Source: Octopus vulgaris (lineage: Eukaryota). From it: a stretch of 64,000 nucleotides of DNA. The notes below the pieces were generated by a model that saw only the letters and a program-made list of their open reading frames with translations, made no database searches and was not told the DNA's origin. A program made the position numbers and the translations under genes. Location: assembly GCA_951406725.2 (NCBI GenBank), contig OX597832.1, positions 63,674,001 through 63,738,000 on the forward strand, written 5' to 3'. Shown here piece after piece: positions 1 through 64,000 of this stretch; the first letter of the stretch is position 1, and each line of letters begins with the position of its first letter.

Positions 1-644
1 TGGCCGCAGTCCACTGTCTGAAACAAGTAAAAGATAAAATACGACATAAAAAAAAGAGCAAACCTTTCTTCTTGCATCACAACAGACTCAAAAATATCGA
101 CATCATTAGGAACATCGTTGATGTGGATGTTCTCGACAGACATAGTGGTGACTGAGACAACCAAATCTGTGAACGGTAAACGACGAGGCAGGGAACCCTA
201 CCGGATGTTATCTAACAAGTACAGGGTGGGTTATCTACATTTGTTTAAAAAAATCTAAATGAATTTCGTTGAATTTGAATGCAAATACTATATAAACATC
301 AAATTATTAACAAAACTTATTGAAAATATAAGTTAAAATCTAAAACGAAAAAAGATTTTCGTATTCTTTCAAAAATAATTTAATATAACTATATTTATCA
401 AAATTATGCAAATCAGGTAACCTTGTGTTTATAATTACAATGCTTATTGTAGTATATATAGAAATTCCATAACTGATGCTATTGTGTTGCAAAAAAGGAG
501 AGACGGTTAGCACTCCCCTTGACAAGGACGGAAGAGATCAATCGATCTTTCTAACACATATGGGCATTGCTCTCTACTTCAGAGCAACCTATTTTTTCTT
601 TTCGCTTCTACTTTGCGTTCCTGCACACGTCGTTTCTATTTATC

Positions 645-990
645 ATTTACTTGTTTCAGCCACTGAACTGCGGCCATGCTGGGGCACCGCTTTGTATTGT
701 TCCGTCGAACAAACTAACTGCAGAATTTTTTTCCATCGCTTTGCTTTTGCTGATCCACTAAGTTACTGAAACTTTAATTAACCAACACCGGTTATTAAGA
801 GGTGGTGGGACACACACACGCACGCAGACGACAGGTTTCTTTCCGTTTCCGTTTACCAAATCCAGTTCCAAGACTTTGGCCGACCTGCGGCTATTCTAGA
901 AGATACTAGGTGCCATGAAGTGCGACTGAACCCGGAACAATGTTGATGGAAAGCAAACTTGTTACCACACCGCCGCGTCAGCAATGCATA
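645..990 (-). mobile_element. tRNA-derived SINE, family A (degenerate, CpGs retained)
   Basis: Colinear with the copies at 46710, 55995 and 63385: tRNA-like head with A/B boxes, internal (CA)n, tail ...cagcatggccgcag...gaaacaagtaaa. Confidence 0.8.
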
Positions 991-1013
991 CATATATTCT
1001 GTTTTGGCATACC

Positions 1014-1751
1014 TACACAAGTGTGCCCCTCCTTGAATTTGTTTCCTCATAACTTGCAGAAAAATAGGTATTTTCCAATGAAAATTTCTACAAATAAGCT
1101 TCAGATGGTGTAGATTACTATTATATCGGAATTTAATGTGAAACATTTTTTTTCCAAGCGCAGGCTAGGAAGTTTCGGAAAATTCACACGAATCGGATTT
1201 ATTTCTTCATAACTTTCAGAAAAATGTGTAGTTTTTAGTGAAATTTTCTAAAAGATACCATTCGAATGGTGTAGATTACGATTTTATCCGAAATTTAATG
1301 TGGAAAAAAAAAATTGCTGGGCATGTACACATACATACTGATACACATTACAATTTTATTTTTTTCGAAATTTCGAGTTTCATTTTGCAGATATAAGTTA
1401 TGCGTGTCAGTATGTTTGTGTGTGAGGCAACCATTAAAAAAAAAATATATATATATATATTAAATTCCGATAAAACTGTAATCTACACCCTCTGAAAGGT
1501 ATCTGTAGAAAAATTCTTTAAAAATTACCCATTTTTTCTGAAAGTTATGAGGAAACAAATCCAACCCTTTGAGAATTTTCAGAAACTCCTCTCCCTACCC
1601 TCGGAAAAAATTTTCAACTGCAAATTCCGATATGATCGGGATCTACATCAGCCGAAGCGTATTTGTCGAACATTTCATTAAAAGATACCCATTTCTCCCG
1701 CGCCCTCTGAAAGTTATGAGGAAACAAATTCGGAGCGGGAGCACTCTTGTG
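1014..1751. mobile_element. Foldback/MITE-like element with long modular inverted repeats
   Basis: Termini acacaagtgtgcccc...gaatttgtttcctcataact and agttatgaggaaacaaattc...gagcactcttgtgt are inverted. A ~100-bp module occurs twice forward (1040, 1200) and twice reversed (1460, 1620). Confidence 0.65.
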
Positions 1752-2299
1752 TTGGCAGGTTTCTTTTTCTTTACTCTCGATTCTGTCAATGAACTGCTGG
1801 AACACCACCTTGAAAGATTTAGTCGAATAATTCATTACTTGTTATTTTTTAAAAGTCTGGTATTTGTTCTATCAGTTTCCTTCTGTCAATCCGCTAAGTT
1901 ACAAGAACGTTAATTAATCAATCCCGGTTATCTCGCGGTTGAAGGACAGTTTTCGTCTTCCCGTCTTTCAAATTCACTCTCAAAGCATTGGTCGGGTCAC
2001 GAGTATTGTACAAGAGATTTACTCAAGCTTATGCGCAGGGAGGGGGGGGGGTTAATCCGAAACATCGTGGTTGCAAAGAGAGCTTCGTAACCTCACAGAC
2101 ATACCTGCACCCAGATTAGTATTATAGTTTAAGATAAACATTAACCTTATACAATACAAGATCAATTCTAGAGACAGTCTAAATACATACTTAAAATAAA
2201 ATATGAAAATTAAAGAACTAAATTGTATTTAACAGATTCAATTTAATACATTTCTAAAGCAGGGTCTGCTTGATATTTATTAACCCATTTAAATTCATA

Positions 2300-2640
2300 A
2301 AACGTACTGCGCCATGTATACAGCTCTCCTGCTCCAACCTTACTGCTTTGGCCGCAAACTCGGGTATCGTCACCCGTAACACAGAGGGGAGAAAGACTAT
2401 CAAGTGCAGGAGTCTGACCGGCCGCTATCAGTTTGTGCCGGTCACCATCGAGACCTCAAGTATTCTCGGACCCTTTACTGCCAATTTCCTCTACAAAATC
2501 GGGATAACTGCGGCTCATCTGAGCAGTGAGCCACGCGAGGTGTTGGTACCTGTTGTAGCTAGTGTCGCTGACCATTCTCCTCGTTAACACATTTGCAATT
2601 ATGACCATGAGGCGCAGCGAAATGCCATTTGTTCTGGGGC
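2300..2640 (+). mobile_element. 3' remnant of a CRE-type non-LTR retrotransposon (restriction-like endonuclease domain)
   Basis: Translation ...EGRKTIKCRSLTGRYQFVPVTIETSSILGP...FLYKIG...SSEPRE, then a frameshift to LVSLTILLVN. Matches the K..KY..L...Y.FVP..IET.G.LGP...EPRE...SL.I...N pattern. Confidence 0.75.
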
Positions 2641-3491
2641 CTACAACCTATTACTCTATCTCGCTTATCTTCGACTGCTTAGTCGCCCCCCCCCACGTAT
2701 TTTCCCGTTGTTTCCGTGGTGAGATGGACTTTTAGTGAGCTTTTAGCTTTTAGTTCTCCAATCCACCTGATAATTTGGTCTTTTATACTTTTAATGTTAT
2801 TTTTTTTGTCTTTCTGTAAAAATCTTATTACAATATTCAAATCACTAGCCCTTTTGTTTTCCTCCCCCGGATCTCACAAAAAAACACATATAGCCAACAG
2901 CAGACCCAAAAGTGATGCCCCATTAAAAGTGCGGCCCAGGGCAGACCGCACCCATCGCCTCCCTCCCGTTAGCTACGCTACTGATTCAAATAGTTAATAG
3001 AATATTATGTTTATAGGATGAAAATTAAATGAAGAGAAGTATAGAACATGGTTTATTTAACTGTTATAATTACGATTATTAATTAGAAATATATTTAAAA
3101 AATTCTAAAAGAGAGTATGTGTAATTTTCATTGATTTACATAAAAAATGCAAAGAATAAAATAGTTTAAATACACTGCGTAAAAATTAATCAATTTTAAT
3201 GAATGCAGCATAGTACACAATATTGCACAGTACACCTGGATTTGTGGTTGCGGGATTAGAGATCCGTTAGTATATATAACTATAATCATCGAGTCTGTCA
3301 TTCAAACCATTATATTTATAATTTTCCCCCCGACTTCCAAGGGGACATAATTAAGAATTTACTTAAGAGTTTTACAGTTGTTTCCCTTCAACTATTAAAC
3401 TTCTCAAGTTTGCATCCAATAGAACATCTATATGAAGCGTCCCAGCCGTAATCTTTTCGTTTCTTTTCAAGCAAATGTAATTTATATTACA

Positions 3492-3868
3492 CTAGCAGTA
3501 TCGCCCGGCGTTGCTCGGGTTTGTAAGGGAAATAACTATATAAGCATTTTTAGAGAGTTATAGCCAAAAAATAGGAAAAAAATGATGGTAAATTTTTTTA
3601 AAAATCGTTGACTCATCGTAGACATTTTTAGAGAGTTACTTCCCTTATATAATAGCGAAAAAATGCATTAAAATTGAAAAAAAAGATGGTAAATTTTTTT
3701 TTTAAATCGTAGACTCATCGTAGACGCGCGCTAATACCCAGAAGGGCTCGATATGAATCACGACTATAAGATACCCGGTTTTGGTTAAACTGCACCGCAA
3801 AATGTGGGAGTAGTTAGGAATCTAAATCGAAGGGGACAGACACACAACTTGACTTTTATATATAAAGA
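3492..3868 (-). mobile_element. Non-autonomous Helitron, both ends intact
   Basis: Minus strand begins TC (3868-3867) and ends with hairpin cccgagcaacgccggg followed by CTAG (3495-3492). Inserted between A and T with no TSD; internal ~100-bp duplication. Confidence 0.85.
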
Positions 3869-4766
3869 TTATATTCTCTAATGTCTCCTTCCTTTATTTT
3901 GATACGATTGTATGAATTAAAGGAAATTTAGCTGCTATTTTTGTTGGCTGAGAGATAGGAGAGACGCCCACTCATAATGTTAGTTCCAGATTTTGGCACA
4001 AGGCCAGCAATTTTAGGCGGGGAGGGGGTTAAGTCGATTGCATCGACCTCGATGCTCAACTGGTGATTATTTTATCGACCCTGAAAGGATGAAAGGCAAA
4101 GTTAACCCTGGCGGACGAAATGCCACGAAGCATTTTCCCCGACGAGCTCATGATTCTGCTAGCCGTGTGGCTCGCTCTGCGGCATAAATACAGGTGTAAG
4201 CCCCACACCCACCAACATTGAACTTTGTTTCCTCATAACTTTCTTGAAAATCTTTTGTTCTTTATCTTTTACTTGTTTTAGTCTTGAATAGTCGGACAAA
4301 TCGATCCCGGTACACATTCGTTTTTAAAACACCGTCTGGCACTTACTCTATTTCCCGCTCTTGGCCGAACCGCGAGGCTATGGGGATGCAAACAAACCAA
4401 CAGCAGTTGTCAAGCAATGGTGGAAGACACATCCAGACACATACATACATATTACACACACACACACACTCGCCCATTATTAATTTAGCTCTTTTCATTA
4501 ATTCCAACATGCCTGATTATCAATTTTTCTTCCTACACCTACACCATCGCCTCAAACTTTACCTAACCATTAATTCAGATATGTTCTTTTCCCTGTCCTC
4601 ATTTCTACTTGTAGAAGAGCGTAGTAGGCTCGAAACAGCAAAGACTTTTTCCATTTTTCCTGAATGCCACAATAATACACCCTATTTGTTGTTCCTTTAC
4701 CTGCCTGTTTGTCACGTGTACGCGCGCGCGTGTGTATGTGTGTCAAAGAACACAAATGGGATTTAA

Positions 4767-4853
4767 TATTTTCGACAGCTGTTTCGGTAGGATTTTATTG
4801 ATGTATTCGTAAATTACGTCATAGCATACAAACAACCATCTTCAGGTAAAATA
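4767..4853 (-). ncRNA. Minimal type-I hammerhead ribozyme motif (C3-G8 core, long loop II)
   Basis: tattttac-CTGAAGA-t-ggt...acc-GAAAC-AGCT-GTC^-gaaaata. Palindromic stem III ACAGCTGT, GUC cleavage triplet, ATTAAA immediately downstream. Confidence 0.7.
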
Positions 4854-5194
4854 ATAAATAGGTATAAACAAGGGCGATGATACCTCGATGAGTCCAACCA
4901 ACGTTGAATAAGTGGCATTTTAAAAAATAACATTCGAATTTATAGAGAAAATAGAACGAATGGCGAAAACGGGCATGCGAAAAGCAAAAAGATCAAATGA
5001 GTCAGTTGTTTCAAAGCAGTTATCTTAATTTATCTTGGCAAATGAGGACATACGAGAAATACAGATATGCTATGGCCGAAAGACGTCCTTAGGCAATTAA
5101 AACCAGAAAGATATCTCGTCAGTTAAGTGAGATAACAGGAAGCAAACCTCGGAGCAGCAGAAAGTCATAAAACTGTTATAGCTTTTTCACACAT

Positions 5195-5248
<54 letters not shown>

Positions 5249-5289
5249 ACACACACACACTCACACACACACACACATTAATACACACG

Positions 5290-5327
<38 letters not shown>

Positions 5328-5413
5328 CATATATACATACCCGTACATACATACATAAATGCATACATATTTGGAAATGGATGCGTGGCGTTAAATTAAA
5401 TGATAAATAGTAA

Positions 5414-5496
<83 letters not shown>

Positions 5497-5686
5497 TCTC
5501 ACACACATATATATATATACATATGTCGGTGAATGTTCGAAATGAAGAGTAGACAGCCGACAACTGATGAAAGGTCGTTTTCTATGCTTACTTGTCCTTT
5601 TTCCATTTTCTCTCTCGTTGTTTGCGTATTTAACTCATTTGTTGTCGTATTTCATGTTGTTTACACACACACACACACACACAGAC

Positions 5687-5755
<69 letters not shown>

Positions 5756-5759
5756 TGTG

Positions 5760-6865
5760 GAAAAAAAGTCAAGATAGAAAATGCTAAAATAATTTGATAA
5801 AAAACATTTCAGTACTGGTTTCAGTCATTGAAACTTTTTCAACTGTAAGTATGGAAAACAATTAAATTTGAAAAAATTAAAAGAAAAGTTTTTTTAAAAG
5901 AATATTTGTATAGCGTGCAAATACAAGTGGCATTTTCCTTGTTTCTGCCTGTCTCTGTCTCTCTTGTGTGTTCGATGTCATTGTGAATTCTTAGTAGGGA
6001 AGAAGAAGAAAAAGAAGAAGAAGAAGAAGAAGAAGAAGAAGAAGAAGAAGAAGAAGAAGAAGAAGAAGAAGAAGAAGAAGAAGAAGAAGAAGAAGAAGAA
6101 GAAGAAGAAGGAGGAGGAGAAGAAGAAGGAGAAGAAGAAGAAGAAGAAGAAGAAGAAGAAGAAGAAGAAGAATGTGGGAGTGCCATGACAGTATTATGTT
6201 GAATGGTCAGCTGCTCTGCCTCTAAAATGACCCGCTGTGGATGGTAGTAGTCACTGGTCAATTCATGAAACATCTCTTTTGGATGAATGCTTTGTGTATA
6301 AAGTTTGCGTAGGTGTTATTCTAAATAGCAATAGTAGTAAAGTTAGGAAGGAGACAAAGAAGAAGAAGAAGGAAAAGGAAGAGAAAGGAGATTAAGAAGG
6401 AATGTTGGTAGTGTGAAGGTAGTAAGGTGTTAAATGTTTGAATGACTTAAAATTGGCTCGTTATGGATTATAGCAGTGATTGGGTCTGTTTTCTAATGAA
6501 TACTTGGGAATCTCTTGAGTGTATCCTTTTTAATATTTGCGTGTGTATTCGTGTTATTCTAAGGCCGTGGTGAATATATCGTTTGTCGTAGACGCGTTCA
6601 AAAGGGGTCAGTATTTTGTAATAAAGAGAGTCTCTTTACTAATTCGTTGGCTCCAGATTGTATCGTCCGTGAATTGGTGGAGGAAAAAAATTCTAAAGCT
6701 TGGATTTTTGTTATTGGCGCAAATGTCTATGTGTTGGCTGAATGCTATTTTTCTGTTTTGGGAAATTTTCATCTGGGATCTGTGCAGAGCCATTCTTTTA
6801 CATAGACTGTTCTTTGTTTGGCCTATGTATTGCTCTTGACAATCATGTATATATATATGTAAAGA
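5760..6865 (-). mobile_element. Penelope-like element 3' part: GIY-YIG endonuclease pseudogene plus 3' UTR with (TTC)n
   Basis: YIHDCQEQYIGQTKNSLCKRMALHRSQ...HIDIC...RISKETLFITKY*PLLN is a PLE-type GIY-YIG domain (YIGQT, R..H, E...I...P.LN). Confidence 0.85.
5807..5848 (-). ncRNA. Hammerhead motif with U3-A8 core at the 3' end of a Penelope-like element
   Basis: ttacag-TTGAAAA-agt(ttcaatg)act-GAAA-CCAG-TA^-ctgaaa. Lies downstream of the GIY-YIG fragment on the same strand; stem I is weak. Confidence 0.55.
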
Positions 6866-6874
6866 CATTATCAT

Positions 6875-7575
6875 AAAAGCGGTCGACAAGGGTCGAGCCG
6901 TGGTGATGTGGTGCGCAGACCTCTACAAGGCTGAAGCTCTTCGCCAACTTCAAAACACCTCCTTCTATTGCCCTCTGCCTTCCAACGCCTAGCTACCAAC
7001 AGACTGTGTTCTCCACTATCCATGACCTCATCTCCTCCACCCGTTCCCCTCCTACCGCCTCCAACCTCATTGTCCGCACTCTTTGCAACCCCACCATTTA
7101 CTCCCTTCCCCAAATCCACAAACCCAAGAACCCTGGCTGCCCTACCGTCTCAGTCTGTAACAGCCCCACAGAATTGATCGCAAAATACCACGACCATGAC
7201 CTTGCCTCCTAGTGGCTTACCTCCCCTCACACATACACGACACTAACCATGTTCTTCGTCTTGTCATATCTCTTTCTCCTTTCCTACTGGCCCCTCTAAA
7301 CTTCTCTTCACTCTTGATATCAAAAATCTATATACGGTGAGCCCACACCACGAAGGATTTCTTGTCCTCAAACACCTCCTAGACCTTCGACCCAAAACCC
7401 AATCTGACACATCCACACTTCGTCTGCCCGAACTTGTTCTCTCCCTCAGGTACTTCTCGTTAGCGGGGGAGTTTTACCGTCCAGTCTCGGGAGTGGCCAT
7501 GGGAACGAGGATGGGCCCCAACTATGCGAACCTGTTCATTGGCTGCATTGAGGCCCAAGTATTTTCAAGATTCAC
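6875..7575 (+). mobile_element. Penelope-like element reverse transcriptase fragment (frameshifted)
   Basis: KAVDKGRAVV, IYSLPQIHKP..PGCPTVS.CNSPTE, LFTLDIKNLYT, YFSLAGEFYRPVSGVAMGTRMGPNYANLF are PLE RT motifs. Truncated at (TA)n. Confidence 0.9.
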
Positions 7576-7584
7576 TATATATAT

Positions 7585-7664
<80 letters not shown>

Positions 7665-7673
7665 GTATATATA

Positions 7674-8920
7674 CTAGTAGTATAATCCGGTCTTGCCCGG
7701 GATTAAATTACGATTATTAAGCTAATCAAGTTCTTTATTTCAAACCAAACTAATATAGACATCAAATTTGGGCGAAATCCGTTGAAATTAGTTATATTAT
7801 ATATACATATATATATTATATATATTATATCTATATAATATAATATAAATATATATGGGCAACAGACACGAACACACATACAAACACGTACGTAGGTAAA
7901 CCTATTGCATGTTTTGTGCACGCATACATGTTCATAAACAGAAATGAATGGAAAAAGTGTTGTTAAATTTGTAGATTAACACTCGTACAATTTTCACTAA
8001 GAAGAAAAAATCGTTTTTTTAGCATGGAATCAACTACTCTGGCCTCAAACCCCTTTTTGTGGTCCGTGAAACGGAGTGGGATGTGGTGGAAGCCTTGCAA
8101 ATTATATTGTGTAATTCACTGACAAATTGTTACTCACCTCTTTGTTTCTTTGCTGTTAAATAAATGGATTGTCAACAAAACACTTTTTTACTCGGCGTAA
8201 AATAAAGACAAAACTTTCGCACCCAAAGTAATGTGTGAGAGAGAGAGTGAGCGGAGGAGAAAGATGAACGATTTAAAATAAATAAATGATTTAAAATAAA
8301 TACATTGTAATTGTTGTGTGAGAAAGTATATATACTATGATTATAAAATATAGGGTCTTTCAAAAACACCCAGAATTTGAATACTATATCTCGTGTTTAA
8401 GAAAAAAACAAAGCATTTTACATTTTATTTTTTATGAACGTCGTCACTTTCTCTCTCTCACTTTGTCTTTCCATTTTTTGTTTAGACGCTGTGAAACTGC
8501 TTCTCTTCCACTTTTCTTTATCTTGTTTTTTTTTGTTAGACGCCGTCAAAAAGCTATGGCTGATATTTTTTATGAACATCGTCACTTACTCTCTCTTTCT
8601 CCCCCTCTCTCTCTCACTTTGTCTTTCCCTTTTTTTGTTTAGACGCTGTGAAACTCTGCTTCTCTTTCACTTTTCTTTATCTTATTGTTTTTGTTAGACG
8701 CCGTCAAAAAGCTATGGCTGAAAATTAATTTTTACCGCTAAAAGCTATGGCTGAAAATAGATTTTTACCGCTATCCGCGGGTGCCTCGGGAAAAAAATAA
8801 GTTGAAAAAACCCAGATAGGATTTTGACGAATGTCCTCCTAAAATTTGAGCGACATACGTGCTAATTTGTGGATGTGCATAAACTACAATCACGTACACA
8901 CACACACATCTTGCCGTCTA

Positions 8921-8925
<5 letters not shown>
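7674..8925 (-). mobile_element. Non-autonomous Helitron-like element
   Basis: 3' end is hairpin cccgggcaagaccgga followed by CTAG at 7677-7674 next to T. Internal ~140-bp tandem duplication (8430-8720); the 5' end merges into (TA)n. Confidence 0.65.
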
Positions 8926-8978
<53 letters not shown>

Positions 8979-9165
8979 TGCATGTATGTATACAATTATA
9001 ATATAAAAGGATAATAAGGTTAACAATTTTATCAGTGACCAGCATATCAAAAATAGACCAGAATTTTCGACTCAAATAAAATATTACAAACTACACCAAA
9101 TCGTTGTTAGACTATCATCATCAGTGGAGTCTCGACCGACTGGTTTGTACTAGCATCGTATAAGT

Positions 9166-9421
9166 TGTAATAATGAAGTCAAACCTAACAGTGGTATTTT
9201 GAAATAATTAAACGCGCACGTTTCCGGTTTACGTAATATAAATAATAGGAAAATGTATCCATTGCGTATAACTATTTCAGACTATATATACTGAAATATT
9301 TCCATCAATTTCTTTATAGTTTGAAATGTTTTATCTGAGGAAGTTATACGTAATGGATGCATGAAACGTACGTGTTAAATTATTTCAAAATATCACTTTT
9401 AGGTTTGACTTCATTATTACA
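9166..9421. mobile_element. MITE with ~59-bp terminal inverted repeats
   Basis: tgtaataatgaagtcaaacctaa...gtttc versus gaaac...ttaggtttgacttcattattaca, plus inner IR tgtatccattgcgtataact / agttatacgtaatggatgca. A related fragment lies at 12075-12130. Confidence 0.75.
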
Positions 9422-9428
9422 TCACAAC

Positions 9429-9463
<35 letters not shown>

Positions 9464-9915
9464 CGCGTGCGTGCGTGCGTGTGTGTTCAGGCACGTGGCT
9501 TAGTGGTTAGAGTGTTGCACTCATTTTCGTAAGATCGTGGTTTCGATTCCGAGACTGGGTGTTCTTAAGTAAAATATTCCATTTGACTTTGCTCCATCCA
9601 CTCAGCTGGCGAAAGACTTCATAATTATTTTTTTTTAGATGATGCGGCTACGAATTTCTGGAAAAGAGAATAAAAGATTTGGGGTCCTCATTTGATTTCA
9701 TTTTTAGCCAATTTTCCAGATATTCCAGCAGAGAAACCCTAGTATGGAGCCATAACGATTTTGTTCATTCAGCTGCTTGTCTTGTTGTAATAATCGTTAT
9801 TAACAAAGGGCAGTGTGGTGGGGGGCACAGATTTAGGGGAAGAGGTTAGTCGATACGGTCAACCCAGATTGATACTTTATTTTTTCGACCGCCGAAGGAT
9901 AAAAGGCAAAGCTGA

Positions 9916-9975
<60 letters not shown>

Positions 9976-9976
9976 T

Positions 9977-10055
<79 letters not shown>

Positions 10056-10106
10056 CCTATCTATCTGTTTGCCTGCCTGTCTATCTGTTTCTCTCTCTCA
10101 CTCTCT

Positions 10107-10172
<66 letters not shown>

Positions 10173-10209
10173 GTCTATCTATCTATCTATCTATCTATTC
10201 ACACACTCA

Positions 10210-10279
<70 letters not shown>

Positions 10280-10342
10280 TTGAGAGAACGAAGGCGTTAA
10301 ATTTTCCCCGTTTTGAGAAGCTTCAACAATTTCTTTCTCCTA

Positions 10343-10418
10343 TGACGTCACAGCTCTCCATCAATCACGTGAACAAAGGGAAAATCATTTGACTGCCGCA
10401 AAAATAGCAATGACGTCA
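10343..10418. promoter_or_regulatory. Cluster of two perfect CRE sites and one E-box
   Basis: TGACGTCA at 10343-10350 and 10411-10418, TCACGTGA at 10365-10372, in a unique island between microsatellites. Confidence 0.5.
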
Positions 10419-10911
10419 TCTCGATTCTTCAGTCTTTTCAATATCTTCTTCTACCACCATATTTCTGATCCATTTTCGAAATTAAATTATTCTGATTGAT
10501 CATCTCTTTCTTCCTTCATTCCTTCTTTCTATTTTCCGTTATTGTTTATATCTGTTTTCAATCTCCTTTGCTTTCTTACTCTTCATTTCTTTTACATTTT
10601 GTTTGTTTGTTTGTTTCTTTCTTTCTTTTTGCCTTCTCTTTCTTTTTTTCGTTCATTCATTCTTTCCTTTATTTCCTTCTTCTCTTCTCCCACCTATTTC
10701 GCTTTCTTACTCTTCATTTCTTTTACACTTTCTTTCTTTCTTTCTTTTTCTATTTCTTCCGCTTCTCTCTCTCTCTCTCTCTCTCTACCCTTTTTCTTTC
10801 TTTCATCTTTTATCCGCATCTCTTTGTCTTTCATTATCAACTGTTGTTTTCTTCATTTATTTTAGTTTTCTCCGTTTAAAATATTCCTTCTCTTCAATTC
10901 TTCACACTCCC

Positions 10912-10946
<35 letters not shown>

Positions 10947-11530
10947 TCCTTCCTTCTTTCTCTCTCTCTTTCTTTCTTTTTTCTTTCTTTCTTCCTTCCC
11001 GTTTCTCTTTCGTTTTGTTTCCTTTTCTTCATTCCTGTTTCTTTAACCATTTCTTGCTTATTTTTCTGTCTTCTTTTACTTCCTCTTATTTCGTTCATTC
11101 CTTTCACTTCTTCCATTCCTTTTCTTGCCATTCTTCACTCGCCTTTGTTTCTAGTCTTTCTTTTCCTTTCCTTTCCTTTCCAACTCCTTCCACTCCCTCC
11201 AATCATTTTACCATCCTCTCCTGCCAACAATGTCTTGCTTTCATTCATTCTTTTAGTCCAGTTTGTTTACCTTTTACCAATTCCGTCTTCAGTAATTTCT
11301 ATCGTCTGCTGAACAGCAATCATTGATTTGAATTTTTTTTATTCATCTCTCTCTCTCTCTCTCAAAACGATACAAATTTCAATGAATTCTATTATTTCTA
11401 AGTAGTCTTCATATTGTGTACCAAGTATACACGCATTTCTTTTTTCTTTCTTTCATTTTTTTCCCTCTTCACCATTCTATATAAATCTCACACTTTATAT
11501 GTCAGTCTTTGTATCGTCTCCCTCATCTGT

Positions 11531-11543
11531 CGCCCCCTGGTGG
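11531..11543 (-). promoter_or_regulatory. CTCF-type core motif CCACCAGGGGGCG
   Basis: Direct 13-bp match to the bilaterian CTCF consensus in otherwise AT-rich DNA. Confidence 0.5.
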
Positions 11544-11814
11544 GAAACAAAAGGAATCATCATCATCGTCATCGTTAACAACACCGTCACACACAATCAT
11601 CACCACCACCCCACGCCAACAGCGATGTCGCCACCGATGTCATCATCATCATCGTCGTCGTCGTTGTCATCTACGAATCATACGAGAGAAACACGGAAGT
11701 AACTGCAACTAATTACGATGTTTCTTTAATTAGCATAGTTCCACTGACATCATATATTATACTTATATGTGAGTAATTTCAGACTCGCTAGCAACAATCT
11801 CACAAGTCGCTTAC

Positions 11815-11850
<36 letters not shown>

Positions 11851-12166
11851 CGTTCGCACGCATGCACAGCTTCATCATCACCACCACCAACCACCAACCA
11901 CCACTGCCACCACCACCATCACCACCAGCATCATGATCATTATCATTACTATCTTCATTTAACCGCCCTTTTCCATCCTGGCAGGAGTTGGATAGTTTAA
12001 CAGAATCCAAAGCTTACCAAAGCCTTGTGAGTGAATATGGCAGACGGAAACTGAAAGAAGCCCGTCATATATTTCGAAATGTTTTAACTGTGGATGTTAT
12101 ACGTAATGGATGCATTTCCTATTATATATATTTTGCAAACTTCAAAGCACGTCATATATACATGTA

Positions 12167-13040
12167 CAGGGTGTGATGGGTAAATTGTTGCCATTTTATA
12201 TATTTAATTTCATGCATGCACATTGTTTTTGGTTTTGTCAACTACACAGTATAGTAGGGTCAGTTGGGCACCATCTGTGAGAAAAACAGCGCCATGACAC
12301 AGTTCACTCTGCCAAAAATTTGGAAATGACATGCTGTATTGTTTGGCATTCATGCTGGAAATTCCAATATGAACATTTCAGAGTGTTTGGGCATCAATCT
12401 GAGGAGAGTGCAGAGGATTCAGAAAGAGTTAGATGAGTCTGATGGTGATTACAAAGGTATTGCATCTCAGAAAACTCACTCTGATTGTTCTGATAAGAAA
12501 AGAACTGGATTTGTTGGTGAGATCCAGGCCATGATTGACAATGATCCCTCCAAGTCAATCAGGTCCATCGCCAGGGACATGAGAGTGTCTGAGTTTCTTA
12601 TAAGGCAGCTAGTGCATGAAGACATTCAGTATTCCTCATACAAGATGTTAGAGGGTCATTTTTCATCCCAAGCCATCAAAGACAAGAGGAAAGACAATGC
12701 TATGAAGCTTTTGAACGAACTTAAGTATCCCCTCCAACTGAATATGATTTGGTTTTTCTCAGATGAGAGAAATTTCTGCCAGGATCAGATGGTGAACACA
12801 TAGAACAACTGTTGGCTTGCCATGTTCCCAAAACATGTACCAAGAATGATAAAAATCAAACATCCAGTCAACATCATAGTGTTTGGAGTGATCACTAGTG
12901 ATAGTGATGTTATGCCTCCATTCATCTTCTCACATGGCCTCAGACACAACACGGAGGCCTGGAGGTGGTAGTGCTGCTCTGGATCAAGAGGGTGACTGCT
13001 GGAAGACCCTATGTCTGACAACAGGACTCTGCACTATTGC
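12167..13040 (+). mobile_element. Tc1/mariner (maT/DD37D-like) transposon fossil, 3'-truncated
   Basis: TA|CAGGGTGTGATGGG terminus; HTH region (PSKSIRSIARDMRVSE), WFFSDERNF, VFGVITSD..VMPPFIF and YV*QQDSA, with stops and deletions. Confidence 0.88.
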
Positions 13041-13132
13041 CGGGTCATAGTGCTAGTACATATATACACATATATTCAAAGAAATTCAAATTTTATATAT
13101 ATATACATATATATGTATGCATATATATATAT

Positions 13133-13185
13133 GAGCTTCCTGATGATTTCTTTTGAATGAAACAGTTCTAGTCCTGTAGAAGCTC
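13133..13185 (+). ncRNA. Type-I hammerhead ribozyme motif in a 138-bp PLE-like insert within (TA)n
   Basis: gagcttc-CTGATGA-t-ttc(tttt)gaa-t-GAA-ACAG(ttctagtc)CTGT-A^-gaagctc. Perfect 7-bp stem I, 4-bp stem III, GUA triplet, AATAAA ~10 nt downstream. First stem II position is a U-U mismatch. Confidence 0.8.
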
Positions 13186-13266
13186 CTTCTATATAATAAA
13201 TTAATTTACTCTGCTATGTATTGAGTACCTTATTTACTGTGGTTAACCCCGACTCAACCCGGGACC

Positions 13267-13331
<65 letters not shown>

Positions 13332-13608
13332 ATATGTGTGTATGTGTGTGTGTGTGTGTGCTATTTACAACATTTCTAAAATTAGCTCAACAATTACTGC
13401 TTTGGCCAGGGTCAAAATACAACAAACTGTGATGCCTAAACCAAACACCAATCAATTTAAGTAATTTAGTAAAGCCACACACTGATTGGTCAGAATACAG
13501 TTTCCAAAATTTAACATTCTAGAGCCTATACAAATGTATTTAAGGCACACAGTTTAGTCATCTCACTGTAATTGTAAATTGTAAAACATAACTGTCAGCA
13601 CTGCTACA

Positions 13609-13653
13609 TGAACCTGAAGATTGCATAGCTTAATGCATGAAAGTACTAGTTCA
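13609..13653 (+). ncRNA. Minimal type-I hammerhead motif with palindromic tetraloop stem III
   Basis: tgaac-CTGAAGA-t-tgcat(agctta)atgca-t-GAAA-GTAC-TA^-gttca. Preceded by a CCAAT-like element (gattggtc, 13484) and a TATA-like element (tatttaag, 13537), as in PLE pLTRs. Confidence 0.75.
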
Positions 13654-13730
13654 ATCAGATTGGACATTCAATATTCTATCATTTCATTATATTATATTTT
13701 TATAGAGGAGGAGGAGGAGGAGGAAGAGGA

Positions 13731-14062
13731 AACCCCCTTTAGTCATGAATGACCATGGGATTGCACCTAGAAAGTCCCCCCTCCCCGTTCCGGGCAAGGT
13801 TGTTTATAGAAGACCTGCAGTTGCCTATGCATACCAGCCTCCACTCTACATGCCACCAGTGTTATCCAAGGGAAGGGCAAAGGGGCCGATACAGCCTGGC
13901 ACCAGTGACGTCGCAACTCATTTCTACAGCTGAGTTAACTGGAGCAATGTGAAATAAAGTGTCTTGCTCAAGAACACAACACACAGCTCGGTCCGGGAAT
14001 CAAACTCACAACCTCACGATCGTAAGCTCGACGCTCTAACGACTGAGCGATGTGCCTTCACT
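13731..14062 (-). mobile_element. tRNA-derived SINE, family C, with (TCC)n tail
   Basis: Minus-strand head gctcagtcgttagagcg...gagtttgattccc (A/B boxes), then tgtgttcttgagcaagacactt core. Related heads at 9489 (+) and 46090 (-). Confidence 0.8.
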
Positions 14063-14159
14063 ATATTATAAGATTATAAATAAATGTGAAAATCAGACAA
14101 GGTTGGAATTTCTCTGAGTAATATATTCTTCTATACACAAACATACATACCCATGTGTA

Positions 14160-14195
<36 letters not shown>

Positions 14196-14565
14196 GTGAG
14201 AATTCACAAAAAAGCAAAAGATGAACATGGGTGTGCAAACAACAAACAGATGTGTTAGTTTAATGCTCTTTCAGGGTATTTACACTGTCGTGTGTGCACA
14301 GTAAAGGAATTATGTCATGTTACACATCCAGTGGATCATACTAGCTTCATTCGCTGCTTTCTTTCAAGGAATCTTGTGCTCTTAGCTTAGTTTTTCCTTG
14401 GGGCTGGCCAGATTGGAGCAATCTTGAGTATAACCAGCCGAAATTGCAAAGATAATCTGGAACTCGACTGAAGAAAGAAAACTTCGAATGACCGGCCCTC
14501 TTTTGTATCACCTAACTGTGTGGATGTTTTGCGTTTTTGTCCCATTTTTGTATTTTTTATATATA

Positions 14566-14604
<39 letters not shown>

Positions 14605-14903
14605 GCATATATATATATGTGGTTATATATGAGGGAGAGATAAACAGGAATAAACAACAACAAAAAATCATATCATTGTTTGTTACTTTTCTTTTTCTAT
14701 GATTTTTACATTTTTTAAATTTGTTAAACTTTATTGGAAGGAAAAAATAACAACAATGATAACAAGAACAGAACAAAGAAGAAAGAAAGACAGATAGAAA
14801 GAAAGAAAGAAAGAAAGTGCTCCAAAAAATAAAAAGGAAAAAAAAAACAACAGTCTTGATTTATATAGAGATTTCAACAATGTGTATTGCGAACCATTTG
14901 TAA

Positions 14904-14965
<62 letters not shown>

Positions 14966-15005
14966 CAACAACAACAACAATAATAACAATAACAACAACA
15001 ACAAC

Positions 15006-15056
<51 letters not shown>

Positions 15057-17000
15057 CAGCCTGGTGTTTAAAAAAGAATGATGGTGAATTGCAAAGGAAG
15101 CTGGTCTGAGGTGATGCCAGGCTGAAAAATTTACCAATTTTTTTTAAGGATCAACAGAACTCTAAGAAACACTGCAGATAATAGTTGGAATTAAAAGTTT
15201 GGTAAAAATTTGTCAAACATCAACATAAATGACGACAACAACAACATCACCATCATCATTGCGTTCATCGCAAAGCAGTGAGATAACTTTTAACACAGTT
15301 GCTCATTTTATTTAATTTAAGCCACTAAATTTTGCAGACCTTCTTCAATTCAATTAACAAACTCCTTTACTATCTTTTAATTGGATGTTTGCATAAATTA
15401 ATGAAGGAGATTTCATGTAGATGTATAGCCGATTCCATTTAGTAGCTGTAACTCCCTCAACCCTCTACTGTTTTTCAAAAATTGTTTTTGTTTTATAAAG
15501 GATCTCTACATAGAACAATGAGGCAGCTTTTATGAAGACAAACCTGTTGTAAGTCTTTTAACATCACCGTTCTTTTGTTTTCCAAGCAGAACTGTATAAG
15601 AGAGAGATTTTCTATCAACAGTTTGTCCTCCTCAATGTAGCTGTGATATATTTGCGAACGAAACTCCCAACTAATCTGAGAACAGCAACTGCCTGACACA
15701 GTAAAGGAGTCATGTAAATTGGATACCATATTTTCCAGCATAAGTTGAATTTTTCAAACCACAATTTACAGCCAAAACAAACTCTAGAAGACCAAAAATT
15801 CTATGTGAAATACAGCAAAATTTGGAAAGATAGCGAAAATGTTTGAAAGTGTACACTACATATTAAGTTGATTTGTGTCCTGGAAAATATGGTATATTCA
15901 AAAATATATTTATCAAAATTTTCTTCAACAAGTTCCCAAATGTCTTTAAAAAGAAAAACCAAACCCATGAAGATTTAGTAGAACTATTTAACTTGCTCAG
16001 GTTTGGCAGTCATCTTGCTTCTTTTCTTTTTCTCTCTCTCTTATTTATTGTTCTCTTTCTCCTCAATAAATTACTTTACTGTTTTTAAAATGAGAAACAC
16101 ATAAGCAAGTCAAGAAGATTTTATTTAATCTCCTTGATCTGCTCAAAAATATTCTACAAGAAATTCTTTAATATCTCAAAAAGGAAAAAAAAAAGAAAAA
16201 AAGTAAAAAAAGGAGTCCTCATTCACAAAATAGCCAGTACTTTCACAACAAGCTCCATTGCCACTAAACTTGGTAGCACAAGTCTTAAGACTGAATTCTT
16301 TGGACAGTAAAAACTAGATGGTTATAAGAAGAACCATAATAAACATGCTTTAAAAAAATGCAAGAAAAAAAAGCATAAAAACAACGAGGGTGCTTCCATG
16401 TAGCCAATAAAGCAAGCAGTCAAATATCCATTCCATTACCGATCCATTGATAAACGGGGATCAGATAAGCCTAAGCCAGTGAGTGAGCTTCTATGCCAGT
16501 CACTCTATCTGCTTAATGTAGCAACAGCTAAATCTCCTATCAATATATTCTCTCTTGCGTCTTAAATTGGGGTTAACAAATTCTGAGACCCAAATTCTTT
16601 CAGACACTATACACGCAACAAATGACGGCTGTTCTTGCATTGGAAAGCTGCAAGATTTTCCCTTTTATTTGCCTGAGGGCAAAATAAAGTTTTTCACTTG
16701 TCATTGTTATTATTATTATTATTAGTATTAGTATTATTATTATTGTTATCATTAGTAGTAATAATAGTAGCAGCAGTAATTTTAGTTATAATAATAGATT
16801 TGACAACATTAGGAATAAAAGAAGACAAAAATAGATCTGATGATGTCTATGAATAGTTCCAGCAATGATTCAGGGCTTTGGCAAGATATTGCATAAGATT
16901 GGTGGATGGGTATATATATATATATATGTGTGTGTATATATATATATATTTTTTATTTATTTATGTACTTTTTTTAATATATCTTTTAAACCTGTGGTTT

Positions 17001-17014
17001 GTTTCCATGACAAC
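17001..17014. promoter_or_regulatory. RFX X-box-like site GTTTCCATGACAAC
   Basis: Fits the 14-bp consensus RTHNYYWTRRNRAC; single site with no demonstrated TSS. Confidence 0.3.
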
Positions 17015-17182
17015 TCTGCTGTGCACTGTTTCTGTTTTGCTTTCCATGAAAAACAAGAGACTGTGAAACTCAGAGATGCAACAGAGGCAAACTTCAGCAT
17101 TGAATAAATGAATAAACTCTACTATATATACACTGAGTATTTGTTCTTTGCCTGGTTTGCAAATTTAATTGTATACATACAG

Positions 17183-17218
<36 letters not shown>

Positions 17219-18285
17219 GATATGTATACCATATATTTAAATATATACATTTATTTATATATATCTATATTTAAATATATATTCATTTAAAATATACATA
17301 TATATATACTTAACTTTCTATATATTCAATATATATATATAGTATTTATACTCTTTTAACCTGATTCATTTACATAAATATATACATTAATTTTTTTAAA
17401 TTTATACACATGTATTTTATATGTTTTATATATATTAATTTAAATTTATATATATTTAGATAAATTTATATTCATAATCTTTCCTCTTCCTCCTCCTCCT
17501 CTTTATTGTCATTGCTGTCATCTTATTGTGCATTTCCCTGTACTAAATACTCCGTCTGTCTTGGGAACCACTCCCTTTGTCCCTCTCTTACTCACAACCA
17601 CTATTCTTCAAATATCCAAACATATTAATCGACCACTCTGTTTGTGCGTGCATGCATGCGTGCGTGCGTGCGTGTGTGTGTGTGTGGTGTAGAATATGTC
17701 TTGGGAGAAGAAATCTATGTTAGATGTCGGGTGGAGTTGTCATATATTAAATTTATTTCATAATGACACTGTATTTCAGGGTTGCCAATGAGTTGATACA
17801 CATTTAATCTGGTTTGAACCCATGACAGCAGAAAAAGAACTCACAGTTGCTATTGTTCTATTCCGTTCTCTCTCACTTTCGTGCTTCTCACATTGTTAAA
17901 ATAAATACCAGTTATGAATTGGTGTCAATAGATTCATCTATACTAAATTAGAAGCCTTTTACATAAAAAAATAACCTCATTATTATTATTATAATTAGGT
18001 GAATGTTGCAAGAATGGTTGAAGGGAACAGGTTTACTCTAATCATGCGCCTGTAAGTTGAAGAAGAACAATGTGAAGCAGGATCTTGCCCTAGTAATCAG
18101 GGCAACCATGGTTTTTGTTGGGTCTCCATAAGCAACCCTACAAGTTTCCCTCTTTTGGGGAGTTATTCATTGTTATAATTTTATATTGTTGCTGTATTAT
18201 TTTTTACATGCCTTTTATAATAACCCCACATTGTATTGTCCTACCTCCAATGTTTTTTTTGATTCTTAGGGGTTAATGAAGAAAC

Positions 18286-18345
<60 letters not shown>

Positions 18346-18509
18346 CATTATTATTATTATTATTATTTCCATTTCACTTGCTCTGGTTAATTCTGTAAGA
18401 GTGGACAACAACCTGTTGTCAAGAGTCTCACATTGTCTTTTTCTGAGAAATTTAGCATCCAACTACCATGTTGTTATTATTATTATCATAATTATAATTA
18501 TTATTATCA

Positions 18510-19070
18510 TTGAGTGAGAGAGCAGTGCATGCCATCAAAGTGACACTGGGGTACAAATATATGAAGCCCAAAATACCTGTCATGAATGCTTGTCTGATAA
18601 GGGTACACCAGGCATATGCATCATAACCATATGTGCATGAGAAGGTGATCTTATATCAAGATAAACAGCACATGACCTTGCAGGTGGGGCCCAGTGACAA
18701 TTTTCTTTAGGATGAGTAACCCATCCCACTCAAATGGTCCCTGAATAAGGTTTCTTTAAGGATGTTGAATGAAACACCCATGTTTCCAGAGGCGAATTAT
18801 TCAAACCCCAAAGAATTCCTTTCAACTCATGACTATAATGTTCCCCACTACTTCTGCTCATGATCAGAGATGCACATATCGTCAGCCACTAAGGGACATG
18901 CTCAACTGGTTAAAGTCAAACAACTGACAAGCAAATCTGTGGTATTGAGCAGAATATTTGCTGTAGCCCATCTTTTATACCAAGACAAAACAATGTACAT
19001 GATAACACTTCTAATCAGTTAAGATCAGAAGCCATGAGAGCCATTGCCTGGTACTGCATCAGGGCATTTA
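18510..19070. mobile_element. Unclassified interspersed repeat embedded in (TTA/TTG)n
   Basis: 560-bp complex, higher-GC block sharply bounded by trinucleotide microsatellites; no ORF. Confidence 0.45.
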
Positions 19071-20382
19071 TTGTTGTTGTTGTTGTATGCATAAATTTTA
19101 TTGCTATGTTTTTGTTGTAAGCTATAACTAAGACCAATAGATGTCAGGTTACCAAAATAATTGTCAACTAGGGAATTTAGTCTTTTAGGGACAATTCCAT
19201 TTGATACCTTTCAAAATATTGAAATCATATATATGCAAAAAGTGTTGAATTTTGGAGAAAAGAATGAGATCACACCCAGTACTCCCAGTACTTTGTTTGA
19301 TCAAATCCAGATGGATCAAAGCAAAAGTGAATTCAGCAGGAACCTAGAACATAAAGGGCCTGAACAAATACCACAAGGTATGTTGTCTGATGTTCTAATG
19401 AACATCATCTACATCAATAATAATGATAATAATAGAGCTATGAAAGAGACTATCCAGTTTCACAGCTTGCTAGAAATAGCAACCAAAATTTCCTTCAGAT
19501 CATGCCCTACTATTTTAATGAAAGGAATTGTACATTATGTAACATTGTCCGAGATTGATTAAGACAGAGTGGATGGTCTGGTCGGTATGCTTTGCTACAC
19601 CCATGAGTCTGTTTGATTCACAGTCGACCTAGGGCTAAACAGCAATAGCAAAATGAGTTTAAGGAGGTTCTTCTAAGTAGTCAAACTTGTTGCAGCTATA
19701 TTTCCTTCAGCAATATCCCCTAAACCCTTTAAAATAAGTCCCTTCACCTACTCTAAATCTGCAATTGGGTCTCTGCTCAACAAACTCTCTCTTTCTATGT
19801 ATTCGTATTGAGATCACATGAGCCAGTTAGGGAGATATTTACGTATTCACTTGATCTGCTCTATCAAACAGCCAAATATCCCTTTAAAATTTCCCTAATG
19901 TCTTTGAAATAAGGGTGCTACATGAAATAATGGTGCCACATGAGCCAGTGTGGGAACTTTTATATAGTTCCTTGACCGGCTCCAAATTGCAATTAAGTCT
20001 CCCTTCAACTAACTCCCTTTTATCCTTAAAAGGATTACATGACCTAGTAATCGGTCTTTGATTTGTTCAAATTAACAGCCAGATCTCTGCACCTACCTCA
20101 ACAGACTACCCTAGTGATTTTAGAATGGATGGGATACATAAGCCAGTGAAAGGACTTTCAAGTAATCACTTGAATGGTTCAATGTAACAGCCGTATTAAT
20201 TCAGCAAAAATCTCAACAATATTTAATGCAGGGGCTAAATGCTTGGATCCAAATACAAGCTTTAAATCTTTGATCAAAATTCAAGCCTAAGATTTTAGGG
20301 TAAAAACAGCACCACTAAAAGTTAAAATAGAAACATACCAGAAATGATGTGATTATGATTTTAAAATGTGAACTGTTAATTC

Positions 20383-20893
20383 TGAGCTGTAAGTTCACTG
20401 AAGCATAACTGACATGCAGAGCTGTAAGTTCACTTGAGCATAAATGATATGCAGAGCTATAAGCTTGCTCAAACATAGCTGGCATGCAGACCAGTAAGTT
20501 CACCCAAGAATAGCAACATGCAGAGTTATAAGTTTACTCAAGCATGAATGATATGCAGATCTGTAAGCTTGCTCAAGCATAGCTGACATGCAGACCTATA
20601 AGTTCAACCAAGCATAGCTGATATGCTGAACTGTAAGGTCACCTAAGCATAGCAACATGCAGAGCTCTGAATTCATTCAAGCATAGCTGATATGTAGAGC
20701 TATATATTCACTCAAGCACAGCTGATATGCAGAGCTGAAAGTTCACTCAAGCATAGCCAGAATTTAGAGCAGAAGATTCACTCAAACAGTGCTCTTGGTA
20801 CAGCCATGATTTCAATGAAGCATAGCCTAAATGTAAAGTTACATGGTGAGCTCAAAGCTGTAAGTTCACTCAAGCGGTGCTGGCATGCAGCTG
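20383..20893. repeat. 35-bp minisatellite, ~14 degenerate units (agagctgtaagttcactcaagcatagctgacatgc)
   Basis: Units start at 20418, 20453, 20488 and so on; head-to-tail with no spacers. Confidence 0.9.
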
Positions 20894-21374
20894 CACAACA
20901 TGTACAAGAACAAGAACAACAATATAGTAAGAATGGTACAAGAGAGAAAAAAACAAAACAAAACTGAAAAAGTATTATTTCTTTGGAATACATTTTTAGA
21001 TTTAAAACATTCTTGAAATATAAAACATGTTAGCATAAGAATAATAAGAATAAGAAGAAACACAAAGGAAAACCAACAAATTCCAATAAAGATTCTTTTG
21101 TTTTTTGATGATATCTTTTTTCTATTAGAAATCTTAAATTCCTGAAATTCATAATGTAAATTCGATGTAAATATTTAGTAAAATGGTAAATACATCATGA
21201 AATGAAATTGAAAAAAGAAAATAAAAATAAAATAAAATAAAGGAAAAATATCACATGTACACACACACACGCACACACACATATGTATGTATATATATAC
21301 ACAAATATTATTTATATATGTATGTACACACACACATATATGAATATATATATATATATATCTATATATTTATA

Positions 21375-21408
<34 letters not shown>

Positions 21409-22129
21409 TACACACACACACACATATGGCTGAATATATGTATGTCTATATATATGTGTATGTATGAGTATATATATATATATATATATATGCTTATATG
21501 TATATTTTATGAAATAAATCATTTTCAATGCTGGAACTCAAAGTGGATAAAGCTATAAATAAGAGCATGAAGAAAATTAGGCTAAAAGATCCCTTAACAA
21601 CTTTTGACTTTTTCTATCCAAGGATTTTTTAAAACCTAATAGTCTATTATTTATAGCTGTATCTACTTCAAGTTCCACTATTAAATATCGATTATATATA
21701 TATATAATCCCATATATTAAGGTTGTGTTTTAGGGGACACGGTTTCTAAGTATGATTTAATTCATTTTGCTGTCCATATGTGACTTTAGATTCTTTTAGT
21801 AAGTTTTAGCCATTTGCAGTTAAGACCAAGTGGGAACTCTGCCGTTAGTTGAATATTTTCTGAGCAGAACTGCCTGCCATATTCCACCTTGGTTAAGTCA
21901 GTTATAGAATATCTACAACATGTAATTTTGTTTAGAGAGCTACAAAAGATACCTGTTCTCTATTGCATGGCTGTCCCCATCAATTACCTTTCATGACCAA
22001 TCCTTTCCCTTCTGTTGATGGTTATTTGTGAAAAACTGTGGGCTGTGTACGGTGTAGTGCCAATGAAAAAGTCTTTTAAAATGGGTGAAAATTGGAATAA
22101 AGAATGTCATCTGTCACAGGGACTTCCTC

Positions 22130-22500
22130 CATAGGGTCCTACCAGACACAGAAATTTTTACATTTTTTGGTTGGATTCCCAAGCATGACCAACTGAGATT
22201 TTGGATGTTATCCAACCATCTTGTTCTTGATCTATTCCTAGATCTGCCCGTTGGCTTGGCTTGAAGAATGTGTCTTTTCATTCTTTCCTACGACATTCTA
22301 ATGCATGCCCTTAGGAATGGAACTCCTAGTGCTGACCTCTCAATGCAAAAACATAGCAGCTCCACCTGAAGAAATTCCCTGATCTCTGATCTATGCACCC
22401 TGTTGAATAGCATTATTCTAGAGATCCTTCAGAGAAACCCCACTTCAGCCCCTTGTATTCACGATTGTCTTTTGATCATTACCCAACATTCATGATCAGC
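22130..22500 (-). mobile_element. RTE-clade LINE 3' remnant
   Basis: HECWVMIK...IQGAEVGFL*RISR..LFNRVHRSEIREFLQVELL...IERS matches the RTE post-RT region (IQAAEMGFLRRI...DRVRSSEIRE.L.VEPL). Confidence 0.75.
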
Positions 22501-23395
22501 ACAACCTCCTAGATATATATTTAGAGATAAAAAAATTAAGAAAAAAATGAAGGAAAAAGGCCAATGAGAGGGTCCTTTTAGACAGGTGAAAGTTAGATTC
22601 AAGACTGTTATCTGTCAGAGGTAAAAAGTACCAGGATAGCAAATATATATATATAATGCCTAGATTCAAAAAATATTTAGAAGTACAAAAATATAAAAGA
22701 AAAGGAAACAAAGTCTTGATTGTGCTATTGAGTCATTATTCAAGATGGGTGAGTTGAGTTGAGCTTATTGAGTTGAGGGAGTCACTCAAGATGAGTTATT
22801 TCAGCTAAACTGTTTAACCCTTTAGCATTTAAATTGGCCAGATCTGACCAAAATATTCTACTTGTTTAATGTTCAAAATGGTCAGATCCAGCCTCTCGCA
22901 CCTACCCTACAATGTCATTCTAAAAATATACAATCACATCATCGAAATCTCAAAGCTACAAGAAAATGCATGATTTATTATCTAAAAGAGAAAAGTTTGT
23001 ATTAGCAAATCTAATCTGTTCACCCATAGAAGGATATCTTTGACCATAAACAACTAATACTTATTATATAGTGTAATATTTGATATTGATATTAAAAGGA
23101 TAGAATTGTAAGTGTTATATAGAATACCTTGTGGTGTTCCATATGTTCTGAGTTTTTAAAATCCTGTTGAGGTAGATTTTTGTCTTTCATCCTTCCCACC
23201 AGCATCAATGAAATGAAATATCAACCAAGTATCAGAGATGATATAATCAGCTGATTTCCTCCCCCACCATCAAATTTCTGACTTTTAGCTCATACTCAGA
23301 AATAAGAATCCTCATCATCATCATCCTTATCATCATCATTATTATTATTATGAGTTTTTCTTCTTTCAATTTCACTTCTTGCCATGTGTCTTCCA

Positions 23396-23432
<37 letters not shown>

Positions 23433-24171
23433 TATTATTGAAGGCAGTAAGCTGGCAGAATCATTAGCACACTGGGTAAAATGCTTAGCAGCATTTCATC
23501 TGTTTGAGTTCAAATTCTGCCAAGATTGACCTTTCAAGGTCAATAAATTAAGTACCAGTGATACACTGGGGACGATGTAATCGACTAATCCTCTCCTCCA
23601 AAATGGCTGTCCTTGTGGCTAAATTCGAACCCATTATTATTATTATTATTATGATGTGGTATTTATATATGAGGGGAGGAGGTGTAAGCACTTCAGAACT
23701 CTTTGCATCCTGAGTTCAAATTCTGCCAGCTATACCTTTCATCCTCGTGACCCGTGAGAATGTATGCCACAAGGAAGAACACTTGAATTTACTGTTGCTT
23801 CCCTCCCCCCACCAGCCCCCAAACCTGTACAGGCTTACACAGCAGACTCAAATGTGGTGTTGTCCCCATAAAAATGTCACCGGGGCTGGACTGCCACCCT
23901 TGTAGATTGGAGGCAAAGCAAATCGTGGAGAAGGGTGTTTCAGGGGTGTGGCAGGTTTGTGGAATGGTGGCACTGTCAGTGCATTAGAAAAGATTGCAGT
24001 AGCTCTTTGTATTCTGAATTCAAATCTGATTCCTATCACTGGCTACCCTCATGGAAGGGGCACGGACAGATCTTTTGAGATTGGCCAATAATGGCAGGTC
24101 TCCAATGTCAGACAGAACAATATTGTTTGGCACAATATTTTGACATATTGTTATTATTATTATTATTATTT

Positions 24172-24610
24172 TATGTTTGACTATTGCTTTATCTTTGTAC
24201 AAGTTGGCTCCAAGTCTCACCCAGAGACCTCAAGAGACAACAAGTTAGAAGTTCATGTTGGTGTTATGCCTAGGGTGCCATATATTTGGTTTTGCACATA
24301 GTATTGTTCTAGAGAATGTTTAAGAAACCATAAGAAAATTGTGTTTGTTTTAAAATTTCAGATTACATAGAAAGTATTTTGCATAGGATATGAGCAGTTC
24401 TATGAGCACTATTTTTTGAATTTCTGCCATTTTGGGGTTTCCTGGTATCTGAGATAGGAAGCAATCAGCCCCTTTTGCTATCATTTCTAGGGCACCTATG
24501 ACAACAGGCATTGTTTTAGTCTTCAGGTTCCACATTTTGCTAATTTCTATTTCAAGATCTTTATACTTGCTCAGTTTTTGGTAAGTCTTGACAGATACGT
24601 TTATATCGAT
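24172..24610 (-). mobile_element. 5'-truncated R4/Dong-clade retrotransposon inserted in (TAA)n
   Basis: KLSKYKDLEIEISKMWNLKTKTMPVVIGALE...EIQKIVL is the C-terminus of the restriction-like endonuclease. (TAA)n on both sides matches Dong target preference. Confidence 0.85.
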
Positions 24611-26342
24611 TATTATTATTATTATTATTATTATAGGGTATTTATTATATAGGGAAAATGTTCCAGAATTCTGAATGTTAAGGGTTTGTGCGAGTTGCTA
24701 TTGTAGAAGTCTGCTGAGGAAAGGAATGGGGGGAGGGGGTTCTATTTTGTCAAGATGAGAATATTAGACTGTCAAGGAAGAAGGCAATCAGCTTCAGTGT
24801 CACTTTTATCTTTCTCTTCTAGATGGATGGATGGATGGATTGATGGGTGGTTGGATGGATGGATGGATGGATGGATGGATGTGTGGATGGTTGGGTGGAT
24901 GGGTGGATGGATGGATGAATGGATGGATGGTTGGATGGATAGATGGATGGATGGATGGATGGATGGATGGGTGGTTGGATGGATGATTAGAACTCTCACC
25001 GTGCTTGTTCAAAGAAGAGGTGAGTATATGAACGTGACAACATCTGCAACAACTCAAAGAAGATCAACATTAATGTTGGACTGGCACAAGATCTGAGAAG
25101 ACTATGGAAATGACCACAGACATTTTGCCTCCACAATGTCCAGACACCATGTACAAGATGAAGGCAGAGAATAGACCATGTTTGGTAGTAATAAAAGTGG
25201 TAATAGAAGTGGTCAAAGACATGGTTTGCTGAGACTGAATGGTTCCAGTGAAGGCCTATTCTTGGATATGAATAATACCATTGGGAACTGCCCTATTTTT
25301 TGGTTTGTAATCCCATAACATCTTTCCCCCAGCTTGTGACAGGTAACCCTTTGAAAAGTTTATTTTTTGCCAGATGGTAACAAAATTAAAAATCTTCCGG
25401 CAGCTGGTACCACCACCACCACCACCACACCATAAAGTTAATTTACTTGTCTTAGAACTAGCATGGTGCTTCTTCTATCAACTCCAGAAGGATGAAAGGC
25501 AAAGGGGACATCACACACACACACGACCTTGAAAGCATAGAAATATATTTATAAAATGAACTCTGACTTTAGTTTGACTCTGAAATATTAGAATTCTCCT
25601 TTGAATTGTTAGAAATCATTGCTGAAGTTTTCTCACAGAACACAAATTTATTTAACAATTAGCAAACTTTGTTAATTAATCTTTGTTAATGCAGACGACC
25701 ATTGCTTTACTTGATTTCATTTTATTTATTTCTTTTTTATTAAAATAACTCCTCATTCTATATGTCGCCAGGTCTTAGAATATGAACACCATGTGGCCGT
25801 GAACTATAACAGTTGGCAATAGGAAGGCCATTTTGGCTGTAAATTGCTGCCTAAGAAAAGGAATCAAAATGAATAAGATCAAACTGTAATCGGACCTTAC
25901 AAGATAACCCTTTTTTAACAGAGAAAATAGCTTTAAACAGTTTTGTTGTTATTTATTATTTAGAAACACGTGAAGTGTTCTCTATTGTGAAATTCAATTT
26001 TCTATCTATTACTACTACTACTACTACAAAAGTAATGAGCTGGCAGAGTTGTTAGCATGTCAGGCCTGAAATTTGTAGGGTGGGGACTAGTCGATTACAT
26101 CAACCCCCAGGGTTTCGCTGGTACTTAATTTATCAACCCCGAAAGGATGTAAGGCAGAGTTGACCTTGGCAGAATTTGAATTCAATATGATAATAATAAT
26201 GATGATGATGATGATAATCAGAAAAGAAAAGTTTATTGTATTTAATATAGGAAGAGTGAATACTTTATGTCATAATTTGGTTGCTTGACAAGCAATACAT
26301 ATCTGGTTCAAGTCATACATACATACACACATGTATGATATG

Positions 26343-26415
<73 letters not shown>

Positions 26416-26449
26416 ATATTTATGTATATATTGGTCAGGGTGGGGTGGG

Positions 26450-27050
26450 GTCTCCTGCCATTATCATTCTACTTAAACTGTTACAGGTATATACCTTCAA
26501 GAAATACATGATCAGGGAGAAGATTCTGGAGGGAAGATGTCCTGGGGTGAAAGTACTGGACAAAATGGTTAATGTAGAAAGGGAGGGGCTGATGTGCCAA
26601 GAGTGACCAGAGGCAGAGGGATGAGTGGGTGAGATGGGTACTGAAGGAGAGAGGCCATTGTTGTAGCAATAACAAAAAAGATAGAAAGAGGAGAGTGGAT
26701 GTGTGCGGGCCAGAGGCTGGAGCATGTCCATTAGTGATTGATTGCAATGTGTTGAGTGGCCCATCTCTGGATGCAGTCCAAAATATGTGTGTGCGTAGTA
26801 GCAGCACCGTCCCAGATGTGGGAGCAGGACTCCATTGTGGACCTCACTTGTGGGTCACATAGAGTGTCAGCAGTTGTAGGAGGTTGAAATATTTCTCAGC
26901 CCTGAAGAGAAAGGACCAGTTGTTGGGGGTGTGACCCTAGCTATACTAGGAATGTACATTCATTAGGAGCTGCATTAGGTGATAGAGAAGCCCAGCATAT
27001 GGAGTAATTGTGAGGGCCTTACCTGAATGCTATTCATGTTTGGTGGCACT
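26450..27050 (-). mobile_element. CR1/Jockey-superclade LINE ORF2 C-terminal remnant
   Basis: Frameshifted QLLTLY...QVRSTMESCSHIWDGAATTHTHILDCIQR...LQPLA...YFHPRTSSLQNLLPDHVF. Confidence 0.75.
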
Positions 27051-27561
27051 TGGTGGGGGTGGGGGCACTGACACATCTCCACCACCATTTCTCTAAGTCT
27101 TTCTCTCTGTCTTTCTTTTCCAACAGTGGTCGCCACATATCTCCTCTGCAGCAAGACACTTAAATCTACCCTGCAATTATTATAATTTTTAACCTCTCAT
27201 CAACACCCACAATACTACTCCTTTTCCCAGTTGAGAGCGGGGGTTTTTTGCAAGTCGCTTGGTGACCCTACTGATGCTAGTGCCATGCAGAAAGCCCCCA
27301 GTCTACACTCTGTAAAGTGGTTGGCATTAGGAAGAGCATCCAGCCATAGGAACCATGCCAAAACAGGGAAATAGAGCTAAGTACAGTCCTCTAGCTTGTC
27401 AGCTCATGTCAAACTGTCCAACTATTGTAGAAGACATTTGCCCAAGGTGCCACACAGTGGGACTGAACCTGGAGCCATGGTTGGGATGCAGGTTTCTTAC
27501 CACATAGCCACTCATGCACCTATATATATAAATATATATACATATACACATATATATACAT

Positions 27562-27591
<30 letters not shown>

Positions 27592-27592
<1 letters not shown>

Positions 27593-28495
27593 ACTGATGT
27601 ACCTGGTATATTTCGGGGGTAAGCAGGGCTTATCCATTCGTTCCATTCTTATATAATTGTTTCGCTAATCCAATAGCAATACAAAGTATGTATTCCTTAA
27701 AACGGTTTTTGTGCATTTATTGAGAATACCAAACTGTCTTACACAGGATTTTGTTTTTAGGAATTCCCAATAAGTTAAGAATACCCAAATTGTGAAGTCA
27801 CTTATGTAATAACATGAAATTAATTACCTGATAGTAAGAATTCAAATAAAGTAGCATCGAAAAAGGCTTTAATTTATTCCCAGGGAATATAGAACTTAGG
27901 TATGTATTCTAAAATCGTGAAGCATGTTACATAATAACAGGATCATCAGATATGAGATAATAATACTTCAAAGTAAATAACTCTGAGAAAAGCTTTTGAG
28001 CGTTCGCAGAGAATATTACCTTCAGCGGTGCTAGTGTTGGTATATTCATGAACAAGTCACTAACTGAAATAAGTGGATCTATTGTTTAGGAAAATACTAT
28101 TTACTTGTTTAAGCATTGTACTGGATAAATTGTGAAAATAACTCAAATAGTTCAAATACTAAGAAATAAGCATACTCAATTTGATTTATACATAATAATT
28201 TACGAATATGAATGGATTATTTCCCTTCACTATATGTAAGGATCCCTTTCAGGAGCGAATGGGTTATTTTCCTTGGATGTTTAAAAATAATATATTAGCT
28301 ACATGTAGTAGATATAAGAATCCCTTCCAGGGGCCCTATTATCGATTTTTTCAACAATCTAAGTATGTGAATAGTTTTCCAGACATGTGTTCTACTCATG
28401 TGTCAAGTTTCACCAAAATCGATAAAACGATGTAGGAGTTAGATAACAACAGCACAAACACACCCACAGATTTCCACATACTTAGTATATATACA
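27592..28495 (-). mobile_element. Degenerate Helitron/HINE-like non-autonomous element within (TA)n
   Basis: Layout parallels 3492-3868: small terminal hairpin (cctggtatatttcggg) at one end and aagtttcaccaaaatcg...ggagtt...acacaccc module at the other. CTAG is not intact. Confidence 0.4.
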
Positions 28496-29649
28496 TATGT
28501 AGTATATATATATATATATATATATCTACATGCACAGACTCACACACATGCATACACAATCTTGTAACATAACAGTGCATCCGTTTTATTCTCTCTCAAA
28601 CTGATAAATATTATATCTAATATCGGGTTTCATTTTCTTTCTCACGGTTGAGCAGTTACCAAGTAGAGAAAGGCATCCAGCTGTAAAAACAAAGGCAAAA
28701 AAGAAAAAAAAAACTCTAAACTCTTCCAAAAATAAACTTCTCACCCTTCCCCCCTAATAATTATTACATGGCAGTATGAACGAGAAGCAAAAATCATTTG
28801 GTTGGAGGTGTTCACTCCTCTCACTTGCAGTCTTTTTTTTATATTTATGTTATGGAGGAAAAAGAAGTTGGCTTTTGTTTTTGTACTGGAAACCCCAAGT
28901 CAACAAGTAAAGGAGATATGTAGGGGTGTGTGTGAAAGAGAGAGAGAGGGGGGAATGAGAAGAAGAGTGTGCGAGTGGGAGTGAGATATAGAGAGTGTTA
29001 CAAGGAGATTCAAAAGCCTAGGCTTCAGCAAAGCAACTGTGGTAATGATTATAGAGGGGATTTCCAACATTGGTTCATGGTCACAAAAATACAAAAAAAA
29101 ATCATTGTAGGAGGGGTGGATGAGGCATAATTTGCTTAATTAATTTCAGTACTTGATCAGGGTTTGATTTTATCAACCCCATCACCCTGCCAGAACATTA
29201 CAAGACAAAGATGACAGCTGTAAGGTTTGAACACAAAAAGGCATGTAATCAAATAACTGCAAGGTATCCTTTTTTTCCGGAAAATTGCTTTCACTGCCCC
29301 ATTTCCCTTTTTTCAATACCTCAGTCACAGGAGAAAGGGCAGTGCCCATAACCCCTTTCAGGGCTTTCTCTGACCGTTGAGGGAAAGATTAAATACCCAT
29401 GAACCTTTTCAAGGCCTCTCTAACTAGTAAGAGAGGTGAAAATACTCATGGTTCTTTTAAGAGGTTCTCTGGTGAGATAAGGGTAGCATCTGAGGCTTTT
29501 ATTTACTGGTGAGGGCAAGGATAAATGCTCATGGCCCTTTTCAAGCCTTCCCAGACTTAAGGAAGAGCAATGTCTATGACCCTTTCCACCAAAGATTGTG
29601 AGTACAACACCTAAACCACTAGGCCATAATAATAATGATGATGATAAAT

Positions 29650-30745
29650 TTGTAAGTTTGGCACAAGGCTCTCCAATTTTGTGGGGATAACAATGGCCCC
29701 TAATAAGTGACCAGAACTTCATTTTATCCCACTCCTGTAAAGATGAAAGGCAAAATTAACCTTGGCAGGATTTGAAATTAGAATGTTGCTAATAAGCTAT
29801 TTTGTCTGGCATTCTTCTCATTTTGCATTCCATAGCCTTATTACTAATTGCATCTGCTATATGTATAAGGTTTGAAATTTCGGGGAGTGGGGGGGTTAGT
29901 CGATTGTATGGATCCCAGTATACTTGACTGGTACTTTACTTTTACTGAATCTGGTGGGATAGAAGGCAGAATAGCCCTCAGCAAGATTTGAACTCAGAAA
30001 ATAAAGAACTGGAACAAATGCTGCTGGACATTTTATCTGACAATCTGATGATTCTGCTAGTCTTTCATTCTATGCAGCTAGCTCTCTTAATAAGTTTCCA
30101 ATTTTGGCACAAGGCCAGCAGTTTTAGGGGAGTGGGGTCAGATAATAACCTTGACACTAGAGCTTGATAGGCATTTTATTTTATTGACCACAGAAGAAAG
30201 AAAGGCAAGGTTGACCTCAGTGGGATTCGAACTCAGAACATGTAGGATCAAAAATACCGGAAACTATTTTTCTGACACTCTAATGACTCCTTTTCCACCT
30301 TTTAATAAATAACTTTTTCTACTCTAGGCACAAGGCCTGGAATTTTAGTGGAGGTGGAGGGGTTAGTTGATTACATTGGCCCCCAGTATACAACTGGTAT
30401 TTATTTTATCAACCTTGAAAGGATGAAAGGCAAAGATGGCCTTAGAGAAATTTGAACTGAAAACAAGAAGGCAGACAAAATGCCACTAAACATTTTGTCC
30501 AGCATGCTAACGATTCTGATAGCTCGCTGCTTTTTTAAACAATAATAATTGTTCCAAATCTTGATGCAAGGCCATCAATTTTAGTAAGGGTGGGGGGTTA
30601 AGTCAATTACCTTGACCCCAGTACCTGACTGGTACTTTATTTTATCAACCTGGACAGAACAAAAGGCCAAGTTGACCATGGGAGGATATGGAGAGTTGGA
30701 AGAAATACCATTAAGCAGTTTCTCCAATGTGCTAAAGATTTTTCC
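29650..30745 (-). mobile_element. Cluster of ~5 head-to-tail family B SINEs
   Basis: Repeated ggcacaaggcc...gggg..agtcgatt...ctggtactt.attttatc...ggatgaaaggcaaag...atttgaactcagaa at about 29660, 29865, 30105, 30327 and 30563. Confidence 0.8.
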
Positions 30746-31085
30746 AGTTTGTTGTCTTCACAGCCCTAATAATAATGGTAATAATAATTATAGTAAAAAT
30801 TGTAATTTATAGTGTAAATATATAATTTTCATTTATAATAGTTATAAGCTGTGATAACCATACATTAATATATATATAATAACATATTATTAACAAAGAC
30901 CCATATATGTCATTAAGAAAACCCCATCTATAGTATTGACAAAATAAATAAAAATTCAGCAGAATTTTCCCCGCCATGTGAGATCAAATATATGAGATTT
31001 AATTTATAACAGGGATGGAAAATTTTAGTGAAGGAATCAGAGAAGGAGGATTGATGGGAGGTAACTGATAATAACAGTTTTCAAC

Positions 31086-31127
<42 letters not shown>

Positions 31128-32386
31128 GTTATTATTATTATTTCAAAATACATATTCCATGAAAATTTAATTGAAAATTTTAAATACTTGTACTATAACA
31201 TGCTTTTGTTATTCTAAAAAAATATTTATTGTTTTTTTAAAAATTAAATACAAACACACACACACACACACATACACACATAAAAAAGAAAACAAAATAA
31301 AACCACAAAGATATTTTTCAAGATGGAAATTTTCATAATAAAAATTCTTCAGAATTTTTTCAATTTAGAAATGAAGAAAAAAAAAAAATGAATTAAAATA
31401 TGTCAAAGTGAAAAATATACATATTTAAAAAAAGTGGAAAGGTGTTAAATTTTTGAAATTGTCAAATTATTTTAAAATGTGGAAAATTTAAAGTTTCACA
31501 ATCTACTCAGAAAAGAAAAAAAAATTGCGTGTGGAAATATTCACAATTTACTTAACCAGGTAAGAAAGAAAAAGGCAAAAAAAAAAAAAAAAACCCACAA
31601 ACTGCAATGCAGAAAATTTTCTGTTTAACTCAAATAAAATTTGAAATGTGGAAAAAATGTTCTATTTAAAACTACTTGGATTTCTCCAATGTGGAAATGC
31701 TTGAAAGAAAAAAAGAAATTTGAAAAAAAATCCACTTTACATATATAAATTTATTCTTTTGCTTACAAGTGGAAATTTTTTTCTTTCAAAAAAATAATGT
31801 AGATGACAATGTGGAAATGTTTCTATTTTAAAACTACTGAGCTACTTCAATGTGGAAATTATCCCATTTAAGACTACTCAGCTATTTCAATGTGGAAAAA
31901 AAATGTTCACATTTTAGAAAACTACATGGAATTATTATTGCAGAGTGGAAAGTTTTTTTTTTTTTAAATTTAACACTAATGAAAATGTTGAAAGTAGAAT
32001 ATATACATATATACACATACATATATACATAGATGTGTACATGTACATATGTATAAATATACATACATAATATATATATATATATTAATCAATGTCTACA
32101 GTATTATAGATCCGTTTCAGCCAATCTTACCAATCAGATCAGTTTTGCAGTGGGTATTAGATAAGCATATATATATATGTATGTAAGTATGCATGCATGT
32201 GTGTGTATATTTATATACACACACATTATCTCATGTGTTGTTTGACATGTTATAATTAAGAAAACAAAACAATATATTAAAATATACACAAATTAGAGCA
32301 TAAATAATGATGAAGATGAATATACATGTACATACATACATACATACACATATATATATATGTATGTATGTATATATGTATGTATG

Positions 32387-32433
<47 letters not shown>

Positions 32434-33212
32434 TTATTATTATCAATCTGATTTGAAATTTATGTTGGAATTCTGAGAGGTCAGCATGACTTGTGAAGGA
32501 AAAAAAAAAGTTAAAGAAATGTAAACACATGCACACAGGTGTGTCTGACAAATGCAAGCATAATTACAGACAACACACACACACATACACCTGTATATTT
32601 ACAAAGAGATCCACACAGATATATATCTATAGACATTCACACACATCTTGATTATCAAGTGTCAGAACAAAGTAGGTTCAGATAAGGAAGGTGAAAATAT
32701 TTGCTGGATCAGAAGTGGTGATGGTGCTGGGGAAACCCTCAGCAATTTTATAGTGCTGCCACTGTAGACAGTGTGATATATGAACCCCATGACACCTACT
32801 TAGAGACAGGTAGGCTTAGTTTTTGCATGTAGACTTGATATGAGCTCTTGTAGCAACCAAATTCCTTCAAATCACACCATATTATATTAAAACAAGAAGG
32901 ACACTGTGGACAATGGAGTCCTTGATATATGTAGAATACAAAAAAAAAAAAAAAAAAAAAAGAAGCCCAACACCATTGACTCTTTCAGGAACATTATTTT
33001 TTTCATGCTCAGAATTGTTGACTCATGGGGAATAAACAACCATCAAAGTTATTGACTGCCAAGACAATGCATCCTTCCACAATTCAATGCTTTCCAAAAT
33101 TCCTGACACACTTGTGTTCTCTCTCTTCTCTATGACTCTTTTTATGTTCAATTTTCTATTGTATTCTCTTTTATCCTGCGAACTATGCATATATTATGAG
33201 CTTACAAATAAT

Positions 33213-33602
33213 CTTTTCTACTCTAGGCACAAGGCCCAAAATTTTTAGGGAGAGGGGGCCAGTCGATTACATTGAACCCAGTATGCAACTGGTACTTAAT
33301 TTATCGACCCCAAAAGGATGAAAGGCAAAATCGACCTTGGCGGAAATTGAACTCAGAACGTAAAGACATGAAATACCTATTTCTTTATTACCCACAAGGG
33401 GCTAAACACAGAGGAGACAAACAAGGACGGACATAGGTATTAAATCGATTACATCGACCCCAGTGCGTAACTGGTACTTTATTTATCGATCCCGAAAGGA
33501 TGAAAGGCAAAGTCGACCTCGGCGGAATTTGAACTCACAACGTAACGGCAGACGAAATACAGCTAAGCATTTCACCCGGCGTGCTAACGTTTCTGCCAGC
33601 TC
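33213..33602 (-). mobile_element. Family B SINE with duplicated core (young, CpG-rich)
   Basis: The gatgaaaggcaaagtcgacctcggcggaatttgaactca module occurs twice; head gagctggcagaaacgttagcacgccggg on the minus strand. Confidence 0.85.
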
Positions 33603-33669
33603 AAGTTCCATTGTTAAAAATGGTTTATTTCATGTCTCTTCAAGTTTCTAAATTCTTAAGATATGAACA

Positions 33670-33719
<50 letters not shown>

Positions 33720-34050
33720 TTACATATATATATACATACATACACACACACACATAAATATATATAAACACACATACGTATAATAACACTACACTGGACA
33801 TGCTTATACGATCTTCTTCTTTATGATTTTTTCAATCATCATTTTTCTGTCATTTTGTCTTTTATCTTGTGTATTATGCATCTATTTCGGGCCACCATTG
33901 CTGGTCTTTCCTTACTAGAATTATATGTCTACTTTCTGTCCGTTCTTTTGCCTTTTCCAATGAATTGAGTACTGCATATGAGTGCTATATTCAAGAATTA
34001 CATTACCATTATTATCTTGCAAGTTACTTGGTGATCTCACAAGTGCCAGT

Positions 34051-34102
<52 letters not shown>

Positions 34103-34281
34103 TACACAAAACCCAATTCAGTCCATGCTGTAAAGTAGTTGGCATTAGGAAGGGCATCCGGCCATAGAAACTGTGCTGAAGCAGACACTGGAGATCATTG
34201 CAGTCCTCTTGCCTTGTTGAACTGTTCAACCTGTGCCAGCTTGGAAGCATGGAACAAAAACGTTAAATGAAGCTGACAATA

Positions 34282-34316
<35 letters not shown>

Positions 34317-35315
34317 AATTTGCTTGGAAACAAGTGAGGGTTAGTAACAGGAAGAGTGCCCAGCTGTAGGAAATTTTCTTCAACAAATTCTGTCCGAGCC
34401 ATGGAAGTGAGATGATGATGATGATTATATATAAATATATGTATATATATATATCAGCTGGATGGTCATGGATGATATGTCTTTGATCATAAGACCTGCT
34501 CAATTAGAGCTGACCTGAAATTATACAACAAAAACATCAACATCATCATCACCGCCATAATAATGATAAATGATGAGTAACAACAGACAGAAACAGCTGG
34601 AACAACGAGAAACAAAGCAACAAGCCTGGACTGACATACTGTGCCCTCTACAGTCAACCTGGGTGGTGACAGTGAGCTGCTTTACTGTATACATCTTGCT
34701 TTTTAGAATTGGTACACAACATCCCTGCAAGTCATGAGAAACAGCTACAAGGGTGAGCGTCAGGAAGAGCATCCAACTGTAAAACACTACTTTAAGTAAA
34801 ACCTGTTCAACCCATGCCAGCTTGGAAAAGTGGGTGTAAAATGCTGCTGTTGCTCATGTTGATGACAATGATGATGATTATCTGAGAGTGAGTTGTGTAG
34901 TTGTCCAGTAGATGGAGCACTGGTGCAGTTGATGACACCTAGTCTCATGAAACATGCCATAGGCTGGGTTTGAAGCTGACACAGGGAACAACAACAACAA
35001 CACAGATAGTAGAAAACACACATAGCAGTACATATATGTGAAGACACATACACAGGCAGACACTGTGTATGTGTTTAAAAATTTGAAAAGAGTTGAGTAA
35101 ACAACCTTGCCTAAGAGTGTGATGATACATGTGTCAAAATTTCAATACAAATACACATAAATATCAACACACACAAAACACATATATCAATACATACATA
35201 AATACTAATGCACATACACACACACACGGAGATATGAACACATTCATACATATCAACACATATTCAAATTTCAGCACACACACACACAGACCCTCTCTCT
35301 CTCTCTCTCTCCATA

Positions 35316-35700
35316 TCATGGCACTCCATTGGTTACGGCGATGAGGGTTCCAGTTGGTCCGATCAACGGAACAGCCTGCTCGTGAAATTAACGTGCTAGT
35401 GGCTGAGCGCTTCACAGACACATGTACCTTTAATGTAGTTCTCAGGGGGATTCAGCATGATACAGTGTGTGACAAAGCTGTTCCTTTGAAATACAAGTAC
35501 AACAGAAACAGGAAGAAAGAGTGAGAGAAAGTTGTAGTGAAAGAGTACAGCAGGGTTCACCACAACCTCCTGCTGGAGCCTTGCGGAGCTTTAGATGTTT
35601 TTGCTGAATAAACACTCATAATGCCTGGTCTGGGAATCGAAACTCTGATCCTATAACTGTGAGTCTGCTGCCTTAACCACTGGGCCATTGTGCCTCCACT
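35316..35700 (-). mobile_element. tRNA-derived SINE (distinct family)
   Basis: Minus-strand head tggcccagtggttaagg...gtttcgattccc (A and B boxes), then a ~300-bp body. Confidence 0.75.
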
Positions 35701-35819
35701 CTCCATATATGCGGGTGTTAAAGACATGTTGTTTTTTATATTCTTAATCATAACAAAATAATGCCATGCATCTAATGCGACTGGATTATAGATAAAATAC
35801 TGAGTTTGTGGATGTCTCT

Positions 35820-36196
35820 TTTCTCTGTTTCAGACATTAGACTGTGGCCATGCTGGAGCACCGCCTTGAAGAATTTTTAGTCGAATGAATCAACTCCAGG
35901 ACTTAATATTTTTTTAAAGCTTGGTACTTAGTCTATCAATATCTTTTGCTGAACTGCTAAGTAGCAGGGACACAAACAAACGAACCAACCAATCAACCAA
36001 TCAGTTGGGGGGACAAACACAGACACAAGCATGATGGGCTTCTTTCAGTTTCTATCTAGCAAATCCACTCACAAGGCTTTGGTCAGCCCAAAACTGTTTG
36101 TAGAAAGCACTTGTCCAAGGTGCTACGCAGTGGGACCGAAGCTGGAACCCTGTGGTCAGGGAGCAAACTTCTTACCACACAGCCACACATGCACCT
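35820..36196 (-). mobile_element. Family A SINE
   Basis: Colinear with 63385-63782. Confidence 0.85.
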
Positions 36197-36936
36197 AATG
36201 ATATGTATGACGAAACACATTAAATTTGTTTTTAGCCATAAAGATGGTGGGGTGCTTCTTATACAGGAGTGCATCTTATACACCGGCAAGTGCAGTACAG
36301 CAATATAAACATTTATAAAACAGCAGTCACCTTTAAATGGTTATTAGGTCAAAGAGGAACAAATAAACAAATAACAAAAAAACCTCAACAAGAACAATAA
36401 ACAAAAGGAAACATAATAGAATATTTGTTGCAAAGTAACAACAATACTATAAAAAAAAACCCAAACAAAATAGAAAAAACACACCTCTACAAATTCTTTC
36501 ACTTTATATGGTAATGGTGGTGGAGGTGGGATGAATGGATGGTAGGTAATGTCTGATGGTTTAATTAATGTTTAAGAGATCAAATTAAGAGTAGAAGTCT
36601 TTTATTTTTTCATTTAAAAATTTATTTCTTTGATTGCTGTTATGTGCGTGTGTGTGTGTGTGTGTGTGCGTGTGTGTGTATGTATGTATACTTTCTTAAA
36701 ATTCTTTTGATTTTTTTCCCTTGTCTTTTCTTTTCTTTTCTCACTTGTTTAACCCATGGAGGCTTAATGTGTAAAAGTGTATGATCATATTTACATATAT
36801 AAGATATACAAACACACACACGAGCACATACATACGCACATGTACACTCTTTTAAGTGTACACATAAACATTAATGTTTATATAAATAATTAAAATATAT
36901 AGGTACATACATGTATGTAAAATATATATGACAATG

Positions 36937-36989
<53 letters not shown>

Positions 36990-37110
36990 TAACAATCTTT
37001 TTATTGACACAAAATTCTTATTTGTTTCATAAATATATATATATATATATATGTTATGAAATAAACAAGATATATATATATATATATAAATTTTTATAAT
37101 TATGATTTTT

Positions 37111-37266
37111 ATAATTATGAGTATACTTATAATTAGGGTTCAGCAAAAATTTGCTTCACCACATACCAAATTTAGAAATAGCTAGTTTTGGCTGCTATTT
37201 CTAAATTTGGTATGTGGTGAAGCAAATTTTTTGCTGAACCCTAATTATAATTATACTCATAATTAT
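37111..37266. repeat. Near-perfect fold-back, 72-bp arms with 11-nt loop, inside a (TA)n-flanked insert
   Basis: 37111-37182 is the reverse complement of 37194-37266 with one substitution and one indel. Confidence 0.92.
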
Positions 37267-38187
37267 TAAAATTTTTGTTTAAGTTTACCGATAATGGTTC
37301 TTTTAGCATGCCAAACTACTTGGTAAAATTATTAATTATTAATTAATTAATTAATTTTACCCTTTATTATTATTGATATATATATATATATTATATTTTC
37401 CAACAGGAAGTTGGAAAATTTTGTTTTGGCATTATATTATTACACATGTTTAATTTGCTAGTAGGAATTCTGAAGTTTTCCATGTTAGATAAATATATAA
37501 GATATTTCCAATTAAAAATTCTTCAGAAAGAGAATCAAATAATATTATTTGATACTCTGTCTGGAGAATTTCAAAAAGAAGATTTCTTACTTGTTAATAT
37601 TACATGTAAATCTTTGTGATACCTATTATCTAATGGAACATGTGTAATAATGGAATAAATACCCCACAAAATTTTCCAACTTCTTGTTTTGTTATATATA
37701 TATATATATATACACACACATATATATATTCATCATCATCATCATTATCATCATTATTATTTTTATCATAAATATAAATTAAAAGCAAAAGGTGGGAGTA
37801 CCTCTCAAGGTGTACTCCCCTCCTAGAGAGCCCTGTCTCACTTCTTGGAGTGAGACACAGTTCCAGGTGGATTATAATGATGGTAATCAAAAGTTGAGCT
37901 ATATTTAAAGAAGATCATCATAACTTTTTGTCAGCCCCTGTTGCTTATATGCAAATACGTGAGTTAGTGTACATTATACATACATGCACCCACTCACAGT
38001 CACTGCAAAATATATATGTGTGCGTGTATGTGTGTATAAAAAACAAAAAGAAATTTTGGAGTCTATTAGTAGCCTGAATCCATGTTCCCATAGACTAAGG
38101 ACAAAAATAAACTTATCTCAATCACCAAATAAGAACTTTGAAATCTTGGAAATTCATATATATATATATATATATACCAAATATATA

Positions 38188-38229
<42 letters not shown>

Positions 38230-38830
38230 TATATATCAATATATATATATATATAAATATAAATATGTATATATATTTATATAGGTAAAATGGAAAAATA
38301 TGTGTGTTTGTACATGTTAAACTCTACATGTTAAACTCATAATGGACATCTTTGTTTGAGGATTGAGATTCCTGTTATATATATATATGTATACATACAC
38401 ACACACAGATATATATATACACACACATGGAATAATGTTTATGTATTTTTGGGTGAAATACATAATAGTCCTTGATACATGTTTGTTATTAGGGAGAAAA
38501 TATGAAGTCTGTGCATATGTCATCATGTGTGTGTGTGCATGTGTGCATGTGTATATATGTAGTCTGTGTGTTTGGTATAAATATATGTACATATATATGA
38601 AAACACATGGAAAGAAACAGCTTATCTCCCCTACAATGCAAGCTGTATGGGTGAAAAAATGTCTGAGGAAAATGTTTGATGTTTTAGTTACCAAACTCAC
38701 ACACATATCAATACCTATACATTTGTACACATATGCATATATGTATTCACAAATGTGTGTGTGGGTGGGGTGGGGGTATACATAAGTATGTACACACATT
38801 CACACATTTAATATACATGTAAATATATAG

Positions 38831-38836
38831 TTTATT
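38831..38836 (-). promoter_or_regulatory. Candidate proximal polyadenylation signal AATAAA
   Basis: About 390 nt after the stop codon, followed on the minus strand by GT-rich sequence (tgtgtgaatgtgtg). AATAAA is common in AT-rich DNA. Confidence 0.35.
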
Positions 38837-39220
38837 TAGACTGAGTTCCTTTTCTGCAAATTGAGTTTCATGCTACAGCAATCATTGGGTGAGAACTGGT
38901 CACTTGGTATAAAACTAGTTCTTCCCTAATGGTTGCAGTAGTATGAAGCTTGAGTTGTAACAAAGAGGTTTCATCTGAAAAAAAGCATATACTTTACAGC
39001 AGGTACTAAATACTCTGTTCCACATTCATTGAAGAAAGTAACATTGGAATATGTAAATATGTGTGTGTGCACAGATGTGCGTGTATTTGTGTGTAGAATT
39101 TCGGTGCATTATACTCAACAGAAATTGCACAACTGGGCAAAGTTCAAGGTAGTATATGCATGTTGTCCGTCTTACAAATTCTTTCCTTTCACCCCCATCC
39201 CTACCCCTGGCACCAATGAA

Positions 39221-39588
39221 TCAGTAGAACCGATCGACTCGATATAGACTGACATAGCCACACCGCCTCTCTTTTAGTCTCTCTAAGAAGTCCTTTGCCT
39301 TATGTATGTGTGACAGTCCTTCACTGCACTCGCACAGAACAAGGAAAGTAAATTTTGTGTCCTGGTGTACTTTCTTGTATAATGTGATACGGTTGAGTTT
39401 CAACTCATCGGGACATTTCCACAGCAGATAATCCGCACCACTCCAGCTGCGCCATGTCCTCTCCAGAGTCGAGAGGTTGCCTTCTGTTTGGAAAGCCGAA
39501 AAGAAATAAGTTGTTGAGGTGTTCATGGGTCGTTTAGGAAGATCAGCAATGCCATGTCGGCCAACGCAGTCAACCTGACAGTAAGGAT
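39221..39588 (-). CDS. Terminal coding exon: (D)PYCQVDCVGRHGIADLPKRPMNTSTTYFFSAFQTEGNLSTLERTWRSWSGADYLLWKCPDELKLNRITLYKKVHQDTKFTFLVLCECSEGLSHIHKAKDFLERLKERRCGYVSLYRVDRFY*
   Basis: Acceptor tttctaattcaaatatcctcag (AG at 39590-39589), phase 1, open to TGA at 39223-39221. The three exons sum to 678 nt = 225 aa + stop. Motifs LERTWxxWSGA, RITLYK and LxxRRCGYVxLY recall DUF7153 proteins (from memory, needs an HMM check). Confidence 0.92.
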
Positions 39589-39977
39589 CTGAGGATATTT
39601 GAATTAGAAAAAAGGAGAAACCAGAATTAGTTAAATAGCCATAAATTAATTAATTCATTAATTACATGATGAAATTAATAATTCATAATAATGAATGTTT
39701 ATGATACTTGAAATAGAAGACATTGCTGTGTGTGTCCCCTATTTTAGGAAAAAGAACAACATATCGTTACATGTCAATGAATCAGCTTAAATATTTCCCC
39801 ATTCTATGTTCAAATTGGCAAGATCCAGCCTCTCATACCTATCCTATAATGTCATTCTAAAAATAACAATCAACATGCTTTGAAATAATGCAGGATTAAT
39901 TCAAAACAATGCAAATAAATAAGCATTACATTTGACAGAGTAATTTGAACATTAACAAGGTTTAATATTGGGGAACT

Positions 39978-40170
39978 GGAGAGTCACTAGAACATTGGAG
40001 AGTCGCTTGAGCATTGGAGAGTCGCTTGAGCATTGGAGAGTTGCTAGAGCATCAGAGAGTCACTAGAGCATTGGAGAGTCGCTTGAGCTTTGAACAGTTG
40101 CTAGGACATCAGAGTCACTAGAGCATTGGAGAGTTGCTAGAGCATTGGAAAGTCACTAGAGCATCAGAGA
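39978..40170. repeat. 19-bp minisatellite (ggagagtcactagagcatt), ~10 units, in intron 2
   Basis: Direct tandem units that run into a degenerate family B SINE. Confidence 0.9.
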
Positions 40171-41135
40171 GAATGCTTTGTGGTATTTGTTCTGATCCAT
40201 TGTTTGCTGAGTTCAAATCCAGCTGAAGTTAAGTTTACCATACAACTTTTCAGGGTCAATAAAAAAATACTGTTTAAAGGCAATGGATTGAAGGGACTAT
40301 AAAAATGTTGGACTAAATGCCTTGTGGTAATTACTCCAGGTTTTCGTGTACTGAGTTCAAATCCCACTGTGGATTACATGGGTGGTAGACTTAGCCTGTT
40401 TCCTGGTTTAATATGACCACTAGCCACCTTGAGTCTTTTTAGTAGAGTCTGTCCTGTTGCAGGCATTCAGGTAGGGACTCTGCAGTTGAGGATAGCTTGC
40501 TCCTCCCACCAACAAGTCTTGGAGGCTTGGAAAAGGCCATGGGTACTGCCTTTCCTTCCTCGCTAAAAAAATGCAAAAAAAAAAAATGTTTAGAAGTGGC
40601 CAAAAGTGTTGACATTTGACCAAAAACACAGTCCTCAAGGTTAATCTGTACCAGATGACCATATATTTTCAGTGGGAATGAGGGGGCTGTGGGTTAGATT
40701 AACTTACAGATATTCCAGTTTAACATAAACCATATCAACCCCAGTCATCTTGGAGGGTCATCAAACATGATGGCCACTACCCAACCATCTCTGGTTAAGA
40801 GAAAACAAGGATAAAACATTAAATAAAGTTGGAGTATCTACACCTATGACTTCTAGGGTAGACTCCTTTGGTTAAAAGGTTCCATATGGGTAGTGAAGTA
40901 GACCAAATTTTTAGGTGGTAGGCCCTAATTCAACACCCAGCATAATACCACCACCTGGATTTGCTCAAGAATTTGAACCATTTGTCTTCTGGTTTGAGAA
41001 TAATTCAGTATTCCAGTTTAGGTCACACAAGTTGTTACTTTTTAACTTTTTTCCTTCAGCAGTGTTGAAAGTTGTCTGAATAAGCCATAAAAATATTACT
41101 GGTGTGGCCCTTGCTCATCTGAATAAAGCATTTAA

Positions 41136-41355
41136 CCTGTTTGTTACAATATTTCTCTTGTGTCGATTTCTGTGTTTCGATTAATTTCTAAAATAATGAA
41201 GAATTTAATAAAACAACTTTATCATCATTCAGCTGGTATTTGAAACATAACTCAGCATGGAATTTTGATTGAAGGTTTTAATTTAGATAAGTTTAAAACA
41301 TGAGGTTTGTATCATGGACCCAGGAATGATCTCTGGTGAGATGGTATCAAAATGG
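41136..41355. mobile_element. piggyBac-type MITE (220 bp)
   Basis: TTAA|CC...GG|TTAA; reverse-oriented relative of 57482-57701. Confidence 0.7.
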
Positions 41356-41497
41356 TTAAGTACATGTATTATAAAAGGTTGGACACCTTACCGTTCTTCT
41401 TCTGACTAAACCCAAAAGTAATTCTAAAATCTCAAAACTCATCTCTCACTCTTTAATAAATGAAACAAAGAAAAAAATGAACTGGTTTTATTTTTAC

Positions 41498-41641
41498 CTG
41501 CTCTAATTCCATTGGATGTTTTTACAGGTTCAATAACTCTTCGTTGTCCACCTACAATTTCATAGTTTGGGAAATAGTTGTTCAAGTCGACAGGTTGGTC
41601 TGGGCAATCAAGAACTGCATAGTCTATGTAAGGAAATAGTG
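41498..41641 (-). CDS. Internal coding exon (144 nt, phase 1-1): (P)LFPYIDYAVLDCPDQPVDLNNYFPNYEIVGGQRRVIEPVKTSNGIRA
   Basis: Acceptor ttttattttcctgttttccag (AG at 41643-41642), donor CAG|GTAAAA at 41497. Complex sequence, in frame with both flanking exons. Confidence 0.88.
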
Positions 41642-42329
41642 CTGGAAAACAGGAAAATAAAACAAGGTAAAGGTTTAGCTGTAAGTAGGTCCTGCACGGT
41701 ATAGCATGATACAATAGAATAGGTACTGGAGTGGATATGTGGTTGAGAAACTTGCTTCACAATCATGTACACTTAGGTTTAATCCCATAGCACAATACCT
41801 TGGGCAAAAGTCTTTTTACAATATCCCAGAGCCGAGTACAACCTTGTGAGTAGATCTTGATAAAGGAAACAGAAAGAAGCCCATTGTGTGTGTGCATGTG
41901 TGTGTGTGTGTGTGCATACATATGTATATTCTGACAATACATGACTGTGAACAGGCACCAGTACAAAAAATATTGAAAACCTGTTTGGCCCTGGGGGAAG
42001 GATGGGGGAATAATACCTTGCTTGGAATCAAGTGAGGGTTGATGACAGGAAGTGCTTCCTATCCTGTCCATAACAAAATCTACCTCAACAAATTCTGACT
42101 GACCCACAAAAACCTGGACAAGTGGATGTTAAATGATGGTGAATAAATGGCCCTGTATCAATAACCAACACACTTAACTGTCAATAGAGTCTGGTCAAGC
42201 TGATTGCAAACAAGTACCATGGTATGGTATAGCTTCCTGTACTCTATGTATAGTTAAGATACTTAATTATCAACTGCCCAGTCAGCCAGTACATCCTACT
42301 AAACTGTATCCATAGCCCAGTCATGTAAC

Positions 42330-42604
42330 CAGGGCTGTGGAGCTGGAGTCATGGAGTTGGAAATAATTAAGGGGTAGCTGGAGTCGGAGTTGGTAAAACT
42401 ATACTGACTCCAACTCACAATATCTTTATTCTTTAAAATAAACCAGTTATAACATACTGGCCTACTCAAAGTACAAGCATATGCATACACTTTATGAGAT
42501 ATGTAGACCACAATCATTTAATTACATAAAGATGAGTCAGAGTCGAAGGTGCTAATAGTAGAGGAGTCAGAGTCAAAGTTTTTTGTTTTGATTCCACAGC
42601 CCTG
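42330..42604. mobile_element. hAT-type MITE with 8-bp TSD
   Basis: CATGTAAC|CAGGGCTGTGGA...TCCACAGCCCTG|CATGTAAC, with internal GGAGTC repeats. Confidence 0.92.
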
Positions 42605-42789
42605 CATGTAACTATTACTAGCTCTGTTAAAACAGCAGTAAATAAGTATTACACTGTAGCATAAATCACAGAATTGTCAATAATCCAGTCTACTTAGCAG
42701 TAAGTAGGTTAAACAATCTAGTATGGTTCACTCTACTATTGTGATGAGTCAACAGTTTTGCAGTATTTTGTTAACAAATACAGCCAAGC

Positions 42790-43000
42790 ATTCAAAGTAG
42801 AGGCCATTGTGTTGCACCGTCTGAAGTCACCTTTCTGCCTGTTCTTTGGTTGCACGCTCATAACAGTTCTTGCCATTTGGGATAAAGATCTGCTTCATTG
42901 AAGGTTCCACCTCGTCTTGGTTGATGAAACATTGCACAAGCAGGAAGCAAGCCATCGATTGGAACAAGTAATAATCTGAGAGAGCTAAGTCCAGACTATC
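42790..43000 (-). mobile_element. mariner transposase C-terminal fragment
   Basis: SLDLALSDYYLFQSM (compare YSPDLAPSDYHLFRSM)...ER*LQTVQHNGLYFE. Confidence 0.85.
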
Positions 43001-44648
43001 TGTACATACACCCACACATAAACACAACCCCCTTCCCTCATAAACATACACACACAAACACAGACCCACAAACACACAAACACACACAGTCACACCCATA
43101 CACATATGATGGGCTTCATTCAGTTTCCATCTCCTCACAAAGCTTTGGTCAGCCTAAGGCTATAGTAGAAGACACTTGAAAAAAAGGTGCTATGGGATTG
43201 AACCCAGAGCCATGTGGTTGGGAAGCAAGCTTCTTACAGCTCAAACATGCCTATCTAAAAAAAAAAAGGGTGGATGGTCATGATTAGAACAGTTTTGGTC
43301 ATTTGTCAGTTGAATCAGGTCTGATATGGCACCAAACAATAGCAACAACAACACATGATAACAATACCAACAACAGCAACAATATGTGTCATAGGTCACT
43401 GAGGGAACTTCGGGATGAATACTTCACATGCTAGTAATAGCAGCCAGATTACATCCTGCTGTCTTGAAATAAGTAGGACACATTGGATAATGTAGCCTAG
43501 ATATCTTTCCTTTTATATTTTACTTGTTTCAGTTTTTGGACTGTGGCCATGGTGGAACACTACTTTCTCTCTCTCTCTCTCTTACAAGTTATGGGGATGT
43601 AAACATACCAACACTGGTTGTCAAGCAGTGGTGGGAGACAAACACACAGACACACACAGATCCCCCCCACACACACGTACACACATGTGATGAGTTTCTT
43701 TTAGTTCTGTCTACCAAATCCACTTACAAAGCTTTTGATTGGCCCATGACTATTTATTAAACATACCAAAGACCGGATAGTCACAGCTGGATGTTTTCAA
43801 TCATAGGTCTGCTCTGTGTTGACTGACATGGGGCTAAGCAACAACAACAACAACAACAACATCAACAACAGCACATGTGTTGTTTAGCTTCAATTCCAGT
43901 TGACATGCCATAATCTCCCCACACCCCACCGATTATCTCCCAGCAGCTTGTTCCGCCATGCATGTCACTATCCAGTTGCGTGGTGCAGCCAGCTCACTCA
44001 CTACAACCCAACTGGAATGTATATTTTTAACAAACAGCTGACCTGATTAACACAGGTAAAACTTATAAGACAGAAATCAATACCACATGACTCTTGTTTG
44101 AGTTAGGTTTCCATAACGAGCCGGCCAAATAAAGTAGGTAGCCGGATACATCACAAATAGGGCTGGATGGGGGAGGGGACGATTGCATTCTTTTTCTGTC
44201 TTTTGATGACTGCTTTGATGCAGATGACACCTCACACTTGCTTTGTATGTCATTCATTTCATAACAATTAAAAAGTATAAATTAACGAGCTGGCCAGATA
44301 TAGCAAGTGGTTCATTATGTTGTATTCAAGGGAAAAGATTATCTTTTCTGTCCACTGATGTTTGATTGATGCAAATTACATCTCTCACTTGCAAATAGTT
44401 TATTCTTATCATTCATGACTAAAGCCTTGAGAGTGGATGGTAGCGCATAGTGTTGATGTGTGTGTGTATTTATATATATATTTTTATATATATATATATA
44501 TATAAATACACATTAAGTACAGGATATCACCAATGCGCAAAAAACACATGAGAGATGAGTACAGGACAAAATACCAAAAAATACACAATAAAAACAGGAC
44601 ATCAACAATGAGTGAAAACTAGATACACACACACATATATATATATAA

Positions 44649-44703
<55 letters not shown>

Positions 44704-44731
44704 CACACACATCTATCTATATATATACACA

Positions 44732-44777
<46 letters not shown>

Positions 44778-44931
44778 GTCAATTGAAATAAACAAATAAA
44801 AAACGAAAAAAAACCAACATGAGGATGTGCACAAGAAATGTGTTATCTTGATGCTCGGTGAAAGGAGAATGGAGAAAAGGGAAAAGTCCAAACATAGAGA
44901 TGTAAATGCTAATGGCAAATGCACATATATA

Positions 44932-44982
<51 letters not shown>

Positions 44983-45077
44983 TCACACATATATATACAT
45001 ACACACATGATGCATGTGTGTTTGTAAGTGAATGCATCTTATCTGCAATGAACTGTATTCAAATTTCTGTATGTGTC

Positions 45078-45130
<53 letters not shown>

Positions 45131-45374
45131 ATGTATGTATGTATGTATGTATGTATGTATGTATGTATGTATGTATGTCTGTATGTATGTATGTATGTGT
45201 GTATATGTTATATCCATTATATACATTTAATATCTATCCATCTTCCTACCTATCTATCTGTCTGTCCTTCTATATATGTATATACTGTGCAGAGAATTAT
45301 ATAATTATGTGTTGTAAATGTGTTTGTGTATAGTTGTGTATATTCATAAATGTGTTTTCATGTGCATGTGTGCA

Positions 45375-45405
<31 letters not shown>

Positions 45406-45668
45406 TTGTGTGTGCATGCATGTATGCGTAAGTGAGCATTAATGAAAATCTCCTGGGATTTTGCCAATGTTAAAAATAATATAAACAATCATTTTTAACA
45501 CTGACACAATTGCAGAAATTCTTTGAGAATGGGGTTTATAGTCAGAGGAATAGAGTTCTAGTAACTCTTTACTGATTCTTCTTGTTATAAACCTTGAAAA
45601 GACAAAAAGCGAAGTTTCCTTAGGCAGAATTTGAACTCAGAACGTGAAGTGACACAGATAAAGAATAC

Positions 45669-45718
<50 letters not shown>

Positions 45719-45776
45719 GTATGTATGTATGTATGTATGTATGTATGTATGTATGTATGTATGTATCTATCTATCA

Positions 45777-45839
<63 letters not shown>

Positions 45840-46709
45840 GGACTCTCTTGTCAAAGACAATGTATGGGGTGTTCAGTGTTTTGCAGAATGACCTGCACAA
45901 ATGAGTTGTTGCTAGTGATCAAATGTTCCTGCTGCACATTCGCTCACTCTCTCCATAAAATTGATGTCGCCCGAACAGGTGCACAGTGTGCCATGTGTCA
46001 GGTGTTGACGTGATCGCAGAGCAGTGCGAGTCTACGAATTGAAACCACAATCTTGTGATCATAAGTACAATACCCTAACCACAAGGCCCCACACACCCAC
46101 ACCCACACATATAAACACATACTCTTATAGATATATAAACAATGATAATGAATTAATTCCAACTACTACAACCATCAAGACCACCACCACCACCACCATC
46201 ATCACAACCGGTACTTTCAAAGGATGAGGAAGGAGAGGGCACAGTGCTTTATCCTTATTGACATATCCCCCATCAGGTGCCAAGTTAACTAAATGCAGCT
46301 TACAGTGTTACTGTTATTACTGTATAAAAGATAAATTAGAAAACGGGAGAAAACGAAAGAGAGAGAAAGATAAGAGTTAAAAACAACAGACTTAAGTATT
46401 TGTTTAATCTTTCTGTGGAAACACCTTATCCAAATATATTTGTTGTTCATCCTGACACTTGCAAACACTAGACGAGATCTTGTTTTATGAATCTGTTGTC
46501 TGATGCAACGTAGATGGGCTTGGTGGAGTGTGGGTGGATTTGAATGAATGTGGGTGGATTTGAACAAATGCGGGTGGATTTGTACGATTGCGGGTGGATT
46601 TGTACGATTGCGGGTGGATTTGTACAATTGCGGGTGGATTTGTACGATTGCGGGTGGATTTGTACGATTGCGGGTGGATTTGAATGAGTATGGGTGGATT
46701 TTTTCTTTC

Positions 46710-47097
46710 ATTCTTTTACTTGTTTCAGTCATTTGACTGTGGCCATGCTAGAGCACTGCTTTTAGTTGAACAAATCGATCCCAAGGCTTATTCTTCCTTA
46801 GCCTAGTACTTATGCTATTGGTCTCTTTTGACGAATCACTTAGTTACGGGGACGTAAACACACCAACATCAGTTGTCAAGTGATGGTGGTGGGGACAAAC
46901 GCAGACACAAAGATACACACACACACATATATACGACGGGTTTCTTTCAGTTTCTGCCTACCAAATCCATTCACAAGGCTTTGGTCGGCCTGAGGCTATA
47001 GTAGAAGATACTTGCTCAAGACGCCATGCAGTGGGACTGAACCCAGAACCATGTGGTTGGGAAGCAAGCTTCTTACCACACAGCCACTCCTGTGCCT
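46710..47097 (-). mobile_element. Full-length family A SINE
   Basis: Head ggcacaggagtggctgtgtggtaagaag...gggttcagtccc (A/B boxes) through tail gactgaaacaagtaaaaga. Confidence 0.9.
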
Positions 47098-47314
47098 AGT
47101 GTAGGGGGGTACCCTTCTACCTTTACCCTAGGTTAGTTTGGTGGAATGAAGACGGATCTGGTGGAGTGTGGTTGGATTTGGTGGAGTGAAGTTTGTCTCG
47201 ATGGAGTGTGGATGAATTTGGTGAAGTGTAAGTTAGATTGGGGGAGTGTGGGTGGATTTAGTGTGATATGGATAGACTTGAAGGAGTGTGGTGGAATTGG
47301 TGGAGTGTATCATA

Positions 47315-47672
47315 GTCATGGCTGATGCCAGTGGCATCTGAATGGCACCTGTGCTGGTGGCACGTAAAAAGCACCATTCGAGTGTTGGGCCTCATGGAGG
47401 CAGTGACAGGTGAGCGAGACCCTTGGCAATACACCAGGCTTGTCTTGACTTGTCAAGCCAAGTGAGAACATAATCATGGCTGCTACCAGTGGCACATAAG
47501 GAACACCCACTACACTCTTGGAGTGGTTGGCATTAGGAAGGCATCCAAGCATAGAAACTTTGCCAAATCAGATTGGAACCTGGGTGCAGCACCCTTAGCT
47601 TACCAGTTTTCAGTCAAACCGTCCTAACCATGCCAGCATAGAAAGCGGATGTTAAACGATAATGATCATGAT
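47315..47672 (+). mobile_element. Retroposon 3' segment (family D) ending in (GAT)n
   Basis: gtggttggcattaggaaggcatcc...ccatgccagcatagaaagcggatgttaaacgat(gat)n. Further copies near 27310, 34130, 34330, 34750, 42030, 53190 and 58135. Confidence 0.8.
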
Positions 47673-47919
47673 GTAGGTGAGTCTAGTAGAGTGTAGATGA
47701 ATTTTGCAGAGTGTGGGTTTATTTTGTAGAGTGTAGTTAGATGTGGTGGAGTTTGGGTGGATTTGCCAGAGTGTATGTTGAACGTAAGAGTATTTGGTGG
47801 TATGTAGGTGAACCTGGTGCAATGTAGAGGCATTAGGTGGAGTGTAGGTGGATTTTGTGAAGTTTATGTCATTTTGATGGAGTGTGGTGGGGGGATGGAT
47901 TCAATATAATGGTTTATTA

Positions 47920-48156
47920 AGGTGGTGAGATGGCAGAAGCATTAGCATGCCGGGCGAAATACTTAGCAGTATTTTGTCTGCCAGTTCATTCTGAGTTCAA
48001 ATTCCACCGAGGTCGACTTTGCCTTTTATTCTTTTGGGGTTGATGAAATAAGTACCAGTTATACACTGGGGTCGATGTAATCGACTTAATCTCTTTGTCT
48101 GTCCTTGTTTGTCCACTCTATGTTTATCCCCCCCACCATGGGCAATAAAGAAATAA
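47920..48156 (+). mobile_element. Family B SINE
   Basis: ggtggtgagatggcagaagcattagc...gagttcaaattccaccgaggtcgactttgcc...taagtaccag. More copies near 3985, 23440, 26035, 48430, 49770, 53695-54337 and 55100. Confidence 0.85.
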
Positions 48157-49267
48157 ATATAATGGTTTAGTAAAGGGTAAGCTGAATTACTTCAGCGATA
48201 GTGGATTTCATGGAGTATAGGTTGTCTTGATGGAGTGTAAGTTCATTTGACAGTTTAGGTTGCTGTGGAGGAGTGGTGGTCATTTTAAGCTCATAGCAAT
48301 TCCTACTTAGTGCTAAAGAGATTACCAAATAATTGTCTTTGTCCTTTCATTATTACAGTAGCTGCTACTACTACTACTGCTGCTGCTGCAACTACTACTA
48401 CTACTACTTATGACATTTCTTTAGGCTCTTTATATTCTGAGTTCAAATTCCATCAAGGTTGACTTTGCTTTTTATCATTTTGGGTTGATAAAATAAGTAC
48501 CAGTTACGTACTGGGTTTGATGTAATCAAGTAGCCATCTCCAAAATTTTAGGCTTCATGCTTACAGTGGAAAGAATTATTACAGTGAAATATACCACAGT
48601 GTGATACCGAGGTGGACTGTGCAGTTGAAACATAGGAGTACTGACTTGGGACACAATGCAGTAAATAGTCCAGTACACCTAACTATAGAAAAGGTGCCAA
48701 AAATGGTATTTTGTGGTACTGACATACAGTTAGGTGGAGTAGGCATTTGAGAGTCCAGTGTCTCGGCTATGAGCACAGTAGTGTGTACAATACTATACCG
48801 TGGTACCTGTTTACACTTAGGTGGACTGAGCTGTTGACAGTTCAGTATCTTGATTAAAGACAGAAGACAGTTCCATTGATGGAATATGACGTATTGACCT
48901 TTTGGCGAGTTGCCTGTTATTATTCTTTGAAGTAAGTCTTTGAAGTAAACATTAGAAAGACAGGCAGAAATTGAAGGAGGGAAATAGAGAAAGAGTGAGA
49001 GTATACATACAGACACACACACACGTATGTATAAATATATATACATTTTGACATAAGTGTGTGTGTGTATGTGTATACACACACATACACATGAATACAT
49101 ACATACATACATATGACTGGGATTAAGAGATAAAAAGACATTGAAAGAGAGAAAAAGAGTGAGAGAAGAATATACTGAGAGACACATATGAGAAAGAAAA
49201 GAGAGAGAGAGAGAGAGAGGCATCCTTATTAGAGAGAAAGAGGCACCAACACTACTTCCACATCCCA

Positions 49268-49298
<31 letters not shown>

Positions 49299-49656
49299 TC
49301 ATCACCAGTTGCCACTTTTATATCACATTCAGTAATCCTTTAATCTACAAAATCTATCGTTCCATTAATCAAGAACTCGTACCACTTCAATCCGTGTTTC
49401 TTTTGATATTTTTGGAACTGATTCAAAAAGAATTGCGGAATAATTTTCCATTGTCTATATATATTATCTAAGAACTCATAATAGATTATTATTATTATTA
49501 TTGTTGTTGTTGTTGTTATTATCATTGTTATTATCACTAAGATTAACTTTGCTTTTCATCTTTTCAGGGATCAATAAAATAAATTATCCAATATTGGAGT
49601 CAATTTAATTGGTAATATTTGAGGGTCTTGAACCCTCCTCCTCCTCCTCCTTATAC

Positions 49657-49699
<43 letters not shown>

Positions 49700-51940
49700 C
49701 ATTATTATTATTATTATTATTATTATCCTCATTATTATTATTGTTATTATCGTTATTGATATTATTATTAAGGTGGTAAGTTGGCAGAATTCATAGCATG
49801 CTGTAAGAAATGCTTAGCAACAATTCTTCCAGCTTTACATTCTAAGTTCAAGTGCTGCCAAAGTGACTTTGACTTTCATCCTCTCAGGGTCAATGAAATA
49901 AATACTAGTTGAGCAATGGGGGCGGGGGGAAGAGGTCAATGTAATCAACTAGTGCCCTCCCCATAAAATTCAGGCCTTGCACCTATAGCAGAAAGGGCCA
50001 CTGCCACCGCTGCTGCTGCCACCACACAACAACAACAGCAGCAGCCGCCGCTGCCACCACCACCACCACCACCACCACCACCACCGTGTTTTGAATTAAA
50101 TGGACATGTTTGAATTATTTCTGTTGAAGAATTTAGACTCTTCATGCTTTGATTTAAAGGAATAAAGCTGTTTCAGATAATTTTACTAAGAGAAGATTTT
50201 GGAACAGTTCCAGTGTCAATCCTACTTTTATCTAAGAATGAAAAATAAGATTTTTCTCTTTGGATAGTTTATTGGGGTCATAAGAAGACAAGTTCACCAT
50301 TGTGATGGCAGCATCAAAACCATTCTTAAGCATAAAAAAAAGCACACAATAAGAAAAAAAAGGGAAAAAGAAGAAAAGCTAACAACATTAAATTGACAAA
50401 GATGGAGAGGAAAAATAATGCTTTTGTGATAAATAATATGAGTGACATTAACTTGAACATTCATAGCAAGACGGCAAAATACAACAACAGCAACAATTCT
50501 TACACACACATATGCTTGCTAAAATTGCAAAATGGAATTATCTTTGTATATTTTTATGTTAGTAAATTTAAGTGGAAAACCAATTTTGTCAATTGTAAGT
50601 GTGATTTGCAACAGACAAATGTTGGGTTGGAATTTGACTGAATGAAAAAATGATGTGGCAACACTATGTAACAAAAACAAGTAGGTTTTTGCCTGATGCC
50701 ATCACACAAGCTTCATAAAGAAGGACTAAGGGTTAGATGCAATCTATTGAGCATGCCCTTTCTGTTACCAACCTTCAACAGGACTAGACCAGACCAGACA
50801 TGTTTTCATGGAAGACTGGAAATGAAGGACACTGCTTGCATGACGGTGACACTTGTTTACAACTATTATGTGATGGCAAGGCAAGTAGACAGTAACATAC
50901 ATGCACAAATACGATGGGCTTCATCCAGTTTCCACTTTACAAATTCACTCACAAGGCTATGGCTGATCCAAAGGTATAGCAGGAGATTCGAAGGTATTGC
51001 TCAAGGTGCCACACAGTGGAACTGGACCCTGAACCATGTGGTTGGGAAGCAAACTTCTTACAACACACCCATGCCTTCACACACACACATACACACATGC
51101 ATACACACACACACACACAGAGCTAGCTAAATGTGTGTGTGTGTTTGAGTGTGTGTTTATAGCTAAGGTATTTATGTTTTATAAAGATACCAACTACTTC
51201 AATCAGTAGTAGTACTACTACAACTACCATCACCACTACTAGAATCACTGCTGCACCACCACCACCACCACCACCACCACCACCACCGCCGCCGCCGCCG
51301 CTGCCGCCACCACCACCACCTGTTTTTCTTCTTTGTTGTTTCCATGCATCATTGAGAACAGATGAGAATATAGTTTTCGCAATATTGCCTTACAGTCTTA
51401 GGTTTCACAAGAATCATCATCATTCTCATTATAGCCATCATCTTCATCCTCATCACCATCTACAACACAAACCATCATTGTTGTCATCATCATGTTACAT
51501 CCCTCTTTCCAATGCCAACATGATTTAGGTAAGTTTTCTTTTATTTTTCCAGGAACTGAGTCAGTTCTTATTTGTTGTCACTGCCCCCTTAGATGGGCAA
51601 GGGACTATATACCCTGTTCATACATTTCATTTTTGATATGTTTTCCAGGTTTGTATGCCCTTTATATCACTCACCCCTTTACAGAATGTTTTGGGTGCAG
51701 CTCATTGTGGCACCTGCTCTTGCCATATATATCAAGTACACGTTTTTGATGTAAGCAACTAAAGTAGCATTAAATTAAAATTCCCATCTATACATCATAC
51801 ATGATATACATATACACCATTGACAGGTATGCTGCTGTGTTTTTCGCCTGAGATAAAATCTCTTTATACATGTGCTGTGTTAAAGGAAAAAAACAAAACG
51901 AAACACACACACACACACGCACATATATATATATAGATAA

Positions 51941-52285
51941 ATGCAGGAGTGGCTGTGTGGTAAGAAGCTTTCTTCCCAACCACATGGTTCTGGGTTCAAT
52001 CCCATTGTGTGGCACCTTGGGCAAGTGTCTTCTGCTATAGCTTCGGGCCAACCAAAGCTTTGAGTATGGATTTGGTAGAAGGAAACTGAAAGAAGCCTGT
52101 TGTGTATGTGTGTCTGCATTTGTCTCCCACCACTGCTTAACAAATGAGATGGATAGAATAAGTACCAGGCTGTAAAGCAAATATATAAAAGTAATGGGGT
52201 CGATTGATTTGACTAAAAATTCATCAAGATGGTGCTCCAGTATGGTCGCAGTCTAATGACTGAAACAAGTAAAATAATAAAAGAA
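51941..52285 (+). mobile_element. Family A SINE, antisense to the host gene
   Basis: A box tggctgtgtgg, B box ggttcaatccc, core ggcaccttgggcaagtgtctt, tail gactgaaacaagtaaaa. Confidence 0.88.
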
Positions 52286-52831
52286 TATTAGAGCAAGATT
52301 AAAAATCATCCCAAAGCACATCTATAAAGAAATTTTATCACAGAATATAAGTGTTAAGTATGATACAGATTACCCTGAAGAAAAGGGGTACAATGCAAAT
52401 TTACATTATGTTGTAATACGTAATGCAATTTGCATTGGTAATAAATAAGAAGGCTATTGAAACGTGTGTAGTGATGTTATGAGCTGTCTATTTTCTACTC
52501 GATACACTGCATAACATGTACCAGTTATGCATACAGGGGTTTTCAGGATACCCAAGATAAGTAAACAACTGTATAACTCTACATTGATCATTATACTGAC
52601 CAACTGCATGACCAGGAAAACTTCCTCTTGGAGTAATCCATTAGCCAGAAATATATGGGGATGCTTTCAAGTTAATTTGCCAAGATCTATTTGATTTCCA
52701 TTGTACAGGGGAGGCCAAAGTCATGTATAAAATAATGCTCTGGAATTGTCAAAGACATGCTTCAATTTTTCTAAAACTGAATGAAATAAATAAAATAATG
52801 ATGAATACACATGTCATACAAAATGAATAAC

Positions 52832-53012
52832 AACAAGAGCACTCAGAGAGAGCAAACCTCTGCCAAAGCAACACCAACGTCCTCTCAACGATTAGCCGGA
52901 GATGGTTTTTGAAATGAGAATATCTGAAATACACTTGACTGCTCTCACAAACGAGAATACTAAAAATGAACCCGACCGCTCTCAAAAATTAAGTAAAAAA
53001 AAAAAATCCAGA
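52832..53012 (+). mobile_element. Truncated HINE/Helentron-like element (empty-site copy)
   Basis: Colinear with 54368-54452 joined to 54812-54895, without the palindromic insert. Confidence 0.8.
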
Positions 53013-54061
53013 CTATATGTGTGTGTGTGACTGAGTCCACAGCTATAACCTACACCAGTGTTGCATAACCAGCCCACTCAAAAGTACCTTGGATCATAGG
53101 GCGACATGCTGTGATTGATGAGACCTATTGAGTCAAGTTCATCAACATCAGCAAAATCAAAATCAAATCAAATGGAAATTATAGTTGTGAGCTCCATGCC
53201 GGTAGCACGTAAAAGGCACCCACTACACTCTCAGAGTGGTTGGCGTTAGGAAGGGCATCCAGCTGGAGAAACACTGCCAGATCAGATTGGGGCCTGATGC
53301 AGTCTCCTGGCTTCCCACCCAGTCGAACCGTCCAACCTATGCCAGCATGGAAAACAGATGTTAAACGATAATGATGATGATGATGTCTGAAACCCCATGA
53401 GTTAGAAAAAATAGCAACCCATATATTGGTTAAGGGAGTGAATATATTATTAACAAAATACAATATCATAAACTCATAGCAGCCACTTTGCCATTTGTTT
53501 ACATACAAGGGTTGATATAACCCCAAAAATTTACCAGAAAAGGTTGAAAAGAATGGTTTTGCATTTCAGTTTTTTCAGATGATTGCCAGAGTTACCTCAA
53601 GACCTGGCAAGAAACCAATTGGTAAATTGTCAGATATGAGACTGAAATATCGTATTTTATTATTATTAATAATAATACTAATAATTAGTTATTTCTAATT
53701 TTGGTAAAAATCCAGCAATTTCAAGGGAAGGTCGTTAAGGATTACATTGACTGGTATCCTGTTCTATTGACCCTGAAAGAATGAAAGGCAAAATTAACCT
53801 TGATACAATTTGAACTTAGAATGTAACGAGTTGGAAGATGTGCAACAATGCATGTAATGCACTAATGATTCTGCTAGCTTGCAGCCTTTTTAGTAGTAGT
53901 AGTAGTAGTAACAACAACAACAGTTTTGAATTTTGGTCAAGGCATTTATGTGGACCCCAGTATATAACTGGTGCTTCATCAACCCCATAAGAATGAAAGG
54001 TAAAGTTGACTTCAGCATGATTTGAACTGAGACAATAATAATAATGATAATAATAATAATG

Positions 54062-54114
<53 letters not shown>

Positions 54115-54536
54115 CCTTTCTGCTATAGGCACAAGGCCTGAAATTTGGGGGAGGGGACTAGGTGATTATATGCCCCCCCTCCACCATAGCGTTCAACTGG
54201 TATTTATTTTATTGACCTCAACAGAATGGAAAGCAAAGTCAACATTAGTAGAATTTGAACTCAGAACACGAAGACAGATGAAATGCTGCTCAGCATTTTG
54301 CCCAGCGTGCTAACGATTCTGCCAGCTCACCACCTTAACAACAACAACAATAATAATAATAATAATATCAAGAGCACTCAGAGAGCATAAATCTCCACCA
54401 AGACAACACCAATGTCCTCTCAATGATTAGCCGGAGATGATTTTTGAAATGAAAGCAATTACAGCGTGGAAGGTGTTTATAAGCCATTTAAGAAACACAC
54501 AAAAACTGTTAGATTCAGTTCAACATTTAAATTTAA

Positions 54537-54587
54537 TTTGTCAAAATATTTTCGTCGCTTTGAGACCGCGACTTGTTCACTGACAAA
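54537..54587 (-). ncRNA. Minimal hammerhead motif with G3-C8 core swap (copy on the pre-mRNA strand)
   Basis: tttgtca-GTGAACA-a-gtcgc(ggtctcaaa)gcgac-GAAA-ATAT-TT^-tgacaaa. Perfect 7-bp stem I, 5-bp stem II, palindromic AATATT stem III. Confidence 0.65.
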
Positions 54588-54607
54588 ATTCCGTGTTGCA
54601 TCTCAAT

Positions 54608-54658
54608 TTTGTCAGTGAACAGGTCGCGGTCTCAAAGCGACGAAAATATTTTGGCAAA
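54608..54658 (+). ncRNA. Minimal hammerhead motif with G3-C8 core swap (second copy)
   Basis: tttgtca-GTGAACA-g-gtcgc(ggtctcaaa)gcgac-GAAA-ATAT-TT^-tggcaaa, with one G-U pair in stem I. Confidence 0.62.
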
Positions 54659-55703
54659 TTAAATTTAAAAGTTGAAGTGAATCTAATGGTTTTTGTGTGT
54701 TTCTTAAATGGCTTATAAACACCTTCCACGCTGCAATTGTTTTCGCTCCAGCACATGATCTCAGATCAGGTCACTTGCTATGCAAGTATATCTCTGTAAT
54801 TTTTAAAATCAGAATATCTGAAATAAACTCGACTGCTCTCACAAACGAGAATACTAATAATGAACCTGACCACTCTCAAAAATTAAGTAAAAAAACAGGA
54901 ACAATAATAATCCAGAATCCTTGTCTGGTACCAGATTGATACCAAAAGCTAATCAGTTCGTGCCAGTTATGAGACCAAACATTCCTGAAAGTTTCATCTG
55001 AATCCATTCAGTGGTTCTTGAGATATCTTGTCCACAGACAAACAAACACAACTGAAAACAATACCTCCACCTTCACTAAGGCAGAGGTAATAATAATAAT
55101 CCTTTTTACTGTAGGCACAAGGCCTGGATTTTGTGGGGAGGGAATATGTCAATTGCATTGACCCTAGTGCTTAACAAATACTTATTCTATCAACCCCTGG
55201 AGAGATAAAAAGCAAAGTCAACCTCAGCAGAATTTGAACTGAAAATGCAAAAAACATGGATAAAATGCCACTAAGCTTTTGTTCAGCATCCTCACAATTC
55301 TACCAGCTCATCACCGTTAATGATAATAACAATAAACACACACACAGAGCAAGATGCACCAAAATACCAACTCGTAATTTAGTGTGGCACAGCAGCAAAA
55401 CCTGCAAATATTCTGAATAGTATGCAAGGTGACAGAAAGAGATGACAGATATTTTCTCATTACGTCAAAAGTCTTCAGAAGTGGCAATGAAGTAAACAAG
55501 ACTGGTTGTGTATTTATAGCATGCATACCTGTACTTATAGATGCAGGCATACCATACATATATGTGAGTGCATATTTATAGCTACGCATCTGTATGTACA
55601 CAGCAAACCCACCGCTCACCACCACCACCGCCATCACATACAAAAGAGACAGCTAAACATAAGCATTCACATAAACAGTACCGTTCTTAATATATTTTCT
55701 GTA

Positions 55704-55767
<64 letters not shown>

Positions 55768-55852
55768 ATGTATATATATGTATGTATATATATATATGTA
55801 TGTATATGTATATATATGTATATGTATATATATATGTATGTATGTATAGGTG

Positions 55853-55892
<40 letters not shown>

Positions 55893-55994
55893 TATATATA
55901 TATATACATACATACATATATATATATCGATACATACATATATATATATATATACATACATACACACATACAACATATAAATACACACATATTT

Positions 55995-56366
55995 TTTTAT
56001 TCTTTTATGTGTTTCAGTCATTTGACTGCAGCCATGCTGGAGCACCACCTTTAGTTGAGCAAATTGACCCCAGGACTCATTCTTTGTAAGCCTAATACTT
56101 ATTCCATCGGTCCCCCTTGCTGAACTGCTAAGTTACGGGGATGTAAACACACCAGCATCGGTTGACAAACACAGACACACAAACATATACATACATATAT
56201 ATATATATATGCGAAGGGCTTCTTTCAGTTTCCGTCTACCAAATCCACTCACAAGGCTTTGGGTGGCCCGAGGCTATAGTGGAAGACACTTGCCCAAGGT
56301 GCCACGCAGTGGGACTGAACCCAGAACCATGTGGTTGGTAAGCAAGTTACTTACCATATAGCCACT
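55995..56366 (-). mobile_element. Family A SINE
   Basis: Colinear with 46710-47097. Confidence 0.88.
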
Positions 56367-57162
56367 CACACACACATACATACATACATACATACATACA
56401 TGCATACAGACACACATACACATCTTATACATATATATAAATATCTGTATCGTTTTGCTATGGTGACGTCAACATCATCATCATCTTTTAATGTTGACTT
56501 CTCCAAGCTTGACTGTATCAACAATGTTTGTGTGTGTATGTGTGTGTGTGTGTGTCTGGTTGTGTGTTTACATATAAGACTATTAATAGAGAAACACATA
56601 CATACATGTAGACATCTCCATCATGTTGAAATAAACTCACACATACTCACACTTGCATGCAGATGCACAACCACAGAAACATGGTTATGTGTATGTGCAA
56701 CACTGACTACAAGACATGAGCTTGGTTCCTGTGACAAACCTATAACGCCTACAAAGTTGCATCTGGCTGAAACAAGCTGTTTTTTAAAATAATAATAATA
56801 TATGTACTCTTAGGTGATGAGATAAGTGCATCTTTCTTTCTTACATTTGCCTATTCAATTATACACTGAACTGCAAATGAAACAGGAGACATGTGACTGT
56901 GAAATATGTTTTAATTTCATTATGTCAGAGATAAATTTTGATAAATCTGATAAAGTCAATTTCTTGGATGCACATTGACCACAGTCTATGGGTCGTTGTC
57001 ATGTGTCCTGGTAGTGGGTGGAGTCAGCATATCAAGATTGTAGGGTGTGACATGTTCAATACTGTGTATTATGCCCTCCCTAGGTGTTCAAAATGGCCAT
57101 ACACCATTGAAAGGTTACCTGCAATTTGGGCCCCAGCCATAAACCATCATGTCTTGAAATAA

Positions 57163-57195
<33 letters not shown>

Positions 57196-57199
<4 letters not shown>

Positions 57200-57436
57200 A
57201 GCCATACTCCATGCAGACTTTTAAGCTAGCTCCTGCAGAGGGTTAATTGGGCCTTGCAGCCCCAAACTAAAAAGAGGTAAATAGCATGACTATCATCATC
57301 ATCATCGTTTAAGCGGACGTTAAACGATGATGATGATGATAGTTATGCTATTTACCTCTTTTTAGTTTGGGGCTGCAAGGCCCAATTAACCCTCTGCAGG
57401 AGCTAGCTTAAAAGTCTGCATGGAGTATGGCTTTTA
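57196..57436. repeat. Fold-back palindrome, 117-bp arms with one mismatch and 7-nt loop
   Basis: 57196-57312 is the reverse complement of 57320-57436; loop gcggacg. Confidence 0.95.
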
Positions 57437-57481
57437 AGGTAGTATACATATATAATTGCAGTCTCCTTGCAAATACATTAA

Positions 57482-57701
57482 CCGTTTCGTTATCAACCTG
57501 GCTGAAACCAGCTCTGGCTCTAAGTGCAAATGTCTTGTCTTTATAAGTTTTGAATCAAAATCTTCCACCAAACCTTAGTCACAATTTATGTTCCTAACAC
57601 CAGCTTAATGATAACCATGTTATTTTACTAAATTCTTTGTTATATTTAAAGTAATTGAAAGAAACACAGAGCATCTCAACAGAAATATGGTAACGAAAGG
57701 G
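57482..57701. mobile_element. piggyBac-type MITE
   Basis: TTAA|CCGTTTCGTTATC...GGTAACGAAAGGG|TTAA. Confidence 0.85.
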
Positions 57702-57789
57702 TTAAGTGTACGTGGTCAATAATATTTATTTATATATGCTAGAATGGAAAGCGGACATTAAACGATGATGATGATGATATATATATATA

Positions 57790-58335
57790 TATTCTTTTAT
57801 TTGTTCCAGTCGTTTGACTGTGGCCATGCTGGAGCACCGTCTTTAGTTGAACTAATCAACCTCATGACTTATTCTTTGTAAGCCTAGTACTTATTCTATC
57901 AGTCTGTTCTGCTGAACTGCTAAGTTATGGGGATGTAAACACACCAGCATCGGTTGTCAAGCGATGGTAAGGTGGGGGACAAACACACACACACACACAT
58001 GCGATGGGCATCTTTCAGTTTCCATCTATCAAATCCACTCACAAGGCTTTGGTCAGCCCAAGGCTATAACAGAAGACACTTGCCCAAGGTGCCATGCAAT
58101 GGGACTGGACACAGAACCATGTGAAAACTGTCCTTGCCTGTGCTGGTGCCACGTAAAAAGCACTCAACCCAATCTGTAGGATGGTTGGTGTTAGGAAGGG
58201 CATCCAACCATAACAACTGTCAAAACGGACACAGAAGTTTGGTGCAGTCTTCTACCTGGCCAGCTCCAGTCAAACTGTCCAACCCATGCCAGCATAGATG
58301 GCTGATGTTAAACGATGATGATGATGATGATGTTG
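57790..58335. mobile_element. Family A SINE (-) fused to a family D segment (+)
   Basis: Homology to 46710-47050 switches at about 58125 to homology with 47350-47670. Confidence 0.75.
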
Positions 58336-59574
58336 ATATATACAGATGTCATATAATGCTGACAAATTTTTTTAACGAGTAAATATCTTATTGATGGGAC
58401 ATATAACTGTGTGTGTGTGTGGTTTTGAGAGCACATGTATATAATCATAACCACCACCACTGTCTCCATGGCTGCTGACATCACCCCCCCTCCATTGCCC
58501 CCGCCAACACAACCACCTTTTATGCCTGTACCTGGGCTGTCTTCTCTCTAGAATGTAGTATCTGATTCCTTTTCTACCCAGGTTTTCTCTCAACTCATTT
58601 GTACTCTGTTGTACTCTGTTGTTCACACACACGACAACACTAACATTACACAACCAACAGAGCATGCTTGCTTCATTCCTTCCATCCAATCCACCCTGCC
58701 CCATCCCTCCACACCTCTTCCACATTTAATACCTGCGTTTCGCTACCATGCAACACTGCATTTCATATACAAGCATTATACAATCTTTCTTTCACCTCGA
58801 CGGAGAGAGAAACTCCCTTGTTGTCTTGTTGCCAGCAGAGGCAACAGCTCCTTACACATACACACACACAAATGCATGCATACTTACGTTCCAGTTGTGA
58901 AATGAATACATGCATGTATACCACTACTCTCATACATATACACACACATTTACGTGTCCCAGCATGAAATGCATAAATGCCATCACCACACAGGCACACA
59001 GAGACACACAGACACACAAAGGCATGCATACTTATGTTCCAGCTGTGATATGCATACATACATGAATACCCCCACTCTCACATATGTACACACACACATG
59101 CAAACACACACACACACACACACACACCACATTTATGTGTCCCAGCATGAAATGCATAAATACCATCACCACACATACACATGAACCCACAAACACACAC
59201 ACACACATACACATATTTGCTCCACTTCGTTGGATGCTCAGAAACATGCACATGCATATCGCTATATCAGATTACAGAGTGCAGTCACATGCAAATCGAT
59301 GTTAACAGATGCAAAACGCATATACTGCAATATGAGAAGAGATTCTTTGGCAATTATATGGCAGTAGTGTGGAAGTTGCAAGGGCAGTAGTAAGAGTAGG
59401 TAATACAATGGGGATAAGCAAAAAAAACAACAACAAGAAAAATAACAAATGCCTATCTGTATGTACACATAGCAACATGTTTCATTGCACTGCATTCTTG
59501 AGCAAGATATTTAACTCTCAACAATCCAAACCACTTAGTTGTTAGAAAGTATTGTAAGTTTGCTATAGCTAATT

Positions 59575-60080
59575 GTACTGTGTCCTTGATTAATATAATT
59601 AACCATCAACAGTCCACCAAACTAGAAGTAGGAACGACAGTATAGTGTATGTTTGTTGTAGTGACCATGACTATCACACTTAACTGTCAACAGTCCAGGC
59701 CACTAACCTGTAAGTAGGTTCCATAGTGTTGTATAGTTCGCTGCACTGTGTTCATGATCAAGGCAGTTTGCTGTCAAGAGCCAAGTCCACCTGGCTGTAA
59801 GGAGGCACCACAATATGGGGTTGTTCAATGTACTGTGTCCATAACCAAGGTACTTAACTGTCAACAGGGCAATAAGTGAAGCTGTCTGTAGGTACCCTAT
59901 AGTGGTACCTAGTTACAGCTTACTGTCCTGTGTCCATGAGTAAGACAATTAAGGCCAATTGATCTACATCTAAGTAGATATCACAATGTGATATACTTCA
60001 CAGTTATATGGCCATGATCAACACAGACAAGAGCCCAGTCCAGCGAGCTGTAAGCAGGTACCAAAACTTGGTGTAGTTTA
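59575..60080. repeat. Degenerate ~85-bp satellite, ~6 units; sister arrays at 42150-42770 and 48590-48880 (inverted)
   Basis: Recurrent actgtgtccatgatcaag..acttaactgtcaacag..cagtcca...ctgtaagtaggtacca at about 59575, 59657, 59742, 59829, 59926 and 60003. Confidence 0.75.
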
Positions 60081-60089
60081 TGATATTAA

Positions 60090-60284
60090 CCCTTCAGCAT
60101 TCAGATTACTCTGTCAAGTGTAACTCTTATTTATTCTCATTGTTTTGAATTAATCATGGATTATCTTGAAGCTTCTGGATTCCAATGATGTGATTGTTTA
60201 GCATTAGAATGACATTGTAGCTGGTTTGGATATAAGACAGGTAGAATATCTGGGCTGGATATGATCAGTTTAAAAGCTTAAGGG
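60090..60284. mobile_element. piggyBac-type MITE, second family (relatives at 22818, 39790, 62225)
   Basis: TTAA|CCCTTCAGCATT...AAAGCTTAAGGG|TTAA. Confidence 0.8.
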
Positions 60285-60789
60285 TTAAAGTGTATGTGTC
60301 TTTGTGTCTGTGTTTGTCCCCCACACCACTGCTTGACAAACAATGTCTGTCTGTTTATGTCCCTGTAACTTAGCAGTTTGGCAAAAGATATCGATAGAAT
60401 AAGTATCAAGCTTAAATAAAAAAAATAGAAAAAAAGGTACTGCAGTTCAATCATTCAACTACAAAATTCTTCAAAGCAATGCTCCAGCATGGCCGTAGTC
60501 TAATGACTGAAACAAACAAAAGATAAATGATAAATGATGTTTGGTCTTCACCAAGCGCACCTGAGAATATAGAACCTAAATTATATTTATAACTTTGGTC
60601 AATACTTTGAATAGATTTTCGTACTATCAGCTAATTATCTCTACAGTTCAAAAATCAAAGAAATTCGTTTACCATGAGGAAGAGAGAAACCATTTTATCC
60701 GACTTTGGAACTCTTTATACTCACTAATTACTAACACAGACTATCACTAGATTGTTATGGTTTACTTCATTATATCTGTCACTCTATCA

Positions 60790-60820
<31 letters not shown>

Positions 60821-61310
60821 CATCTATCTATCTATCGTTTTTTTTTAACACAATTCCCGGAAATTTATTTTCTCCTCCTTTTTTGTCTATTTTCAAAATG
60901 AAAAGCTCTACATTGTATTTTGTCCCCTCCGTGTTGGCCCTGTGTGGCTAATAAAGAAACTTCTCTATCTGTCTGTCTGTTTGTCTATCTATCTATCTAT
61001 CTATCTATCTGTCTGCCTGTCTGTCTACCTGTCTGTCTATCTATCTATGTAATCAATATAACAGCATAATGTATACCACTAACTGTTATATCTACATACA
61101 TTTGGTAAGCATTTAAATGTATTTTCACTGACTAACTACTGTAGCCATCAATATCTACTATAGCTACCACAACAGAGAGAGCAATGACTCATTGTTGTCA
61201 TCATCATCTTCGTCATCGATATTGTCATCATCATCATCATCGTTGTCATCATCATTGTCGTTGTCCTCCTCTTCATCATCATTGTCCTCATCATCATTAT
61301 TATCGTCATC

Positions 61311-61357
<47 letters not shown>

Positions 61358-62777
61358 TGTCGTTGTCCTCATCATCATTGATATCATCATCTTCTATGCT
61401 AACGTAAGCTGAATAGTTAGACAGGATCTGACAGGTCCCAAGATGCTGTCCTGCTTCGAATGCCTCTTTTGTCATGGTTTCTACAGCAGGATGCCCTTCC
61501 TGATGCCATCTTTTTACTGTCTACCAAGTGCTTTGGTCTCCATGCCACTGGCACTCTTGTAACTCTTGTAACTCATCACTGATGATGGGATATCATTTAT
61601 TTCCTTGAAACAGCTGTAAGACCACCTTTCTATTTATAAATGTCCTTGGAATATCAAATTGCCTTGGCCTTGTTATCTCCTTTTATTTAATACACACACA
61701 CAAGTAGTTAATCCCCACCAAAAAAAAAAAAAGGCAATAACATGAAGATGTGGTACATGCAAAGTATTAATAAGGTACTTGGGGAAGGAAAGAAAGGGTG
61801 TTTTACATTTTGAGCAAAGCTCTTCTTCAGAAATAAGAGACAGAGGAAAGTCCAAGAGAAAAGGAAGATGGAGGAAAAATAAAATCTCCAACAATCCACA
61901 CAGACACACATATATATATGGTGGGTTTCTTTCAGTTTCTCTCTGTCAGATCTACTTACAAGGCTTTGGTCAGCACAAGGCTATAGTGGAAGGCATTTTC
62001 TCAGGGTACCATGCAGTCGGAGTGAACATGGTCTCATGGTCACTGGGAAACAGATTTCCAACCATACAGCCATGCCTGCACCTATACCCAGGCATAGCAT
62101 TCAGAACATCAGCCTTTAGTTTAATTATTCAAATTCATGGCATTGCACCATTTGAGTTACTTCCCTTAACTCGTTTTACTTTTTAATTAACCCGTAAATT
62201 ATATCTTAACTCAGAACACATTAATCCTTTCGCATTTAAACCGGTCATATCTGGCCAAAATATTCTACTTGCTTTTTGTTTTCAAACTAAGCAGATCTGG
62301 CCCCTCACACCTGATCAACAATATCATTCTAAAAATAAACAATCACATCATTGAAATATGGAACCAGCTTCAATAAATACGTATTACATTTGACAGATTA
62401 AACTGAATGCTAAAGGGTAAAACCAACAGCCCATCATTTTGCCTATTCAACCATATCAATTAACTTCACACCCTCCCACATAATCTATTTATTTGATTTT
62501 TCTGTTCTATATTTAATGGTCCAGTGCACAAGGCCACAAATAATTGCAGTGATTCCCTCTTAACCTTTTACACTTCATTTGACCTCTCAAAATAAATCAA
62601 GAAACACATATCCCACCACACACTCTCTCCCTTTCCTCCCCCTCCTCCTCCTCCTTCATCCTACTTTCATCTCCCATTTCTTTCACTAATCCCTCCACCT
62701 CATCAGCGTGTCCCCTTTTCACTTCTCCTTCCACCTCCGTTTTTTCCTCTTCACTTTCCCTTCTTTTTCTCCTGTAA

Positions 62778-63075
62778 TCAACCAACCAAACAATTAACCA
62801 ACCAACCAGCCAGCCAGCCAGCCAGCCAACCAACCAACCAACCAACCAACCAACTAAGCAATTAACCAACCAACTAACCAAGTAATTAACCAACCAGCCA
62901 ATGAAGCAATTAACCAATCAGCCAACCAAGTAATCAACCAACCAACCAACCAACCAATCAACCAAGCAATTAACCAACCAACCAACCAAGAAACCGACCA
63001 ACCAACCAACCAACCAACCAACCAAGCAATTAACCAACCAACCAACCAACCAACCAATTAACCAACCAAGCAAAC
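62778..63075. repeat. (AACC)n-derived compound microsatellite just inside intron 1
   Basis: Direct reading. Representative of many SSRs, e.g. (GAA)n 6000-6171, (TCTA)n 9960-10197, (TAA)n 14905-15056, (GGAT)n 24822-24985, (TCA)n 61195-61392. Confidence 0.95.
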
Positions 63076-63103
63076 AAAGAAAGAAAAGAATGTCACAACT
63101 TAC

Positions 63104-63269
63104 GTCGAGCTTCGACACTTTTCAGTAACATTCCCTCCAAGAATGTGTTGTGCCTCATGTTACCTTTGGCTATTTGTCTCCATTCTTTTCTGAATTCATT
63201 GACACCAACCACTGCAAAATCCCCTTCAAACAGGTGGAAGTTGGCCAGTGTTGGCTGCTCGCTGGCCAT
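63104..63269 (-). CDS. First visible coding exon of a 225-aa uncharacterised protein (DUF7153-like): [55 protein letters not shown]
   Basis: Acceptor cttctcttatttgcag at 63275, then GGAAC-ATG-G (good Kozak). Open for 55 codons + 1 nt, ending at a perfect GTAAGT donor (63103-63098). Phase 1 joins the next exon to give ...EARPLFPYIDY. An upstream exon must lie beyond the window and could extend the frame. Confidence 0.88.
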
Positions 63270-63384
63270 GTTCCCTGCAAATAAGAGAAGAAAAAAACAG
63301 ATACAGAAATTCTACAAGATACAACGCAATGAAGACAGGTTGTTGTTGTTGGTATGTGTGTGTGTATTTCTTTATAGTCTTTTA

Positions 63385-63782
63385 TTCATTTATTTGTTTC
63401 AGTCATTTGACTGCGGCTATGCTGGAGCACTGCCTTTTTAGTCAAACAAACTGAACACCACGACTTATTCTTTGTAAGCCTAGTACTTATTCTATCGGTG
63501 TCTTTTGCCGAACTGCTAAGTTACGGGAACGTAAACACACTAGCATCAGTTGTCAACCGATGGTGGCGGGGGGGACAAACACAGATACATAAACACACAC
63601 ATACACACACATAGATGAGAGGCTTCATTCAGTTTCCGTCTACCAAATCCGCTCACAAAGCTTTGGTTGGCCCAAGGCTATAGTAGAAGACACTTGCCCA
63701 AGGTGCCTCACAGTTGGACTGAACCTGGAACCATGTGGTTGGTAAGCAAGCTGCTTACCACACAGCCACTCCTGCGCCTGTA
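63385..63782 (-). mobile_element. Full-length family A SINE
   Basis: Head ggcgcaggagtggctgtgtggtaagcag...ggttcagtcc through tail gactgaaacaaataaa. Confidence 0.9.
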
Positions 63783-63832
63783 TAGGTATGTATTTGTGCA
63801 AAAGATCATATAGTTATATGTGTGTAGAGACA

Positions 63833-64000
63833 CGAGGGGGTACCCAAAAGAACCCAGAATTTTGCAATATTATTTTGTTCACTTAGTTTTACATGTTTAT
63901 ACGTTTACTGACTTCAAAGTATTCTCCGTTTGAAGCAATGCATTGGTCCAAAGGTGTTTTCCACTATTTGAAGCAGTACTGAGACTCTTGCAAAGTGATG
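63833..64000 (-). mobile_element. mariner element 3' end (continues past the window)
   Basis: Terminus CGAGGGG; translation ITLQESQYCFK*WKTPLDQCIASNGEYFE matches the mariner C-terminus. Confidence 0.8.

What the first reader, a model, noticed from the sequence alone, without database searches (positions are those of the whole stretch)
54537..54658. Two divergent hammerhead ribozymes with a natural G3-C8 catalytic-core swap
Seen: both palindrome arms have full type-I hammerhead topology (7-bp stem I, 5-bp stem II, GAAA, one-bp stem III with palindromic tetraloop), but the core reads GUGAACA instead of CUGANGA. Established: positions 3 and 8 form a tertiary Watson-Crick pair, and C3G/G8C double mutants partly rescue cleavage. 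Minimal hammerheads with palindromic loop III are typical of Penelope-like elements and are thought to act as dimers. Inference: changes at exactly positions 3 and 8 are compensatory, so this is a selected variant that CUGANGA-based searches would miss. The UUU cleavage triplet is suboptimal, so activity may be low.
Basis: partly seen in the sequence, partly recalled or inferred. Interest (0 to 1): 0.8.

Follow-up and report, generated by a model that had tools for sequence, protein, structure and literature searches.

The report
Swapped-core hammerhead of a Penelope retrotransposon
This palindrome is a truncated, inverted insertion of a jumping gene (a Penelope-like retrotransposon) with over 8,000 copies of a hammerhead-shaped RNA motif in which two paired core letters have traded places; sister families in the same genome use two other matching pairs, so the self-cutting shape is likely kept by selection, although cutting itself is untested.

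Summary
Confirmed, with corrections. The motif is the pLTR ribozyme of an autonomous Penelope-like element (RT plus C-terminal GIY-YIG; a tandem copy carries two identical same-strand motifs 4.26 kb apart) with about 8,500 core matches against 200 control. Homologous sister families (52-60% protein identity) carry C3-G8 and U3-A8 with compensatory stem II changes, so all three pairs occur in one clade; in a search leaving position 8 free, 91 of the first 100 hits were Watson-Crick. The two window motifs lie on opposite strands and a read-through RNA folds into a 140-bp hairpin about 70 kcal/mol more stable, so this locus is likely inert, not a ribozyme pair. Cleavage is untested; many copies start upstream of the intact motif with an extra G (likely capped, uncut templates), and one young sister subfamily has lost A9. 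I found no natural G3-C8 in the papers I could read (Lunse 2017 not held); this scan noted it before in other genomes. New variant of a known kind.

The parts
54608..54658 (+). Minimal type I hammerhead motif, G3 = 54615, C8 = 54620, extra base 54622; predicted cut after U17 = 54651
54537..54587 (-). Second copy of the same motif in the inverted arm, G3 = 54580, C8 = 54575; predicted cut after 54544
54605..54798 (+). 5'-truncated pLTR copy of the Penelope-like element, with tail; ends at the family's sharp 3' end
54452..54604 (-). Inverted pLTR copy without tail; starts at the family's common 5' end 23 nt upstream of G3 (54603), preceded by a G (54604) that the full-length pLTR lacks; the apparent 14-nt spacer is this leader
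54708..54798 (+). First 91 nt of the element's ORF (start codon at 54708; this copy has a stop at codon 17); 54745-54798 is the tail present at one end only
   Evidence: same start continues into the ORF in L174
54440..54451 (+). Left copy of a 12-bp target-site duplication (10 of 12 identical), beginning with ATT
   Evidence: compared with the empty site at 52895-52935
54799..54810 (+). Right copy of the target-site duplication
54369..55088 (.). Unrelated older repeat that received the insertion; an empty copy lies at 52826-53001. Resembles Helentron-associated non-autonomous elements (recalled, not tested)

Best explanation
The palindrome is a 5'-truncated, head-to-head insertion of an autonomous Penelope-like retrotransposon whose pLTR carries a minimal hammerhead motif with a G3-C8 core pair, likely kept by selection for the hammerhead's active fold and predicted to cut slowly after U17, as a dimer or with protein help, only in tandem full-length transcripts and not at this locus. 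Shown: parent element, copy number, three Watson-Crick states of the 3-8 pair in homologous families, tandem elements with two same-strand motifs, target-site duplication. Inferred: a transcript starts about 23 nt upstream of G3 and is capped; reverse transcription starts inside the ORF at two sites (about 35 and 91 nt after the start codon) and runs back to the cap, giving short copies with an intact motif; two such copies joined head to head give the palindrome. Inferred: in a pLTR-ORF-pLTR transcript the self-complementary hexamer 15.1-16.1 of two motifs would form helix III in trans. A read-through RNA of the window copy is predicted to be one long hairpin that hides both motifs.
For: Parent: 1025-aa open frame with RT motifs A, B, C, a CX3CX2C linker and Pfam GIY-YIG, of 65 endonuclease hits at 81% identity or more, 42 had the motif about 1.0-1.4 kb downstream within the fetched flank (41 G3-C8, 1 G3-G8); tandem copy with two identical motifs at G000:C4:22956741 and 22961002. 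Covariation: C3-G8 families (2,877 redundant matches, 8 control), U3-A8 family, tails and ORF starts homologous, proteins 52-60% identical, G3-C8 clade 100/100 and sister to C3-G8 + U3-A8 99/100. With position 8 free and position 3 not C, the first 100 listed hits were 54 G-C, 37 U-A, 9 other (hand count). In 18 hand-picked rows 13 columns are invariant, among them U4 G5 A6 A9 G10.1 C11.1 G12 A13 A14 A15.1; stem II has two pairs with changes on both sides. G3-C8 persists through at least three layers with different loop 2 and N7. No variant at positions 3 or 8 above 5% in contigs of 4 runs labelled as 4 organisms. 5' ends: 14 of 50 tail-selected alignments start at -27 to -16, 3 of 50 reach further upstream; 20 of 27 copies truncated at the AG have a G before it where the pLTR has a pyrimidine. 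Literature: extra base after A9, opposite-strand pairs and dimer cleavage (PMC4209133); inverted 5'-truncated copies and tails (PMC8557442); internal RT start, ATT target, partial C3G/G8C rescue, protein-assisted cleavage (PMC11167929).
Against: No cleavage data. Only 1 of 50 tail-selected alignments starts exactly at the predicted cut and 5 of 50 within 3 nt; most copies came from uncut RNA. The youngest long-ORF copies of one C3-G8 sister family have A9 changed to C (8 of 18 family-B copies), so a family can spread with a damaged core. About 7% of G3 copies lack C8 (643 matches, 101 control) and G8 is somewhat commoner than A8 (34 against 21 of the first 100); these are scattered on a quick tree. 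The predicted dimer helix is all A-U and worth only -0.2 kcal/mol; the trans junction beats the open core by 0.4 kcal/mol. Family-level evidence amounts to two independent double changes; if both positions change, a pair arises by chance 1 time in 3 each. The C-G and most G-C rows were collected by patterns that fix those letters, so that count is partly circular. Stem I of the U3-A8 family is only 3 bp. The hammerhead was not needed for insertion in vitro in PMC11167929.
Confidence: 0.72

Rival explanations
1. The fold is conserved for a non-catalytic job (binding of the element's protein, translation control of the ORF 93 nt downstream, or template handling); the 3-8 pair is kept as structure, and cutting is negligible in the cell.
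For: Templates were mostly uncut; A9C master in a sister family; very weak dimer helix; no RNA ends at the cut site and no need for cleavage in the anole element (PMC11167929); low in vitro activity of minimal motifs (PMC4209133).
Against: The 3-8 pair is a feature of the active conformation (established knowledge; PMC3884650 and PMC3088659 passages); the catalytic residues G12, G5, A6, A13, A14 and the U-H site are invariant across the 18 rows while loops and flanks diverge.
Confidence: 0.17
2. The motif is a decaying relic; the swaps are lucky neutral drift in a handful of master copies and thousands of copies only repeat the master.
For: Copy number is not independent evidence; only two double changes are observed; A9C and scattered G3-G8 copies exist; Naiad elements spread without hammerheads (PMC8557442).
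Against: Across proteins 52-60% identical the core is otherwise almost unchanged, and changes fall at 3 and 8 together and at paired stem II columns; G3-C8 survived several amplification waves while loop 2 and N7 changed.
Confidence: 0.07
3. The window palindrome itself is a functional unit: two divergent ribozymes cutting sense and antisense RNA, or a domesticated hairpin / small-RNA source.
For: Both motifs are intact; a read-through RNA would be a 140-bp hairpin that scores against hairpin miRNA models below their thresholds.
Against: The same inverted layout is common among copies; target-site duplication inside another repeat; the hammerhead fold costs 73 (+) and 67 (-) kcal/mol against the hairpin; opposite-strand motifs cannot form the cis dimer.
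Confidence: 0.04

Closest known systems
Minimal hammerheads of Penelope-like elements (Cervera and de la Pena 2014, PMC4209133; parts 1-2 of 4 of the text and supplement parts 1-2 of 3 read)
   Same: Type I, in the pLTR, extra base between 9 and 10.1, G10.1-C11.1, palindromic 15.2-16.2 region, thousands of dispersed truncated copies, pairs on opposite strands, natural U3-A8 variant.
   Different: G3-C8 appears in none of the Fig. S3 rows that I read (all begin CUGA or UUGA); here three Watson-Crick states occur within one clade in one genome.
PAc (Poseidon of Anolis) hammerhead and tail mechanism (Frangieh et al. 2024, PMC11167929; parts 1-2 of 4 read)
   Same: Motif at the pLTR-ORF junction, two 3' ends inside the ORF start, ATT at the target, uncut RNA as template; engineered C3G/G8C partly active.
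   Different: There G3-C8 is a laboratory mutant; here it is the natural master. The ORF starts 93 nt after G3 rather than inside stem II; tail about 55 nt rather than 30-40; linker of Neptune/Nematis type.
Natural core variants of hammerheads (Perreault et al. 2011, PMC3088659; section 8 read)
   Same: Natural covariation at positions 3 and 8.
   Different: Only U3-A8 is named in that section.
Neptune/Nematis-type EN+ Penelope-like elements (Craig et al. 2021, PMC8557442; passages read)
   Same: C-terminal GIY-YIG, CX2-5CxxC linker, pLTRs, inverted truncated copy, tail, (TA)n-rich targets.
   Different: DKG reads DKS and RT motifs A and B are 128 residues apart (59 in another element of this genome); clade not fixed with reference sequences.

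Membership tests
Hammerhead ribozyme (type I) | Three-way junction with stems I and II and core U4 G5 A6 A9, G12 A13 A14, A15.1-U16.1 | tested here: met
Hammerhead ribozyme (type I) | Watson-Crick pair between positions 3 and 8 | tested here: met
   G3-C8 here; C3-G8 and U3-A8 in homologous families; the canonical letters C3-G8 themselves are not met
Hammerhead ribozyme (type I) | NUH cleavage triplet | tested here: met
   UUU at 54649-54651
Hammerhead ribozyme (type I) | Stable helix III and loop 1-loop 2 tertiary contact of full-length hammerheads | tested here: not met
   closing helix III in the monomer costs 5.4 kcal/mol; minimal type, no Rfam hammerhead match
Hammerhead ribozyme (type I) | Site-specific self-cleavage after position 17 | not testable with these tools
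   only contigs were on offer, no raw RNA reads
Penelope minimal hammerhead | Located in the pLTR of a Penelope-like element, twice in tandem copies | tested here: met
Penelope minimal hammerhead | Extra base between 9 and 10.1, G10.1-C11.1, palindromic 15.1-16.1 stretch | tested here: met
   features listed in PMC4209133
Penelope minimal hammerhead | Cleavage as a dimer | not testable with these tools
   energy estimate marginal
EN+ Penelope-like element (Neptune/Nematis type) | Single ORF with RT followed by C-terminal GIY-YIG | tested here: met
   GIY-YIG above Pfam cut-off; RT by motifs and alignment to an RVT_1-positive element, E 2e-10; Pfam RVT_1, NCBIfam and PDB gave no direct RT hit
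EN+ Penelope-like element (Neptune/Nematis type) | CX2-5CxxC linker upstream of GIY-YIG | tested here: met
EN+ Penelope-like element (Neptune/Nematis type) | pLTRs, inverted truncated copy, tail at one end, variable target-site duplication | tested here: met
EN+ Penelope-like element (Neptune/Nematis type) | Phylogenetic placement among named clades | not tested
   no named reference sequences were fetched; tree holds only own-genome and unnamed proteins
Non-LTR retrozyme (non-coding tandem hammerhead repeats) | Non-coding 150-300 nt direct tandem repeats with canonical hammerheads | tested here: not met
   inverted pLTR fragment of a coding element; features from PMC7761336 passages

The most novel reading that the evidence does not exclude
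The G3-C8 hammerhead is an active ribozyme, and one Penelope clade has explored three of the four possible core pairs under selection for catalysis. Because the motif sits between the likely cap site and the start codon and copies are made from uncut, capped RNA, cutting would not prepare the template but remove the cap from tandem transcripts: a built-in switch that limits or times the element's own expression.
Probability: 0.22. Interest if true: 0.78.

Novelty: new variant of a known kind. Interest (0 to 1): 0.55.

Why it matters
The role of Penelope hammerheads in the cell is called unclear or a mystery in the reviews read (PMC8557442, PMC7761336). Three Watson-Crick states of the active-site pair in homologous, high-copy families are natural evidence that the active fold is selected, and give a ready set of natural constructs (G3-C8, U3-A8, C3-G8 and an A9C loss) for one side-by-side assay. 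Descriptors limited to CUGANGA or UUGANAA would call such a family ribozyme-free, which bears on claims that some Penelope clades lack hammerheads. The locus itself is an ordinary dead insertion.

Tried and rejected
Rfam scans of the window, of 54400-54900 and of four loci: no hammerhead match at any of the motifs, canonical sisters included. The 3.4-kb tandem on C2 looked like a tandem element but is a local duplication with no ORF of the family. Comparing sequence downstream of the tail among fetched loci showed no shared continuation; the parent was reached through the upstream side. Sequencing runs: no RNA holder listed on record, contigs only, so start sites, splicing and cut ends could not be seen. 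G3-G8 copies as a preserved intermediate subfamily: not supported, scattered on a quick tree of 87 copies. Homologue search found 3 unnamed proteins without genomic context, so cores in other animals were not seen. PDB and NCBIfam: no hit for the ORF. An intron ending just upstream of the motif (branch-point-like and acceptor-like letters) was considered; the heterogeneous flanks and extra G fit a transcription start better, but it is not excluded. Literature searches for a natural G3-C8: searches found only engineered cases; Lunse 2017, Przybilski 2007, Hammann 2012 and Arkhipova 2017 were not held, so novelty in print is not established.

Full report
Observation. The window is part of a 2.8-Gb, microsatellite-rich animal genome, G000. 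At 54452-54798 lies a palindrome with arms of 139-140 nt, 8 differences in 139, and a one-sided tail. Each arm parses as a type I hammerhead: 7-bp stem I, GUGAACA plus one extra base, 5-bp stem II closed by G10.1-C11.1, GAAA, AUAU, UU. [quoted passage not shown] A descriptor open to any 3-8 pair gave 2 hits in the window, both these, and 1 hit in 20 shuffled windows.

The family. The core pattern has 8,529 matches against 200 for the reversed control. All but a few fetched copies end at the same tail or at a second end about 55 nt earlier, followed by AT-rich flanks. Walking upstream through a microsatellite-rich pLTR reached the end of a GIY-YIG endonuclease. A protein search gave many near-identical young copies with open frames up to 1025 aa. 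That frame has RT motifs A, B and C, a CX3CX2C linker and GIY-YIG above the Pfam cut-off; the RT call rests on motifs and on alignment to an RVT_1-positive element (E 2e-10), as Pfam, NCBIfam and PDB gave no direct RT hit. One locus is a full pLTR-ORF-pLTR tandem with two identical G3-C8 motifs on the same strand, 4,261 bp apart; its ORF is in three pieces. The ORF starts 93 nt after G3 (54708 in the window), so the tail is the start of the ORF, as in the anole element (PMC11167929). The window copy sits in an unrelated repeat, with a 12-bp target-site duplication beginning ATT, shown by an empty copy at 52826-53001.

Is the swap compensatory? G3-C8 is the master state: 54 of 54 young and 83 of 100 middle-age copies in the fetched loci, anchored on flanks and not on the core (the loci themselves were partly collected by core patterns). 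Older, much more diverged copies keep G3-C8 with N7 = C and other loops and stems. Contigs from 4 runs labelled as 4 organisms showed no other letter above 5% at positions 3 or 8. The same genome holds C3-G8 families (2,877 redundant matches, 8 control) and a U3-A8 family. These are homologous: similar tails and ORF starts, endonucleases linked upstream, proteins 52-60% identical, with the G3-C8 clade (100/100) sister to C3-G8 plus U3-A8 (99/100) in a 15-row tree rooted at the midpoint. The least circular count is, where position 8 was free: of the first 100 listed hits (14,433 in all, 304 control) I counted 54 G-C, 37 U-A and 9 others. In an alignment of 18 hand-picked rows, 13 columns are invariant, the 3-8 pair is G-C 10, C-G 6, U-A 2, two stem II pairs change on both sides, and the covariation score 0.463 exceeds all 500 shuffles (mean 0.231) and all slid controls; the rows are related and were chosen partly by pattern, so this is not a probability. 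At family level the evidence is two independent double changes, both paired, against an otherwise nearly fixed core.

Results against. No cleavage was observed. One C3-G8 subfamily with long open frames has A9 changed to C (8 of 18 copies). About 7% of G3 copies lack C8 (643 matches, 101 control; T 45, G 34, A 21 of the first 100), scattered on a quick tree rather than forming a clade. The dimer helix is all A-U and marginal in energy. Copy 5' ends do not pile at the predicted cut: 1 of 50 tail-selected alignments starts there and 5 of 50 within 3 nt, while 14 of 50 start 16-27 nt upstream of G3 and 3 of 50 reach further (both arms of a palindrome count separately). Of 46 copies truncated at that upstream point, 27 keep the AG and 20 of these have a G before it where the pLTR has C or T (19 of 26 after removing a duplicate, P about 1e-9 against an 18% background, though junction microhomology can explain some). 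The window's left arm is one of them. I read this as reverse transcription to the cap of an uncut RNA started inside the pLTR (inference; cap-derived G is recalled knowledge); a splice acceptor at the same place is the alternative.

How it most likely works. Transcription starts just upstream of the motif; RT starts inside the ORF at two sites and copies back to the 5' end; two products joined head to head give palindromes like this one. The hammerhead would act only where two same-strand copies share an RNA, in tandem elements, slowly and perhaps with the element's protein, as reported for the anole motif, whose C3G/G8C mutant is partly active (PMC11167929). At the window locus the motifs are on opposite strands and a read-through RNA is predicted to fold into one hairpin 73 (+) or 67 (-) kcal/mol more stable than the hammerhead fold, whereas a single-arm young copy forms stems I and II with probabilities 0.89 and 0.995.

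Comparison with what is known. Natural U3-A8 is published (PMC3088659 section 8; PMC4209133). G3-C8 is absent from the Fig. S3 rows of PMC4209133 that I read and my searches found only engineered cases. Lunse et al. 2017, with very many Penelope-associated variants, was not held, nor were its supplements, and may contain it. U17 is common in published Penelope motifs. Earlier AI notes of this scan report G3-C8 with an extra base behind Penelope-like RTs in two other genomes and in a phage array; I did not test them, and they had no sequence match to this family.

Verdict. Real feature; new variant of a known kind; locus itself a dead insertion. Interest 0.55.

Noticed in passing
window 484-599 (+): U6atac minor spliceosomal snRNA gene or copy, Rfam 96.9 bits against a gathering score of 33.
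   Followed up: no
window 57178-57454: A second long palindrome (135-nt arms, 94%, 7-nt spacer) with no hammerhead pattern.
   Followed up: partly
window 7247-7717 (+): Fragment with an RT motif-B-like stretch, probably another Penelope-like family; not matched by this family's ORF.
   Followed up: no
window 12330-12800 (+): Fragment resembling a Tc1/mariner transposase (recalled resemblance).
   Followed up: no
L127 3971-7045 (-): RT motifs A and B are 128 residues apart (59 in L032), an insertion at the position of the insertion-in-fingers domain, which PMC8557442 describes for N-terminal-endonuclease elements, not for canonical C-terminal ones.
   Followed up: no
L280, L281, L272/L282 (G000 C7, C1, C16): C3-G8 sister subfamily with long open frames carries A9 changed to C in its hammerhead core.
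   Followed up: partly
family-wide; window 54603-54604 (-): Copies commonly begin 23 nt upstream of G3 with an extra G, suggesting a capped transcript start inside the pLTR.
   Followed up: partly
L032 4553-6841 (-): A separate Penelope-like family (RVT_1 plus GIY-YIG, 763-aa frame) with no hammerhead core seen by eye in the sequence just downstream.
   Followed up: no
L242-L247 (G000 C1 206.65-206.74 Mb): U3-A8 family copies repeated at about 15-17 kb spacing, probably a large tandem duplication.
   Followed up: no
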